64,000 bases of DNA, taken from contig OX597816.1 in the NCBI GenBank assembly GCA_951406725.2, forward strand, positions 3,844,001 through 3,908,000, read 5' to 3'. Both the position numbers and the translations under genes were made by a program. Below are positions 1-64,000 of this stretch, piece after piece (position 1 is the stretch's first letter; each line of letters opens with the position of its first letter). This stretch comes from Octopus vulgaris (Eukaryota). Under the pieces are notes generated by a model that saw only the letters and a list, made by a program, of their open reading frames with translations, searched no databases and was not told where the DNA came from.

Positions 1-255
1 GCGGTTTCGATTCCCAGACCGGGCGTTGTGAGTGTTTATTGAGTGAAAACACCTAAAGCTCCACGAGGCTCCGGCAGGGGATTGTGGCGATCCCTGCTGT
101 ACTCTTTCACCACAACTTTCTCTCACTCTTTCTTCTGTTGGCCTGTTCGCTTAGCCAGCGGGGTGGCGTCATTCGAAGGCTAAAACAATGCGAACGCATC
201 GTGACCAGCGATGTGTAAAACATCTGATGCTCTGGTCGGTCACGTGATCACGTGA
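1..255 (+). mobile_element. SINE family C copy, tRNA head cut by window edge, distinct 3' tail
   Basis: Body GGTTTCGATTCCCAGACCGGGCGTTGTG...GTACTCTTTCACCACAACTTTCTCTCACTCTTTCTTC matches copies at 2787, 27905 and 61380; followed by (TA)n. Confidence 0.75.
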
Positions 256-288
256 TATATATATATATATACATATGTATGTGTGTGT

Positions 289-1420
289 GTTGAAATTTAC
301 AGAAAAACAAAAGACGAAGACACGTGTATGAAAAAGCATGTGTATTAGTCTGACGCTGAGGGAAGTGAGAATGTCTTATGTTTCGAGCCTAAGCTCTTCA
401 TTAGAAAGGAATAAGAGAAAATAAACAGAGAGAATAAATAACTTGTGGATTTAGCGATCAAACATGGCCACTGGGTGGGAAATATGTTTGACAGGAGAGG
501 TAGAAAGAAGGGGAGATAAAGTATTAGTGATCCCCAAAACGGCGCCCGTACGTGTGTGTATGTGAGAATGTGTGTGTGTGTGTGTGGATAGAGGCTTGAG
601 ACTGACGTGTGGATGTGTGCGTGTGTATGTGTCTATAATGTGTGGGTGTGCGGATGATGGTATGTAGTGTGGGTACTGGGAAGTGGTCAGTGCTAGTGTG
701 TGTAGAGTCATGTGGGGTGGGGTGGGGATGAGTGGGTGTAGGAATTGGGTGGAGATGTGGGTGTAAGGTGGAGGTGTGGAGTAGCGGTCGGGTATGTGGG
801 AGCGGGGTGTAAGTGTGGCGTGTGGGATTAGGAGTATCAATGAAGTGAGAAGGTAGGCAGGAATGAAGAGTGGAAGTAGGTATAAGAGCAAGAGCGGAGG
901 GAAGTCGGATGAAAAGAGAAAGGGAGTTGAGCCCATGTGGGGCAAAGGGAGAAGAGAGAATTCCAGTTAACAGCGAAGGCGGTTGTCCGGATGGCCCGTT
1001 TGCAAAGACAATCCGAACACAGACAGGTGTTGTAGTGAATGTCCGGTAGAGCGAAACCGTGTTGTCATTGTCGAATCTGAGGTGCTCCGCGAACAGGTCA
1101 ACCAAGCGGCGTCCCGTTTGAACGACGTACAGAGAAGGGCAGAAAGAGCAGATGCAGTGAATGACGTCGCTAGAAGTGCAAGTAAAGAAGTCTGTGATAT
1201 GATAGGGACGATGATGGGTGCCTCTGAGGATGGTGGTGTTGGAGTGGTAGCGGCAAATGCAGCAGCGTGGCGGGAGCAGCGGAACGAACTATGTTGGGAG
1301 GTGGGGTTAGGGAAGAAACTGTGAACCAGGAGATCACGCAGGATGTGGGGTCGTTTGAAAGAGGGATAGGATACATTCGGAAAGATGTGCAAAGTGGCAG
1401 GGTCGGACGTGTGTAAGCTG
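289..1420 (-). mobile_element. Penelope-like retroelement 3' remnant: GIY-YIG endonuclease pseudogene plus pLTR with hammerhead-like motif
   Basis: Minus-strand translation gives SFKRPHILRDLLVHS, then after a frameshift FTCTSSDVIHCICSFCPSLYVVQTGRRLVDLFAEHLR (degenerate PLE GIY-YIG). Reverse complement of about 379-404 reads CTAATGAAGAGCTTAGGCTCGAAAC. Confidence 0.8.
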
Positions 1421-2019
1421 ATCTTAGCACAATCTTCTTAGATGCCGATTCACATGGTTAATGTTATTCAAAAAGGCTATGAAGTGCCCAATAGCGAATT
1501 AGACCGCTTGGTAGTGGCCTCCCACAACCACTAGATCTCAAAATATACAATATTATTGAATATTTATGGTGCACTTTGGAGCAGCAAGTCAGAACGCGCT
1601 TCCATCTGTCTGAAAGAGCTGAAGCAAGTTTTAATTTAAAAAATAGCTGAAAATTCTGCTTAAAGCTGTCAAGAACCTGTGAGCGTCAATTCCTCAATGG
1701 ATTGAAAAACCATGATTGATGCCAAACCTGGACCAAATATGTAGTAAGTTCTAAAAGTTACATTTAACAAGAGGTTTCCATTATTTTGTTCACACACACA
1801 CACCAAAAAGGAAATAACCGACCGGAATAAATCTTATTAGCAGAAATTTCATTGTTTAATTTGACCAAACGCCTTACTTTTAGCTGCCTTAAGTAACATA
1901 GTGAGTGAGTATAAGTACCCTATGAAAGTTATTCATCTCTGGTCGCTTTGATCTGCCTCTTCATTAGGCCTGGATGTCAGTTCTAATCCCGGCTGTGGAT
2001 TATAACTAGTATGTACTAA

Positions 2020-2250
2020 GGCGGTGACCTGGCAGAAACGTTAGTACGCCGGGCGAAATGCGTGGCCGTATTTCGCCTGCCGTTACGTTCTTGGTTCAAA
2101 TTCTGCCGAGGTCGACTTTGCCTTTCATCCCTTCGGGGTCGATAAATTAAGTACCGGTTACGCACTGGGGTCGATGTAATCGACTTAATCCGTTTGTCTG
2201 TCCTTGTTTGTTCCCTCTGTGTTTAACCCCTTGTGGGTAGTAAAGAAATA
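2020..2250 (+). mobile_element. tRNA-derived SINE family A, monomer
   Basis: Head GGCGGTGACCTGGCAGAAACGTTAG, B-box-like GGTTCAAATTC, central GGTCGACTTTGCCTTTCATCC..GGGGTCGATAAATTAAGTACC; 16-bp target-site duplication (TSD) TAT(A/G)ACTAGTATGTAC at 2001-2016 and 2251-2266. Confidence 0.9.
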
Positions 2251-2786
2251 TATGACTAGTATGTACATCAGACTGTTCCATATCAAACTCCCCATACACA
2301 TGGCATCTTCCGACACACAGGCATCTATTTAAATATCATGGAATTTTCGTGGTATATGAGTGAACAGCTCCTCGCTTATTGCTACACAAACAAATAATAA
2401 TAAATCAAAGCAAAACTATAATCATAACTAACCTCAAATAAAGCAACAAATATGAGAATTAAAAAAAGATGCCATGATATGCGAGTTAACCTAGAAACGG
2501 GTTTTATATGAAATGATTTGCCTTTGCAGGACCGCATTTCCTATCTAGAGTTTGATGTTTCTGGTTTTATCACGCCATGTAAATCTATATACATATTAAT
2601 ATAAATAGGTTAAATATACAATTATTATTCGTAAATAATGTTAGTGCAGTCATCAGTCGGTTAATTAACCGCTTAATGGCAAAAAAAAGCAACAAATTAC
2701 GAAAATATAAAGTATTAAATATGGTTAATGTACATTATGCAAATATGATTTTTTTTTTTTTACTTGCTCTCTGTATATTTTGTATG

Positions 2787-3160
2787 TGGAGGTGCAATAG
2801 CTCAGTGGTTTGGGAGCGGACTCGCGGTCGCAGGATCTGTTTCGATTCATAGACCGTGCGTTGTGTTTGAGCGAATACACCTAAATCTCAAAGATGCTCC
2901 GGTAGGGGGTGGTGGCGAACCCTGCTGTACTCTTTCACAACTTTCTTTCACTCTTTCTTCCTGTTTTTGTTGTACCTGTATTTCAAAGGGCCAGCCTTGT
3001 CACACTCTGTGTCACGCTGAATCTCCCCGAGAACTACGTTTAGGGTACGTGTCTGTGGAGTGCTCAGCCACTTGCACGTTAATTTCACGAGCAGGCTGTT
3101 TCCGTTGATCGGATCAATTGCAACGCTCATCGTCGCAACCGACGGAGTGCTACGACGACG
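2787..3160 (+). mobile_element. SINE family C head/body fused to D-type tail
   Basis: tRNA-like head GGAGGTGCAATAGCTCAGTGG; tail ...CTCAGCCACTTGCACGTTAATTTCACGAGCAGGCTG... also found at 16960, 26800, 28300 and 63300. Confidence 0.8.
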
Positions 3161-3187
3161 ATATTTTATATTATTTTATAATATAAC

Positions 3188-3419
3188 GGCGGCGAGCTGG
3201 CAGAATCGTTAGCACGCCGGGCGAAATGCGTAGGCGTATTTCGTTTGCCGTTACGTTCTGAGTTCAAATTCCGCCGAGGTCGACTTTGCCTTTCATCCTC
3301 TCGGGGACGATAAATTAAGTACCAGTTACGCACTGGGGTCGATATAATCGACTTAATCCGTTTGTCTGTCTTTGTTTGTCCCCTCTGTGTTTAGCCCCTT
3401 GTGGGTAGTAAAGAAATAG
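3188..3419 (+). mobile_element. SINE family A, monomer
   Basis: Near-identical to 2020-2250; TSD TATTTTATAAT at 3172-3182 and 3421-3431. Confidence 0.9.
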
Positions 3420-4216
3420 ATATTTTATAATTAAAAGGTAAGCCAAAAGAGACTTTGGTCCAAAGAAAGAAATCAATAAACTGTGGCTACTGTAAATGCT
3501 TTGAGCCGGTGACCGCCACGTCTTCATCATAATTAAACCATAATCTAAAATTTGTTGGATGTGGAAAATATTTTGCACAAATAGTTTTGGCATCAACTCT
3601 AAAATTCACCCAAAGCTCAGTCATCTACAAAAATGATGCTCGCCTCACATCACAGCACGACCGCAGAATTATTTCAATTGGCCTTGCTCTCTTTAAGATT
3701 ATGGTAAGACACAAAATAAGGAAAAGATCTCATCGCATTGAAGTGGTTCCTGGATGAATATCTCCAATAAATTCCAGATAAACAGTCTACAAGCAATATC
3801 TGCAAACAATAACTCTGTACTCGAATGGGTTTTGATGCCCAAATAATGACTGTAATATGAAACATCATTAAATGTCTTTTCCAGGTGGAGCTGTTTAAGT
3901 TAGACATAGCTTCGACTAATTCTGGCCGAAACTTTTCTGGCAATGTAAGTAAAGACAAAACCAAGCGAAGTAAATTACCCGATAGAAATCAATTAAAAAT
4001 ATGAATATCCAATAAAAACAAACATTGTTTGTGTTCAGGGTTCTTCTTGATAAGTTGTAACCATACACTTGACCATGATGATGATGCTCGTATGCGAACG
4101 CTCTCACAGTCACGATGAAAGAACACAAGATGTTTGACAGCATGCCTCAATCGTTAACCTCATTCAGTTTGCGTATTTAGATAAACAAAACGTTAAGTTT
4201 TATTTTATATATTAAA

Positions 4217-4613
4217 CTAGCAGTATCGCCCGGCGTTGCTCGGGTTTGTAAGGGAAATAACTATATAAGCATTTTTAGAGATGTAAAGTATAATAGCCAT
4301 CTCAATATGGCTAACCACAAAGGGAGGTGTTACTTTAGCTTTTTACGTTCTGAGATTTAATAATACATTTTTAGAGAGTTATTTCCCTTATATAATAGCA
4401 TAAAAAATGCATTAAAAATGGGAAAAAAATGATGGTAATTTTTTTTTAAAATCGTAGACTCATCGTAGACGCGCGCTAATATCCAGAAGGGCTCGATATA
4501 AATCACGACTATAAGATACCCACTTTTGGTTACACTGCACCGCAAAATGTGGGATTAGTTAGGAATCTAAATCGTAGGAGACAGACACACAACTTCACTT
4601 TTATATATAAAGA
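4217..4613 (-). mobile_element. Non-autonomous Helitron
   Basis: On the minus strand it starts TCTTTATATATAAAAG and ends with hairpin CCCGAGCAACGCCGGG then ATACTGCTAG; inserted between A and T with no TSD; second copy at 25388-25784. Confidence 0.85.
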
Positions 4614-4877
4614 TATTAAATTAGAAGTATACTTAATCGAAATATCGAGGTAATACCGCGATGTACGAGTTAATTTGTTCCCTGACGCCGTTCGTAAAGC
4701 GAAAATTGGTAAAGCAGAGCAATAATATCCCATAGTAGCCATGTTATAAATCGTTATTCGTTTCCAGGAAAATATTTTACCAATAAAATTTCTAATACTT
4801 GTAAACAAATGGCAATAAAACTGTAGAATGTAAAGAATATTTTATGTAAAGTGAAAAGAAGGTCAAGATCATTTATA

Positions 4878-5157
4878 TCTGTGGTTCGCAAATTGGGTGG
4901 TATTGCTGCCCCCTGGGGGCTGTGGAAAGTTCCAAGGGGGCGTTGAAGAAAAAGTGGGGCGCTGATGGAGGAAGTGATTCATGTAAAAACAAACAAAATA
5001 ATGGGTTCATTAGGTTAAGTTTTATTTGGGAAATTCAACAGCTTTGAATTTGCTTCAGAAATATATCGATGTTTGTGATGGTTAGTTGCGATGGGGGCAT
5101 GAGAATGCGGCGTGGGTGTCAAGGGGGCGGCAGCCTGAAAAAGTTTGGATATGATTG
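4878..5157. mobile_element. Degenerate hAT (Charlie-like) MITE
   Basis: Ends CTGTGGTTCGCAAATTGGG ... AAAAAGTTTGGATATGATTG resemble hAT TIRs of the CAGTGGTTCCCAAAC type; GGGGGCG-rich subterminal motifs. Confidence 0.5.
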
Positions 5158-5159
5158 AT

Positions 5160-5467
5160 TTATAACTATAATCGTTTTCTGAATCACTTTCACTCGCACT
5201 AGAATCGTGCACATTATCACTTGTGATGACCGATTCACAAGCACTCGTAGACGGACTTGTAGCTTTCTCTTTAAAGAATATGTCTAGAATTGTTTGCTTA
5301 GAAGAAGCTTTTCGCTCTATAAATTCCTCGGTAATACGCAGAAGCATTTCTTATGATAGTGGGAACTTTTGCACTTCGCTCAAAATTTGGATCTTGTGCT
5401 TGAAAAATAAAACTCATAAAACCGGTGTTTCGTAATGCGGGTCTTCGTAAAGTGAGGTGTTACTGTA
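5160..5467 (-). mobile_element. Possible pogo/Tigger-like DNA transposon remnant
   Basis: End TA-CAGTAACACCTCACTTTACG on the minus strand; translation ...EEFIERKASSKQTILDIFFKEK resembles a Tigger transposase C-terminus. Confidence 0.35.
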
Positions 5468-7197
5468 TAAGTTAGTCGCACTGTATTTAATTCGGAATAT
5501 ATATTTGATATTGGATACAAATTCAGAAAGAACAAGTATGTAAGTAATTAAAAAATCATCTAATTTGACTAATTTAATGTTTCTGAAAGTAATTTAATAT
5601 TCATATAAAAACTAATTTAATATTAATATTGCGAAGAAAGAAATGGGAATGGTGCATTTCTCTCGTTTATCGTTATTTGTCGATGTTCCATTGAATAAAA
5701 TGAACCAAGAATTTTAAACCAAACAAGGAACGGTCTGAGATTGAGCAAAGGAAGTTAAGGACACATCGTAAAAGAGATGACAAAGGAAGACGTTTGAGAG
5801 ACAAAATAAGGAATGAGGAAGAATTTGGCATATTAGAATAATGAGGAAGAGAGTGTCTATGGCCTTTCCTTTCGAATGCCTTCAAGACTGGTGGAAGGGA
5901 AGAAAAGGTGAAGGGCGGGAGGAGGAAGTCATTGTCAAGCTGAAGACGTGGCCTGAATTCTTGCAATCAGGAAGAATTCAGCCGGAGGTGTTCACAAGCT
6001 GTCAGGTAATGAGAATGTTACAGAGAGTGGCTTCTCGAGTCACTTTATGCGGCCTAATCACCAGATAGAGTCAACCTACAACAACTATCTGCATATTAAC
6101 AGATTGAGATACGGGCATTTGATTTAATCGATCCCTGGCTGTCCATCCGCAATGTCAATAGTTTCATGTCACTGTACTAAACTATGATTTTAGCTATCAC
6201 TATGACCATCCAGACATTTCCTAGAGGAAAGTAGACATCATTGAAATTAGCTGGGCCGTAGATATATCCTGGTCTTTTTGGATGTGTGTGAGTCTCTTGG
6301 CTATTAGAACTAAAGTTGGATAATTGTCGTGATGAAGACGACCATTAAGGGAGAAACAAGTGTCCGCGTCTGAGCTCTTATCCTCAGACAATAAAGCGTT
6401 CCTTCCCGTTAATGCCATGTGAACTTTGGGGAATTCTTGAATTTTGAGATTAATCTCCTCTTCCCCATACGCAACTGGTCTCAAATACCATTTGGTGATT
6501 GTTACATATCCACTAGTGGGTACCTTCGTAAATAGCCAAAACAGCGCATGAGAAAATTTTCCGAAAGTAACAGAACCCTGAAATGGGAATAAATAATACT
6601 ATGAAAATTGTTTCCATTAATTTTATGTTTATGTTATATATCAATTCCTTTTGCATTTTTGTAGAAGTGTGCAAACATGCCATAAATAAATGTTGTTACT
6701 GGAGTTCTAATTCATCCCGGACGTTCTATTTCTATTAGATGTTGTAAATAATCAATAAAACCATAAACATTAACTTGTAAACGAGACCCATTATGGGGCG
6801 AATGAATTGAGATATTTCACTGAATCATCGCAAAATTAACTTTCATTTCAATGCAATATTGAAATCAGATTTAACGTTTTATAACCTGGACCGTCAGTGA
6901 CCCAACGGGTCACGGGTAGTTCAGTACATTGTAAAGTGTGACTTGAGTAGTGAAGCAAGCAACCAAAATTTATTTCGGATATCATTACACTGAGATGGGC
7001 AATTTAAATAGCAGTAAGGAATTAACTACTGATATTATTGACATATTAATAAAAAGCAGCTCCAATAACGGACAGAGTTAACATCCATTGATCAGGTTGC
7101 AAAAGCAACGAACCTTTTGGAACCAAAAATATAATTAATATGAGTAGAAATCGAAAGGTGGGTGTGTTAGATAATAAGGCATTTCAGACAATATGAC

Positions 7198-7540
7198 ATT
7201 TCGTTTTTGTATTTGGTTTGCAAGATTCTTGATGTGAATTCGTGTGTTGAAACAAATTTTGTTGTGTCTTGAGAGGGTCATTACGTCAATAACACACGTA
7301 CAGCAGAGCTAACCTTCGAGCGAGAGGGGAAGTCATTAAGTCACTGAAAAGGTCGCGAATAGTCACGGACTTCGACTAAGAAACAGCCGATTGATGGTTT
7401 AACCAAGAAATTAAATAAACGATCGATTAGTTAGTTGGTTAGATATTTAACCGATTGACTAGCAATAAAGAAGTGATATTGAACCAGTGCGTGTGTTGTT
7501 ATTGGCATAATGATACCCCACAAGACACAGCAAAATAGAA
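7198..7540. mobile_element. Non-autonomous PLE-like element with inverted ends, same family as 27575-27825
   Basis: Shares TTTGGTTTGCAAGATTCTT..TTCGTGTGTTGAA with 27575; imperfect inverted repeat at about 7257-7301 and 7487-7537. Confidence 0.55.
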
Positions 7541-7608
7541 AATGATTGAGGGCTTAAAATATAGTCTATTCCCAATGAAATCTAGGCCGTACAGTGGATC
7601 AAGAAGAC

Positions 7609-7777
7609 AGGCGCAGGAGCGGCTGTGTGGTAAGTAGCTTGCTTATGAAATACATGATTCCGGGTTCAGCCCCACTGCGTGTCACCTTGGGCAAGTGTCT
7701 TCTACTATAGCCTCGGGCCGACCAAAGCCTTGTGAGTGGATTTGGCAGACGGAAACTGAAAGAAGCCCGTCGTATAT

Positions 7778-7855
<78 letters not shown>

Positions 7856-8013
7856 TTGGTGGTGTCCTCGTAACTTAGCGGTTCGGCAAAAGAGACCGAT
7901 AGAATAAGTACTAGGCTTACAAAGAATACGTCCTGGGGTCGATTTGCTCGACTAAAAGAGGCGGTGCTCCAGCATGGCCACAGTCAAATGACTGAAACAA
8001 GTAAAAGAGTAAA
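7609..8013 (+). mobile_element. tRNA-derived SINE family B with internal TA/TG microsatellite
   Basis: Head GGCGCAGGAGCGGCTGTGTGGTAAG, B-box-like GGGTTCAGCCCC, CORE-like CCTTGGGCAAGTG, tail CAGTCAAATGACTGAAACAAGTAAAAGAG; about 17 copies in the window. Confidence 0.9.
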
Positions 8014-8474
8014 GTAGAAAACTGTAGTCTTAAAGAGTCCTTTGACGGTGAGGATGAGAGATAAAGGAAGAAACCCGTAACAAATTATGTCTACAAGTTT
8101 TCAACTTTTCATCTTGAGAAACTTTATTTCCCGTACTCCAAAAACACCGTGTTGTGGGAGGGGAGGAACGAAAGAGTACAAAATGGACGTATTATTTCGT
8201 TTCCTTAGATATTGTACTCCTGTGTCTAAATCAAAGAGAAAACTCAAGAATCGATAATTTTTCTGTTTGGATTGGCAACGAAGAGTGAGATTTATTAATG
8301 ATTTGTAGGTAGATACCAGCTCCAGGAATGCGTTTAATATGGTAATTGGTATTTCCAATAACTGAACACCGCTGTATGGGGTGGTTATAGAAGCAATGAG
8401 TCCGGAGGAAAGAAGAATGGATCAGACGGGTGCCGATGGAGGGGAAACAACCCCCGAAATAGGACTTACTCTCT

Positions 8475-8678
8475 TTCCCCTTTTACTTGTTTCAGTCATT
8501 TGACTGTGGCCATGCTGGAGCACCGCTTTTAGTCGAGCAAATCGACCCCAGGACTTATTCTTTGTAAGCCTAGTACTTATTCTATCGGTCTCTTTTGTCG
8601 AACCGCTAAGTTACGGGGACGTAAACACACCACCATCGGTTGTCAAGCGATGTTGGGGAAACAAACACAGACATAAAA

Positions 8679-8713
<35 letters not shown>

Positions 8714-8891
8714 CATATACATATATACGACGGGCTTCTTTCAGTTTCCGTCTACCAAATCCACTCACAAGGCTTTGGTCGACCCGTGGCTATAGTAGAA
8801 GACACTTGCCCAAGGTGCCACGTAGTGGGACTGAACCCGGAACCATATGGTTGGGAAGCATGCTACTTACCACACAGCCACTCCTACGCAT
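8475..8891 (-). mobile_element. SINE family B
   Basis: Full-length reverse complement of the family B consensus. Confidence 0.9.
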
Positions 8892-9976
8892 ATGCACTAA
8901 GTATCCATTTTCGTCTTCGATCCCATTGTCTGTTTCCATCTGAGGTTTCGATACGAAGCGTTGTAGCAAAAACCAGTGCTGGTTATAATCTCTATAGAAT
9001 ATCTGTGGAAACAACCTTAACAACGAAGAGTGAGATTTATGTTCCAGGTCAGCCGTATCTACCAGAAAATTGCCGTGAAGAGATGTTGAACTATTCTTCT
9101 AGCTTTTGTGCAACAGTAAATGATTTTTTAATGATTTTGTTGGCATTTTCAGACGAGGACTTAAAAGTCTAATTTCATGGAAGAGCCATTTTGCTGCCAA
9201 CGCTTCTATTGATTTTATCCACGGAGAGGCAAAACCTGGTTTGATCTGAGATGAAGATGTAAAATGATGTCACTAAATGTGGTGAAGTGGTTAGATTCTC
9301 TGTGTAATGTTTCCATAACTTGAGCTACTTATAGGGCTGTGGCCATGCTGCAGCATCACATTGAAGGATTTAAGCAAAGCGGCTTCGGTGCTTGATTTCT
9401 TAAGTTTGACCGATTCTATGGGGTTCTTTTACTGAACGCTTGGCAACCGATGTTTGTTTGTTTACACTCCGTAAACTGGAGGTTCGACTAAAGATATCGA
9501 TAAAAAATTTTATAGATAAATTTTCAAGAATGCACTATAACGGATAAATTCAATGCTTGAACGTTTATTTGAAAACAAATCATATTGAATTCAAAATGGA
9601 ATTTGATATGAAAACGCGATAAAGAATTGCTATACCAGATTGAAACACTTGAGATATTTTGGGGTGAAGGTACGGTGGATGGGGAAGTAATACTATTCTC
9701 GAAGGGGTTAAAGGAAAATAGGGAATCGGTGAGACTTAAAAATACCAGATAAAAGGATGAAGCATAGGACAACAAGACAATTTACTTTATTTTCTTTAGT
9801 GGAATTTCGTTCTTCAGACAAAAGGTGAGTGTAGAGTGTAGAAATAAATGAATGTATGCAACCATCTACTTAAGGTACAGAGACAGATGGGTAAGCAGTG
9901 GGGCGCATCAATACAAAATTGTTACCAGTTCAAATGTGTTTGGGGCGTATTCAAACCCGTTAGGAAATCAGTCACT

Positions 9977-10307
9977 ATTATGTACATTATTTACATTCGA
10001 CGATCTTGTTTGTTGTTAACACAACGTTTCGGGCATATGGTGTAGTGGTTAAGAGTGCGGGCTACAAACCCCAAGATTCCGAGTTCATTCCAAGCAGTGA
10101 CCTGAACAATAACAATAACGACAATAATAATAACATCTAAAAATACCTTAGGAATGAGAACCCAGGTTCGAAATTTTCCCAAGACACGTGAAGAAAGCTG
10201 GAGGGTATATCAGCCGAAACGTTGTGTTAACAACAAACAAGATGAGGAGAAATATCCGGCAAATGTAAATAATGTGCATAATTCCTCATCTCTTAAATAT
10301 AGAACTG
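9977..10307 (+). mobile_element. tRNA-headed non-autonomous element with PLE-type hammerhead and 5' inverted repeat
   Basis: A-box TGGTGTAGTGG at 10038-10048 and B-box-like GAGTTCATTCC at about 10081; hammerhead-like motif at 10184-10227; 9979-10032 is the reverse complement of 10214-10280; TSD AATCAGT(C/T)ACT at 9966-9976 and 10308-10318. Confidence 0.7.
10184..10227 (+). ncRNA. Minimal type I hammerhead ribozyme-like motif (degenerate)
   Basis: ACAC-GTGAAGA-A-AGCTG-loop-CAGCC-GAAA-CGTT-GTGT: stem I ACAC/GTGT, stem II GCTG/CAGC, palindromic stem III; C3 is mutated to G. Confidence 0.55.
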
Positions 10308-10640
10308 AATCAGTTACTGTGTTTTGTCATGGAGAAAATTTCTTGTAGATGAATAAGTGTAAATACACCGAGGCAGCAGCCCACAGTGGCCTCTTACCAG
10401 AATGGTAGACGCATGCATTTCGGAGCAACAGAGACCGGAAAGAAGGGCGTTGCGAACTGACATTAGAGATAGTCTCCTCTTATGATATCCCCGTTACCGT
10501 TCGATGACGGGTTGCACCATTCAGCGGTTTGCTGAAGATAAAATGCGGGTTAGCGGTGCTTAGCCGAAATGTCTATAAATACGAACTAGTTATCAGTTAA
10601 AATATGCTTGAGGCATATAGCGATATATATATATATATAT

Positions 10641-11130
10641 AACGGGAAGCTTTATGAAAATAGACAAAAGACGAAGGCAGGTGGGAAACAAACAAACAAT
10701 TGTATTAGTATGGCGCTCAGGAAATATAAATAAAACAAGTCTTTAACGTTTCGAGCCTACGCTCTTCAACAGAAAGATACACAGAGAGAAAAAAAACACA
10801 GAAAGAAGGAGAGAAAAAAATGCGTGCAGTAACTAACGAATCAACATGGCGATCTGATTTCGGCCAGAGGTCAAAGATCAAACATGAGACGCGAGAGCGA
10901 AATAAGGGGAGATAATAGGGTTGATAATAGGGTTGAATGACCAGCTATTAGTGCGTAGGAGAGGTCTGGACGTGTGTATGTATAGGGTTGGTGTATGTAT
11001 TAGTATGTATAAGGGTGTGTGTGTGTGTGTGTGTATGAGAGAGTATTAGTGCGTATGATAGGTCTGGACGTGCGTATGTATGGGGTTGGTGTATGTATTA
11101 GTATGTATTAGTACGTATTAGTATGTATTA
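10641..11130 (-). mobile_element. PLE pLTR remnant next to (TA)n
   Basis: Homologous to 289-470; reverse complement of 10746-10772 is CTGTTGAAGAGCGTAGGCTCGAAACGT (hammerhead-like, stem II GAGC/GCTC). Confidence 0.7.
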
Positions 11131-11659
11131 GTTGGTGTATGTATTAGTATGGCACATCATATATGATGTGATGTGTAAAGTCGTGTGGTGTAGTGTGGAG
11201 AGAGGAGAAGAGGGGGAGGGAGAGAAGAGGGGATATATATATATATATATGACTGAATGCACACTTACCCACACAAATATACATATTCCGCTGAGCGGAA
11301 GGAGTTCTATTGCAGATAATGTTTGCATTATGTGTTAAATACGTTTGATTTTACATCTGTCTGTCTAACCACCTATCAACTACATTATATTATGTATATG
11401 TTTATATGTATAATTATGTATATGTATATACGTATGCATGCATTTACATGTGTTAATGTATTTGTGTGTGTGCACGGAGAAAGAGGGGGTAGAAAGGGAG
11501 AGAGAGAGAGAGAGAGAGAGGGGGGTGATGGAGGAAGTGAGGGCGCAGGAAGGAAATGAATATCGGTAAATCAAAATACATCGCCACTCACCAACGAATT
11601 TATGGTAAGGAAAATTTGCACGGTAGTATACATGTATATATTTATATACGTGTATATAT

Positions 11660-12166
11660 ATATGTATGCGTGCGTGGTGTGTATAAGCGTGCGCGCGCGC
11701 GCGTGTGTGTGGGTGTGCGTGTATATGCATGCGTGCGCGTGTGTGTGTGGGTGTGCGTGTATATGCATGCGTGTGCGTGTGTGTGGGTGTGCGTGTATAT
11801 GCATGCGTGCGCGCGCGTGTGTGTGTGTGTGGGTGGGTATATGCATGCGCGCGTGTGTGTGTGTGTGGGTGTGTATATGCGTGCGTGCGCGTGTGTGTGG
11901 GTGTGTATATGCATGCGTGCGCGTATGTGGGTGGGTGTGTATATGCGTGCGTGCGCGTATATATGCGTGAGTGCGCGTGTATATGCGTGCGTGCGCGTGT
12001 GTGTGGGTGGGTGTGTATATGCATGCGTGCGCGTGTGTGTGTGGGTGTGCGTGTATATGCGTGCGTGCGCGTATGTGTGTGTGGGTGGGTGTATATGCGT
12101 GCGTGTGTGCGCGTCCGCGCGAGCATGTTTGTATGTGTGTATGCGTGCGTGTGTATATGCGTGTGC
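11660..12166. repeat. Compound (GT)/(GC)/(AT) purine-pyrimidine minisatellite
   Basis: Repeating unit of about 30 bp, GTGTATATGCATGCGTGCGCGTGTGTGTGG. Confidence 0.9.
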
Positions 12167-12676
12167 AGTTGTCTAATACTTGCGACACAATGCATTGGGT
12201 TTGGTGTACGTGATTTAGATGACATCAACATCAGGGATAATGAAGCAAACATCGACCTCTTGTCTACGAGGACGAAGATAAGAAAATAGCGTGGATTTTG
12301 TTATTTGATACTTGCATGATACTATGGCGTCCAATTGACGAACGTGCGAATGTAAATTCGTTCTTCCACAAACCATAAAGATTTAGCTATCGAATTATTG
12401 CAGAGCTTCGGCATCTACATTCCACGTGACATAGAAGTAATGCACGCCATTCGTTTACTAACTTCCAAGATTATGTATCATGACAATAACCCTTTTTTAA
12501 CAACGAAGTTATTATCAAATGCTCGTGATGACGCCATCATACATAAATCAAATTACACAAAAAGAAAAAAAAGCTAAAAAAATTCCATGCGTATTTCCTG
12601 ATGTATTCAAACTATGATGTATGTCGAACGAATGAGAAGTGGAGGACGCTTTACATGTTGAGGAGTATAGAGTTTA

Positions 12677-12954
12677 TTTATATTGAAAGTTGATCTCGTG
12701 ATTCGAATTCCGCACCTGATGAGGGCAGAGGTGTGAAACGCGAATCGCAAAGCAAATATACAGTTTAATTAAACTCCCTCTCTTTTTCTCTCCCTCTTTA
12801 TATGTATGTATACATGCATGTATACATGCATATACAGTGAGAGAGAGAGAGGGGGAGTTTATTTAAACTGAATATTGGCTTTGCGGTTCGAGTTTCACAC
12901 TTCTGCCGTCATCAGGTGCACAATTCGAATCACAAGATTAATTTTCAATTTAAA
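12677..12954. repeat. About 280-bp imperfect palindrome with a CTGATGA..GAAAC motif in each arm
   Basis: 12677-12800 is the approximate reverse complement of 12835-12954; centre TATACATGCATGTATA. Confidence 0.85.
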
Positions 12955-13680
12955 GTAAGACATCTGGTTTTGTTCACAGACACACTAAGGATTTTAGTTC
13001 TCTTCCCAAGAACCCAAGTTCAGCCATACTTTGCTCCAGACGGGCTGGTGGTATCCTTTTATTCCAACTGTGATAGGAATGAAGCTGTAAGTGTATCTTG
13101 GCCGTTGGATTTGCAAACCTCTTATCAGTGGTCCATAGATGTCTTCTTGTATTTCTCGAACCATATTCGTGTCCAGAGGGCAGCTGATTTCCACAACAAA
13201 ACCTTTTTTTCTTGGGTCCCACGCAACAATATCTGGTCAGTTATATTTTAACTTCGTGGCTGTTTTAATTTTTATGTTTCACCTATATTTTTTGGGCCCA
13301 TCGCTCCCAATATGGTCAACTTCATCTGTTGGTGTTTTCTTTCTCGCTATCCTGTTCCAAACTGTTCTGGCCACCGCATCACGCCTCATGCGAATATCTG
13401 GAATACATTTTCTCACAGTAGATAATATTGTTGTTGATGTCTTCAGTCTTGACCTTGTAAAGCCCTACATTTGCTGTCTGCCAACGTTTTCTGCCTTTTA
13501 TGCTGCAAGATACATGGTGGCCTTCTCTTGTTTTTGGATTGTATGGATGTAGCCTTCAATGTTGGATGTCATAAACTTGTCAGTACTCCCTGCAAAGCTT
13601 TGGACATCATCACTCCCTTCTATGGCTTGTGCTTTTTCATGCCAAGTACCCATCTATTAACTTCTCAGTAAACTGGTCCC
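12955..13680 (-). pseudogene. RLE-type (R4/NeSL-like) non-LTR retrotransposon 3' fragment
   Basis: Degenerate zinc knuckle CR..KVKTEDINNNIIYC, then RRDAVARTVWNR, then PDIVAWD...VEISCPLDTN...IYGPLIRGLQ...FIPITVG (restriction-like endonuclease). Confidence 0.75.
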
Positions 13681-13857
13681 TTTCGGGATTTGATGACTTT
13701 TTTTTATATTTATACTCGAACGATGGATTCTTGTATCTTCGTTAGAAAGCAGACTACTTTTTTTGAAAGGTTATATTGGGGTATTATTATTATTATTATT
13801 AACATAGATTTCTTTTAGCCTGAAGAGCCAACTTTATATCTGCATTAATTTAAAGAT

Positions 13858-14195
13858 TGTGGCTGTGTGATAAGTAGTTTGGTTACCAACCACATGGTTC
13901 CGGGTTCGGTACCACGGAGTGGCACCTTGGGAAAGTATCTTTTACTATAACCTCGGGCCGACCGAAGCCTTGTGAATAGATTTGGCAGAGGGAAACTGAA
14001 GTCGTATATATGTGTATATGTTTGTGTGTGTGTGTGTTTATCCCCCTACCGTCGCTTGACAACCGATGTTAGTGTGTTTACGTACCCGTAACCTAGCGGA
14101 TTGGCAAAAGAGACCGATAGAATATGTACTTGGCTCGACTAAAGGCTGTGTTCCAGCATGGCCACAGTCAAATGACTGAAGCAGATAAAAGGATA
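13858..14195 (+). mobile_element. SINE family B, internally deleted
   Basis: Matches family B head and tail. Confidence 0.85.
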
Positions 14196-14564
14196 TAAAT
14201 GTGTGTGTATACCCAAACAGTAAAGCAAAATTGAGCAAGCCGATACTTCGAAGTCACTGTCGACCTTTGTTAAAGTTTAAGAAACATGTCCCTTCTAAAA
14301 AGTATTGAATAATCCTTCAGTTTGAGTTTGTGTTCATATGCACACACACACACACACAGACAATTACATTCGTACATGCATACACACACGCAAACATACA
14401 CTCATACATGCATACATACAAACACGGACACACACATAATTACATTCGTACATAACTACATACACACATTCACACACACATATGTATACGAGAGTTTGAA
14501 ATGAAATGGAAGGGAGAAACTGTGTGTGTAGAGCAGGTTGTGAGGATGACAGCAAGAAGCATTC

Positions 14565-14733
14565 ATGCAATCACAGTGGTAGCCATGTGTGTGTGTATAT
14601 ATGTGTATATATATGTATGCAATCACAGTGGTAGCCATGTGTGTATATATGTGTATATGTATGTATGCAATCACAGTGGTAGCCATGTGTGTATGTATGT
14701 GTATATGTATGTATGCAATCACAGTGGCAGCCT
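14565..14733. repeat. Minisatellite, 4 copies of about 47-52 bp
   Basis: ATGCAATCACAGTGGTAGCC followed by a TG/TA-rich spacer, four times. Confidence 0.9.
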
Positions 14734-15078
14734 TGGATGTAGAAATAGAAATTATAAAACCTCCACGATTTGCTGCGGAATTAGTCTGGTGAGGTTTTCA
14801 ATGTATTTGTGTGCTCTGCGCATGCGTATGTCTATGACATTACGGTGTGTGTATGTGTGTGTGTACGTATGTGTATTATAACATGGTGTGTCTATGTTCC
14901 TGTTTATGTTAGTGTGATGCAAGGGTTTGGGTATGTTTTTGATTAAAATGCTGTACGTGGATGTGTATGTGTATGATATGCCGTGTGTGTCTATTAATGT
15001 TACTCTGCTTTATTGCATCCAATGTATGCAATTAGACTCTGTTCATCGACAGAGACACGCACAAAATAAATCATCTAT

Positions 15079-15130
<52 letters not shown>

Positions 15131-15320
15131 GCGTAATTACTGTTGACCGTTACATAACGATTGCATAAATACATTACTCCGTCATTACCAAGCAATGTTG
15201 TTACCAGTTCCACCCCACACCACACCGTAATTATCATTACTATGGCAACGAAATAATGTATTTATTACTAACTAAATTAACATATAAATATTTTATATCC
15301 TTATTATTTGGATCGGAGAA

Positions 15321-15713
15321 GATGGCGAGCTGGCAGAAACGTTAGCACGCCGGGCAAAATGCGTACCCGTATTTCGTCTACCGTTACGTTCTGAGTTCAA
15401 ATTCCGACGAGGTCGACTTTGCTTTGCATCCTTTCGGGGTCGATAAATAAAGTACCAGTTACGCACTGGGGTCGATATAATCGACTTAATCGGTCTGTCT
15501 GTCCTTGTTTGTCCTCTCTTTGTTTAGCCCCTTGTGGGTAGTAAAGAAATAGGTATTTCGTCTGCCGCTACGTTCTGAGTTCAAATTCCGCCGAGGTCGA
15601 CTTTGCTTTTCATCCTTTCTGGGTCGATAAAGTACCATTTGGGTACTGGGGTCGATCTAATCGACTGGTTCCCTCCCCCATAATTTCGGGCCTTGTGCCT
15701 AGAATAGAAAAAG
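15321..15713 (+). mobile_element. SINE family A: head, one 185-bp unit, terminal unit with alternative tail
   Basis: Junction GAAATAGGTATTTC at 15546-15559; ends GGTCGATCTAATCGACTGG..GGGCCTTGTGCCTAGAATAGAAAAAG. Confidence 0.9.
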
Positions 15714-16189
15714 TTTAGAAGGGTGTCAGTGGAGCAGTAGTCAAAGCGTATTACAGTATTTAGTTCCGTATCTTTAGGGTGAGTTCAAATGGTTCTCGGA
15801 TCGAACTACGTTGCATCAATTTGGATGAATATAGTTGTTTATAATCTATAGTTGCGTAAAAGTGTGAGCGTAAGAATTCACAAGAATTAATCGCCAAAAC
15901 ACATATGAACCGGTTGATAAGAATATATAAATTATAAGAGTAGAAATTAATATTATTTATTGATATTAAATAATATCAATTTCAACTAGTGGTCAACATA
16001 CATAAAGATGTCCGAGGACCGTGAATTTTATTTATTTTAGCATACAAGGGATCCAATATAGTGATATCTCATTTCTTTATGTTTAATTATATAAATTATA
16101 ACTGTTTAACGTTTTAAGTCCGATGTGATAAAAGGCGATATATGAAAGGGGAATTTCAATACAGAAACAAGCAAAAGCTGTGTAAATGA

Positions 16190-16625
16190 TGCTTAAGGTT
16201 CACACAATTGTATGTTGTAGGACCATAGATATTTACGAAAAGCGTATTTTACTGAAGTGGAAGCTTTTGAAGTGCAAACATAGAGAAGAATATTAAGAAT
16301 ACCTTGGACAAAACATAAAACTAAGGAAGAATGTTGCAATTAGAAAATACAAAATACAGAAATGAGTTCCGTCTATTAAATAAAGGAATCTGAAGCACTT
16401 TGGTTACACGACAAAAGGAGAAGAAATAAAGAAACTATTAATAGAAGGAAAGATAACTGGCAAAGATTCGAGAGGAAGATCTAGAACAAAATGGTTTGAT
16501 AACACCGGGGACTGAACTAAATTATCACATCGTGAATGTATACAAATGGCAGAGAAAAGTTTCGGATGTAGACTCTTGGTGTTCAATCTGCTGAGAGCAG
16601 ATGACACCCAACACAAAGATGATTA
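16190..16625 (+). pseudogene. RTE-clade LINE 3' fragment
   Basis: Translation EAFEVQT*RRILRIPWTKHK...KLLIEGKITGKDSRGRSRTKWFD...LVFNLLRADDT. Confidence 0.75.
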
Positions 16626-16670
16626 GGAAGAATATCAGCTTATATACTCTTAGTGGTTCATAGCAAAGGT

Positions 16671-17189
16671 TGTTGTTCCTTCTTGAGCCATGCATGGCTC
16701 ATAAGAACCGGTTTCCCGGTTTCATTGGCGTGTAGGTTTCCCACCCGGACAGGACGCCGGTCCATCACAGGTGAGCTGCTAGATGAAGGAGGAAAGAGTG
16801 AGAGAAAGCAGAAGTTCGCCATTAACCTTCTTCTGCTGGAGCCGCGTGGAACTTAGGTGTTTCGTTCATAAACCACACACATCGCTCGGTCTGAGATTCG
16901 AACTTGCGATTCTTCGTTCACGTGTCTGTTGCACTAACCACTAGGCCATGTGCCCCCACTATCAACGGAACAGCTCGCTCGTGAAATTAACGTGTAAGTG
17001 GCTGAGCACTCCACAGACACGTGTACTCTTAACGTAGTTCTCAGGGAGATTCATTTTTGCCAGCTGAGTGAACTGGAGCAACGTGAAATAAGGTGCCTTT
17101 CTCAAAGACAACGCGTCACTAGGAATCGAACTCATGATCGCAAGATCGTGAGCCGAATACCGTAACTACTAAGTCACGCACCTTCCATC
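16671..17189 (-). mobile_element. Dimeric SINE (D-type plus C-related copy) within one TSD
   Basis: Two tRNA-like heads ending at about 16958 and 17187; TSD CATAGCAAAGGT at 16659-16670 and 17190-17201. Confidence 0.75.
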
Positions 17190-19137
17190 CATAGCAAAGG
17201 TACCTTGGATAAATGGCTATGGAGGACAAAACATTTTTTCAATGTTAAACAAGAAGTTTTGTTGTTTCGTATTAGGAGTGTGTACTAAGAAATTTTCGAA
17301 AGCCTGGGTAACCGATACTTGATATGTCAGTAAATCTAAATGCAGATTCTCACTGATCGATGCGAGATTTTTGATTGCCTAGCAACCACTTAGAGAGTTA
17401 AAATTGCTAACTGGAAATTAACAGTACACACCTGGGGTTAATAGAATCACCTGGAGCTTAATAGAACCAACTGCGAATTGACTCATATGAAAATTGCTAG
17501 GAGCCCCCTGGATTTAAGAGCTTTACAGAATCCCCTTTACGTAGTCATAGATGCTAAGAGGTCGAACCTTCTTCTAGCTGAGCATTATAATCATTTGAAG
17601 ATCGAATGTGTAAAGAGTTGATGCTTTGTGTCGGAGGAGGTCATTGAGAAAAACCTTTTCTCTTGTGATCACGGGGCCTTGATTGTTCGAGCAAAAGCCT
17701 GCTTATGTGGACATTAAGCGGAGCAAGAATGCTCTCTCTGAAAATATTTAGGTGAGCCACTGGAATGTGACATCAATGAGCAAGCACCTGGTACTTCCGA
17801 CTGGAGAGGAACTATGAGGAAAAGTCAGAAAAGAAATAATGTGGGGTTAAAGGTGGATGGATCTACAATTGACTTTCATACTAATATATTACGTGATGTT
17901 AAATTATATTCAAGGTTGTTCTTATAAGAATGGTAGTTCTAATAATTAACATTTTCTCTCGTATTGTTATTTCTTGCATATTGCAAAAATGAAAATAACT
18001 CAATTTAAAAAAAAAATCCCGAATGTGAAAATAAAATAAGAAAAATATATAAATATCTAGCGAACGAAGGAAATACTTTCGAAAATTGATAATTACACAG
18101 TGACGAGCCGTGAGCAATGTAGACAAAAAAAGAATCAATAAAACTTTGCTTGTTAAAGAATGTAAGCGAAAGAATCTAGAAATATAAATACAAGAATTAT
18201 TAAGTTGGGCAGGATTATTCTTTTTCAATAATTCTATACCCGCAATAAATTCTAGTTATTTAAATCAGGAAGTTGAAATAAAGAAAAAAACAAAAATAAA
18301 TGAAAGAAAATTTATAAAATATTAAAAATTTGTTTGTTTTGTTTATTTAAATAGATTGCGAAAGTTTGATCATTTGCATAACATTCTGATTATGTTCAAT
18401 GTTCAGTGGATGCTGTTTAGTTTGTCTTCCGATTCCTTTGTTATATTGGAATCCAAGCAATTGGATTCAGGATTATTTCTTCCCTTTTGACAACGCATTC
18501 GATCGGAAGAGGAATAACTTTACCAATCACATAATCGATATAATACTTGCGGTATAAAACAATCTAATAATATTCATAACATGAAGAGCAGCTAGTCGAG
18601 TTCTTTGAGACTATTTCATGTTAATTCTCTGTTCAAGTAAATCTACTTCATCTACATTACTAACGTTATTGAAGAAGGCACGAATACGACACTCCAGTCA
18701 TCCATAAAAAGAAGAAAAAAGAGAAAGTGGCCAAATGGTGGAATCGAAAGAATTTAAGATTTGTGTCCGAACGAGATGAAGAATGAAGTGTTCATTGAGC
18801 TGATCCATAAGCAAGTTGTAGTGACTCCATTTGACTGAGAAAACCTCGGAACACCATAGAAACTTGGTTTTCTCTCTGCCTTTCGAAATGTACGGTAATT
18901 CGTGGCGTGAAAGACGCCAGGACATATCAGATGCACCCCGTTTTCAGAATCAGGCAAAAGAAAAAAAAGGGCAAAGGCTTCAAGTTAAATTGGCTTAACT
19001 TCACATACGAGACCCGAGGTAGCAGTTTGGGACAATTTATGTAAAAATAAAATTCAAAAAGAAACAAAGGTGATTTTAATATCAAATGTGTTAACTTACT
19101 GTGAAAGAGTAAAAGAAAAACGAAATCCAGAATAAGA

Positions 19138-19181
<44 letters not shown>

Positions 19182-20069
19182 AAAGGAGAGAAAAACATGA
19201 AAACAAACTCATTCAGAATCGATTTTTGACAAAACAGGAAACGTCCTTCCGGATTAAATATTACAATTTTTTTTTGTTTTATGTCAGATTTGTGAAAAGT
19301 TTATATTTCTTCATTTTTTCTGTCTCTGACTTTCTCTGGATGTCTCTGACGATTCTCTTTTGCTTTGCGCGTTAAATGCATTCTGGGATAAAAAAAAACG
19401 AGGCATATCGACATCCTTCGAGGTGTAAAAAAATAAGAGACATTAAATGCCATTATAAATGACATAATCGGAGAAGAGGATGAGGAGGAGACCAACAACA
19501 TGAAATAACTACATCATGGGAATTGAAGTCGGCTGCTTATAGAGAATACAAGGAAACTCATTCTCAGACGGTGGAACAGAACTCCTAATGGAACAAATAG
19601 AATTTAATAAAACGGGATTTAATCTCACAGAATGTTTAAACAAAATAGTAAAATGTCTTGGATAATTTTAGCTTCAAACAAAAAGATTTTAATTTAACTT
19701 CCAAGTTCTGAAGATTTTCGACCGATAATTACTGGTATTATAGACAAGTAAGTAGTAATTATTAGGTTTCGGTAACGTTAATACGTGAAATTAGATGGAA
19801 CTAATGAAGAAAATTGGAAGAAAAAAAGAAAAAAAAAAGAAGTGAGGAAATTTGTGGATAAAGTTGAGATGAAATATGTCAGGAACTGTATTTTTCGAAT
19901 AATTAAGTTTCTTCAAGAGGAATCGGATAAAAGTAGAAAAGAAAACAGAAAAAAAACAGAAATGAAAAGAGATTTTATAGAAATGACGGGGAAATATTAA
20001 CAACATGTTGTATTGCAGAATAATTTATGTCATGTCTGGGTGAAAATATGTCAGGACATACGTACGTAC

Positions 20070-20223
20070 GTACATGTTTGTGTATGAATATGTATGCATG
20101 TGTGTGTGTGTGTGTGTATGAATGCGAGTATGTGTGTGTGTATGAATGTATATGTGTGTACGTATGTATGCATGTGTGTGTGTATGTATGTGTGTGTGTA
20201 TGTATGTGTGTATGTGTGTGTGT

Positions 20224-20254
<31 letters not shown>

Positions 20255-20870
20255 CATGTGTGTGTGTGTATGTATGCATGTGTGTGTGTATGTATGCATG
20301 TGTGTGTGTATGTATGCATGTGTGTGTGTATGTATATATGCATGTGTGTTTATGTATGCATGTGTTTGTATGTATGCATGTGTGTATGAGCATGTATGCA
20401 TGAATGTGTGTGTGTGTACGTGAGTGTGTGCGTGTGTATGAATGTGTGCATGTGTGTATGACTATGTGTGTATGAATGTGTTCGTGTGTATGAATGTGTG
20501 TGTGTGTTTATGAATGTGTGTGTGTGTGTGTGTGTGTGTATGAATGTATATGTGTGTATGAATGTATGAGTGTGTGTATGAATGTATGAGTGTGTGTATG
20601 AATGTATGAGTGTGTGTATGAATGTATGAGTGTGTGTATGTGTGTTTCCAAGAGTACTTTGTGTGTGTGTATGCATATGTATGAATGACTGTGCACCTGT
20701 TTGCGTACCCATGTGTGCGGCTCTGTGTACACGTGTGCATGTTTGTAAGCGCGTGTATATCTGTAATCGAGTGTGCATGTATGTATGTATGTATAAATCA
20801 ATGTGTGTAAGTGTGCATGTATGTATGTATGTAGAACTGAATGCGTGTGTTTGTAAGTGTATGTATGAAC
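20070..20870. repeat. (TG)/(TATG)-rich compound microsatellite
   Basis: Direct inspection. Confidence 0.9.
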
Positions 20871-20999
20871 ATTCGAGCAATGTCTGCTGACTTCGTCTCA
20901 GACTAATAAAAGCAGGAAATCAATATGGAATTAAAAGGTGTCAATGACGACAATAAAGAACATTGTTCTTCAAGTGTAAAGCTACATGTATAGATGTAT

Positions 21000-21410
21000 A
21001 GGCGCAGGCATGGTTGTGTGGTTCTGGGTTCAGTCCCACCGCGTAGCACCTTTGGCAAGCGTCCTGGGGCCGACCAAAGCCTTTATGACCCTATGAGTGA
21101 ATTTCGTTGACGGAACAGGCCCAGGCCATGTCTAACTCAATAGCACCACCGGGTGAAGTCTTTTAGTCATATATGGGGCACCAGGGCCCACTCTAGCAAA
21201 GAGTTATTGTTGGAGACATATCCGGGTGTAGGAGGTTGGTCCGGGATTCTTTGAAGAAATTTGTGCAGTGAACTTTTGACCTGTTTTGGTATGGTATCAA
21301 AGAGAGCTGGATCGGTTGAGGTAAAGTAGTTGTGACGTAATGTTATGTGTCCCGAGTTCGATTTTTGTAGTGGGCAGATAGCACGGGGGCCAAATCTTGG
21401 GTGGATTTTA

Positions 21411-21459
<49 letters not shown>

Positions 21460-21698
21460 AAAGATGTGTGTATGTTTGTCACCCATGACTGTTTAACTGG
21501 TGTTGGTGTGTTTACGTCCCCGAAACGCAGCGGTTTTGCAAAAAGAGGACGATAAAGTTAGTTCCAGGTTAAACAATGAAAATAAAAATTTTAAAAAAAC
21601 CCAAAGTGCTAGGTTCGATTGATTTCGCTAAAAATTCTTCAAAGCGGATCTTCCGCATGGCAAAAATCCAAATTCTGAAATAAGTAACAAATAAAAGA
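21000..21698 (+). mobile_element. Diverged SINE family B interrupted by a CR1 fragment
   Basis: Head 21000-21116; tail about 21470-21698. Confidence 0.75.
21117..21410 (-). mobile_element. CR1-like LINE 3' end
   Basis: HNYFTSTDPALFDTIPK..LQRIPDQPPTPGYVSNNNSLLEW matches the 3' end of the LINE at about 47380-47622. Confidence 0.8.
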
Positions 21699-22329
21699 CA
21701 AAAGGGGGAGAAAAATAAAAGAAAAACATGCGTTTTCATTGTTAAGGGGCATAACTCGGGAAGTTCTCATTTTCAGGAAATACAAAAATATATATAGAGA
21801 GAAAATTTCAAGGGAAATAACTCCGCATAACTGAAATAACGGAATGTCGCCTATATATATATATTTTTTGTGTGTCTCAACGATGTATGATCTATCTGGG
21901 GGATAAAGCGAACGCCGTAAAAGTAAGAAGAAATTAAAATCGATATTAAATAAAATGATTTGGTAAATAAATCTATAAATAAACTGTTATTCTTAAAGTG
22001 CAACTCAAACCATAAAAAGGTGCGGTGACTGGATTCTAGAGTCACATTTTAATTGGTCGAAGAAAAGTAACAAGACTTTTCGGATATAATCTAGGAGTGA
22101 GACTCGTCTGGTTTTGTGCATATACGGGCATTAACATAGGAAATTTTTGTATTATGTATGTGCGCATATATATAAGGTATGAGAGGTAATGGTGTCATTG
22201 AGACCCAAAGGTGTCAGGGAATGCTGAATAAATGCTATGGACAGACTATGGTTAAGCTCCAGGTTCGGTAATGATATGAATTAGGAGTCTAACGTAGGTC
22301 GTGTATTAGCATTCCGTTAATTTTATATA

Positions 22330-22492
22330 TGTGCAAGAGTGGCTGTGTGGTTAGTAGTAGCTTGCTTACCAGCCACATGCTTCCGAGTTCAGTCCTTGGG
22401 CAAGTGTCTTCTACTATAGCCTTGGGCCGACCAAAGCCTTGCGAGTGGATTTGGTAGACGGAAACGGAAAGAAGCCCGTCGCATATATATGT

Positions 22493-22529
<37 letters not shown>

Positions 22530-22673
22530 TGCGTTGACAACCGATGGTGACTTGTTTATGTCCTCGTAACAAAAGAGACCGATAAAATAAGTACTAGGCT
22601 TACAAAGAATAAGTCCTGAGGTCGATTTGTTCGACTAAAAGCGGTGCTCCAGCATGGCCACAATCAAATGACA

Positions 22674-22680
<7 letters not shown>
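22330..22680 (+). mobile_element. SINE family B
   Basis: Matches the family B consensus. Confidence 0.85.
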
Positions 22681-22726
<46 letters not shown>

Positions 22727-22728
<2 letters not shown>

Positions 22729-23783
22729 AAGGAGTAAATGGTATTGTTATCCACTCTATAAAGCTCAACCAATTAGCGCTCTAATGGAGCGTCAGGAATA
22801 TAAAATTAAGAAGAAGAGAAGCAAATTCCAGAGGTCGGGGTATATATTCATTCAATCTATTTCAAATTGTCGAAATTCCCCACAATATATATAGATGCGT
22901 TCACATATACGAGACATGATAAAAATTCGTAAGAATATATAAGCATTTATAAAAATCCGAAGATTTATAAATATATGAATGTTCATAAAAGTGTAAACAC
23001 ATAAATATAAAAACATAGATGTACTTACGAGGTTTGAATGTCCGTATTAGAATCAATGAGGAGGGTAGATGAGAAAGTTAGGATGATTCAAGAGGAATCC
23101 TGAATAAATACGAAGTTTTACGGTTGTTTCGGGAAGATAAAGGTTGGTATGGGTGAGCTAACTCCAACCCTAGCAATTATCTATACTTCTCTCATCAGAG
23201 TTAAGGGATTCAAAAAGTCGTTAATGTTTTAAGAAATACGAAAGACCTGAGGATTTTAAAACAAACAAATGTTTAGTCGGACCATACTTTTCAAGCGGAT
23301 GATACAAATTGAATAAAAGTATTTCTTTATTTATATTTTTATTATTTTTGTATATAACTAGAATAAAAGAGACAGGATAAGGTACATTACGACGCTATAT
23401 ATAATGGTATTTTAAGATGAGTCCATAATATGAGGGTGATTAGATTAAAATCCTACAGGTTAATTATTTTGGGGGAAGAATTTAAAAGTTGAAAGATATT
23501 TATGTCCACAGGTAATTATGACATCAGATATCTTATTTGTTGGCCCGGAGTTTGTGGATCGCCTCCTTTGCGCATAAATTGCAATTTTTAGTGTGTGTAT
23601 TATATGGTGTGGTTTCCGTTATGATAGACCAATCTAGACTGCATTCTTTATTGTGCATCTTTAATTTGTATGTACAGATTTATAAATTCTTATGAATTTT
23701 TATCATGTCTCGTATATGTGAACGCATCTTTGTATATTGTGGAGAATTTCGACAATTTGAAATAGATTGAATGAATATATACT
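22727..23783 (-). mobile_element. PLE remnant beside (TA)n with about 100-bp inverted terminal copy
   Basis: 22841-22942 is the reverse complement of 23680-23781; degenerate GIY-YIG-like fragments on the minus strand (CTIKNA, QQIR, FKILP, KEILLFNLYHPLEK). Confidence 0.6.
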
Positions 23784-23819
23784 GTGTGGATTTGGTTGAC
23801 GGAAACTTAAAGAAGCCCG

Positions 23820-23895
<76 letters not shown>

Positions 23896-23972
23896 CTGTG
23901 CTTGTCCCCCTCCCCAACATCCCTTGACAACCGGTGCTGGTGTGTTTACGTCCCCGTGACTTAGCGTTTCGG
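23784..23972 (+). mobile_element. SINE family B internal fragment
   Basis: GTGGATTTGG..GAAGCCCGTC, then (TA)n, then CTTGACAACCGGTGCTGG. Confidence 0.8.
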
Positions 23973-23982
23973 CTATATGTAT

Positions 23983-24090
23983 AGTTGAAATTTACAGGAA
24001 AACAAAATACGAAGACAGGTGTATGAACAATAAGCAAGTGTGTTAGTTTGTCTCTCGGGAAAGTGTGAAAGTCTTTTACGTTTCGTGCCA
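23983..24090 (-). mobile_element. PLE pLTR terminal fragment
   Basis: Homologous to 289-390 (GTTGAAATTTACAG..CGAAGACAGGTGTATGAA..GTTTCG). Confidence 0.65.
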
Positions 24091-24091
24091 A

Positions 24092-24196
<105 letters not shown>

Positions 24197-24534
24197 GTGT
24201 GTGTGAGTGTATGTGTGTGTGTGTGTGAGAGTGTGTGTGTACACACACACACATACAGACTCACAAACACACACACACAGATAATATATATGTTTTTATG
24301 TCTCTCTCTGCAAACACAGGATTTGAAAAAATTATCAATTTAAGGATTCGTGATGAATTTCTGAAGAGAGAGAAATAAATAAATAACTTATCCGAATCTT
24401 GACTAACTCTTCTTTTCATTTTAAATGTACATCCTTTCGAACAATCAACACACACACACGTATGTAAAGATAAAATATGGTAGGTGTGTGTATGTCCCCC
24501 TCTCCCTCTCTCTCTCATATATATATATATATTC

Positions 24535-24667
24535 TCTCTCTTTCTCTTTTGACTGTGGCCATGCTGGAGCACCGCCTGTAGTCGAGCAAATCGACCCCAG
24601 GACTTATTCTTTGTAAGCCCAGTACTTATTCTATCGGTCACTTCTTGCCGAACCGCTAGGTTACGGT
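24535..24667 (-). mobile_element. SINE family B 3' fragment
   Basis: Reverse complement of the family B tail. Confidence 0.85.
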
Positions 24668-24680
24668 CTCTCTCTCTCTG

Positions 24681-24751
<71 letters not shown>

Positions 24752-25387
24752 ATATATATATGTATGTATGTATTTACATGCGTATGTGTGACGTGAAATA
24801 AATAGACACCAAAATACATGGGTAAATTATAGATCGACTGATTGATGAAATATTCTACAATAATGAAAATTCATTTTATTTTTGCCAAATCTTGAATTGT
24901 TTCATCCTCATTCCTGGCTGGTGAATATTCTTACTTACTAATGTGAAAACCATATATAACATACTATACTTCAAGCACAGCATGATGCCTGCTTCTAACC
25001 AATGTATGGAATGGCCCTGTATCAGGGCCGTTTCATATATCAGGGTTGTAAAAGTCGTATCAATATATCGATCCAACGTAAAATCAATTTCCCAATTTTA
25101 TAGTAACATTAAAACATTTATTGGATGCTGCTATCTCTATCTCGTTCATATATGTCTCACGAATTTAAACGCGTTTGTTAAGCATTAATGGTTTTCTATA
25201 AACTGACTAACCTTCGTTAAAATAGAGTTTACTCTGACAACAGAATATCTTTAAAAGTATTGTTGTACGGTGCTGATCATAATTAGGATTAATGTGAAAT
25301 CCGGTTTAAAAACTTATATACCCCTTGACTCGTTTGTTTTGTCGATAATTTAAATGATGATTAGAAAAACTAATCGACACACATCTA

Positions 25388-25784
25388 TCTTTATATATAA
25401 AGTGAAATTGTGTGTCTGTCTCCTATGATTTAGATTCCTAACTACTCCCACATTTTGCGGTGCAATTTAACCAAAACCGGGTATCTTATAGTCGTGATTC
25501 ATATCGAGCCCTTCTGGGTATTAGCGTGCGTCTACGATGAGTCTACGATTTAAAAAATAATTTACCATAATTTTTTTCCCATTTTAATGCATTTTTTCGC
25601 TATTATATAAGGGAAGTAACTCTCTAAAAATGTCTACGATGAGTCAACGATTTAAAAAAAATTTACCATCATTTTTTTCCTATTTTTAATGCATTTTTTT
25701 GCTATTTTTTGGCTATAACTCTCTAATAATGCTTATATAGTTATTTCCCTTACAAACCCGAGCAACGCCGGGCGATACTGCTAG
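25388..25784 (+). mobile_element. Non-autonomous Helitron with internal tandem duplication of about 100 bp
   Basis: 5' TC, 3' hairpin CCCGAGCAACGCCGGG plus CTAG followed by T; homologous to 4217-4613. Confidence 0.85.
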
Positions 25785-26794
25785 TTTAACATAAAACAGG
25801 ACACACTACTATCAACGAGATTATTTCCATTCACTCAATTTAAATGAAATAAAATAATATTTTCCCAGGCTCAACACCGCAGTTAATATTTTGAATCTAC
25901 TGTTCTCAGCTGTTAATGCTCATTCGTATTACCAATGCTGTAGTTTTTGCAACTGGACAGCATTGATCTTTCTGGGAAAATCTCCTGGTTACGGGCGCAA
26001 TATTAAGCACTCATCCTAAAAAAAAACAACATCTTTTCTACGACTCTGAAAACATTTTTCTAACTCTTTAAACCGCAGGAAGAAAGACCGAAACGAAACG
26101 GAACAAACAAATGAAGATAAATGCAAGGACGACGCTGTCTGAGATTGAATTGAAATGAAATAATTAGTTCAAATGCATGGAATTGTGTGTACGGAGGGGA
26201 GGTGGGTTGATACTAGGCGATCGATACCATGCTGTTGACAGGTTCGTTCAATCAAATCTAATTTCACACGAGTGGACTGAGGGGGAAACGCCTGAGTGTC
26301 AAGAATGTTAAAGAAATCTGTCACCTTTTGACCGAGGAATTGGACAACTTTCCCACTCGGTCATTAAGTCAAGACGCATTAACGACAGACAGGATCAATA
26401 AAATAATGAGTAAAATGTAATAAAATAAAAAGCAAAATGGTGACGAACATATTGGAAAAAATATTGATTTCGTTTAGAAAGAATGAGAACAGAATCGAGA
26501 TTACCATATAAAGAGGAGTATAAAACCGTGGGTTTGTAAAGAGTTCGCTTCTGTCTCTGTGGTAGATTCTTAACTCTGGCTGACAAAACAGTTTATGTAG
26601 ACAAAAGAGAGATAATTAACTTTATCGACAAATAAATAAATTGGCAAATTATGCATGAATGGCATATATTTTAATATTTCAAGAGAAAACAAGATAACTT
26701 CCATGCCTCGATACTATGAAATGATCTACGCTAATGAATGTCTAACGAACTTAGGAGGTCGGAGAGTATAATCGTAGTTCTAAGAATTAAATTG

Positions 26795-27120
26795 ATCCTC
26801 CGTCAGTTACGACGACGAGTGTTCAAGTTGATACAATCAAGTTGATTCAATCAACGGAACAGTCTGCAAGTGATATTAACGTGCATGTGGCTGAGAGCTC
26901 CACAGATACGCGTAGTTCTCAAAGAGATTCAGCGTGACACACAGTGTGACATGACTGGTCCTTTGTAATACAGATATTACTTATTTTTTGCCATTTGAAA
27001 GAAAAGGAGCAACGTGAAATAAAGTGTCTTGTTCAAGGGTACAACACATCACGAGAAATCGAACTCCTGAGCTTACGATCATGAGCCGAATACCCTAACC
27101 ACTAAGTCACGTGCTTTCAG
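26795..27120 (-). mobile_element. SINE family D
   Basis: Same tail as 2965-3160; tRNA-like head (reverse complement of ...TACCCTAACCACTAAGTCACGTGC). Confidence 0.75.
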
Positions 27121-27574
27121 TTTTAAGAATTGGGAACCAGCTGGAGCATTTCAAAATTAGACACGCATACACAAGTAATGATTCATAAAAATCTACTCAG
27201 GCAGTCTTGTAGAATAAATATATGGAATAAGAAGACGTGTTGCAAAAAAGAAAAAAAAAAAACGACGCCTATCCATTGAATTCGTTATGGTATGCCATGA
27301 AAGGAAGGCGAATTATGATGTTTATAGATCTTTTCTTCAAAGAGAAGCGAGTTATGTCTCGGAAATGTAATTACTTCATCCACAGTCATTTAACAAAGTC
27401 CTCATTACATTAAAGAAAGCCCCTTTACTTAAGGGGTCAGCACTCAGCTAAATTCAGGGACACACGAAAATATTCTATGACATCTAAACTTTATCAAATG
27501 TTTTATTTCTACCGATACGAACAATTATTATTCTTATCAATTGTTTAAATCTTAAAAAAAAACATTTTGAATAT

Positions 27575-27825
27575 TTCGTCTTTGGATTTGGTTTGCAAGA
27601 TTCTTTATATGAGTTCGTGTGTTGAAGCATATTCCGTTATGCCTGGGGAGAGTCATTTTCTTTTTGTACCTTATTATTTAACACACTCACCGGTAAAATT
27701 TCCGCTTATTTTTTATTTCTATTTTCCTAAAATTTTCGTTGCTTCTTGCAACCTTTTCAATAGTCTTTTACCGGTGAGTGTGTTAAATTATAAGACACAA
27801 AAAGAAAATGACTCTCCCCAGACAC
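27575..27825 (-). mobile_element. Non-autonomous PLE-like element with inverted repeat and TSD
   Basis: Inverted repeat at 27643-27698 and 27766-27821; perfect 14-bp TSD AACATTTTGAATAT at 27561-27574 and 27826-27839; hammerhead-like motif on the minus strand at 27729-27760. Confidence 0.7.
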
Positions 27826-27892
27826 AACATTTTGAATATATTTTTGTAGAAAGTATAGTAGCAACACACCAAACTAATCTGTTTATGTTGTT

Positions 27893-28274
27893 TGTTTGTT
27901 TGTTTGTTTGTTGAGCGAAGCGGTCTTCGTCCCATCTTTGTGGGAGAAGTCCGAAACGTGGTCCTTTGCTATTCGTAAGACCCGCAGAAGAGAAAGCAGG
28001 TCAACCCCCGACACCGAGATCATCGACGGATGGATGAATGCGCATCCAGGCTCAGCGGCTGCGAAGGAAGTCGGGGACAAGAAACAGGAAGAAAGAGTGA
28101 GAGAAAGTTGGGGCGAAAGAGTACAACAAGGGTCGCCACCACCCCCTGCCGGAGCCTCGTGGAGCTTTAGGTGTTTCCGCTCAATAAACACACACAACGC
28201 CCTGTCTGGGAATCGAAACCACGATCCTACGACCGCGAGTTCGCTGCCCTAACCACTGGGCCATTGCGCCTCCA
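27893..28274 (-). mobile_element. SINE family C with unique tail ending in (CAAA)n
   Basis: Head on the minus strand GGAGGCGCAATGGCCCAGTGGTTAGGGCAGCG. Confidence 0.85.
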
Positions 28275-28293
28275 CTGTTTATGCTGTTCAGTA

Positions 28294-28583
28294 GGTAGGA
28301 GCACTCCGTCGGTTACGACGACGAGGGTTCCGGTTGATCCGATCAACGGAACAGCCTGCTCGTGAAATTAACGTGTAAGTGGCTGAGCACTCCACAGACA
28401 CGTGTACCCTTAACGTAATTCTCGGATATATTCAGCGTGACACAGAGAGTGACAAGGCCGGCCCTTTGAAATACAGGGACGACAGAAACAGGAAGTAAGC
28501 GTGAGAGAAAGTTGTGGTGAATCGAAACCGCGATCCTACGACCGCGAGTCCGCTGCCCTAACCACTGGGCCATTGCGCATCCA
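28294..28583 (-). mobile_element. SINE with C head and D tail, internally deleted
   Basis: TSD CTGTTTATGCTGTTCAGTA at 28275-28293 and 28584-28602. Confidence 0.85.
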
Positions 28584-29049
28584 CTGTTTATGCTGTTCAG
28601 TACTGAACGAAGGAACGGTAAATCTTGTAAATAGTTGTCAGTAGAATGATTCCTGACAATGATTAAACAGAAGTGTTATCGATGATTTCAGTGCTGTATG
28701 TCATTGTTAATTTCGTTTCGAACATGAAAGACTGAAAGTCAAGTTCAATGTAAATAAGTAAAATATATATCAAAGTGATTAACTGCTGGTTCGGACACCG
28801 TATTTCGTTTTGTAGCCATAAAATATTATTAAGTATATTAAAGGTTTTCCACTCAATACTGTAACCTACTTTGTGTTAGTAACGGGCTATTTTCATTTTT
28901 TAAACATTATGTCTATTTCTACACATTTTCTGTGGTGGATATTTAAGCAACGTATACGTGGATAGTTAATGGGTTGGATGTGGCGCTGAGGGAGGAGCAA
29001 TGACTTCTGAAATATGTATATACACTCAACCTACGTTTCTATCGTCAAT

Positions 29050-29440
29050 AGGCGCAGGAGTGGGTGTATGGTAAAATGTTTGCTTCCCAACCACATAGTT
29101 CCGGGTTCAGTCTCAAGTGTCTTCTACTATAGCCTCGGGCCGACCAAATCCTTGTGAGTGAATTTAGTAGACGGAAACTGAAAGAAGCCCGTCGTATATA
29201 CGTGTATATATATGAGTGAGTGTGTATGTGTGTGTGTGTGTGTGTGTGTGTTTGTCCACCCACCATCGCTTCACAACCGATGTTGGTGTGTTTACGTCCC
29301 CGTGAACTTAGCGGTCCAGCAAAAGAGACCGATAGAATAAGTACTGGGCTTACAAAGAATAAGCTCTGGGGTCAATTTTTCGACTAAAGACGGTGCTCCA
29401 GCATGGCCGCAGTCAAAATAACTGAGACAAGTAAAACAAT
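29050..29440 (+). mobile_element. SINE family B
   Basis: Matches the family B consensus. Confidence 0.9.
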
Positions 29441-30440
29441 AAACAATGTTTACATAGACGTATTCGTAACCTTCAGTGCTGGCTCTAAATTTCATAGAAA
29501 ATCTGTGGAGATAAAGTTTAAACAACAAAAATGAAGGACGAAGTGAATGTAATATTCTGGTCCTTTATTGATGTTGCTCTCTGCTTCTTTCTACTAAACA
29601 CTATTTTATTCCCAGTCTGCCCATCGTTATAGCAACATCATAATTAAGTAAATTAGGCTGGTTTTATGCATTAAATGCTTTGTTGTCCTATTTGATATTT
29701 ATAAATAATTAACCTATATGCTGTTAAGCGAACAAGTTTCAATTTTGTAACAGTAGAATTTTACTTAATTTATCTGTTTATTTAATTAAGTGAAGGATGG
29801 AGGCTGTACAACAACATTTTATTATTCAGAAGCTTTGTGCCAATCTAAAATGTCGGATATATGTTTGAAAAATGTTAACAGATGAGACGTAATTAAAGAT
29901 TTACCAGTTACATATCTCTGTGTTGCAGCTGTCCTTCCTGTCTGATGTTGTTGGGTTGAGAACATGTGGTGACGTCATAGAGAGGTGACGCTCTCCCATA
30001 TTTATCCATATGTCACAGATTGGTGAAATTCGATATTTGAGACTGTGTCTCAGTTATATCATCATGTCTCGGATATACAATCATGTCTCAGTTATATAAT
30101 CGTGTCAAGTATAGGTGACACTCTCCAACGAATATGTCATGAATTTATGACGATATCTCGGCTGTATTACCATATCATAGACTTGATTCTTCCACGAATA
30201 GTTGATCACCGATATGTGACATTCATCGATGTGTGACGATGAAGACCGAAACGTTAAGCCACGTCATAGGTATGTGACCAAATGAAATTAGGAAATTAGT
30301 TTCCGTAATTTTGGATTTTGTTTATTGTGAAACCCGTGGAAAATGAGAAAGAACAAAATGGAATCAGATAACAAGGAACTATAAGTATTTATACCAATAT
30401 TCCAGTGAGTAGAGTTTATTTGAAGGAAACTGACTGAAAG

Positions 30441-30656
30441 CAATGGCGAGCTGGCAGAAACGTTAGCACGCCGGGCGAAATGCTTAGCAGTATTTCGTCT
30501 GCCGCTATGTTCTGAGTTCAAATTCCGTCGAGGTCGACTTTGCCTTTCATCCTTTCGGGGTCGATAAATTAAGTACCAGTTGTGTATTGGGGTCGGTCTA
30601 ATCGACTGCTCCCCCCCCCAATATTTCTGGTCTTGTGCCTAGAGTAGAAAAGAATA
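30441..30656 (+). mobile_element. SINE family A with alternative tail only (no internal repeat unit)
   Basis: Head and core followed by GGTCGGTCTAATCGACTG..CTTGTGCCTAGAGTAGAAAAG. Confidence 0.9.
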
Positions 30657-31038
30657 AATATAATATATAATTCCCCGGAAGATAAGATTTCCATATTCTA
30701 TCCAAAACAGTTTAGGGTTTCCTTGCCTTCCATATTGTTCTTGAATTGGAGATATGACGTTTTTGTAGTGCTCTGCTGTTTTGATTTTCTCTTCAAACAG
30801 AGGATGCAAGTTTTCCGTTTCATCTTGGTTGTAAGAGAGATACTCGGTTGATACATCGTTCGATTTCATTGATGTTTTTATGAAGAATCTGTTGGAGGAT
30901 ATTTGCATCTTTAATATGATCACTGATAATGCATTTTGCATTTTCTCGGTGAGATATCTGTTTCTGATTTTATGTGAAAGAATCGAACCGAGGTGGCTTG
31001 TTTTAAGTGCGAAAAGACAAAAAGGAAAGACAAATTAT

Positions 31039-31452
31039 AGGCGCAGGAGTGGCTGTATGGTAAGTATCTTGCTAACCAACCACATAGTTCCGGGTTCAGT
31101 CCCACTGCGTGGCATCTTGGGCAAGTGTCTTCTGCTATAGCCCCGGGCCGACCAATGCCTTGTGAGTGGATTTGGTAGACGGAAACTGAAAGAAGCCTGT
31201 CATATATATGTATATGTATGTGTGTGTATGTGTGTGTATGTGTTTGTGTGTTTGTGTTTGTCTCCCTAGCATTGCTTGACAACCGATGCTGGTGTGTTTA
31301 CGTCCCCGTCACTTAGCGGTTCGGCAAAAGAGACCGATAGAATAAGTACTGGGCTTACAAAGAATAAATCCCGGGGTCAATTTGCTCGACTAAAGGTGGT
31401 GCTCCAGCATGGCCGCAGTCAAATGACTGAAACAAGTAAGAGAGAGAGAGTA
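31039..31452 (+). mobile_element. SINE family B
   Basis: Full-length copy close to the consensus. Confidence 0.92.
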
Positions 31453-32029
31453 AATTGATTCATTTAGAGTTGCAATTTACGGTTCGATAACATGGAAGCT
31501 TACAACTCTCATGAAGAAAATTCTTAGTGGAACGTACACCAGAGTGATCGGTGCTGTTCTAAATATGCCATAGCATCAACACAGGACTATCAAAGACCTC
31601 TTCCAAGAAAAGGAGGAACTAGAGTTCTTCGGTGGCAATCTTGTCATGGTAAACAGAAAAGAGGTAAATCAGGAAAAAGAACCTCCATCAACCAATGGCC
31701 GGAAGAGAGGATGCTCGAGTCTAGTGGTATAAAACTGCCATGGAGGACGTGTGTTGCGAATGCCGAGAGACTCTTGATGCACGAACTATCTCTCTCTTTT
31801 ACTCTTGATTATTTCAGCTTTAGTCTGAGGCCATGCAGAGGCAGCACTTTGAAAGGTTTTAGTCGATTAAAATGTGTCATTGTAAAGATAAACAAAAGAC
31901 ATACACACACACACGTCCCCACACACAAAACTCTTGCGTTATCTTTCTGCCTGTATCTGGTTTACAAATGGAGAACTTGCCAACAAGGACAAAGAATATT
32001 TGTGGAAACAAAAAACATTATTTGGTTAA

Positions 32030-32265
32030 TTCGTCAGTTTGCAGCTAGTGTAAGTGCAGAGCTGAAAACGAGGCAATTTCTACTCTTCTCCTCTGGAAGC
32101 CATCTGCTCGTGATACCAGAGGGTGCACACTCTCCTACCCTGATGTAATCTCCAGGGATACAGGCATCCAGCAATAGGACCTCCGTAATGCTATTATGGA
32201 CCGTGAAGTCTGGCGTGGCATGGTAAATTCCATTGTCTCGACCACGGTCGAACAATGATGTTGAT
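32030..32265 (+). pseudogene. RTE-like LINE 3' end
   Basis: RAENEAISTLLLWKPSARDTRG.TLSYPDVISRDTG...DLRNAIMDREVWRGMV then a (TGA)n-like tail; a related, more degenerate fragment (GTYTRVIGAVLN) lies at about 31510-31760. Confidence 0.65.
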
Positions 32266-33081
32266 GAGTGTAAGTGCTGCAAGAATTAAAAATTCTAGAA
32301 TTGGTACGACTGCTTGAGTTTTCGAATCGTTCAGTCACTTTTGGCTCCTGCATGCGACTCATTTCTGGTAATGTCTTCGATATTAATTCCCTTCTAGGTT
32401 CTCTTTTGATTACAGTTAAAGAATTACTTCGAATGCTGCAATTAATTCAATTCTCTGGCAGAATCCTTCCAGCATTGGCAATTTTGTAATAGTCTTGATA
32501 GCAATTTGAATTTGGAATTAATATTCATCGGAGAAACGAAATATGAATTGCAACACTCAAGCCTTATCCAACTCGCATTAACAGCATTATTCAAATATAA
32601 GACAACCAATTTCGATTCAAAGTCAAGCAAAATCGCGGCTTTCTCTCAGCGTTTCTCAACTGTTTACATTACAGTCCTCATGGCTACCGTATTCGACAAA
32701 TTACGTTCCTAAGTTCATGTTATGATTTCACTTAGTTTTTTCTTTTTCATAGTTTTTCACTGCAGACGGGTGAATACAAGTCACTTAATGAGAGTAATAA
32801 AGCGGGTAAAACAACTTACAATGATAATAATAATAATAAAACACCAGGACTTACAAATTTATATAAACCTCAGGACATACGAATGTATATACCATACTGA
32901 AAATTGCACGACTAGGCACCGCACACATCCTACGTAAAACACTTTCAATACAGTAAAAATAAGAGTACCACAACAAACTCCAGCACATATCTAAGGCACA
33001 CAGAGCTGCGCTCGGTAGTGAAGTGAAGGCATGTGATAAAAATAAGACTACTGAATAATAATGTTAATAATAATAATAATG

Positions 33082-33112
<31 letters not shown>

Positions 33113-33134
33113 TAATAATAATAATAGTAATAAT

Positions 33135-34350
33135 AATGCCAAAAATTTGATTACCGCAATGAATATCTGAGCAGTTGTGGTGGTCAGATATAGTGCGTCC
33201 ATCCTCAAATGGACTAAGGAGGAAATATCAACACTGGATAGAAGGACGAGAAAATTGATGACGCAGCATGGGGCGCTACACCCTAAAGCAAATGTAAACA
33301 GACTGTATATGAAAAGGAAGAATGGTGGCAGAGGAATAATTAGTATAGACCATTGTATAAAGAGTGAAGGGGGAACGCTTGCCGAGTATTTGATAAATAG
33401 TGATGAAGACTTGTTGCAATATGCTGCGAAAGATAAGGGTGGATATGCAGATGAAATGATGGACAAGGAAGAGTCTAACCAAAGAGCTGAGGAGAAGAGA
33501 AAAGAAGACCTTCTTGAAATGAGAATGCATGGAGAGCGTGAAAGGAATACACAGGACGTTAAGGATAATACAGTATCGTGGGCATGGCTTGAGCGAGGTG
33601 ATTTGAAGCGTACCACCGAAAACCTGATCATTGCTGCACAAGACCAGGTTCTCGCTACCAAATCAGTGAAGTATAGCATCTACAAAACTTTTGACACTCA
33701 GAAATGCAGACTCTGTGGAAAGAGTGTGGAAAATGTGACCCACTTGGTAAGTGGATGTGAGAGCCTTGCACAAAAAGAATACAAGCGCCGCCACGATAAA
33801 ATGTGTGTGTATTTTTATTGGCTCTTATGTTGTAAATACCAATATAAAGTAAAAGAGAACTGGTATGAGCATGTACCAAGTAAAGTTATGCTGGAGGATG
33901 GAAAAGTAACGATACTCTGGGACTATTTTCAGGCGGACCGTGTGATCGAAAACTGTCGGCCGGATATTGTCATATTGAATAAGAGGGACGAATACTGTCA
34001 AATCATTGATGTAGCCATACCAAATGACATGAATGTTGTGAGTAAAGAGGTTGAAAAAATCCCCAAGTGCTCCGGATTGAAAGTGGAAATGGCAACACTG
34101 TATGGAATGCGAGAGGATAATGTAAAAGTGATACCAGTGGTGATCGGAGCGTTGGGCTCAATTCCAAGGAAACTTCAAGACTTCTTAAGGCAACTGGAAA
34201 TCCCATGCAAGATTGATGTCTTGAAAAAAGCAGCCTTATTGGGGACAGCGTACATCTTAAGGAAAGTATTATCTGTCTGAGGTCCTTCTTGTGACTTGAC
34301 AGATGACTAAAGACTCCGGTGCATTTTTACCTTCACTGTGTTACGAAGGA
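33135..34350 (+). mobile_element. R4/Dong-like RLE non-LTR retrotransposon, 5'-truncated, in (TAA)n
   Basis: Flanked by TAA repeats on both sides; encodes RT thumb, CCHC finger and RLE; short 3' UTR. Dong elements are known to target TAA repeats. Confidence 0.9.
33177..34280 (+). pseudogene. C-terminal 367 aa of an R4/Dong-like ORF (RT thumb, zinc knuckle, restriction-like endonuclease)
   Basis: RLYMKRKNGGRG, AAQDQVLAT, CRLCGKSVENVTHLVSGC, YKRRHD, RPDIVI..IIDVAIP, VIPVVIGALG; in-frame TGA just upstream and 5' truncation. Confidence 0.9.
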
Positions 34351-34361
34351 ATAATAATGAT

Positions 34362-34735
34362 AAGGAGGGACAAACAAAAGTAGCCAATATTCGACGTAGC
34401 AGTACCAGGAGATCAATATATCATCATGAAAGAGAAAAAAGTCGATAAATATGGAGACCTGAGAATTGAGATCGCTAAAATGTGGTAGCTACGAGAGTCA
34501 AACATGAAGGCTGTTCCTATTGTCATCGGAACATTGGGTTCAATACCAACCAACCTGAAGAAACATCTGGAAACTTTAGAAATACCCTACAATCTAGGTG
34601 TATTGCAAAAGTCGGCATTACTTGGAACTGCACACATATTGTGTAAGGTACTGTCTGTCTGAGGTCCTTGTTGTGACTTGACAAATAGTACAAATGCCTG
34701 GTAGAGTCAATATCTTCAATCAATAATCTCACGAT
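34362..34735 (+). pseudogene. Second R4/Dong-like 3' fragment (related subfamily)
   Basis: DVAVPGD..KYGDLRIEIAKMW*..VPIVIGTLGSIP..LQKSALLGTAHILCKVLSV*; 3' UTR starts TGAGGTCCTTGTTGTGACTTGACA like the first copy. Confidence 0.85.
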
Positions 34736-34789
34736 ATTGTATGCTGTGCGACATCTATAATAATAATAATAACAACAACAACAATAATA

Positions 34790-34948
34790 AACAAATAGGG
34801 GCTGCAATAAGGGAGCAGCACTTGCAGAAAGCAGCACTGCTTGGAACCGCTCGAATACTCCTAAAAATAAGGGGCGTTTTCTTAGTTCACTGGTAGTGAA
34901 CAGCTGGCACCGCAGTACATTTCCAGCATTAGGAGCTGTGCAAAGACA
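34790..34948 (+). mobile_element. Third short R4/Dong-like 3' fragment
   Basis: EQHLQKAALLGTARIL plus a distinct 3' UTR, between AAT runs. Confidence 0.7.
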
Positions 34949-34951
34949 ATA

Positions 34952-34997
<46 letters not shown>

Positions 34998-35073
34998 TGA
35001 TATGATGATGATGATGATAATAGCATGATATGATATGATATGATATGATATGATGATGAATGATGATGATGAT

Positions 35074-35111
<38 letters not shown>

Positions 35112-35133
35112 AAACAACAACAACAACAACAAC

Positions 35134-37298
<2,165 letters not shown>

Positions 37299-37324
37299 AA
37301 TAATAATAATTATTATAATAATAT

Positions 37325-37505
37325 TAATCCTTTCTACTATAGGCACAAAACCTGAAATTTCAAGAGAGGGGATTAGTCGATTTTAGTCCAGTGTTTTACT
37401 GGAACTCAATTTATTGACCCTGAAAAGATGAAAGGCAAAATGGACCTTGGGCGGAATTTGAACCCAGAACGTAGCGACAGGCGAAATCCCGCGCCAGCTT
37501 GCCAT
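37325..37505 (-). mobile_element. Diverged SINE family A (alternative tail)
   Basis: GATGAAAGGCAAAATGGACCTTGGGCGGAATTTGAAC. Confidence 0.7.
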
Positions 37506-37514
37506 AATAACAAG

Positions 37515-37875
37515 AAGCAGAAGAGGGAAAAAAGGAAAGAGAGAAAGAAGGAAAGAGATGAAGAAGGAAAGGGAGAAAGGAAAGTGAGAAAGAAGGAAAG
37601 GAGAGAAAGAAGGAAAGAGAGGAAGAAGGGAAGAGAGGAAGAAGGAAAGAGAGGAAGAAGGAAAGAGAGGAAGAAGGAAAGAGAGGAAGAAGGAAAGGGA
37701 GAAAGGAAAGAGAGAAAGGAGAGAGAGAAAGAAGGAAAGAGAGGAAGAAGGGAAGAGAGAAAGAAGGAAAGAGAGTAAGAAGGAAAGAGGAAAAGGAAAG
37801 AGAGAAAGAAAAGAGAGAAAGGAAAGAGAGGAAGAAAGAAATAGAGAAAGAAGGAAAGAGAGAAAGAAAGAAAAG
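37515..37875. repeat. Polypurine (GA-rich) low-complexity tract
   Basis: GAAGAAGGAAAGAGAG-type repeats. Confidence 0.9.
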
Positions 37876-38796
37876 GCTTTCTATTGGTTGCTTTTTCAGG
37901 GCGGTTTTTGTAAACTCATAGGATGAAGCTACCGTTGCCATTCAGGGGTGGTTGCCATTTAGGGTTGGTAGTCAATGAAGGCGAGTGAATCATTGAATGC
38001 GAAATAATGTTTCATTGGAATTGGTAATAGTGAAGGCACAAATTATTCCGGGAATGTTAACAAATTGTAAGAGAAATATAATAAAAGTTGCAGAAAATAG
38101 AAAAAATATTACGATAAACCTGAGTTGATTAACCGAAGAGAAAGTTCATAGAAATGATGTAAGGTAGGTGATAGTGTATGAAATAATTCATCGGATTAGT
38201 GATTACTGAAACGAAAACAGCAGGGATTAGGGAATAATATGGCTTATCGGTGATTTTAGCTTTGCAACTATGAATGCTGATGCGAAGTAATTTGAGGTAA
38301 AGGAAAAAAAAAAAGAAACCCAAAATTATGAAAGTTTTGGATGCAATAATGCAAACAAATGCTTTGGTGGATTTGGTCCTTTCAGATAAGATCAAAGCAA
38401 TATCGCTTCGAAGGGGACAAACTACTCAGATCCCTCGAAATTTAGATATGTTCTGCACCTGTAATTTATTGATTTGTGTTCGAAGAACGGTAGAGAGATT
38501 TCAAAGCAAAACAGCGTAATTTCCAATTAGAGTTTGTTCTTTCATTTGAGAACATTTCAATTCTCTCTTCGTTAAATCGTTGAATTGTTTTAATAGTCAG
38601 TTAATATGAAGAGAACATGCTATTGGTCATTATTGTAATACACCCATAAAGATACAAGACAAGGTGGTCTTAGACATGACCTGAAGTTGTAATATAGGAA
38701 CAACACAGTCTTTCCGAGTACAGATGGTCCGGAACCTCTTATAATCTGCACTAATTTGCAAAAAGGTACAGTCACCTGTATTTAATTATTTAACTC

Positions 38797-38960
38797 AATT
38801 TCCGCCGAGGTCGACTTTGCCTTTCATCCTTTCGGGGTCGATAAATAAAGTACCGGTTTCGCACTGGGGTAGATGTAATCGACTTAATCCCTTTGTCTGT
38901 CCTTGTTTGTCCCCTCTATGTTTAGCCCCTTGCGGGCAATAAAGAAATATAAAGAAATAT
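38797..38960 (+). mobile_element. 5'-truncated SINE family A
   Basis: TSD TATTTAACTCAATTT at 38787-38801 and 38960-38974; 3' end AAAGAAATAT is repeated twice. Confidence 0.9.
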
Positions 38961-39602
38961 ATTTAACTCAATTTAACATTTGTTTAATTTAGAGGGCGCT
39001 GACTAAGGAAGCCTTAGTTCCGAAAAATCCGGAAAGGTTTCGAAATTAAAACAGTTTTGAAAATTCTGTGTTGTACCTGAATCAGCGACGTTAATTAACT
39101 CCAGTCTATAGGTATTGTGTGTGGGTGACACTACACACGGACATTCGCCGAACAAATGTTTCTTTTGATAGTAGGCGATTAAACAACAGAGAGTTTGTGG
39201 CAAGGAAACCATGTCTCTTTGTAAATGAGAAGCAGAGCATCACGTGTACACAGCCATTCCTTTTAGACATGGAATACAAGCATCCCAATACACAGGATCA
39301 ATTTTGCTATTTGAATAATGACTAAACGTGGGTTTGATTATTTGATGGCGACTGAATACAAGGGTTTTATAGAATATTCTTAGGCTGAATAAACAAGCGA
39401 GCTAACGCCAAACATTTCTGATTCCTTTTAGAATTCAACAATGGTAAAATATTCTTTGCCGTTATTGGTTGGAGCTTGTAGCAACTTTTCTACATTCAAT
39501 ATAACTGTTGTTAAACAGGATGTTTGTAAAATAAACAATCGAGTGATTGCCAGGAAAGTGAGATTAATTGTTAACGAAGTTATGAAGAGAAATGCCAAGC
39601 AT

Positions 39603-39978
39603 AGGCGCAGGCGTGGCTGTGTGGTAAAGAGCTTGCTTCCTAGCCACATGGTTCCGCGTTCAGTCCTACTGCGTAACACCTTGGGCAAGTGACTTCCACT
39701 ACAGCCTGAAGCCAACCAAAGCCTTGTGAGTGGATTTGGTAAACAGAAACTGAAAAGAACTGCGCGCGCGCGTGTGTGTGTGTCCGTACGTATTACCGCT
39801 TAATAATCGGTATTGATGTGTTTCTTCTCTTCAGAACTTAGCGGCTCGGCAAAAGAAACCGATAGAATGAGTACAGGCTTAAAAAAAAAATAGATACTGG
39901 AGTCGATGCGTTCAACTAACATTCGCCAAGTCGATGCTCCAGCATGGTCGCAGTCTAATGACTGAAACAAATAAAGGA
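39603..39978 (+). mobile_element. SINE family B (diverged)
   Basis: Matches family B head and tail. Confidence 0.85.
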
Positions 39979-40076
39979 TATATTTCCTTGTTTTTTTAGA
40001 TAAACGCTTGCATTTGTTTCTTATCAGAGAATCGATCTCTGATGCGTTTTGCTTTGATGATGAAAACATTAGAAAT

Positions 40077-41951
40077 CGAAACTTCAAATTTTGGAACAAG
40101 GGCAGTAATTCCAGAGGAAGGGGGAAATTGATTACATCTACCCCCATCTTCAACGGGTACTAATTTTATAGGCTTCGAAACGATGAAAAGCAATGTCGAC
40201 CTCGGCGGAATTTGAACTGAAAACATAAAGACGCATGAAATACCTATTTCTTTACTACCCACAAGGGGCTAAACACAGAGGGGACAAACAAGGACAGACA
40301 TAGGTATTAAGTCGATTACATGGACCCCAGTGTGTAACTGGTACTTATTTAATCGACTCCGAAAGGATGAAAGGCAAAGTCGACCTCGGCGGAATTTGAA
40401 CTCAGAACGTAACGGCAGACAAAATACCTAGGTCTTTACTACCCACAAGGGGCTAAACACTGAGAGGACAAACAAGGACAGACAAACGGATTAAGTCGAT
40501 TACATTGAATGCAGTGCGTAACTGGTACTTATTTAATCGACCCCCGAAAGGATGAAAGGCAAAGTCGACCTCGGCGGAATTTGAACTCAGAACGTAACGG
40601 CAGACAAAATACCTAGTTCTTTACTACCCACAAGGGGCTAAACACAGAGAGGACAAACAAGGACAGGCAAACGGATTAAGTCGATTACATTGAATGCAGT
40701 GCGTAACTGGTACTTATTTAATCGACCCCCGAAAGGATGAAAGGCAAAGTCGACCTCGGCGGAATTTGAACTCAGAACGTAACGGCAGACAAAATACCTA
40801 TTTCTTTACTACCCACAAGCGGCTAAACACTGAGAGGACAAACAAGGACAGACAAACGGATTAAGTCGATTACATTGAATGCAGTGCGTAACTGGTACTT
40901 ATTTAATCGACCCCCGAAAGGATGAAAGGCAAAGTCGACCTCGGCGGAATTTGAACTCAGAACGTAACGGCAGACAAAATACCTAGTTCTTTACTACCCA
41001 CAAGGGGCTAAACACAGAGAGGACAAACAAGGACAGACAAACGGATTAAGTCGATTACATTGAATGCAGTGCGTAACTGGTACTTATTTAATCGACCCCC
41101 GAAAGGATGAAAGGCAAAGTCGACCTCGGCGGAATTTGAACTCAGAACGTAACGGCAGAGAAAATACCTAGTTCTTTACTGCCCACAAGGGGCTAAACAC
41201 AGAGAGGACAAACAAGGACAGACAAACGGATTAAGTCGATTACATTGAATGCAGTGCGTAACTGGTACTTATTTAATCGACCCCGAAAGGATGAAAGGCA
41301 AAGTCGACCTCGGCGGAATTTGAACTCAGAACGTAACGGCAGACAAAATACCTAGTTCTTTACTACCCACAAGGGACTAAACACTGAGAGGACAAACAAG
41401 GACAGACAAACGGATTAAGTCGATTACATTGAATGCAGTGCGTAACTGGTACTTATTTAATCGACCCCGAAAGGATGAAAGGCAAAGTCGACCTCGGCGG
41501 AATTTGAACTCAGAACGTAACGGCAGACAAAATACCTAGTTCTTTACTACCCACAAGGGGCTAAACACAGAGAGGACAAACAAGGACAGACAAACGGATT
41601 AAGTCGATTACATTGAATGCAGTGCGTAACTGGTACTTATTTAATCGACCCCCGAAAGGATGAAAGGCAAAGTCGACCTCGGCGGAATTTGAACTCAGAA
41701 CGTAACGGCAGACAAAATACCTAGTTCTTTACTACCCACAAGGGGCTAAACACTGAGAGGACAAACAAGGACAGACAAACGGATTAAGTCGATTACATTG
41801 AATGCAGTGCGTAACTGGTACTTATTTAATCGACCCCGAAAGGATGAAAGGCAAAGTCGACATCGGCGGAATTTGAACTCAGAACGTAACAGTAGACGAA
41901 ATACTGCGAAGCATTTCGCCCGGCGTGCTAACGTTTCTGCCAGCTCGCCGC
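40077..41951 (-). mobile_element. SINE family A with 9 tandem 184-185 bp units
   Basis: Junctions at about 40241, 40425, 40610, 40795, 40980, 41165, 41349, 41533 and 41718; single head at 41900-41951; TSD AACAT(T/G)AGAAAT at 40065-40076 and 41955-41966. Confidence 0.92.
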
Positions 41952-42476
41952 TTTAACATGAGAAATAATCATATCACTTTTCGTTAGATAATTATAGGAG
42001 TAACAACTGATTCTAGTTAAATTACCAGTAAATACTGAGACAATATTCGTAAGATGGCATTGAAAATGTCACATTAAACACATATTCGTTCTTATATCGC
42101 TTCATTGCCTTACACTACGCGTAACTGTTTTTTCCTTTTAATACCATCATCGAAATTTCCTTCCTCCTGCCTGCAATTATTGTTTCGCTTTCAAAGACAC
42201 AATTTTTTCTTCAGATGCGTAGTTTCATTGCTAACCAATAATTTATTAGCAGCTAAAATTATTTATTTGCAGAACCAAACTGATTTGTCGAAATATTGCA
42301 CTGACGAGAGATAAATTTGTCTTCCTAATGTCACAAGAAGTAATATATTGTTTTATTTTGACAGGCTACAAGTCTATTTTGTATGGTTGAGAGATAGCGA
42401 AATTTCTTGTCGATATCTTAAACTCGATAAAATTAAATACATATATATATGTGTGTGTGTGTGTATATATACATAC

Positions 42477-42526
<50 letters not shown>

Positions 42527-42536
42527 TATATATATA

Positions 42537-42667
42537 TAATATTAGGAATAAATCCAAATTTACAGGGAAAAAAGATCAGATTTTATAGTAAAATATTATA
42601 AAATAAATTTTGCAAACCAATCAATTCCAAAAATTTTATGTATTGTTAAAAAATGTGGTTTTGTCTC

Positions 42668-42735
<68 letters not shown>

Positions 42736-42944
42736 AATATTAGAATAAATCCAAATTTACAGGAAAAATCACTTTAGGATTAAATCCAATTTTATAGTAA
42801 AATATTATAAAATATTATTAGAGAAAAAACAAACAAGAAAGACTTAATCAATACATAAAATTTTAATAAATAGTCAAAAAAATTTTATGTATTGATTAAG
42901 TCTTTCCTTGTTTGTTTTGCAAAATAGTGGTTTTGTCTCTAATA

Positions 42945-42955
<11 letters not shown>
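42537..42955. mobile_element. Two tandem copies of an AT-rich fold-back element in (TA)n
   Basis: Both start ATATTAG(G)AATAAATCCAAATTTACAGG; the second contains an inverted repeat AAACAAACAAGAAAGACTTAATCAATACATAAAATTTT and its near reverse complement. Confidence 0.65.
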
Positions 42956-42992
<37 letters not shown>

Positions 42993-43101
42993 GTCTGTAC
43001 ATAGTCTTGATCTCATGTTAGTGAGTGAGTAAACTTATTGAAAAATACCGTTTTACTGCCAAAGTCTCCTCGGCCATCTTCGAGGCCAAGTGCGTGCGTG
43101 C

Positions 43102-43137
<36 letters not shown>

Positions 43138-43305
43138 TTTATGTCATTGGTTCTAAAATAAAATAAGCCAAAGTTTATCGATGCTTGAAGAACTTCTATT
43201 TATTCCATTTTAGAACCAATGACATTGGTTAGCATCGATATAGCGACTGATTAGATATTTTATGTGATTGCATCCTATATGTTAACCTGTGTGCGATTCC
43301 ATTGA

Positions 43306-43352
<47 letters not shown>

Positions 43353-44007
43353 CATGTGTGTGCAAGCGTGTGAGCCTGTGTGTGCAAGTGTGTGACCGTG
43401 TGTGTGTGTGTGCAGCAATATCGTATTATGTCAAAGTGCCATTGGGCTACGTGTCACAAAGACACATTGACTTTGCATCTATTCTTAGAAATCTCTCTTT
43501 CAAACATTACAGTGTTGTAAACACTCGTATCTTCATATAACTCATCCCCAAACTATAACACATATGTGATACGTAACATCTCGTTAACCCGAATCTTTCA
43601 GAGTATTGTTTCTGTTTGCGAATACAACATTTCCTGTAGCAAAGAAATTACGGAACCTAAATGACAAGGAATCTTGGTTCAGAAAAGGTTATGTTTTCGC
43701 CTGATGGAAGTATATCCGATACCATTAATCTAAATGCCAAGCTTACTCCCATAGTTTCTTATCATTGCATCAAATTGTTATGGTAAAGATAAGGATTCCG
43801 AAGTCTACGTAAATCGAAATATCTATTAATATCTCTAACAAAAACCTGTTGGGCGTTACTCTCTATCGATAATAAGTATTCTTCTGGTCTTAGATATTAA
43901 GAAATATTTTTCCTTTTTTACCGTTTGGTATCACGTCTAGTTTGACCAAGAGACCATCTTCGACATTAATTTTGGGGATTTTGAAAAGTTATTCTATGTT
44001 GATATAT

Positions 44008-45144
44008 TCTTTTCTTCTCTAGGTACAACGCCTGATATTTGGGGCGGGGGACAGTCGGTTAGATCGACCCCAGTACGCAACTAGTGCTTAATTTATCGAC
44101 CCCCGAAAGGATGAAAGGCAAAGTCAACCTCGGCGGAATTTGAACTCAGCACGTAACGGCAGACAAAATACCTATTTCTTTACTACCCACAAGGGGATAA
44201 AAACAGAGGGGACGAACAAGGACAGACATAGGTATTAAGTCGATTACATCGACCCCAGTGCGTAACTGGTACTTATTTAATCGACCCCCGAAAGGATGAA
44301 AGGCAAAGTCAACCTCGGCGGAATTTGAACTCAGCACGTAACGGCAGACAAAATACCTATTTCTTTACTACCCACAAGGGGATAAAAACAGAGGGGACGA
44401 ACAAGGACAGACATAGGTATTAAGTCGATTACATCGACCCCAGTGCGTAACTGGTACTTATTTAATCGACCCCCGAAAGGATGAAAGGCAAAGTCAACCT
44501 CGGCGGAATTTAAACTCAGCACGTAACGGCAGACAAAATACCTATTTCTTTACTACCCACAAGGGGATAAAAACAGAGGGGACGAACAAGGACAGACATA
44601 GGTATTAAGTCGATTACATCGACCCCAGTGCGTAACTGGTACTTATTTAATCGACCCCCGAAAGGATGAAAGGCAAAGTCAACCTCGGCGGAATTTAAAC
44701 TCAGCACGTAACGGCAGACAAAATACCTATTTCTTTACTACCCACAAGGGGATAAAAACAGAGGGGACGAACAAGGACAGACAAACGGATTAAGTCGATT
44801 ACATCGACCCAAGTCCGTAACTGGTACTTATTTAATCGACTCCCGAAAGGATGAAAGGCAAAGTCAACCGCGGCGGAATTTAAACTCAGCACGTAACGGC
44901 AGACAAAATACCTATTTCTTTACTACCCACAAGGGGATAAAAACAGAGGGGACGAACAAGGACAGACATAGGTATTAAGTCGATTACATCGACCCCAGTG
45001 CGTAACTGGTACTTAATTTATCGACCCCCGAAAGGATGAAAGGCAAAGTCGACCTCGGCGGAATTTGAACTCAGAACGTAACGCAGACGAACTACAGCTA
45101 CGCATTTTGCCCGGCGCGCTAACGATTCTGCCAGCTCACCGCCC
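44008..45144 (-). mobile_element. SINE family A with 5 tandem 185-bp units
   Basis: Junctions at about 44169, 44354, 44539, 44724 and 44909; one head; alternative tail at 44008-44100; TSD TTCT(A/G)T(G/A)TTGATATAT at 43992-44007 and 45145-45160. Confidence 0.92.
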
Positions 45145-45451
45145 TTCTGTATTGATATATCGTTGGATTAATGATTGAAAAATGGCACATTGCATCTGAG
45201 TATCATGCCTCTATGGCGACCATAACCAATGTATTTATAGCACCTTGACCCAGTAAGGTATGTGTAAATTAATGACATTGACAGGTTAATTGCAATTATT
45301 CAGACGGAATCCCTATTATACTATTGAAGTGTTTAGGGTTGGGGTTGATGTCATCGTGATTGGAAACTCAGTATGATTTGGGATAAGAAGCTTTCAGATA
45401 ACGCATTCGTTCAACGGGCAATAACACTTAACCACTAAACGCTGAGTATAT

Positions 45452-45630
45452 CGGCACAGGTGTGGCAGTGTGGATAGAAGTTTGTTTCTCAACTACATTG
45501 TACCGGGTTCAGTCCCACTGCATGGCACCTTGGTCAAGTGTTCTCTACTATAAGCTCAAGTCCCACCAAAGCTTTAGCAGTGGATTGATTTGGTAGAGAG
45601 AACTTAAAGAAGCCGGTGGTGTGTATATAT
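45452..45630 (+). mobile_element. SINE family B 5' half; its 3' half is at about 47980-48180
   Basis: Head GGCACAGGTGTGGCAGTGTGG; split by the CR1 LINE at the internal microsatellite. Confidence 0.75.
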
Positions 45631-47622
45631 CAACCGGCTAAAATATTGTCAGCTGCATCACTTCCATCTGTCAGACGTAGCCCCTACTGGAATCAAAGAA
45701 ATGCAATCTCCAAAACAGTTTGAAATCTGTCATTACCAATGAACGAATAACTGAGGGGGGGGGGAAGTGGGGCCATCGCGAAAATTAAACGCAACTCCAA
45801 AGTTTTCTTCTCTTTCGCCAAAAAACATAAGGTCGCTCTCTCATCTGTCGGTTCGCTGATTGCCGAAGACAACACTCTCCGTAGTACAGCAGAAGACATG
45901 GAAGAAGTTCTGCAGAAACAATACTGCTCTTCTTTCAGCAATCCCGGTATTGTTAACCTGGTCAACATATATGAAAATATAAACAAAACCCCCACAGCAG
46001 ACCCTTTCTGACATCTCATTCGACGCCTTGAGCATCATAGCAGCTATTAGAAAAATAAAGAACAAATCAGATGCAGGCCAAAATAGGTCCCCCGATAGAG
46101 TCCTGAAATAGTACTGACTCCAGTTAGCTCTCCCCTTAGCTTCTCTCTGGAAAAAATTAATGGATGCAAGCTATATCCCTGAATATTTCCTCTCCCAGGC
46201 GATTACCCCAGTTTTCAAGAAAGGCAAAAATTCACTCGCCTGGAACAACCGACCGATCTCACTTTCCTCTCATATCATCAAATTATTTGAGAGTGGTGAG
46301 ATCTCGACTCATTCGCTACTTGGAATCAAACAGCCTGAGTATTCCCAACCAGCATGGCTTCCACAATGAAAGGAACTGCTCAACACAGATCTTACATCAT
46401 TTCAATGACATCTTAAAGGCCATGGGAGACAGCGCCAATGCAGATGTCACATACCTTGACTTCAGCAAAACCTTTGACAGGGTTGATCATTGCATCCTGT
46501 TAAAGAAACTCTTCAACATTGGAGTCTGAGGAAAACTGTTAACTTGGATTAAATATTTTCTGATGAACAAAACTCAACGAGTGGCGATTGATATTTTTCC
46601 CATCGATCTCAGCGTTGTGGGACTCCACTTATATAGTTGAAGCCCACGAGGCACTGTACTGAGCCCGCTTCTTTTCATAATTTATATTAACGACATCACT
46701 GACGTCATCAAACACAGTAGCATGCATATTTTGCGGATGACTAAGTTACTGAAGATTGTTGACAGGGTTGATGACCAGACAAATCTTGAATCTGATCTGT
46801 TAGTTGTTATCCAACAGGCAGAGAAACATAAAATGCAGCTAAACGAGAAAAAGTTCAACACAACGCACTTCGGTAAAGAGAGTTCATTCCAACAACCATG
46901 CACTCTTCCCTCGGGCGAAACCCTCGTGGTGTCAAGCACTGCTAGAGACCTGGGTGTTACTGTTGACAACAAAATAAGCTAGAGTGCTCACATAAACAGC
47001 AAAGTTGTTTTGGCTCGCAGGGCGTGCTCCTGGATCCTCAAGACCTCCCGGTCTAGAGTCGTCCCTACCATTATTCTACTTTTCTCTACTTTTGCTCGCC
47101 CTCACCTTGAAAACTGTTGTCTCCTGTGGTCCCCCCACACGATACAGAATACTATGAAAATTGAAGCTCCTCAGAGATCAATCACAAAAATATAGATGAC
47201 ACGAGAAGCCTTGATTATTGTGGTTGGCTAAAAAGATCAGGCTTTACTCCCTCCAACGCCGCCGTTGATGCAGAAATTATTCCATCAACATCGCCCAAAT
47301 GATATAGATATCATCTTTTATCTTCATCCCGAGGCTTGCACCGCCCTCGCCATCCGTCCACTACAGAAATCATGTTCGTGTCGTATCACAACACTACAAC
47401 AGAACTATTTCACCTCAACTGGCCCTGCTCTCTTCAACATCGTGCCAACCCGCATAAAGGACGAAAGTGATTGCACGACATTCAAACGGTCCCTAGATGA
47501 TTAGCTCCAACAAATACCAGATAAACAACCCACAGACAGATATGTCTCTGAAAACAATAACTCTCTGCTCAAATGGACTATGGTGCCCAAGGTGGTGTTA
47601 TTGAATTAGACATGGCCCCGGC
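45631..47622 (+). pseudogene. CR1-clade LINE ORF2 (reverse transcriptase) pseudogene, 5'-truncated
   Basis: IKRNSKVFFSF, ITPVFKKG..RPISLSSHIIKLFE, NQHGF, YLDFSKTFDRVDH, PRGTVLSPLLFIIYINDI, FADD, RDLGVTVD, RPHLENC; several stops and frameshifts. Confidence 0.92.
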
Positions 47623-47640
47623 AATGTATGTATGTATGTA

Positions 47641-47705
<65 letters not shown>

Positions 47706-47710
<5 letters not shown>

Positions 47711-47835
47711 AATCAAGGAACGGCCATAATAGGCCATTCACCCACTAGAAATAACAGCCAAAGCTTCAACCGCAAAGCTTTGGCTGTTATTTCTAGTGGG
47801 TGAATGGCCTATTATGGCCGTTCCTTGATTGTGAT
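47706..47835. repeat. Perfect palindrome with 61-bp arms and 8-nt loop
   Basis: 47706-47766 is the exact reverse complement of 47775-47835; loop CAACCGCA. Confidence 0.95.
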
Positions 47836-47933
47836 GTTGAACTTATAAATGGTCTTTGACTATTTAATTTTTTCCCACTAGGCCGCTGGTGGCAAAAAAA
47901 TTCTACAAAATTTTTTTTGCCACCCTATATTGA

Positions 47934-47979
<46 letters not shown>

Positions 47980-48180
47980 GCGTGTGTGTCTGTCAGTCTG
48001 GCATCACCACTTGAAAACCGGTGTTGGAGTGTTTACGTCCCCATAACTTAACAGTTTGGCAATAAGTACGAGGCTAAAAAGCAAAGTAATTACTGGGGTC
48101 GATTCGTCCGACTAAAATTCTTCAAGGCGCTGCCCCTGTATGGCCGTAATCTATTGACTGAAACAAACGACGGTAAAGGA
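47980..48180 (+). mobile_element. SINE family B 3' half
   Basis: GTGTTTACGTCCCC..CTGGGGTCGATTCGTCCGACTAA..GACTGAAAC. Confidence 0.7.
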
Positions 48181-49217
48181 ATATATATATATATATATAT
48201 ATATAGATCTGTTTGTGTATATACTTTTACATTTATGTATACATATATGATTGTGACTCTTCAATACGGAAATTAAATATATTTAACTAATGATTGTAAT
48301 CTGAAACAGAAAGTAAGCTGCTTTTTAAAACGAATGACGAGAATTCCTTTGTTTGTGACTTTAACGTTAGAAATCTCTTTGATCTGCTTCAACCCCCAAA
48401 TAAATCTTTTTACCAGACTCACAACTCAACGGTTATTTTCTACAGGAGCTTCCTGGGGTTAGAACCTTCTTGTAGAAACTGAACCCTGTTTAGGATAACT
48501 TTATCTAAAACTTTTTCCAAATTCCAACACCATTATTCTCCCAACTTCTATTTAGTTTTGCCCCAAAACTACATCAAATCTATATTTTAGTAAACAGCAA
48601 GAATGGAATAATCTCAAAAACTGTCTGTTTCCATTTGGTGTAGTAATTTGTTTCGATACATCAATCCCATGCTCACCTGTGATGTCTTAGACATTTCCTG
48701 ATATCAGCCTTGTCAGGACTTATCCTCTGAGAAAAACATTGTAAACGTAGGAAATAAAATAGTGATATGCATATCGTATAATAAACATTGGAAAGTGATA
48801 ACAGTTTTCTGCTGCTCCCTCGGTCGTAACTATTTATTATCTTTACATTGACTCCATAGGATCTCTGCTCGTCTAAATGTATGTTCTGATTGGTAGTTTA
48901 TTTCTCATTTCCGTTATCGCTTTTTCTGCCTTTTTTTAATTTTATGTAAAATTGCGTAAATAAATGAAAAAAAAGCCAATGTTAGATCAGATATGCAGTA
49001 AAAGAAAAATATTTGCTTATCACTCGTATTATTTTTACTTGGCCAAATAAAGGAGAATATATTTGTTTCTTCAAGGAAACTTGAACGAAGGGCAGAATGA
49101 CCTCAGATTCGTTAAGTAGTAACTATGGTAATTGCAAAGTAAACACACAGAAATAAATATTCTGGCCGTCGAGAAAAGGAATTTAAAAAATAATTAAATT
49201 AACTTTCATCATTCGTT

Positions 49218-49827
49218 TATATACACACACATATATATATATTTACACACATACATATATACATATACATATATATATAGACATATATACATACATATAT
49301 ACATATACATATATACATACATATATACATATACATATATACATACATATATACATATACATATATACATACATATATACATATACATATATACATACAT
49401 ATATACATATACATATATACATACATATATACATACATATATACATACATATATATATATACACATACATATATATATATACATATATATATACACATAC
49501 ATATATATATACATATATACACACATATATATATATATACATACACATACATATATATATACATATACATACATATATACATATATACACACCCATGCAT
49601 ATATACATATATACGCACACATGCATATATACATATATACACATGCATATATACATATATACACATACATATTTATTTAGATACACATACATATATATAT
49701 ATATATACACAGATATATGCATATATATATATATATACATACATATACATATATACACATACATACATATATATACACATAGATATATAAATATACATAT
49801 ATATACATACATATACATATATACACA

Positions 49828-49861
<34 letters not shown>

Positions 49862-50230
49862 TAAACATACATATATACATATATATATAAACATACATAC
49901 ATATATACATATATATATATATACATACATACATATATACATACATACATATAAACATATATATATATATATATATAAACATACATATATACATATATAT
50001 ATATAAACATACATATATACATATATATATAAACATACATATATACAAACATATATATATACATATAGATATATATATACATACATATATACACATATAT
50101 ATATACACATACATACATATATACATACACATACATACATATATACATATACATAAAGTATAAATATATATATAAATATGATGCATTGTAAATTTTACAT
50201 ATTAAACATTATGTATATATATATATATGT
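49218..50230. repeat. (TA)/(TACA) compound microsatellite
   Basis: Direct inspection. Confidence 0.95.
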
Positions 50231-50609
50231 TTGTGTGTGTGTGTGTATAAGAAATATATATTCTTATTATTAAACGTTGCACATTTTCTCTTCCCCAATG
50301 GAGATGCATTTCATCAAACTAAAATTCCTCACCGAAAAAGAAAAAAAAAATCCTGTATTTACCATTTCTATTTGTTTATTAGTATTTACTCCCTCATGAA
50401 TTCAAGGACATGCCTTGTGTTCATGGAATAAACCATTATTGCTGCTGTTGTTGTTGCTGATGCTGGGCACTAGTTCATTCTTTATATGCAGTTTCAATTA
50501 AAACCCTTCCATTTATATGATTCCAAGATTGCAATAAAAAGAATGTTAATCGATTCTTCATCGCGTTTAAAACTTTATAAACACCTCAGTCGTTAATACT
50601 TGTAAAACA

Positions 50610-50711
50610 AATGATATATGTATATACATGTATGTAAGTATGCGTATATATAAATATATTGTATGTATGTGTATATATAATATATATATAAATATATATT
50701 GTATGTATGTG

Positions 50712-50746
<35 letters not shown>

Positions 50747-50765
50747 AATATATTGTATGCATGTG

Positions 50766-50806
<41 letters not shown>

Positions 50807-51232
50807 TATGTTGTATGCATGTATTTACATTATATGTATATATATATATATATAAATAATATGTATATATATGTATATATATAGAACTAATATGTATATA
50901 TATATATATATGTATCTCTCTCTATATATAGAAATAATATAAATATATATATAGAAATAATATGTATATATATATATATGTATATATATAATATGTATAT
51001 ATGTATAATATGTATATCTATGTATATAATATGTATATGTATATATAATACGTATATATATATGTGTATATATAATATGTGTATATGTAATGTGTGTATA
51101 TATATGTATATATAAATGTATGCATGTACATGTTTGTGAGCATGTCTGCATGTATGTATATGTGTGCGCATGTATTTGTGTATGTATGTATATGTGTATG
51201 CGTTAATGTATGTATGAATGTATGTATGTATG
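50610..51232. repeat. (TA)/(TATG) compound microsatellite
   Basis: Direct inspection. Confidence 0.9.
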
Positions 51233-51892
51233 GTTCATTAACGACATGATTGTGTGTAATTTTCATCGTTTTTATATATTTTTCATATGATCAGTTTTGC
51301 TGCTTAGTTTGTAAAGATAACCCTTCTAAATCCATATTCAATGGTTCTGCCGGAGAGGAAATTATGCAAGTGTGTGTGCGCATATTTGTTTGCGCGCGTG
51401 TGTGTGTGTGTGTGCGCACTTGTTGGCAGTGTATGCGTGTAGAGGCGAGAAGTTGAAAACAGTAATAGAATGCCGAAGGCGAGAGTTGTTGATTCTTGTT
51501 GCCGCTGGCAACTCGCATCGTAGTTATTCGAATTTCGTGTTCTCAACCAGTAAGCCGTAGACTTCATATCCACAGGCAACTAGGATTATACATAATTGTA
51601 TGTTTTACACACACAAACATGTATCTACGTATGTATCAGTGCATGTGTGTGTGTGTGTGTGTGTGTGACTTTTGCTAGCATTTATCCTTGTGGACTGTAA
51701 ACATTAGCCAGAAACCGAAAGCAACATACTAATTCCCTGGTGCCGTTATGATATGAACCTGTACTTTTCAAGTGGTTCAACCGCATATTTTTCACTCGTT
51801 GATGATGTCCTGTACACAATGTGTATTTTAAAAATTTATTTATAATCGAATGCACACCACCCAGCCTTGGCCACAGTCATTTCTTACATGTA

Positions 51893-52025
<133 letters not shown>

Positions 52026-52032
52026 TCCCACA

Positions 52033-53304
52033 CACGGGGGTTTTTCATTAAAGATTACCTCTGGTCCACTTTCCGTTATTACAGGAAACGGAACTTGTAC
52101 AAGTATAGTCATACCTTCCTCTACGTGTCACATTGTAAATCGGAGTTTTCCATCAGTATTCGTTTGTCTTTTACGGCTGCTGAAGTGGACTAGGGATACA
52201 GTTGAATGCGGATCAGTGATCAGGTTCTTATTCTTGAAAGGTCATACACCAAAGGAGACTTTCAATGAGATGAAAGTTTATGGTGATGGTGCACCATCAT
52301 TCGACTTAGTCAAATACTGGCATCGCCAGTTCAAAGGTGGTCGCACATCGGTGGAAACTGCTTCTCTTCCTCGACGACCACATTCCGTCATTGATGACGA
52401 TGCCATCCACAAAGTGGATCCATTTTGGAGGATCACCGCATAACTATTCGGCTCCTAGCCCAAGAAATGAAGATCAGTGTAGGGTCCGTAGAAAAAATTA
52501 GTCACTACAATTTGCACATACAGAAGTTTTCTGCACGGTTGATTCCCGCTGATGCTCACACCTTTTCAGAAGCAGGAACGAATCAATTGCTTCCAGGCTC
52601 TTTTGGCAGTATGCCAAGAAAACGAGGAGGACTTTTTCGGCAGACTTATCACATGGGATAAAACATGGGTCGATCACTATGATGCTGAGACTAAAGTCCA
52701 GTCAAAGCAATTGAAGCATGATAACTCACCACCTCGAAAGAAGGCTCGTGTCCAACCCTCAGCAGGCAAGGTGATGCTCACAGTCTTTTGGGACCAGCAC
52801 GGATTAGTGATGAGGGATTTTCTGACAAAGAGCACCACAACTAACTTATACTTCTCAGTTGCAGAAATTGTGGGGCGCCATCAAAGCAAAGAAGTGTAGC
52901 ATGCTGACCACAGTAGTCTACCTCCTCCAAGACAATACCCCAGTTCACAATGTGCATGTTACCCAGATTAAAGCACACGCCTACGGCTATGAAATCCTTC
53001 CTCATCCCCCTTATTCTCCTGACCTCGCACCGTCTGACATCCACCTCTTTCGAGCTTGAAGTACTTTTTGAAGGGGAAACACTGTTCGGATGATAATGAA
53101 TGTATTTCCAAGGTAAAGTCTTAGTTCCAAACACAACCTACCAACTTCTACAGACGAAGTCTTCTCGGCTGCATAAAGCGATGGGAGAAGTGTGTCACCA
53201 TTGGTGGTGTCCATGTAGGAAAGGACTAATAATTATGCCAAGTTTCGTTTATCCCAGTCCTTGGGAAGTGGATCAGGGGAAATCTTTAATGGACATCCCT
53301 CGAG
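52033..53304 (+). mobile_element. Full-length degenerate mariner (D,D34D; irritans/Himar1-like)
   Basis: Imperfect TIRs at 52033-52071 and 53266-53304; about 1.27 kb; next to (TA)n. Confidence 0.9.
52180..53230 (+). pseudogene. Mariner transposase pseudogene
   Basis: [28 protein letters not shown] (HTH); ARLIP; ITWDKTWV; AGKVMLTVFWD; LLQDNTPVH; HPPYSPDLAPSDIHLF; frameshifted. Confidence 0.9.
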
Positions 53305-53309
53305 TGTGT

Positions 53310-53362
53310 GTATGTATGTACATACATACACACACACACACATATATATGTATGTATGTGCG

Positions 53363-53402
<40 letters not shown>

Positions 53403-53568
53403 TACGACAGGCTTCTTTCAGTTTCTGTCTACCAAATCCACTCACAAGGCTTTGATCGACCCGAGGCTATTGCAGAAGACACTTGCCCAAGGTACCATGC
53501 AATGGGACTGAACCCGGAACCCTGTGGTTGGTAAGTTAGCTACTTACCACACAGCCACTCCTGCGCCT
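53310..53568 (-). mobile_element. SINE family B 5' half
   Basis: Reverse complement of the head; abuts the mariner right TIR through the microsatellite. Confidence 0.85.
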
Positions 53569-53839
53569 GTTGTAAGTCAATTCAAATCTCCCGCTTAGTT
53601 GCAAAAAGTATAACTTATTGTTAACGTGCCTCTAAGAAACTGAAGTGAGTTAAAGGAAACAAATGCAATTGACTGATTGCGCAAGTCCATATAAATATGT
53701 CAAGGTGTGCAGAAACGGACGGCATCACGCAAAAATCCAAATTTCTCTTTTAGATGAAGGAAAATGAAAACTTTGTGGTAACTGTTCGCAACTTTGAAAG
53801 GAAGGGGAGATAATCTCAAAATATCCATAAGTAATTTCA

Positions 53840-54001
53840 CGCACAGGAGTGGCTGTGTGGTAAGTAGCTTGCTTACCAACCACATGGTTCCCAGTTGAGT
53901 CCCATTGCGTGGCATCTTGGGCAAGTGTCTTCTGCTATAGCCTCGGGCCGACCAAAGCCTTGTGAGTGGATTTGGTAGACGGAAACTGAAAGAAGCCCGT
54001 C

Positions 54002-54050
<49 letters not shown>

Positions 54051-54372
54051 CGTGTGTGTGTGTGTGTATGTATGTTTGTCCCCCCAACATCGCTTGACAA
54101 CCGATGCTTGTGTGTTTACGTCCCCGTAACTTAGCGTGTTTATGTGTATATGTTTGTGTGTCTGTGTTTGTCCCCACCACCACCACCACCATCGCTCAAC
54201 AACCATTGTTGGTGTGTTTACATCTCCGTAACTTAGCGGCTCGGCAAAAAGAGATGATAGAATAAATACTAGGCTTACAAAGAATAAGTCCTGGCGTCGA
54301 TTTGCTCGACTAAAGGCCGTGCTCCAGCGTGGCTGCAGTCAAATGACTGAAACAAGTAATAGAGTAAAAGAG
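53840..54372 (+). mobile_element. SINE family B with internal duplication
   Basis: The segment GTTTGTCCCC..CGTAACTTAGCG occurs twice (about 54075-54136 and 54165-54238). Confidence 0.9.
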
Positions 54373-54758
54373 TATTTAACGTAATACCAAAAATAACCTT
54401 CTTAAATATTGGAAATATTTCAAGCCAAACACAGATGTTAAACGGCTCAAAATTGTATCGATTTGAAACGTGCTTGCCACAGAATGCTTATGAGACAGAT
54501 ATTATTATCACGGAATTACGGATACAGAGAGGTTATTCAAAGATAAGGATCTACGAACAGAGACTCCGATGATCTATGAACGGAACTGAACAACAACAAC
54601 AAATATAACTGCAGATTTATGCGATTGTGATAACGACTGAAAGCTTATTTAGAAACTGGTTATGATATACGAGTTCAGACAAACGAAAATAGACAATATT
54701 GTCTGTCACATACCAGAAATACCAAATTTTGAGCGACAAAGGTGACCTTGCTAAGATA

Positions 54759-55375
54759 CAGGATGTTCAAAACGTCTTCCAGCAGTGATCGTCTTCGTCC
54801 CCAAAGTCCATCCCCTCCCCACCGAGGTGGGGACGCTGGCAACGGGTAGTGTCAGAGCTATGCCGTCGGGAACTTCGGTTCCTGGTAGGACCACCCAAGG
54901 CGGATTGGTCTGACACCGAGTGGTATTAGGGCCACAACCCGGCAGACGGGGCTCTGGTGTAAATCCTCAGAGTGTCTGCTTCGGCAACCGGCGGCTCCTC
55001 GGTCGGTCTGCCCCTGCGTCTGCGGACAATCTGCGGCAAACAGGATGTCTCTACATGCAGGATTGTTGGGGACCGCTTGTGAAATCCACATATTCCCACA
55101 AAACTACTTCCATGACTAGAAGAAGCCGACGCAACCCGCCCAGGGTGAATGTCGCCACAAGTACAAGTAAGTACGTTTTCATCCTGTGCATCACCATGGC
55201 CATACTTCAAGGGTGTTTCGGTGAACGGATTATTTCGAAGGGATTTGGGCCACCAAGATCACCTGATTTAACACCGCCAGCCTTTTTTTGTCTGGGGAGC
55301 AAGTAAGGGATCAATGTACAAGAATCACCTGAAAACCATTAAATATTACTGCGGAGAGAGCTTTTGAACACCTTG
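54759..55375 (+). mobile_element. Internally deleted Tc1/maT-like DNA transposon
   Basis: TA-CAGGATGTTCAAAA ... TTTTGAACACCTTG-TA ends; residual FGERIIS..PPRSPDLTP..FF motif. Confidence 0.75.
54801..55173 (+). mobile_element. GC-rich non-autonomous RTE-like retroelement (structured 5' part plus (CAAGTA)n tail) nested in the DNA transposon
   Basis: TSD CGT(C/T)TTC(G/A)TCC at 54790-54800 and 55174-55184; GAGCTATGCCG..CTGGTAGGACCACCCAAGGCGGA resembles RTE 5' UTRs; tail CAAGTACAAGTAAGTA. Confidence 0.6.
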
Positions 55376-55904
55376 TATCAGAGAGAGTCTACAGTAACGT
55401 GGCTTTTTTTCACTCAACATGGAGTCAGATATTGTGCTGTGTCTGACAACCTGCAATCATCACAGACCAAAAAAAACATCTCCATTAATGCACAATTTAT
55501 TTCCTTTGCAAATGGAATCAGTGGCAGAGGGAAAAATTGGTGGAGCGCTTTTTAAAAGTATCTGCCGGGTCTAAATTTAGTTGTTTTTTTTTTGTTTTCA
55601 CATGATCTGTAAAGATAATAAAACTGAATCACTTGTTTTCTGCTTCTAAAATACATAGCGTTTCACTTGCGTTGGAGTGGAAATCGAATGCCAGAAATAG
55701 CAAAGCATCCGAATAATTGCTTAAGATTTGAGTGTCCTTCCGTGATATACTGAGTTCAATCTCGTCCCGTTCCTCATGGAATTACATTAGAACCAGGGAG
55801 ATAATGGGTTGCACAAAGTGACTACTCTTCACTCAACAATGTGACCCTATGCACATTCATACACATGCATATGCAGGCAGGCAGGCCCACACACACATCA
55901 TTTA

Positions 55905-56292
55905 TCTTACTGGTTCCAATCATTAGACTACGGCCATGCTGGAGTACTGTCCTGTAGAAGTTTAACTCGAACCCAGTACTTATTTTTTAAAAGCCTGGTA
56001 CTTGTTGTATCGATCTCGTTTACGGAACCGCTATGTTACGGGGAAATAAACACACTTGCACCAATTCTGAAGCGGTGGTAGGGGACAAACACACACACAC
56101 ACACACACACACACAAATATAAATATATACCACAGGATTCATTCAGTTTCTGTCTACCAAATCCACTCGCAAGGCTTTGGTCAGCCTGAGGCTATAATAG
56201 AAGACACTTGTCCAAGTTGCCTTGCACTGGGACCGAACCCGGAACCATGTGGTTGGGAAGCAAACTTCTTACCAGTCAGTGTCGCCTGCGCC
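55905..56292 (-). mobile_element. SINE family B (diverged)
   Basis: Reverse complement of the family B consensus. Confidence 0.85.
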
Positions 56293-57353
56293 CATTAGAA
56301 TTCATTCGTTCAAGTGATCAGGGTATTTGACAATATGAATGAGAAAGTAAAATGCAGTGACAGTTTAATGTTACCGATGCGGTTAGAGCACTTCCTGAGA
56401 CGAGGGCAAGTCAAAGATAGAGTTGCAAAATTAACTAAAGAAAGTTTACAACCAACCACTTCTAAAAATTCTATGGAAAAGGGAATTGTAGTGTTTCTAT
56501 CCTCGTAATCCGGACTTCAGATTTCTGGGAAATAAGTTCCCATCAAAATCTGGGTAATTCGATCGCTTGAACAATTTGCCTACAAAATATCGTCTGTCCT
56601 TTTTGAAACTATTTTTAAAACGAACGGAGCTGGTGGTACGAAATACACAAATGATGTGGTGGATGTTTTTATGTTCCCTGTTTTTCCCGAAGGAATCTGT
56701 TCGACATCTTTAAACACTTTCTAGAATCAACCGATTGCATTGTTTCCCTTCTGGTTAATATTATGGTCGACATGACTGGCATTAAAAGAATTTTATGAAA
56801 CTTTAAAGAACGTTAAAATCTCTTCTCTTCTCTCTCGTCAAAATATTATTGGAAATATAAAGCAGAAACCGCTAAAATGAAACTGTACAAGAAATAAAAG
56901 ACAGTTCTGAATTCATAAACTTGCCTTCCGTTTAGATATAAATTTCCATAACCAAAATGAAATGCCTAACAACATTTTATGCATAATGGTCCAGCAAATG
57001 TAATAATATTATGTTGGTTAGTTTTATATAAGGAAAAGCGATTTGTAATAATAAAATCGGACGGGGAACTTTTATTCCGCTCGAAAATGGAAAGAAGTTG
57101 GCTGTGAATATCAGACTGAGTTATTTTATTATTGGTGGATGCATGTTGTTACAGGATGAAAGTAGACATTGTTTGTGGAGATGATGAACGACTCTACATT
57201 CATTAAAGAGAGTAAATCCACACAAGAAAGGAATAAATTTAAAAGAAACGGAGTCTCTAAAATTAGATTAAACCTGATCAAAATGGCGGTGATCAGGTTA
57301 AAGCAGAAAGTGTGCGTGCACGTACATGTGTGTGCGTGCGTCTGTGCGTGCAC

Positions 57354-57385
<32 letters not shown>

Positions 57386-57439
57386 TCGTGCGACGTTAGT
57401 CAATCAAGACCCACTATGAATTTAGTTGATTAGGTCTCA

Positions 57440-58335
57440 TACAGCCTTAAATTGTTGAGGAGACCAATTTTAAGACGGAAATAAAAGTTACATGGAGGGC
57501 ACATATAGTTCTAGACGCCAACGGGCGTGTCAGCTGACCGTCCTTTAGAGAAGTCAGGTTTGTTTTCCACTGCATGAATGTTTGTCTCTTGTGAGGATTT
57601 GGCACCTTTGCTGATGTGAATATGCTACACAGTTCATTTCTGGCGAAGCTGTTCTCAGGAGTCTGTTTCAAATCTCATTGCTTTAAATGCTAATTTCAGG
57701 TTCACCCCGTGATGTCCTGCGACTGTCGAATGTTCTCTCCCTTGCTACATATTTACGAAGAGAACTTGCTTTAGTTTCCTTATAGTAACCATGTGGAGGT
57801 CAGGATCGTTCCAACCAACTTCCTTCTTTTGCTTTAGAGTATGTGTTAGCGTGATTGGATCACTTGTCTCGCCATTTCTTGTGGAGCAATCGACACAGCT
57901 ATACATGTCTCCACATGTACAGAGGAGCACCGTAGCCACGGCTGTTTGGTAGATATTCAAATTGATGCTGATGTCGACATCCTTATGCGTTTCTTTACTA
58001 CCCAAAAGAGGCTAAACACAGGGGACAAACAAGGGCATACAAACGGATTAAGTCGATTATATCGACCCCAGTGCGTAACTGGTACTTATTTAATCGACCC
58101 CGAAATGATGAAAGGCAAAGTCGACCTCAGCGGAATTTGAACTCAGAATGTAACGGCAGACGAAATACGGCTACGCATTTCGCTCGGCGTGCTAACGTTT
58201 CTGCCAACTCGCCGCCTTAGGACGTTGACATCCTTATGTTCTCAAACTTTAGAACGTAGTCTTTCATCAGCTGTGTTGGCTTTAGCTATCTTAAAATTGA
58301 CCCCATCACCAGAGTGGACGTGTCTCGGGAAAGGT
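57440..58335 (-). pseudogene. RTE (BovB-like) LINE 3' remnant interrupted by SINE A
   Basis: HVHSGDGVNFKIAKANTADERLRSKV*EHKD..LNIYQTAVATVLL; C-terminal ICPPCNFYFRLKIGLL zinc-finger-like end. Confidence 0.65.
57988..58217 (-). mobile_element. SINE family A, monomer
   Basis: TSD GA(T/C)GT(C/T)GACATCCTTATG at 57970-57987 and 58221-58238. Confidence 0.9.
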
Positions 58336-59489
58336 TGCTAGGTTGCAAGTCGAACGGGCATAAATTATAAATAAAACAATGTTTCGTTGTTATTTAGTCT
58401 CAGGACAAAGCTAACCGAACAGACTCACCAATAAGGCCTTTCTGAAGTCACTACACCAGCCCCAGTCAATCCAATTATAGAATATGTGATTCGGTTATAA
58501 GACAATAGGATACGATTAGGAGATGACTTACCTGCTATTTCTAGAAGCTCAACTGACCATGTAGAGTGTCTCGTGTTATCGTACGTTAAGTACTGTGATG
58601 CCAAAGAAAATAATAGAGCTCTGCGTTTTGAAGTGTTTATCAGCAGTATGTTTCTTCAGATTAAAACATGGTAAAGAACAATATATTCTGTTATGGTATT
58701 TCTATTGATCAATGAGATTAATCCTAATTGGCAGATAAATTTTTAAACATCAAACCCAAACTGATAAAGCGGCATATAAGATTCACTTTGAATGTTTCCA
58801 TAAATTCTTTCAATTTCTCTTTAGCATATTTATTTTATTCTCAAAAATTCTCATATAAGTGTAAGAGAAAAGATAGAAAGATGTATTAAGAATCAACCAG
58901 TTAGCGGAGGAGAGACGAGAAGAACAGATCATATCTCAAGTATTGCGTAATATCCATGGCTAAAATATGACAATTCTTAAAATTTCAAAACAAATGGTTA
59001 CATACTAACAATGCAATTTAGCACCAATAAACAGGAACAATCAAACCGTCACCTAATTGGTTATTGACCTAACTTCCCACTTACAAAGGATCCGTTGGTT
59101 TGTTTGATATAACAGTAATACAGGGTCATGGCATCTTGATCTTTGGAAATTCTCCGGCATTATCGATTTATTCTGGATCTCTGCGTTTAAAGTCGAAATC
59201 TCACCAAAGCCAACTCTCTATTTCATCTTTTCGGTATCAGCTCAGAGAGGGTTGGCGAAAGAATTAGAACATCGAACGCGACGGATCTATCAGGTTCTGT
59301 TTCTTCATTTCAAATCCCGTCAGTTGTCACCAGGAAAAAGCAGCTCCTTTCCAAGTCAGAATGCAACCGGTGATAAGCTGTGGAATTCTTCAGGTAAGTG
59401 TCCAGATTATTATTATTAAAAATGGCTGCGCATCAACTGGAAGGAAGGAATACAAAGGGATTTTCATATTCTGTGAAATCTCTCTCCCT

Positions 59490-60779
<1,290 letters not shown>

Positions 60780-60889
60780 TTAGTCATAAATAATTGATCT
60801 CACCCCAGCAAATACGAGTGGGATCTATCGCAGCTTAGTTTGTTCCAACAAATTACCCAGGTTTAAGTGGGGATAAATATTATCTTTCA

Positions 60890-61258
60890 TGGCTAATTGT
60901 TGCAAATTTTGGCACGAGATCAGCAATTTCAGGGGCAGCAGTAAATCGATTATATCGACCCCAGTATTAAACTGGTATTTTATTGACTCTGAAAGGATGA
61001 AAGGCAACGCCAACCTAGGCAGGGTTTTAGCTCAGAATGTGAAGATCCGGAAGAAACCAAGCTAAACAACAACAACAACACTACCAGCTCGCCGCTTCAC
61101 CCAGTCATCGATAATTCTTTCTGTTGGAAGCACAAGACCTCAAATTTAGGGGAAGGGATTAAGTCGATTACATCGACCACAGTGCGTAACTGGTACTAAT
61201 TTTATCGACCCCGAAAGGATGAAAGGCAAAGTCAACCTCGGCGGAATTTGAACTCAGT
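60890..61258 (-). mobile_element. Two adjacent SINE family A copies (one diverged, one partial)
   Basis: GGATGAAAGGCAA motif at about 60995 and 61217. Confidence 0.75.
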
Positions 61259-61379
61259 CATAAATAATAACAACATCAATATGTCTTAGATATTTGCACA
61301 ACAGTAAAAAAAAAAAATCTTCTCCGTTTCAAGGAACTTAAATGTTACTTGATATATTGTTGACTTTTATTTCTGCGCC

Positions 61380-61670
61380 CTTTTCAAGCCTAGCCAGGCT
61401 CATGGGCCCGGTTTCCTGGTTCCCATGGCGTATGTGTTCTCCCACCAGCTGGACGGGACGCCAGTTCATCGCAGCGTTATTCAAGAAACAGGAAGAAAGA
61501 GTGAGAAAAAGTTGGGGCGAAAGAGTACAACAGGGGTCGTCACCACACCGTGGAGGAGCTTCGTGGAGATTTAGTTGTTTTCGCTCAAAAAACACACTTA
61601 AAGCGTCGGTCTGAGAATCGAAACCGCGACTGCGATTCCGCTGCCCTAACCACAGGGCCATTGCGCCTCC
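61380..61670 (-). mobile_element. SINE family C with V-domain-like tail
   Basis: Head on the minus strand GGAGGCGCAATGGCCCTGTGG; tail CTGGACGGGACGCCAGTTCATCGCAG related to 16671-16780. Confidence 0.8.
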
Positions 61671-62354
61671 TTTGTTGTTGACTTAGTTTTATTTTATTAT
61701 CAATCGTATTTATTTCTTAGCCAGAAATATTTAGGCAAATTTCTTGAAACGTAAGTACATTTCACTGAGCAAAAACAATGCCATTTAATTCAGTAATCCA
61801 ACAGAATTCCGTCTGCATAACATTTTGTGATAAATTTTTAAGTAATTTTCCCTTAAAAGTCTATTTCCTGCTGACCTGTTAATAAATCAGATGATCGCAA
61901 AAATCTTATTCAGAGCTACAAAACGATGTTGGAAAGTGTGTTTGTAGAACGGTGCTAGAGTATGTCTGAGGTACAAAGGTAAAGTCGGTGAGTATGGAAG
62001 AAGTTTTGGCAGAAACAAGACTATGATCGACAATTGTAACAAGATACACGAATAAGATTGAATGACGATTAGATTAACAATAATTGGAGTTGTAGCAAAA
62101 TAAATCAATAACAAATAGAAAAGTCAACCGAATAATAAAGTAAGAACGTTATTAAAATATATCGATTGATTTCGTTTCCAAAAGAAACAATGCGATGTTC
62201 TCCTTCTTCGACTGGAACAAAAGATTCGATCTATTTTATGACAAAAGGAAATCGAGTAATACGGATCGTTGAGTTCATAAAATACTGGACAGTCAACGGA
62301 GCTGGCAGTGGTTCGTATTTACTCGGCAGTACGGCTTTGTGTCAAAGGCTATAC

Positions 62355-62774
62355 TCTTACTCTTTACTCTTTTACTTGTTTCAGTCATTTGACTGCGGCC
62401 ATGCTGGAGCACCGCCTTTAGTCGAGCAAATCGACCCCGGGACTTATTCTTTGTAAGCCCAGTACTTATTCTATCGGTTTCTTTTGCCGAACCGCTAAGT
62501 GACGCGGACGTAAACACACCAGCATCGGTTGTCAAGCAATGCTAGGGGGACAAACACAGACACACAAACATATACACACAGACACATATATATATATATA
62601 TACATATATACGACAGGCTTCTTTCAGTTTCCATCTACCAAATCCACTCACAAGGCATTGGTCGGCCCGGGGCTATAGCAGAAGACACTTGCCCAAGATG
62701 CCACGCAGTGGGACTGAACCCGGAACCATGTGGTTGGTTAGCAAGCTACTTACCACACAGCCACTCCTGCGCCT
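62355..62774 (-). mobile_element. SINE family B
   Basis: Full-length; nearly identical to 31039-31452. Confidence 0.92.
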
Positions 62775-63294
62775 ATGACTATTAGATCTCAGCAATTGAG
62801 GTAGAATTAATATATATATGCTACCCGAACATTTTAGCGTGTATCATAAGAGATCCCTTCTCGCTGAGCAGTCATATGACCAAGAACATCCCGGCCTTAA
62901 ACATTTCGTGCACTACAAGGTTATCAAGGAATACATTATCTATGTCTATTTTTTTAAAAGATGTTTCGGTTGCAGCGTTACCCAATACAATTTATGTTGG
63001 ATCGCAATACCCATCAATGTTTTATCCAATGGAAAACGGTGTGTCACAGACAACATTTCTGATTCCACCAAAGTGAGAAATAAGACTGAAAATCAGAAAT
63101 TATTAGAAAAGAAAATTTGTGATGCTTTTGTTTAATTCTCGACATTTATGTTGCGAAGAAGAGAAAAATATTTAAGCAAAAATCAAGAGCATATTACAGA
63201 TAAAGTTCACACACAGCTAACACATTGCGGAAGCTGGGCGGTCTGTGAGAACTATACACACACGTTAGAAATAGCCATAAATTAAAAAGAAACT

Positions 63295-63530
63295 GGTACT
63301 CCGTCGGTTCCGACGCTAAGTGTTCCAGTTGACACGATCAACGGAACAGCCTGCCCCCGAAATTAACGTGCAAGTGACTAAGCACTCCACAGACACGCTT
63401 ACAGTTAACGTAGTTTGCAGGAAGATTCAGCGTGATGCAGAATGTGACAAGGCTAACTCGAATTACCGGTACAACATTTTTGACATCAGTGGACTGTTGC
63501 AACGAGGAAGAGAGTGTCTTGCTCAAGACA
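63295..63530 (-). mobile_element. SINE family D fragment
   Basis: TCAACGGAACAGCCTGC..GAAATTAACGTGCAAGTG. Confidence 0.7.
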
Positions 63531-63629
63531 CTGCATTTTTTCCAATAATAATGTAGGTGACTTGAGATCTTTGCCTTGCCTTAACGTTTGTTACCCTCTT
63601 TAAAAATTACACACACACACAAACACACA

Positions 63630-63673
<44 letters not shown>

Positions 63674-63674
63674 A

Positions 63675-63810
63675 GGCTTGCTTCCCAACTACATGGCTCC
63701 ACGTTCAGTCCCACTGCATGGCACTATCAGCGGGTGTCTACTATAGTACTTGGGTCGACTAAAGCCTTGTGAGTGGATTTGGCAGACGGAAACTGAAAAA
63801 ATTCCGTCAT
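63675..63810 (+). mobile_element. SINE family B 5' fragment (diverged)
   Basis: GCTTGCTTCCCAAC..AAAGCCTTGTGAGTGGATTTGG. Confidence 0.75.
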
Positions 63811-64000
63811 GTGTTTATTTATGTATGTACATATACATATATATATATATATATATTTTTGTTTTTGTCCTGTTATTATTATTATTATTGTTTTTTTGTA
63901 TTTGTTTCGTATACATTCGATCCTTTTTCCAAGAAATCTAATGCTCGTAGCTTAGTTTTTCCTTGGGGCTGGCCGGATAGGAGCGATCTCAAGATTAATC

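Follow-up and report, generated by a model that had tools for sequence, protein, structure and literature searches.

Tandem arrays derived from SINEs have been described in bivalves and in reptiles. In S. broughtonii, a blood clam, TSD1-(SINE)n-TSD1 arrays of 4–15 units, some of which mix SINE families, are bounded by one TSD pair and, according to the accessible part of the account, consist of a full tRNA-headed first copy followed by head-truncated repeats, with the same head truncation in the last copy (Martelossi et al., 2024; PMC11481361). The SINE-derived satellites of squamates (sSat) are built of tandem units of 70–290 nt, which are shorter than the SINE, common across loci and homogenised, with SINE ends leading and trailing; as far as the available text goes, they arise mainly by duplication via unequal recombination, and many are long and lie in subtelomeric regions (Vassetzky et al., 2023; PMC10702118). 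The autonomous elements R1 and R2 target 28S rDNA, where, in the passages available, cDNA anneals to the homologous upstream target, giving precise 5' junctions, and repeated insertion at the regenerated site leads to tandem arrays (Stage and Eickbush, 2009; PMC2718515). Lastly, non-LTR retrozymes are small tandem repeats, ranging from dimers to multimers of 150–450 bp units, which the accessible part of their description defines by a type I hammerhead and a circular RNA (PMC7229834).

Here we describe two arrays and a dimer of one SINE family in a 64,000-nucleotide stretch of Octopus vulgaris DNA (contig OX597816.1, positions 3,844,001–3,908,000; the window in the following). Their architecture itself is already known from the reptile satellites and the clam TSD-(SINE)n-TSD arrays, and they reveal no new class of element: like the clam arrays, the two large ones have one TSD pair each, a first copy with a full tRNA-like head and head-truncated repeats, including the last one; like sSat, they begin and end with SINE ends, and their units are shorter than the SINE, of similar length range, common across loci and homogenised. 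What is new is a probable fixed family-internal target site that is common to bodies of differing age; the accessible part of the S. broughtonii account describes none (PMC11481361). By comparison with that account, the unit here has, instead of a truncated tail, the whole tail of a subfamily that is mobile in its own right, and the last body comes from another subfamily, with the same junction across loci. In contrast to sSat as described (PMC10702118), the arrays are short, bounded by TSDs and apparently seeded by an inter-subfamily junction. The steps that we propose below resemble those reported for R1/R2 (PMC2718515), i.e. re-insertion at a regenerated site and precise 5' junctions through upstream homology, but the SINE is non-autonomous, its proposed target is its own family, and its monomers insert at many AT-rich sites. 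With the retrozymes it shares small tandem repeats, the range from dimers to multimers and a similar unit size, whereas it has no detected ribozyme, a putative Pol III-type head and SINE tails. The literature searched, with most subscription papers and Repbase/Dfam outside its scope, contained no account of the junction in this family.

TRF reports two period-185 arrays in the window, one of 9.4 copies at 40176–41904 and one of 5.6 copies at 44053–45095, each with 96% matches. On the minus strand, array 1 reads as an upstream TSD (41955–41966), one tRNA-like head with an A box (41905–41954; 3/47 differences from the in-window majority head), nine tail-A units of 184–185 bp (40244–41904; boundaries at 41904, 41720, 41535, 41351, 41167, 40982, 40797, 40612, 40427 and 40243), a terminal piece (40077–40243), which is an old family copy with tail C that begins exactly with GTATTT, and a downstream TSD (40065–40076), identical to the upstream one at 11 of 12 positions. 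Array 2, likewise on the minus strand, comprises an upstream TSD (45145–45160), one head, A-type ahead of the junction point (45096–45144), five tail-A units with mosaic haplotypes and a T5 run in each, the first included (44172–45095), a terminal piece with a tail-B body (44008–44171) and a downstream TSD (43992–44007; 14/16 identical). The dimer on the plus strand (15322–15713) joins a head, a single tail-A unit (15369–15552) and a tail-B body (15553–15713). The original prediction of a head, n units and a terminal piece is borne out for n = 9, 5 and 1, as is that of one head and one TSD pair per large array: the TSD score of either array is matched by one in 300 random segment pairs. The TSD of the dimer is not above chance (149/300 nulls). 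With eight and four middle units, respectively, and both SINE termini present, arrays 1 and 2 have the composition of SINE-derived satellites, for which four middle monomers are the minimum. The head of array 1 is young-looking, with B/C-type bases immediately 5' of the junction point; units U1–U8 of this array are homogenised, and U9 is another haplotype. In array 2, the 5' part of the terminal piece carries array-2 variants and has been converted by the array 2 units.

The same family is dispersed as short copies, with 146,000–378,000 contigs matched per sequencing run, variable TSDs that are above chance at 6 of the 11 loci examined and, in public contigs, AT-rich flanks upstream of the heads genome-wide. 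The TSD starts at the six above-chance loci (TAT, GATATTT, TATTT, CATA, ATTT and ATAT) resemble the internal junction site. Full tail-A monomers with TSDs lie at 2019–2250 (plus), 3187–3419 (plus; start of the TSD ambiguous) and 57988–58217 (minus); what had been taken for unit-only monomers are in fact complete SINEs with head, core and tail A. Another tail-A monomer with a TSD is 5'-truncated and has a doubled tail end (38795–38958, plus). Tail B is found in a monomer at 30441–30655 (plus; TSD not above chance, 253/300 nulls), and an older tail-B-like copy has a deletion within the head (37326–37512, minus); an old tail-C copy occupies 60897–61099 (minus), and a 5'-truncated family copy is located immediately upstream of the 61040 copy (61113–61258, minus). 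While the 30441 locus does provide the postulated n = 0 form, as a head with tail B, this tail is not common to all three multimers: in place of a single alternative tail there are two types, as array 2 and the dimer end in tail B and array 1 in the old tail C. The tail-B pieces of array 2, the dimer and 30441 are 10.6–14.5% apart pairwise, and independent tail-A copies show 9.7% mutual divergence; the terminal piece of array 1 differs by 24.5% from the core of the 3185 monomer and by 28–35% from the copies at 30441, 61040 and 37485. CpG counts gave no distinction between old and young copies.

A-box-like and B-box-like motifs are visible; ARAGORN and Rfam returned no tRNA match. The family core appears to resemble the Deu/Nin domain of octopus tRNA-Deu/Nin-domain SINEs, and the repeat landscape looks like that of an octopus. 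Recent activity in O. vulgaris is ascribed to tRNA-Deu SINEs and Dong-R4 LINEs in a published table (PMC13282606, Table 1). Tails A, B and C had no significant match to the LINE 3' region at 34280–34960, the one region compared (best 17/200 shuffles), and the LINE-like ORF at 33171–34280 had no match in Pfam or PDB. Family pattern scans gave no match in viral contigs and none in metagenome contigs; the sole genome-contig match (L001) was a chance one, in unrelated sequence of a genome that has no family copy.

At all 15 junctions in the window the joining point is identical, ...TAG|GTATTT; the breakpoint that had been claimed to be shared by independent multimer loci is real and not due to chance. 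Its exact wording held less well: in array 1, the expected AAAGAAATAG is found at 2/9 junctions, AAAGAACTAG at 6/9 and AAAGACCTAG at 1/9, and the last junction runs on as GTATTTCATGCG. Nor is the palindrome GAAATA-GG-TATTTC peculiar to multimers: in the monomers at 3185 and 38795, too, no more than two bases lie between AAATA and the TATTT of the TSD. Each of the three multimer loci has a terminal body of its own, one of which is 24–35% diverged, and yet the joint falls on the same base every time, which favours repeated insertion at a target site; the fixed point is better read in this way. We therefore prefer the reading, with a probability of roughly 0.58, that several subfamilies (tails A, B and C) make up one SINE family with a tRNA-like head, in which tail-A copies retropose at one site in other family copies and DNA-level duplication or conversion then amplifies the unit.

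The base 5' of GTATTT points in the same direction. It is G at 15/15 junctions and C or T in 5/5 A-type heads, and the old-type head consensus from public contigs has a G just before GTATTT; the extra G of the junction thus matches B/C-type heads, unlike the five A-type heads, and supports insertion into B/C-type host copies. In the monomers at 2020 and 38795, the tail ends without this G. The distinction is leaky, with the 3185 tail readable as ending in G and 57988 ending differently; both B/C-type heads in the window have A instead of G before GTATTT, which we read as CpG decay.

Alternatively, the junction might be fixed by descent alone, with no ongoing site preference, if one or two founding nested dimers (A+B, A+C) had been retroposed as dimeric SINEs and later grown into arrays by unequal crossover. 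Such masters would account for the near-intact TSD pairs that enclose the whole composites and for tail B terminating both array 2 and the dimer. A single dimeric master, however, fits poorly with a different terminal body at each of the three loci, one body being old: instead of right-hand monomers of uniform age, we find 14.5% divergence between the tail-B bodies of array 2 and the dimer and about 28% between tails C and B. The head subfamily type also varies between loci, and no fewer than three distinct old-type sequences are found after the junction (that of array 1 and two letter sets in contigs), so that we regard founding dimers as rather improbable.

The contig evidence comes from four sequencing runs (X1/X8/X13/X14, of 24 listed). 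They show the junction genome-wide in two organisms: a loose end at 41904, with a consensus equal to the end of tail A, occurs in 640 X1 contigs and in 370 from X8; contigs are not loci, and hundreds of junction contigs may stem from few founders. A joint at GTATTT between tail A and an old-type body whose letters differ from those of array 1 is present in 23/16/1/0 contigs, and a neighbouring joint call adds 17/7/2/0. Old-type sequence begins immediately 3' of the junction in these contigs, as predicted by priming at that site. Organism E has the junction far less often than organisms A and D, a distribution that a lineage-specific dimeric master would give as well. Contigs overrunning the stretch ends number 717/494/32/21, and the first-bin to second-bin depth, summed and used as a ratio only, not as a copy number, is 0.17/0.16/0.04/0.03 in the four runs. 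Further junction types among the joints listed are 41938->41725 (8/3/7/8 contigs), head-to-tail and inverted ones.

For the preferred insertion of tail-A copies into their relatives, we envisage three steps. First, tail-A RNA would be copied by target-primed reverse transcription from its normal tail end, AAAGAAATA, at a nick in another family copy, C^GGTATTT, which lies between the A and B boxes of that copy. Second, the duplicated head of ~50 bp would be lost to leave head, unit and host body, either through annealing of the new cDNA to the homologous head of the host copy, or through re-transcription of the composite from the inserted head and retroposition with a new TSD. No two-head intermediates were found in the window, nor did any empty, pre-insertion allele come to light. 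Array 1 combines a young head, an old terminal body and a nearly intact TSD, and re-mobilisation fits this combination better than in-place annealing. Third, as shown by the variant patterns, unequal exchange or slippage between homologous cores, together with conversion, amplifies and homogenises the 185-bp unit after insertion. The outcome would be a short SINE-derived satellite, for which circular RNA is unnecessary.

Mixed terminals with one head and one TSD pair would also result from a homing-like DNA conversion, in which a broken monomer is repaired from a multimer donor, gains one or more units and keeps its own TSD and tail. This process would likewise explain the variants common to the two arrays, which lie 2 kb apart, and the invasion of the terminal piece of array 2 by array-2 variants. 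Yet the switch to the old body occurs within about 7 bases of the junction (array 1; 41889->41715 contigs) and not at longer identical core blocks, and bodies about 20% diverged would be poor recombination partners; we consider conversion as the origin of the junction unlikely. RT is known to jump between templates, and ligation is known to create chimeras; family RNA might also have been cut at the loop edge of the head hairpin and either ligated to tail-A RNA or joined to it by an RT jump, the chimera then being retroposed. A fold prediction for the 3185 monomer places the junction next to the loop of a long hairpin in the head, and young TSDs surround the whole composites. The join, however, lies exactly at the tail end and includes neither terminator nor flanking bases, just like the ends of ordinary monomers made by TPRT, and transcripts of old decayed copies would be required, all of which makes joining at the RNA level very unlikely.

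The route suggested originally, a 185-nt circular RNA with rolling-circle reverse transcription as in retrozymes, would account for the fixed junction, and the unit size and dimer-to-multimer range overlap those given for non-LTR retrozymes in the available text (PMC7229834). A fixed junction in tandem SINE units is, however, not on its own evidence for circular RNA. Three doubled units contain no CTGANGA core of a type I hammerhead on either strand, and Rfam ribozymes had no match at the gathering threshold or at a permissive E-value. The predicted circular unit is 49–58% paired and, on the sense strand, no stabler than shuffles in 4/4 units (z +0.5 to -1.1), the lowest antisense value being z -2.2 in one of four. 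Furthermore, the junction G differs from the A-type base, the units form mosaics and postdate the insertion, and two more template switches would be needed for the head and the foreign terminal body. We thus find this route unsupported and highly improbable. Self-priming of the 3' end on the complementary TATTTC, also proposed earlier, was rejected since its geometry would give an inverted repeat, and the junction observed is direct.

A further, speculative and rather improbable extension of the preferred reading is that the SINE is self-targeting with a self-reinforcing junction, such that arrays seed further unit-length insertions at the identical base. Every internal unit is followed by GGTATTTT, whose T4 run is a predicted Pol III stop; the resulting RNA, ending in GGUAUUUU, would pair, in any other family copy, with the strand nicked at this very site, and the head would be resolved through homology. 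If this is true, the family's own hundreds of thousands of copies are a site-specific landing pad, and an RNA-based path leads from dispersed SINEs to satellites. The transition from SINE to tandem repeat is documented by its products in the reptile and bivalve papers, which invoke unequal recombination. Under the preferred reading, the present family makes the start of this transition countable, through a fixed insertion site inside the family that two related organisms have often and a third rarely, and the seeding mechanism thereby becomes testable from assembly alone.

For the growth of the arrays, expansion at the DNA level after insertion is favoured, as the original prediction had allowed. 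Divergence is 1.4% among U2–U8 of array 1 and 0.4% among U3–U5 of array 2, against the 9.7% of independent copies, a homogenisation typical of SINE-derived satellites. The orthologous flank of array 1 in organism E shows 38/500 (7.6%) differences, and the locus there already starts with this head, into which the organism-E contigs reach just 28 bases; an organism-D contig spans the upstream flank from 42085 on and is uninformative for this locus. At flank divergence, 14 differences per unit would be expected (P about 3e-4 per pair, pairs not being independent). Together with the mosaic units (51/153 informative site pairs are four-gamete incompatible), this indicates post-insertion amplification at the DNA level, and on sequence grounds the array units are younger than the insertion. 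Some incompatible pairs include a CpG site or G-run, prone to recurrent mutation. In the unit tree, the U1–U8 clade alone is resolved, with 1/15 inner branches well supported. The diagnostic bases reported for each array are accordingly not universal: the array-1 block is present in eight of nine units, and the GTGCTGAG variant of array 2 in units 2–5 and the terminal piece, but not in unit 1. Likewise, the T4 run ascribed to each unit is present in the internal units (eight in array 1; four and the terminal piece in array 2) and absent from the first ones. Internal units of both arrays have T7 and TTAAAT in common, and some units ATACCTATG or GGAG; such variants require either one multimeric source for both arrays or exchange between the two.

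Tandem Repeats Finder delimits two period-185 arrays in the window (40176–41904 and 44053–45095), both of which are read on the minus strand. Array 1 consists of a head (41954–41905), nine units of 184–185 bp (41904–40244) and a terminal piece (40243–40077), array 2 of a head (45144–45096), five units (45095–44172) and a terminal piece (44171–44008); a dimer lies at 15322–15713. A single target-site duplication (TSD) pair encloses each array, with 11 of 12 letters alike around array 1 and 14 of 16 around array 2, an agreement equalled in either case by 1 of 300 random pairs. Repeat finding, minus-strand reading and the TSD test thus bear out the original prediction of arrays with nine and five units, each with one head and one TSD pair. 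The shared internal breakpoint it had proposed is likewise confirmed: at 15 of 15 window junctions, tail A meets the next body at one and the same point, just ahead of GTATTT, with the A- and B-box-like motifs on either side. Because individual units differ in their variants and the junction recurs in independent public contigs, an assembly artefact is unlikely, and we regard the arrays as real, with unit numbers as in this assembly. Their origin is best read, with a probability just under 0.6, as two steps: one family copy inserts into another at an internal site, and ordinary tandem amplification then multiplies the unit.

The copies at 2020, 3185 (previously placed at 3188) and 57988, which had been taken for unit-only monomers, turned out to be complete SINEs with head, core, tail A and TSDs; a further tail-A SINE at 38795 is 5'-truncated. 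What repeats as the ‘unit’ is therefore a subfamily mobile in its own right, without its first ~50 bases. The family, whose core we take to resemble the Deu/Nin domain, has at least three different tails. While the expected arrangement of head, units and alternative tail holds, the tail is not the same throughout: tail B ends both array 2 and the dimer, as in the tail-B monomer at 30441, whereas the terminal piece of array 1 is an old tail-C copy, which is 24.5% from the 3185 core and 28–35% from 30441, the old tail-C copy at 61040 and the tail-B-like copy at 37485. Tail-A units lie 3–7% from their own in-window consensus. Compared by eye, the array-1 terminal piece differs in 6 of 30 letters from the non-A loose-end consensus of the public contigs, a mixed consensus with an agreement of 0.58. 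Directly upstream of the head of the old tail-C copy there is a 5'-truncated copy, and the pair (together 60897–61258, minus strand) illustrates family copies landing side by side. Just after the dimer's tail B, there is a decayed family-head-like stretch (15714–15790, plus strand), which may explain the lack of a visible TSD at this locus.

As to what fixes the junction, every one of the 15 junctions has a G ahead of GTATTT, where 5 of 5 A-type heads have C or T; the old-type head consensus from public contigs has G, and two B/C-type window heads have A, which we read as probable CpG decay. In monomers 2020 and 38795, the end reads AAAGAAATA, without the G; that of 3185 is ambiguous and that of 57988 different. 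The six TSDs that exceed chance all start with similar TAT/ATT/ATA motifs. On the simplest reading of these sequences, the GG at the junction would belong to the target: copying would begin at the usual tail end of a tail-A RNA, and the recipient would be a B/C-type copy with a cut at C^GGTATTT. Beside such target-primed copying, RNA ligation or a template jump appears very improbable, and a circle closed from A-type RNA could supply the junction G only if the master tail had a final G. Fold-back self-priming on TATTTC, also suggested earlier, would yield an inverted repeat and is not borne out; the palindrome GAAATA-GG-TATTTC does exist, but as a side effect of an AAATA tail being joined to a TATTT target, and monomers have it too.

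The rolling-circle or retrozyme route is not supported either, as no ribozyme was found and circular folds are ordinary on the sense strand. Rfam gave no match at the gathering score in the whole window, nor in array 2 with an E limit of 5 (a snoRNA match beside the 3185 monomer is a lone chance match), the hammerhead core was found on neither strand of the units, and the predicted circular folds of four sense-strand units were no more stable than shuffles. The tested defining features of non-LTR retrozymes, as described in the accessible part of PMC7229834, are absent here, and we rank rolling circle as the least probable explanation.

Four of 24 listed public runs (X1 from organism A, X8 from D, X13 and X14 from E, relatives; counts follow this order), all as Logan contigs, were compared with 41701–42430, which comprises a single unit with its head, 20 bases of the unit after it and unique upstream flank. 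The family is huge (378,157, 194,739, 194,365 and 145,771 matched contigs); tallies of joints and loose ends are lower bounds, and contigs do not equal loci. Among the six loose ends listed per run, one at 41904, whose consensus is the tail-A end, occurs in at least 640 contigs of X1 and at least 370 of X8 and is not among the six for X13 or X14; 717, 494, 32 and 21 contigs overrun the ends of the stretch. Therefore, organisms A and D have the junction frequently, E only rarely, and tail A as such is also less abundant in E. Contigs fitting two places on the stretch number 83, 49, 21 and 22. Among the 15 joints listed (857 more were recorded), tail A is joined at GTATTT to an old-type body in at least 23, 16, 1 and 0 contigs, and a neighbouring call of this joint adds at least 17, 7, 2 and 0. 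The old-type bodies at these joints show two letter sets, both unlike that of array 1; set beside them, descent of the junction from one or two dimeric masters seems unlikely. A self-targeting, self-reinforcing insertion loop also has a low probability.

Other joint types occur among those listed, and the GTATTT junction is thus dominant, not exclusive. A second tail-A junction (joint 41938->41725) leads into the A-box region of the head in at least 8, 3, 7 and 8 contigs, head-to-tail family pairs occur in at least 12, 15, 6 and 4, inverted family copies sited close to the same internal stretch of old copies (joints 41889/41951 and 41889/41956) in at least 27, 25, 18 and 19, and non-A tails are also joined to old bodies. 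The second tail-A junction, which has a high depth per contig in organism E, is possibly another composite subfamily or array; in the inverted insertions, base pairing between GAAATA of the tail and TATTTC of the opposite strand is conceivable. Organism E keeps the array-1 upstream flank, with 38 substitutions and 8 gap letters per 500, and one of its contigs enters the head at this locus by 28 bases, then stops.

Differences within arrays amount to 1.4% among the second to eighth units of array 1 and 0.4% among the third to fifth of array 2, and five independent tail-A copies are 9.7% apart. If the array-1 units had been inserted with the head before the A/E split, ~14 differences would be expected; 2.6 are observed on average. 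Derived variants are common to units in blocks, and those of array 2 extend as far as its terminal piece. Of 153 informative site pairs, 51 fit no tree, although recurrent mutation is possible at some of these sites (a CpG, a G-run). Moreover, a T5 run, which should stop Pol III, is already present in the first unit of array 2, upstream of any junction. Low divergence, variant blocks, tree incompatibility and the first-unit T5 together indicate that DNA-level processes shaped the units as they are now, in both number and sequence. A short multimer might nevertheless have been inserted beforehand: T7 and TTAAAT are common to internal units of both arrays, and the ninth unit of array 1 resembles array-2 units.

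No host-head fragment lies upstream of the composites, though ordinary nested insertion would leave one. Homing-like conversion appears improbable, and under nested insertion two routes are conceivable. In the first, the cDNA would anneal to the homologous head of the host copy, as described in the accessible part of PMC2718515 for R1 transcripts carrying upstream target sequence. In the second, the composite would be transcribed from the inserted head and then move with a new TSD. The dimer head, which starts like the tail-B monomer 30441 and is A-type further in, hints at cDNA annealing at this one locus; array 1, where the head is young, the tail old and the TSD almost unchanged, leans towards re-transcription and movement.

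The array architecture as such is already in print. The TSD-(SINE)n-TSD arrays of blood clams begin with a copy whose head is full, continue with repeated units truncated at the head and close with a copy whose tail is full (PMC11481361), and squamate SINE-derived satellites span everything between internal duplications and long arrays (PMC10702118); however, the accessible parts of these papers describe no fixed internal target site at which a complete young tail meets bodies that differ in subfamily and age. No account of this family's junction was found in the literature searched, with key cephalopod SINE papers and repeat databases outside its reach, and core motifs had no relevant match in the supplements of PMC11481361 and PMC4758252. 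Family copies were not found in the contig collections scanned.

Within 33054–36758, a 369-codon open frame (33171–34280, plus strand) carries zinc-knuckle, RHD and PD..D motifs and has no Pfam or PDB match. We take it to be the putative C-terminus of an R4/Dong-type LINE, and LINEs of this class are candidate partners for SINEs that target TAT/ATT sites; no match of the SINE tails to this region was found. It is followed by apparently two more truncated 3' ends, all amid AAT repeats, with a 1.8-kb AAT array behind. The window also contains a reverse transcriptase fragment (46161–46529, plus strand; RVT_1, E 4e-5, below the curated cut-off), a Mos1-type transposase HTH fragment (~52129–52443, plus strand; E 3e-8) and a second, unrelated high-copy repeat family with similar translated stretches (~39400–39990, 8500–9170 and 53100–54340), presumably another SINE.
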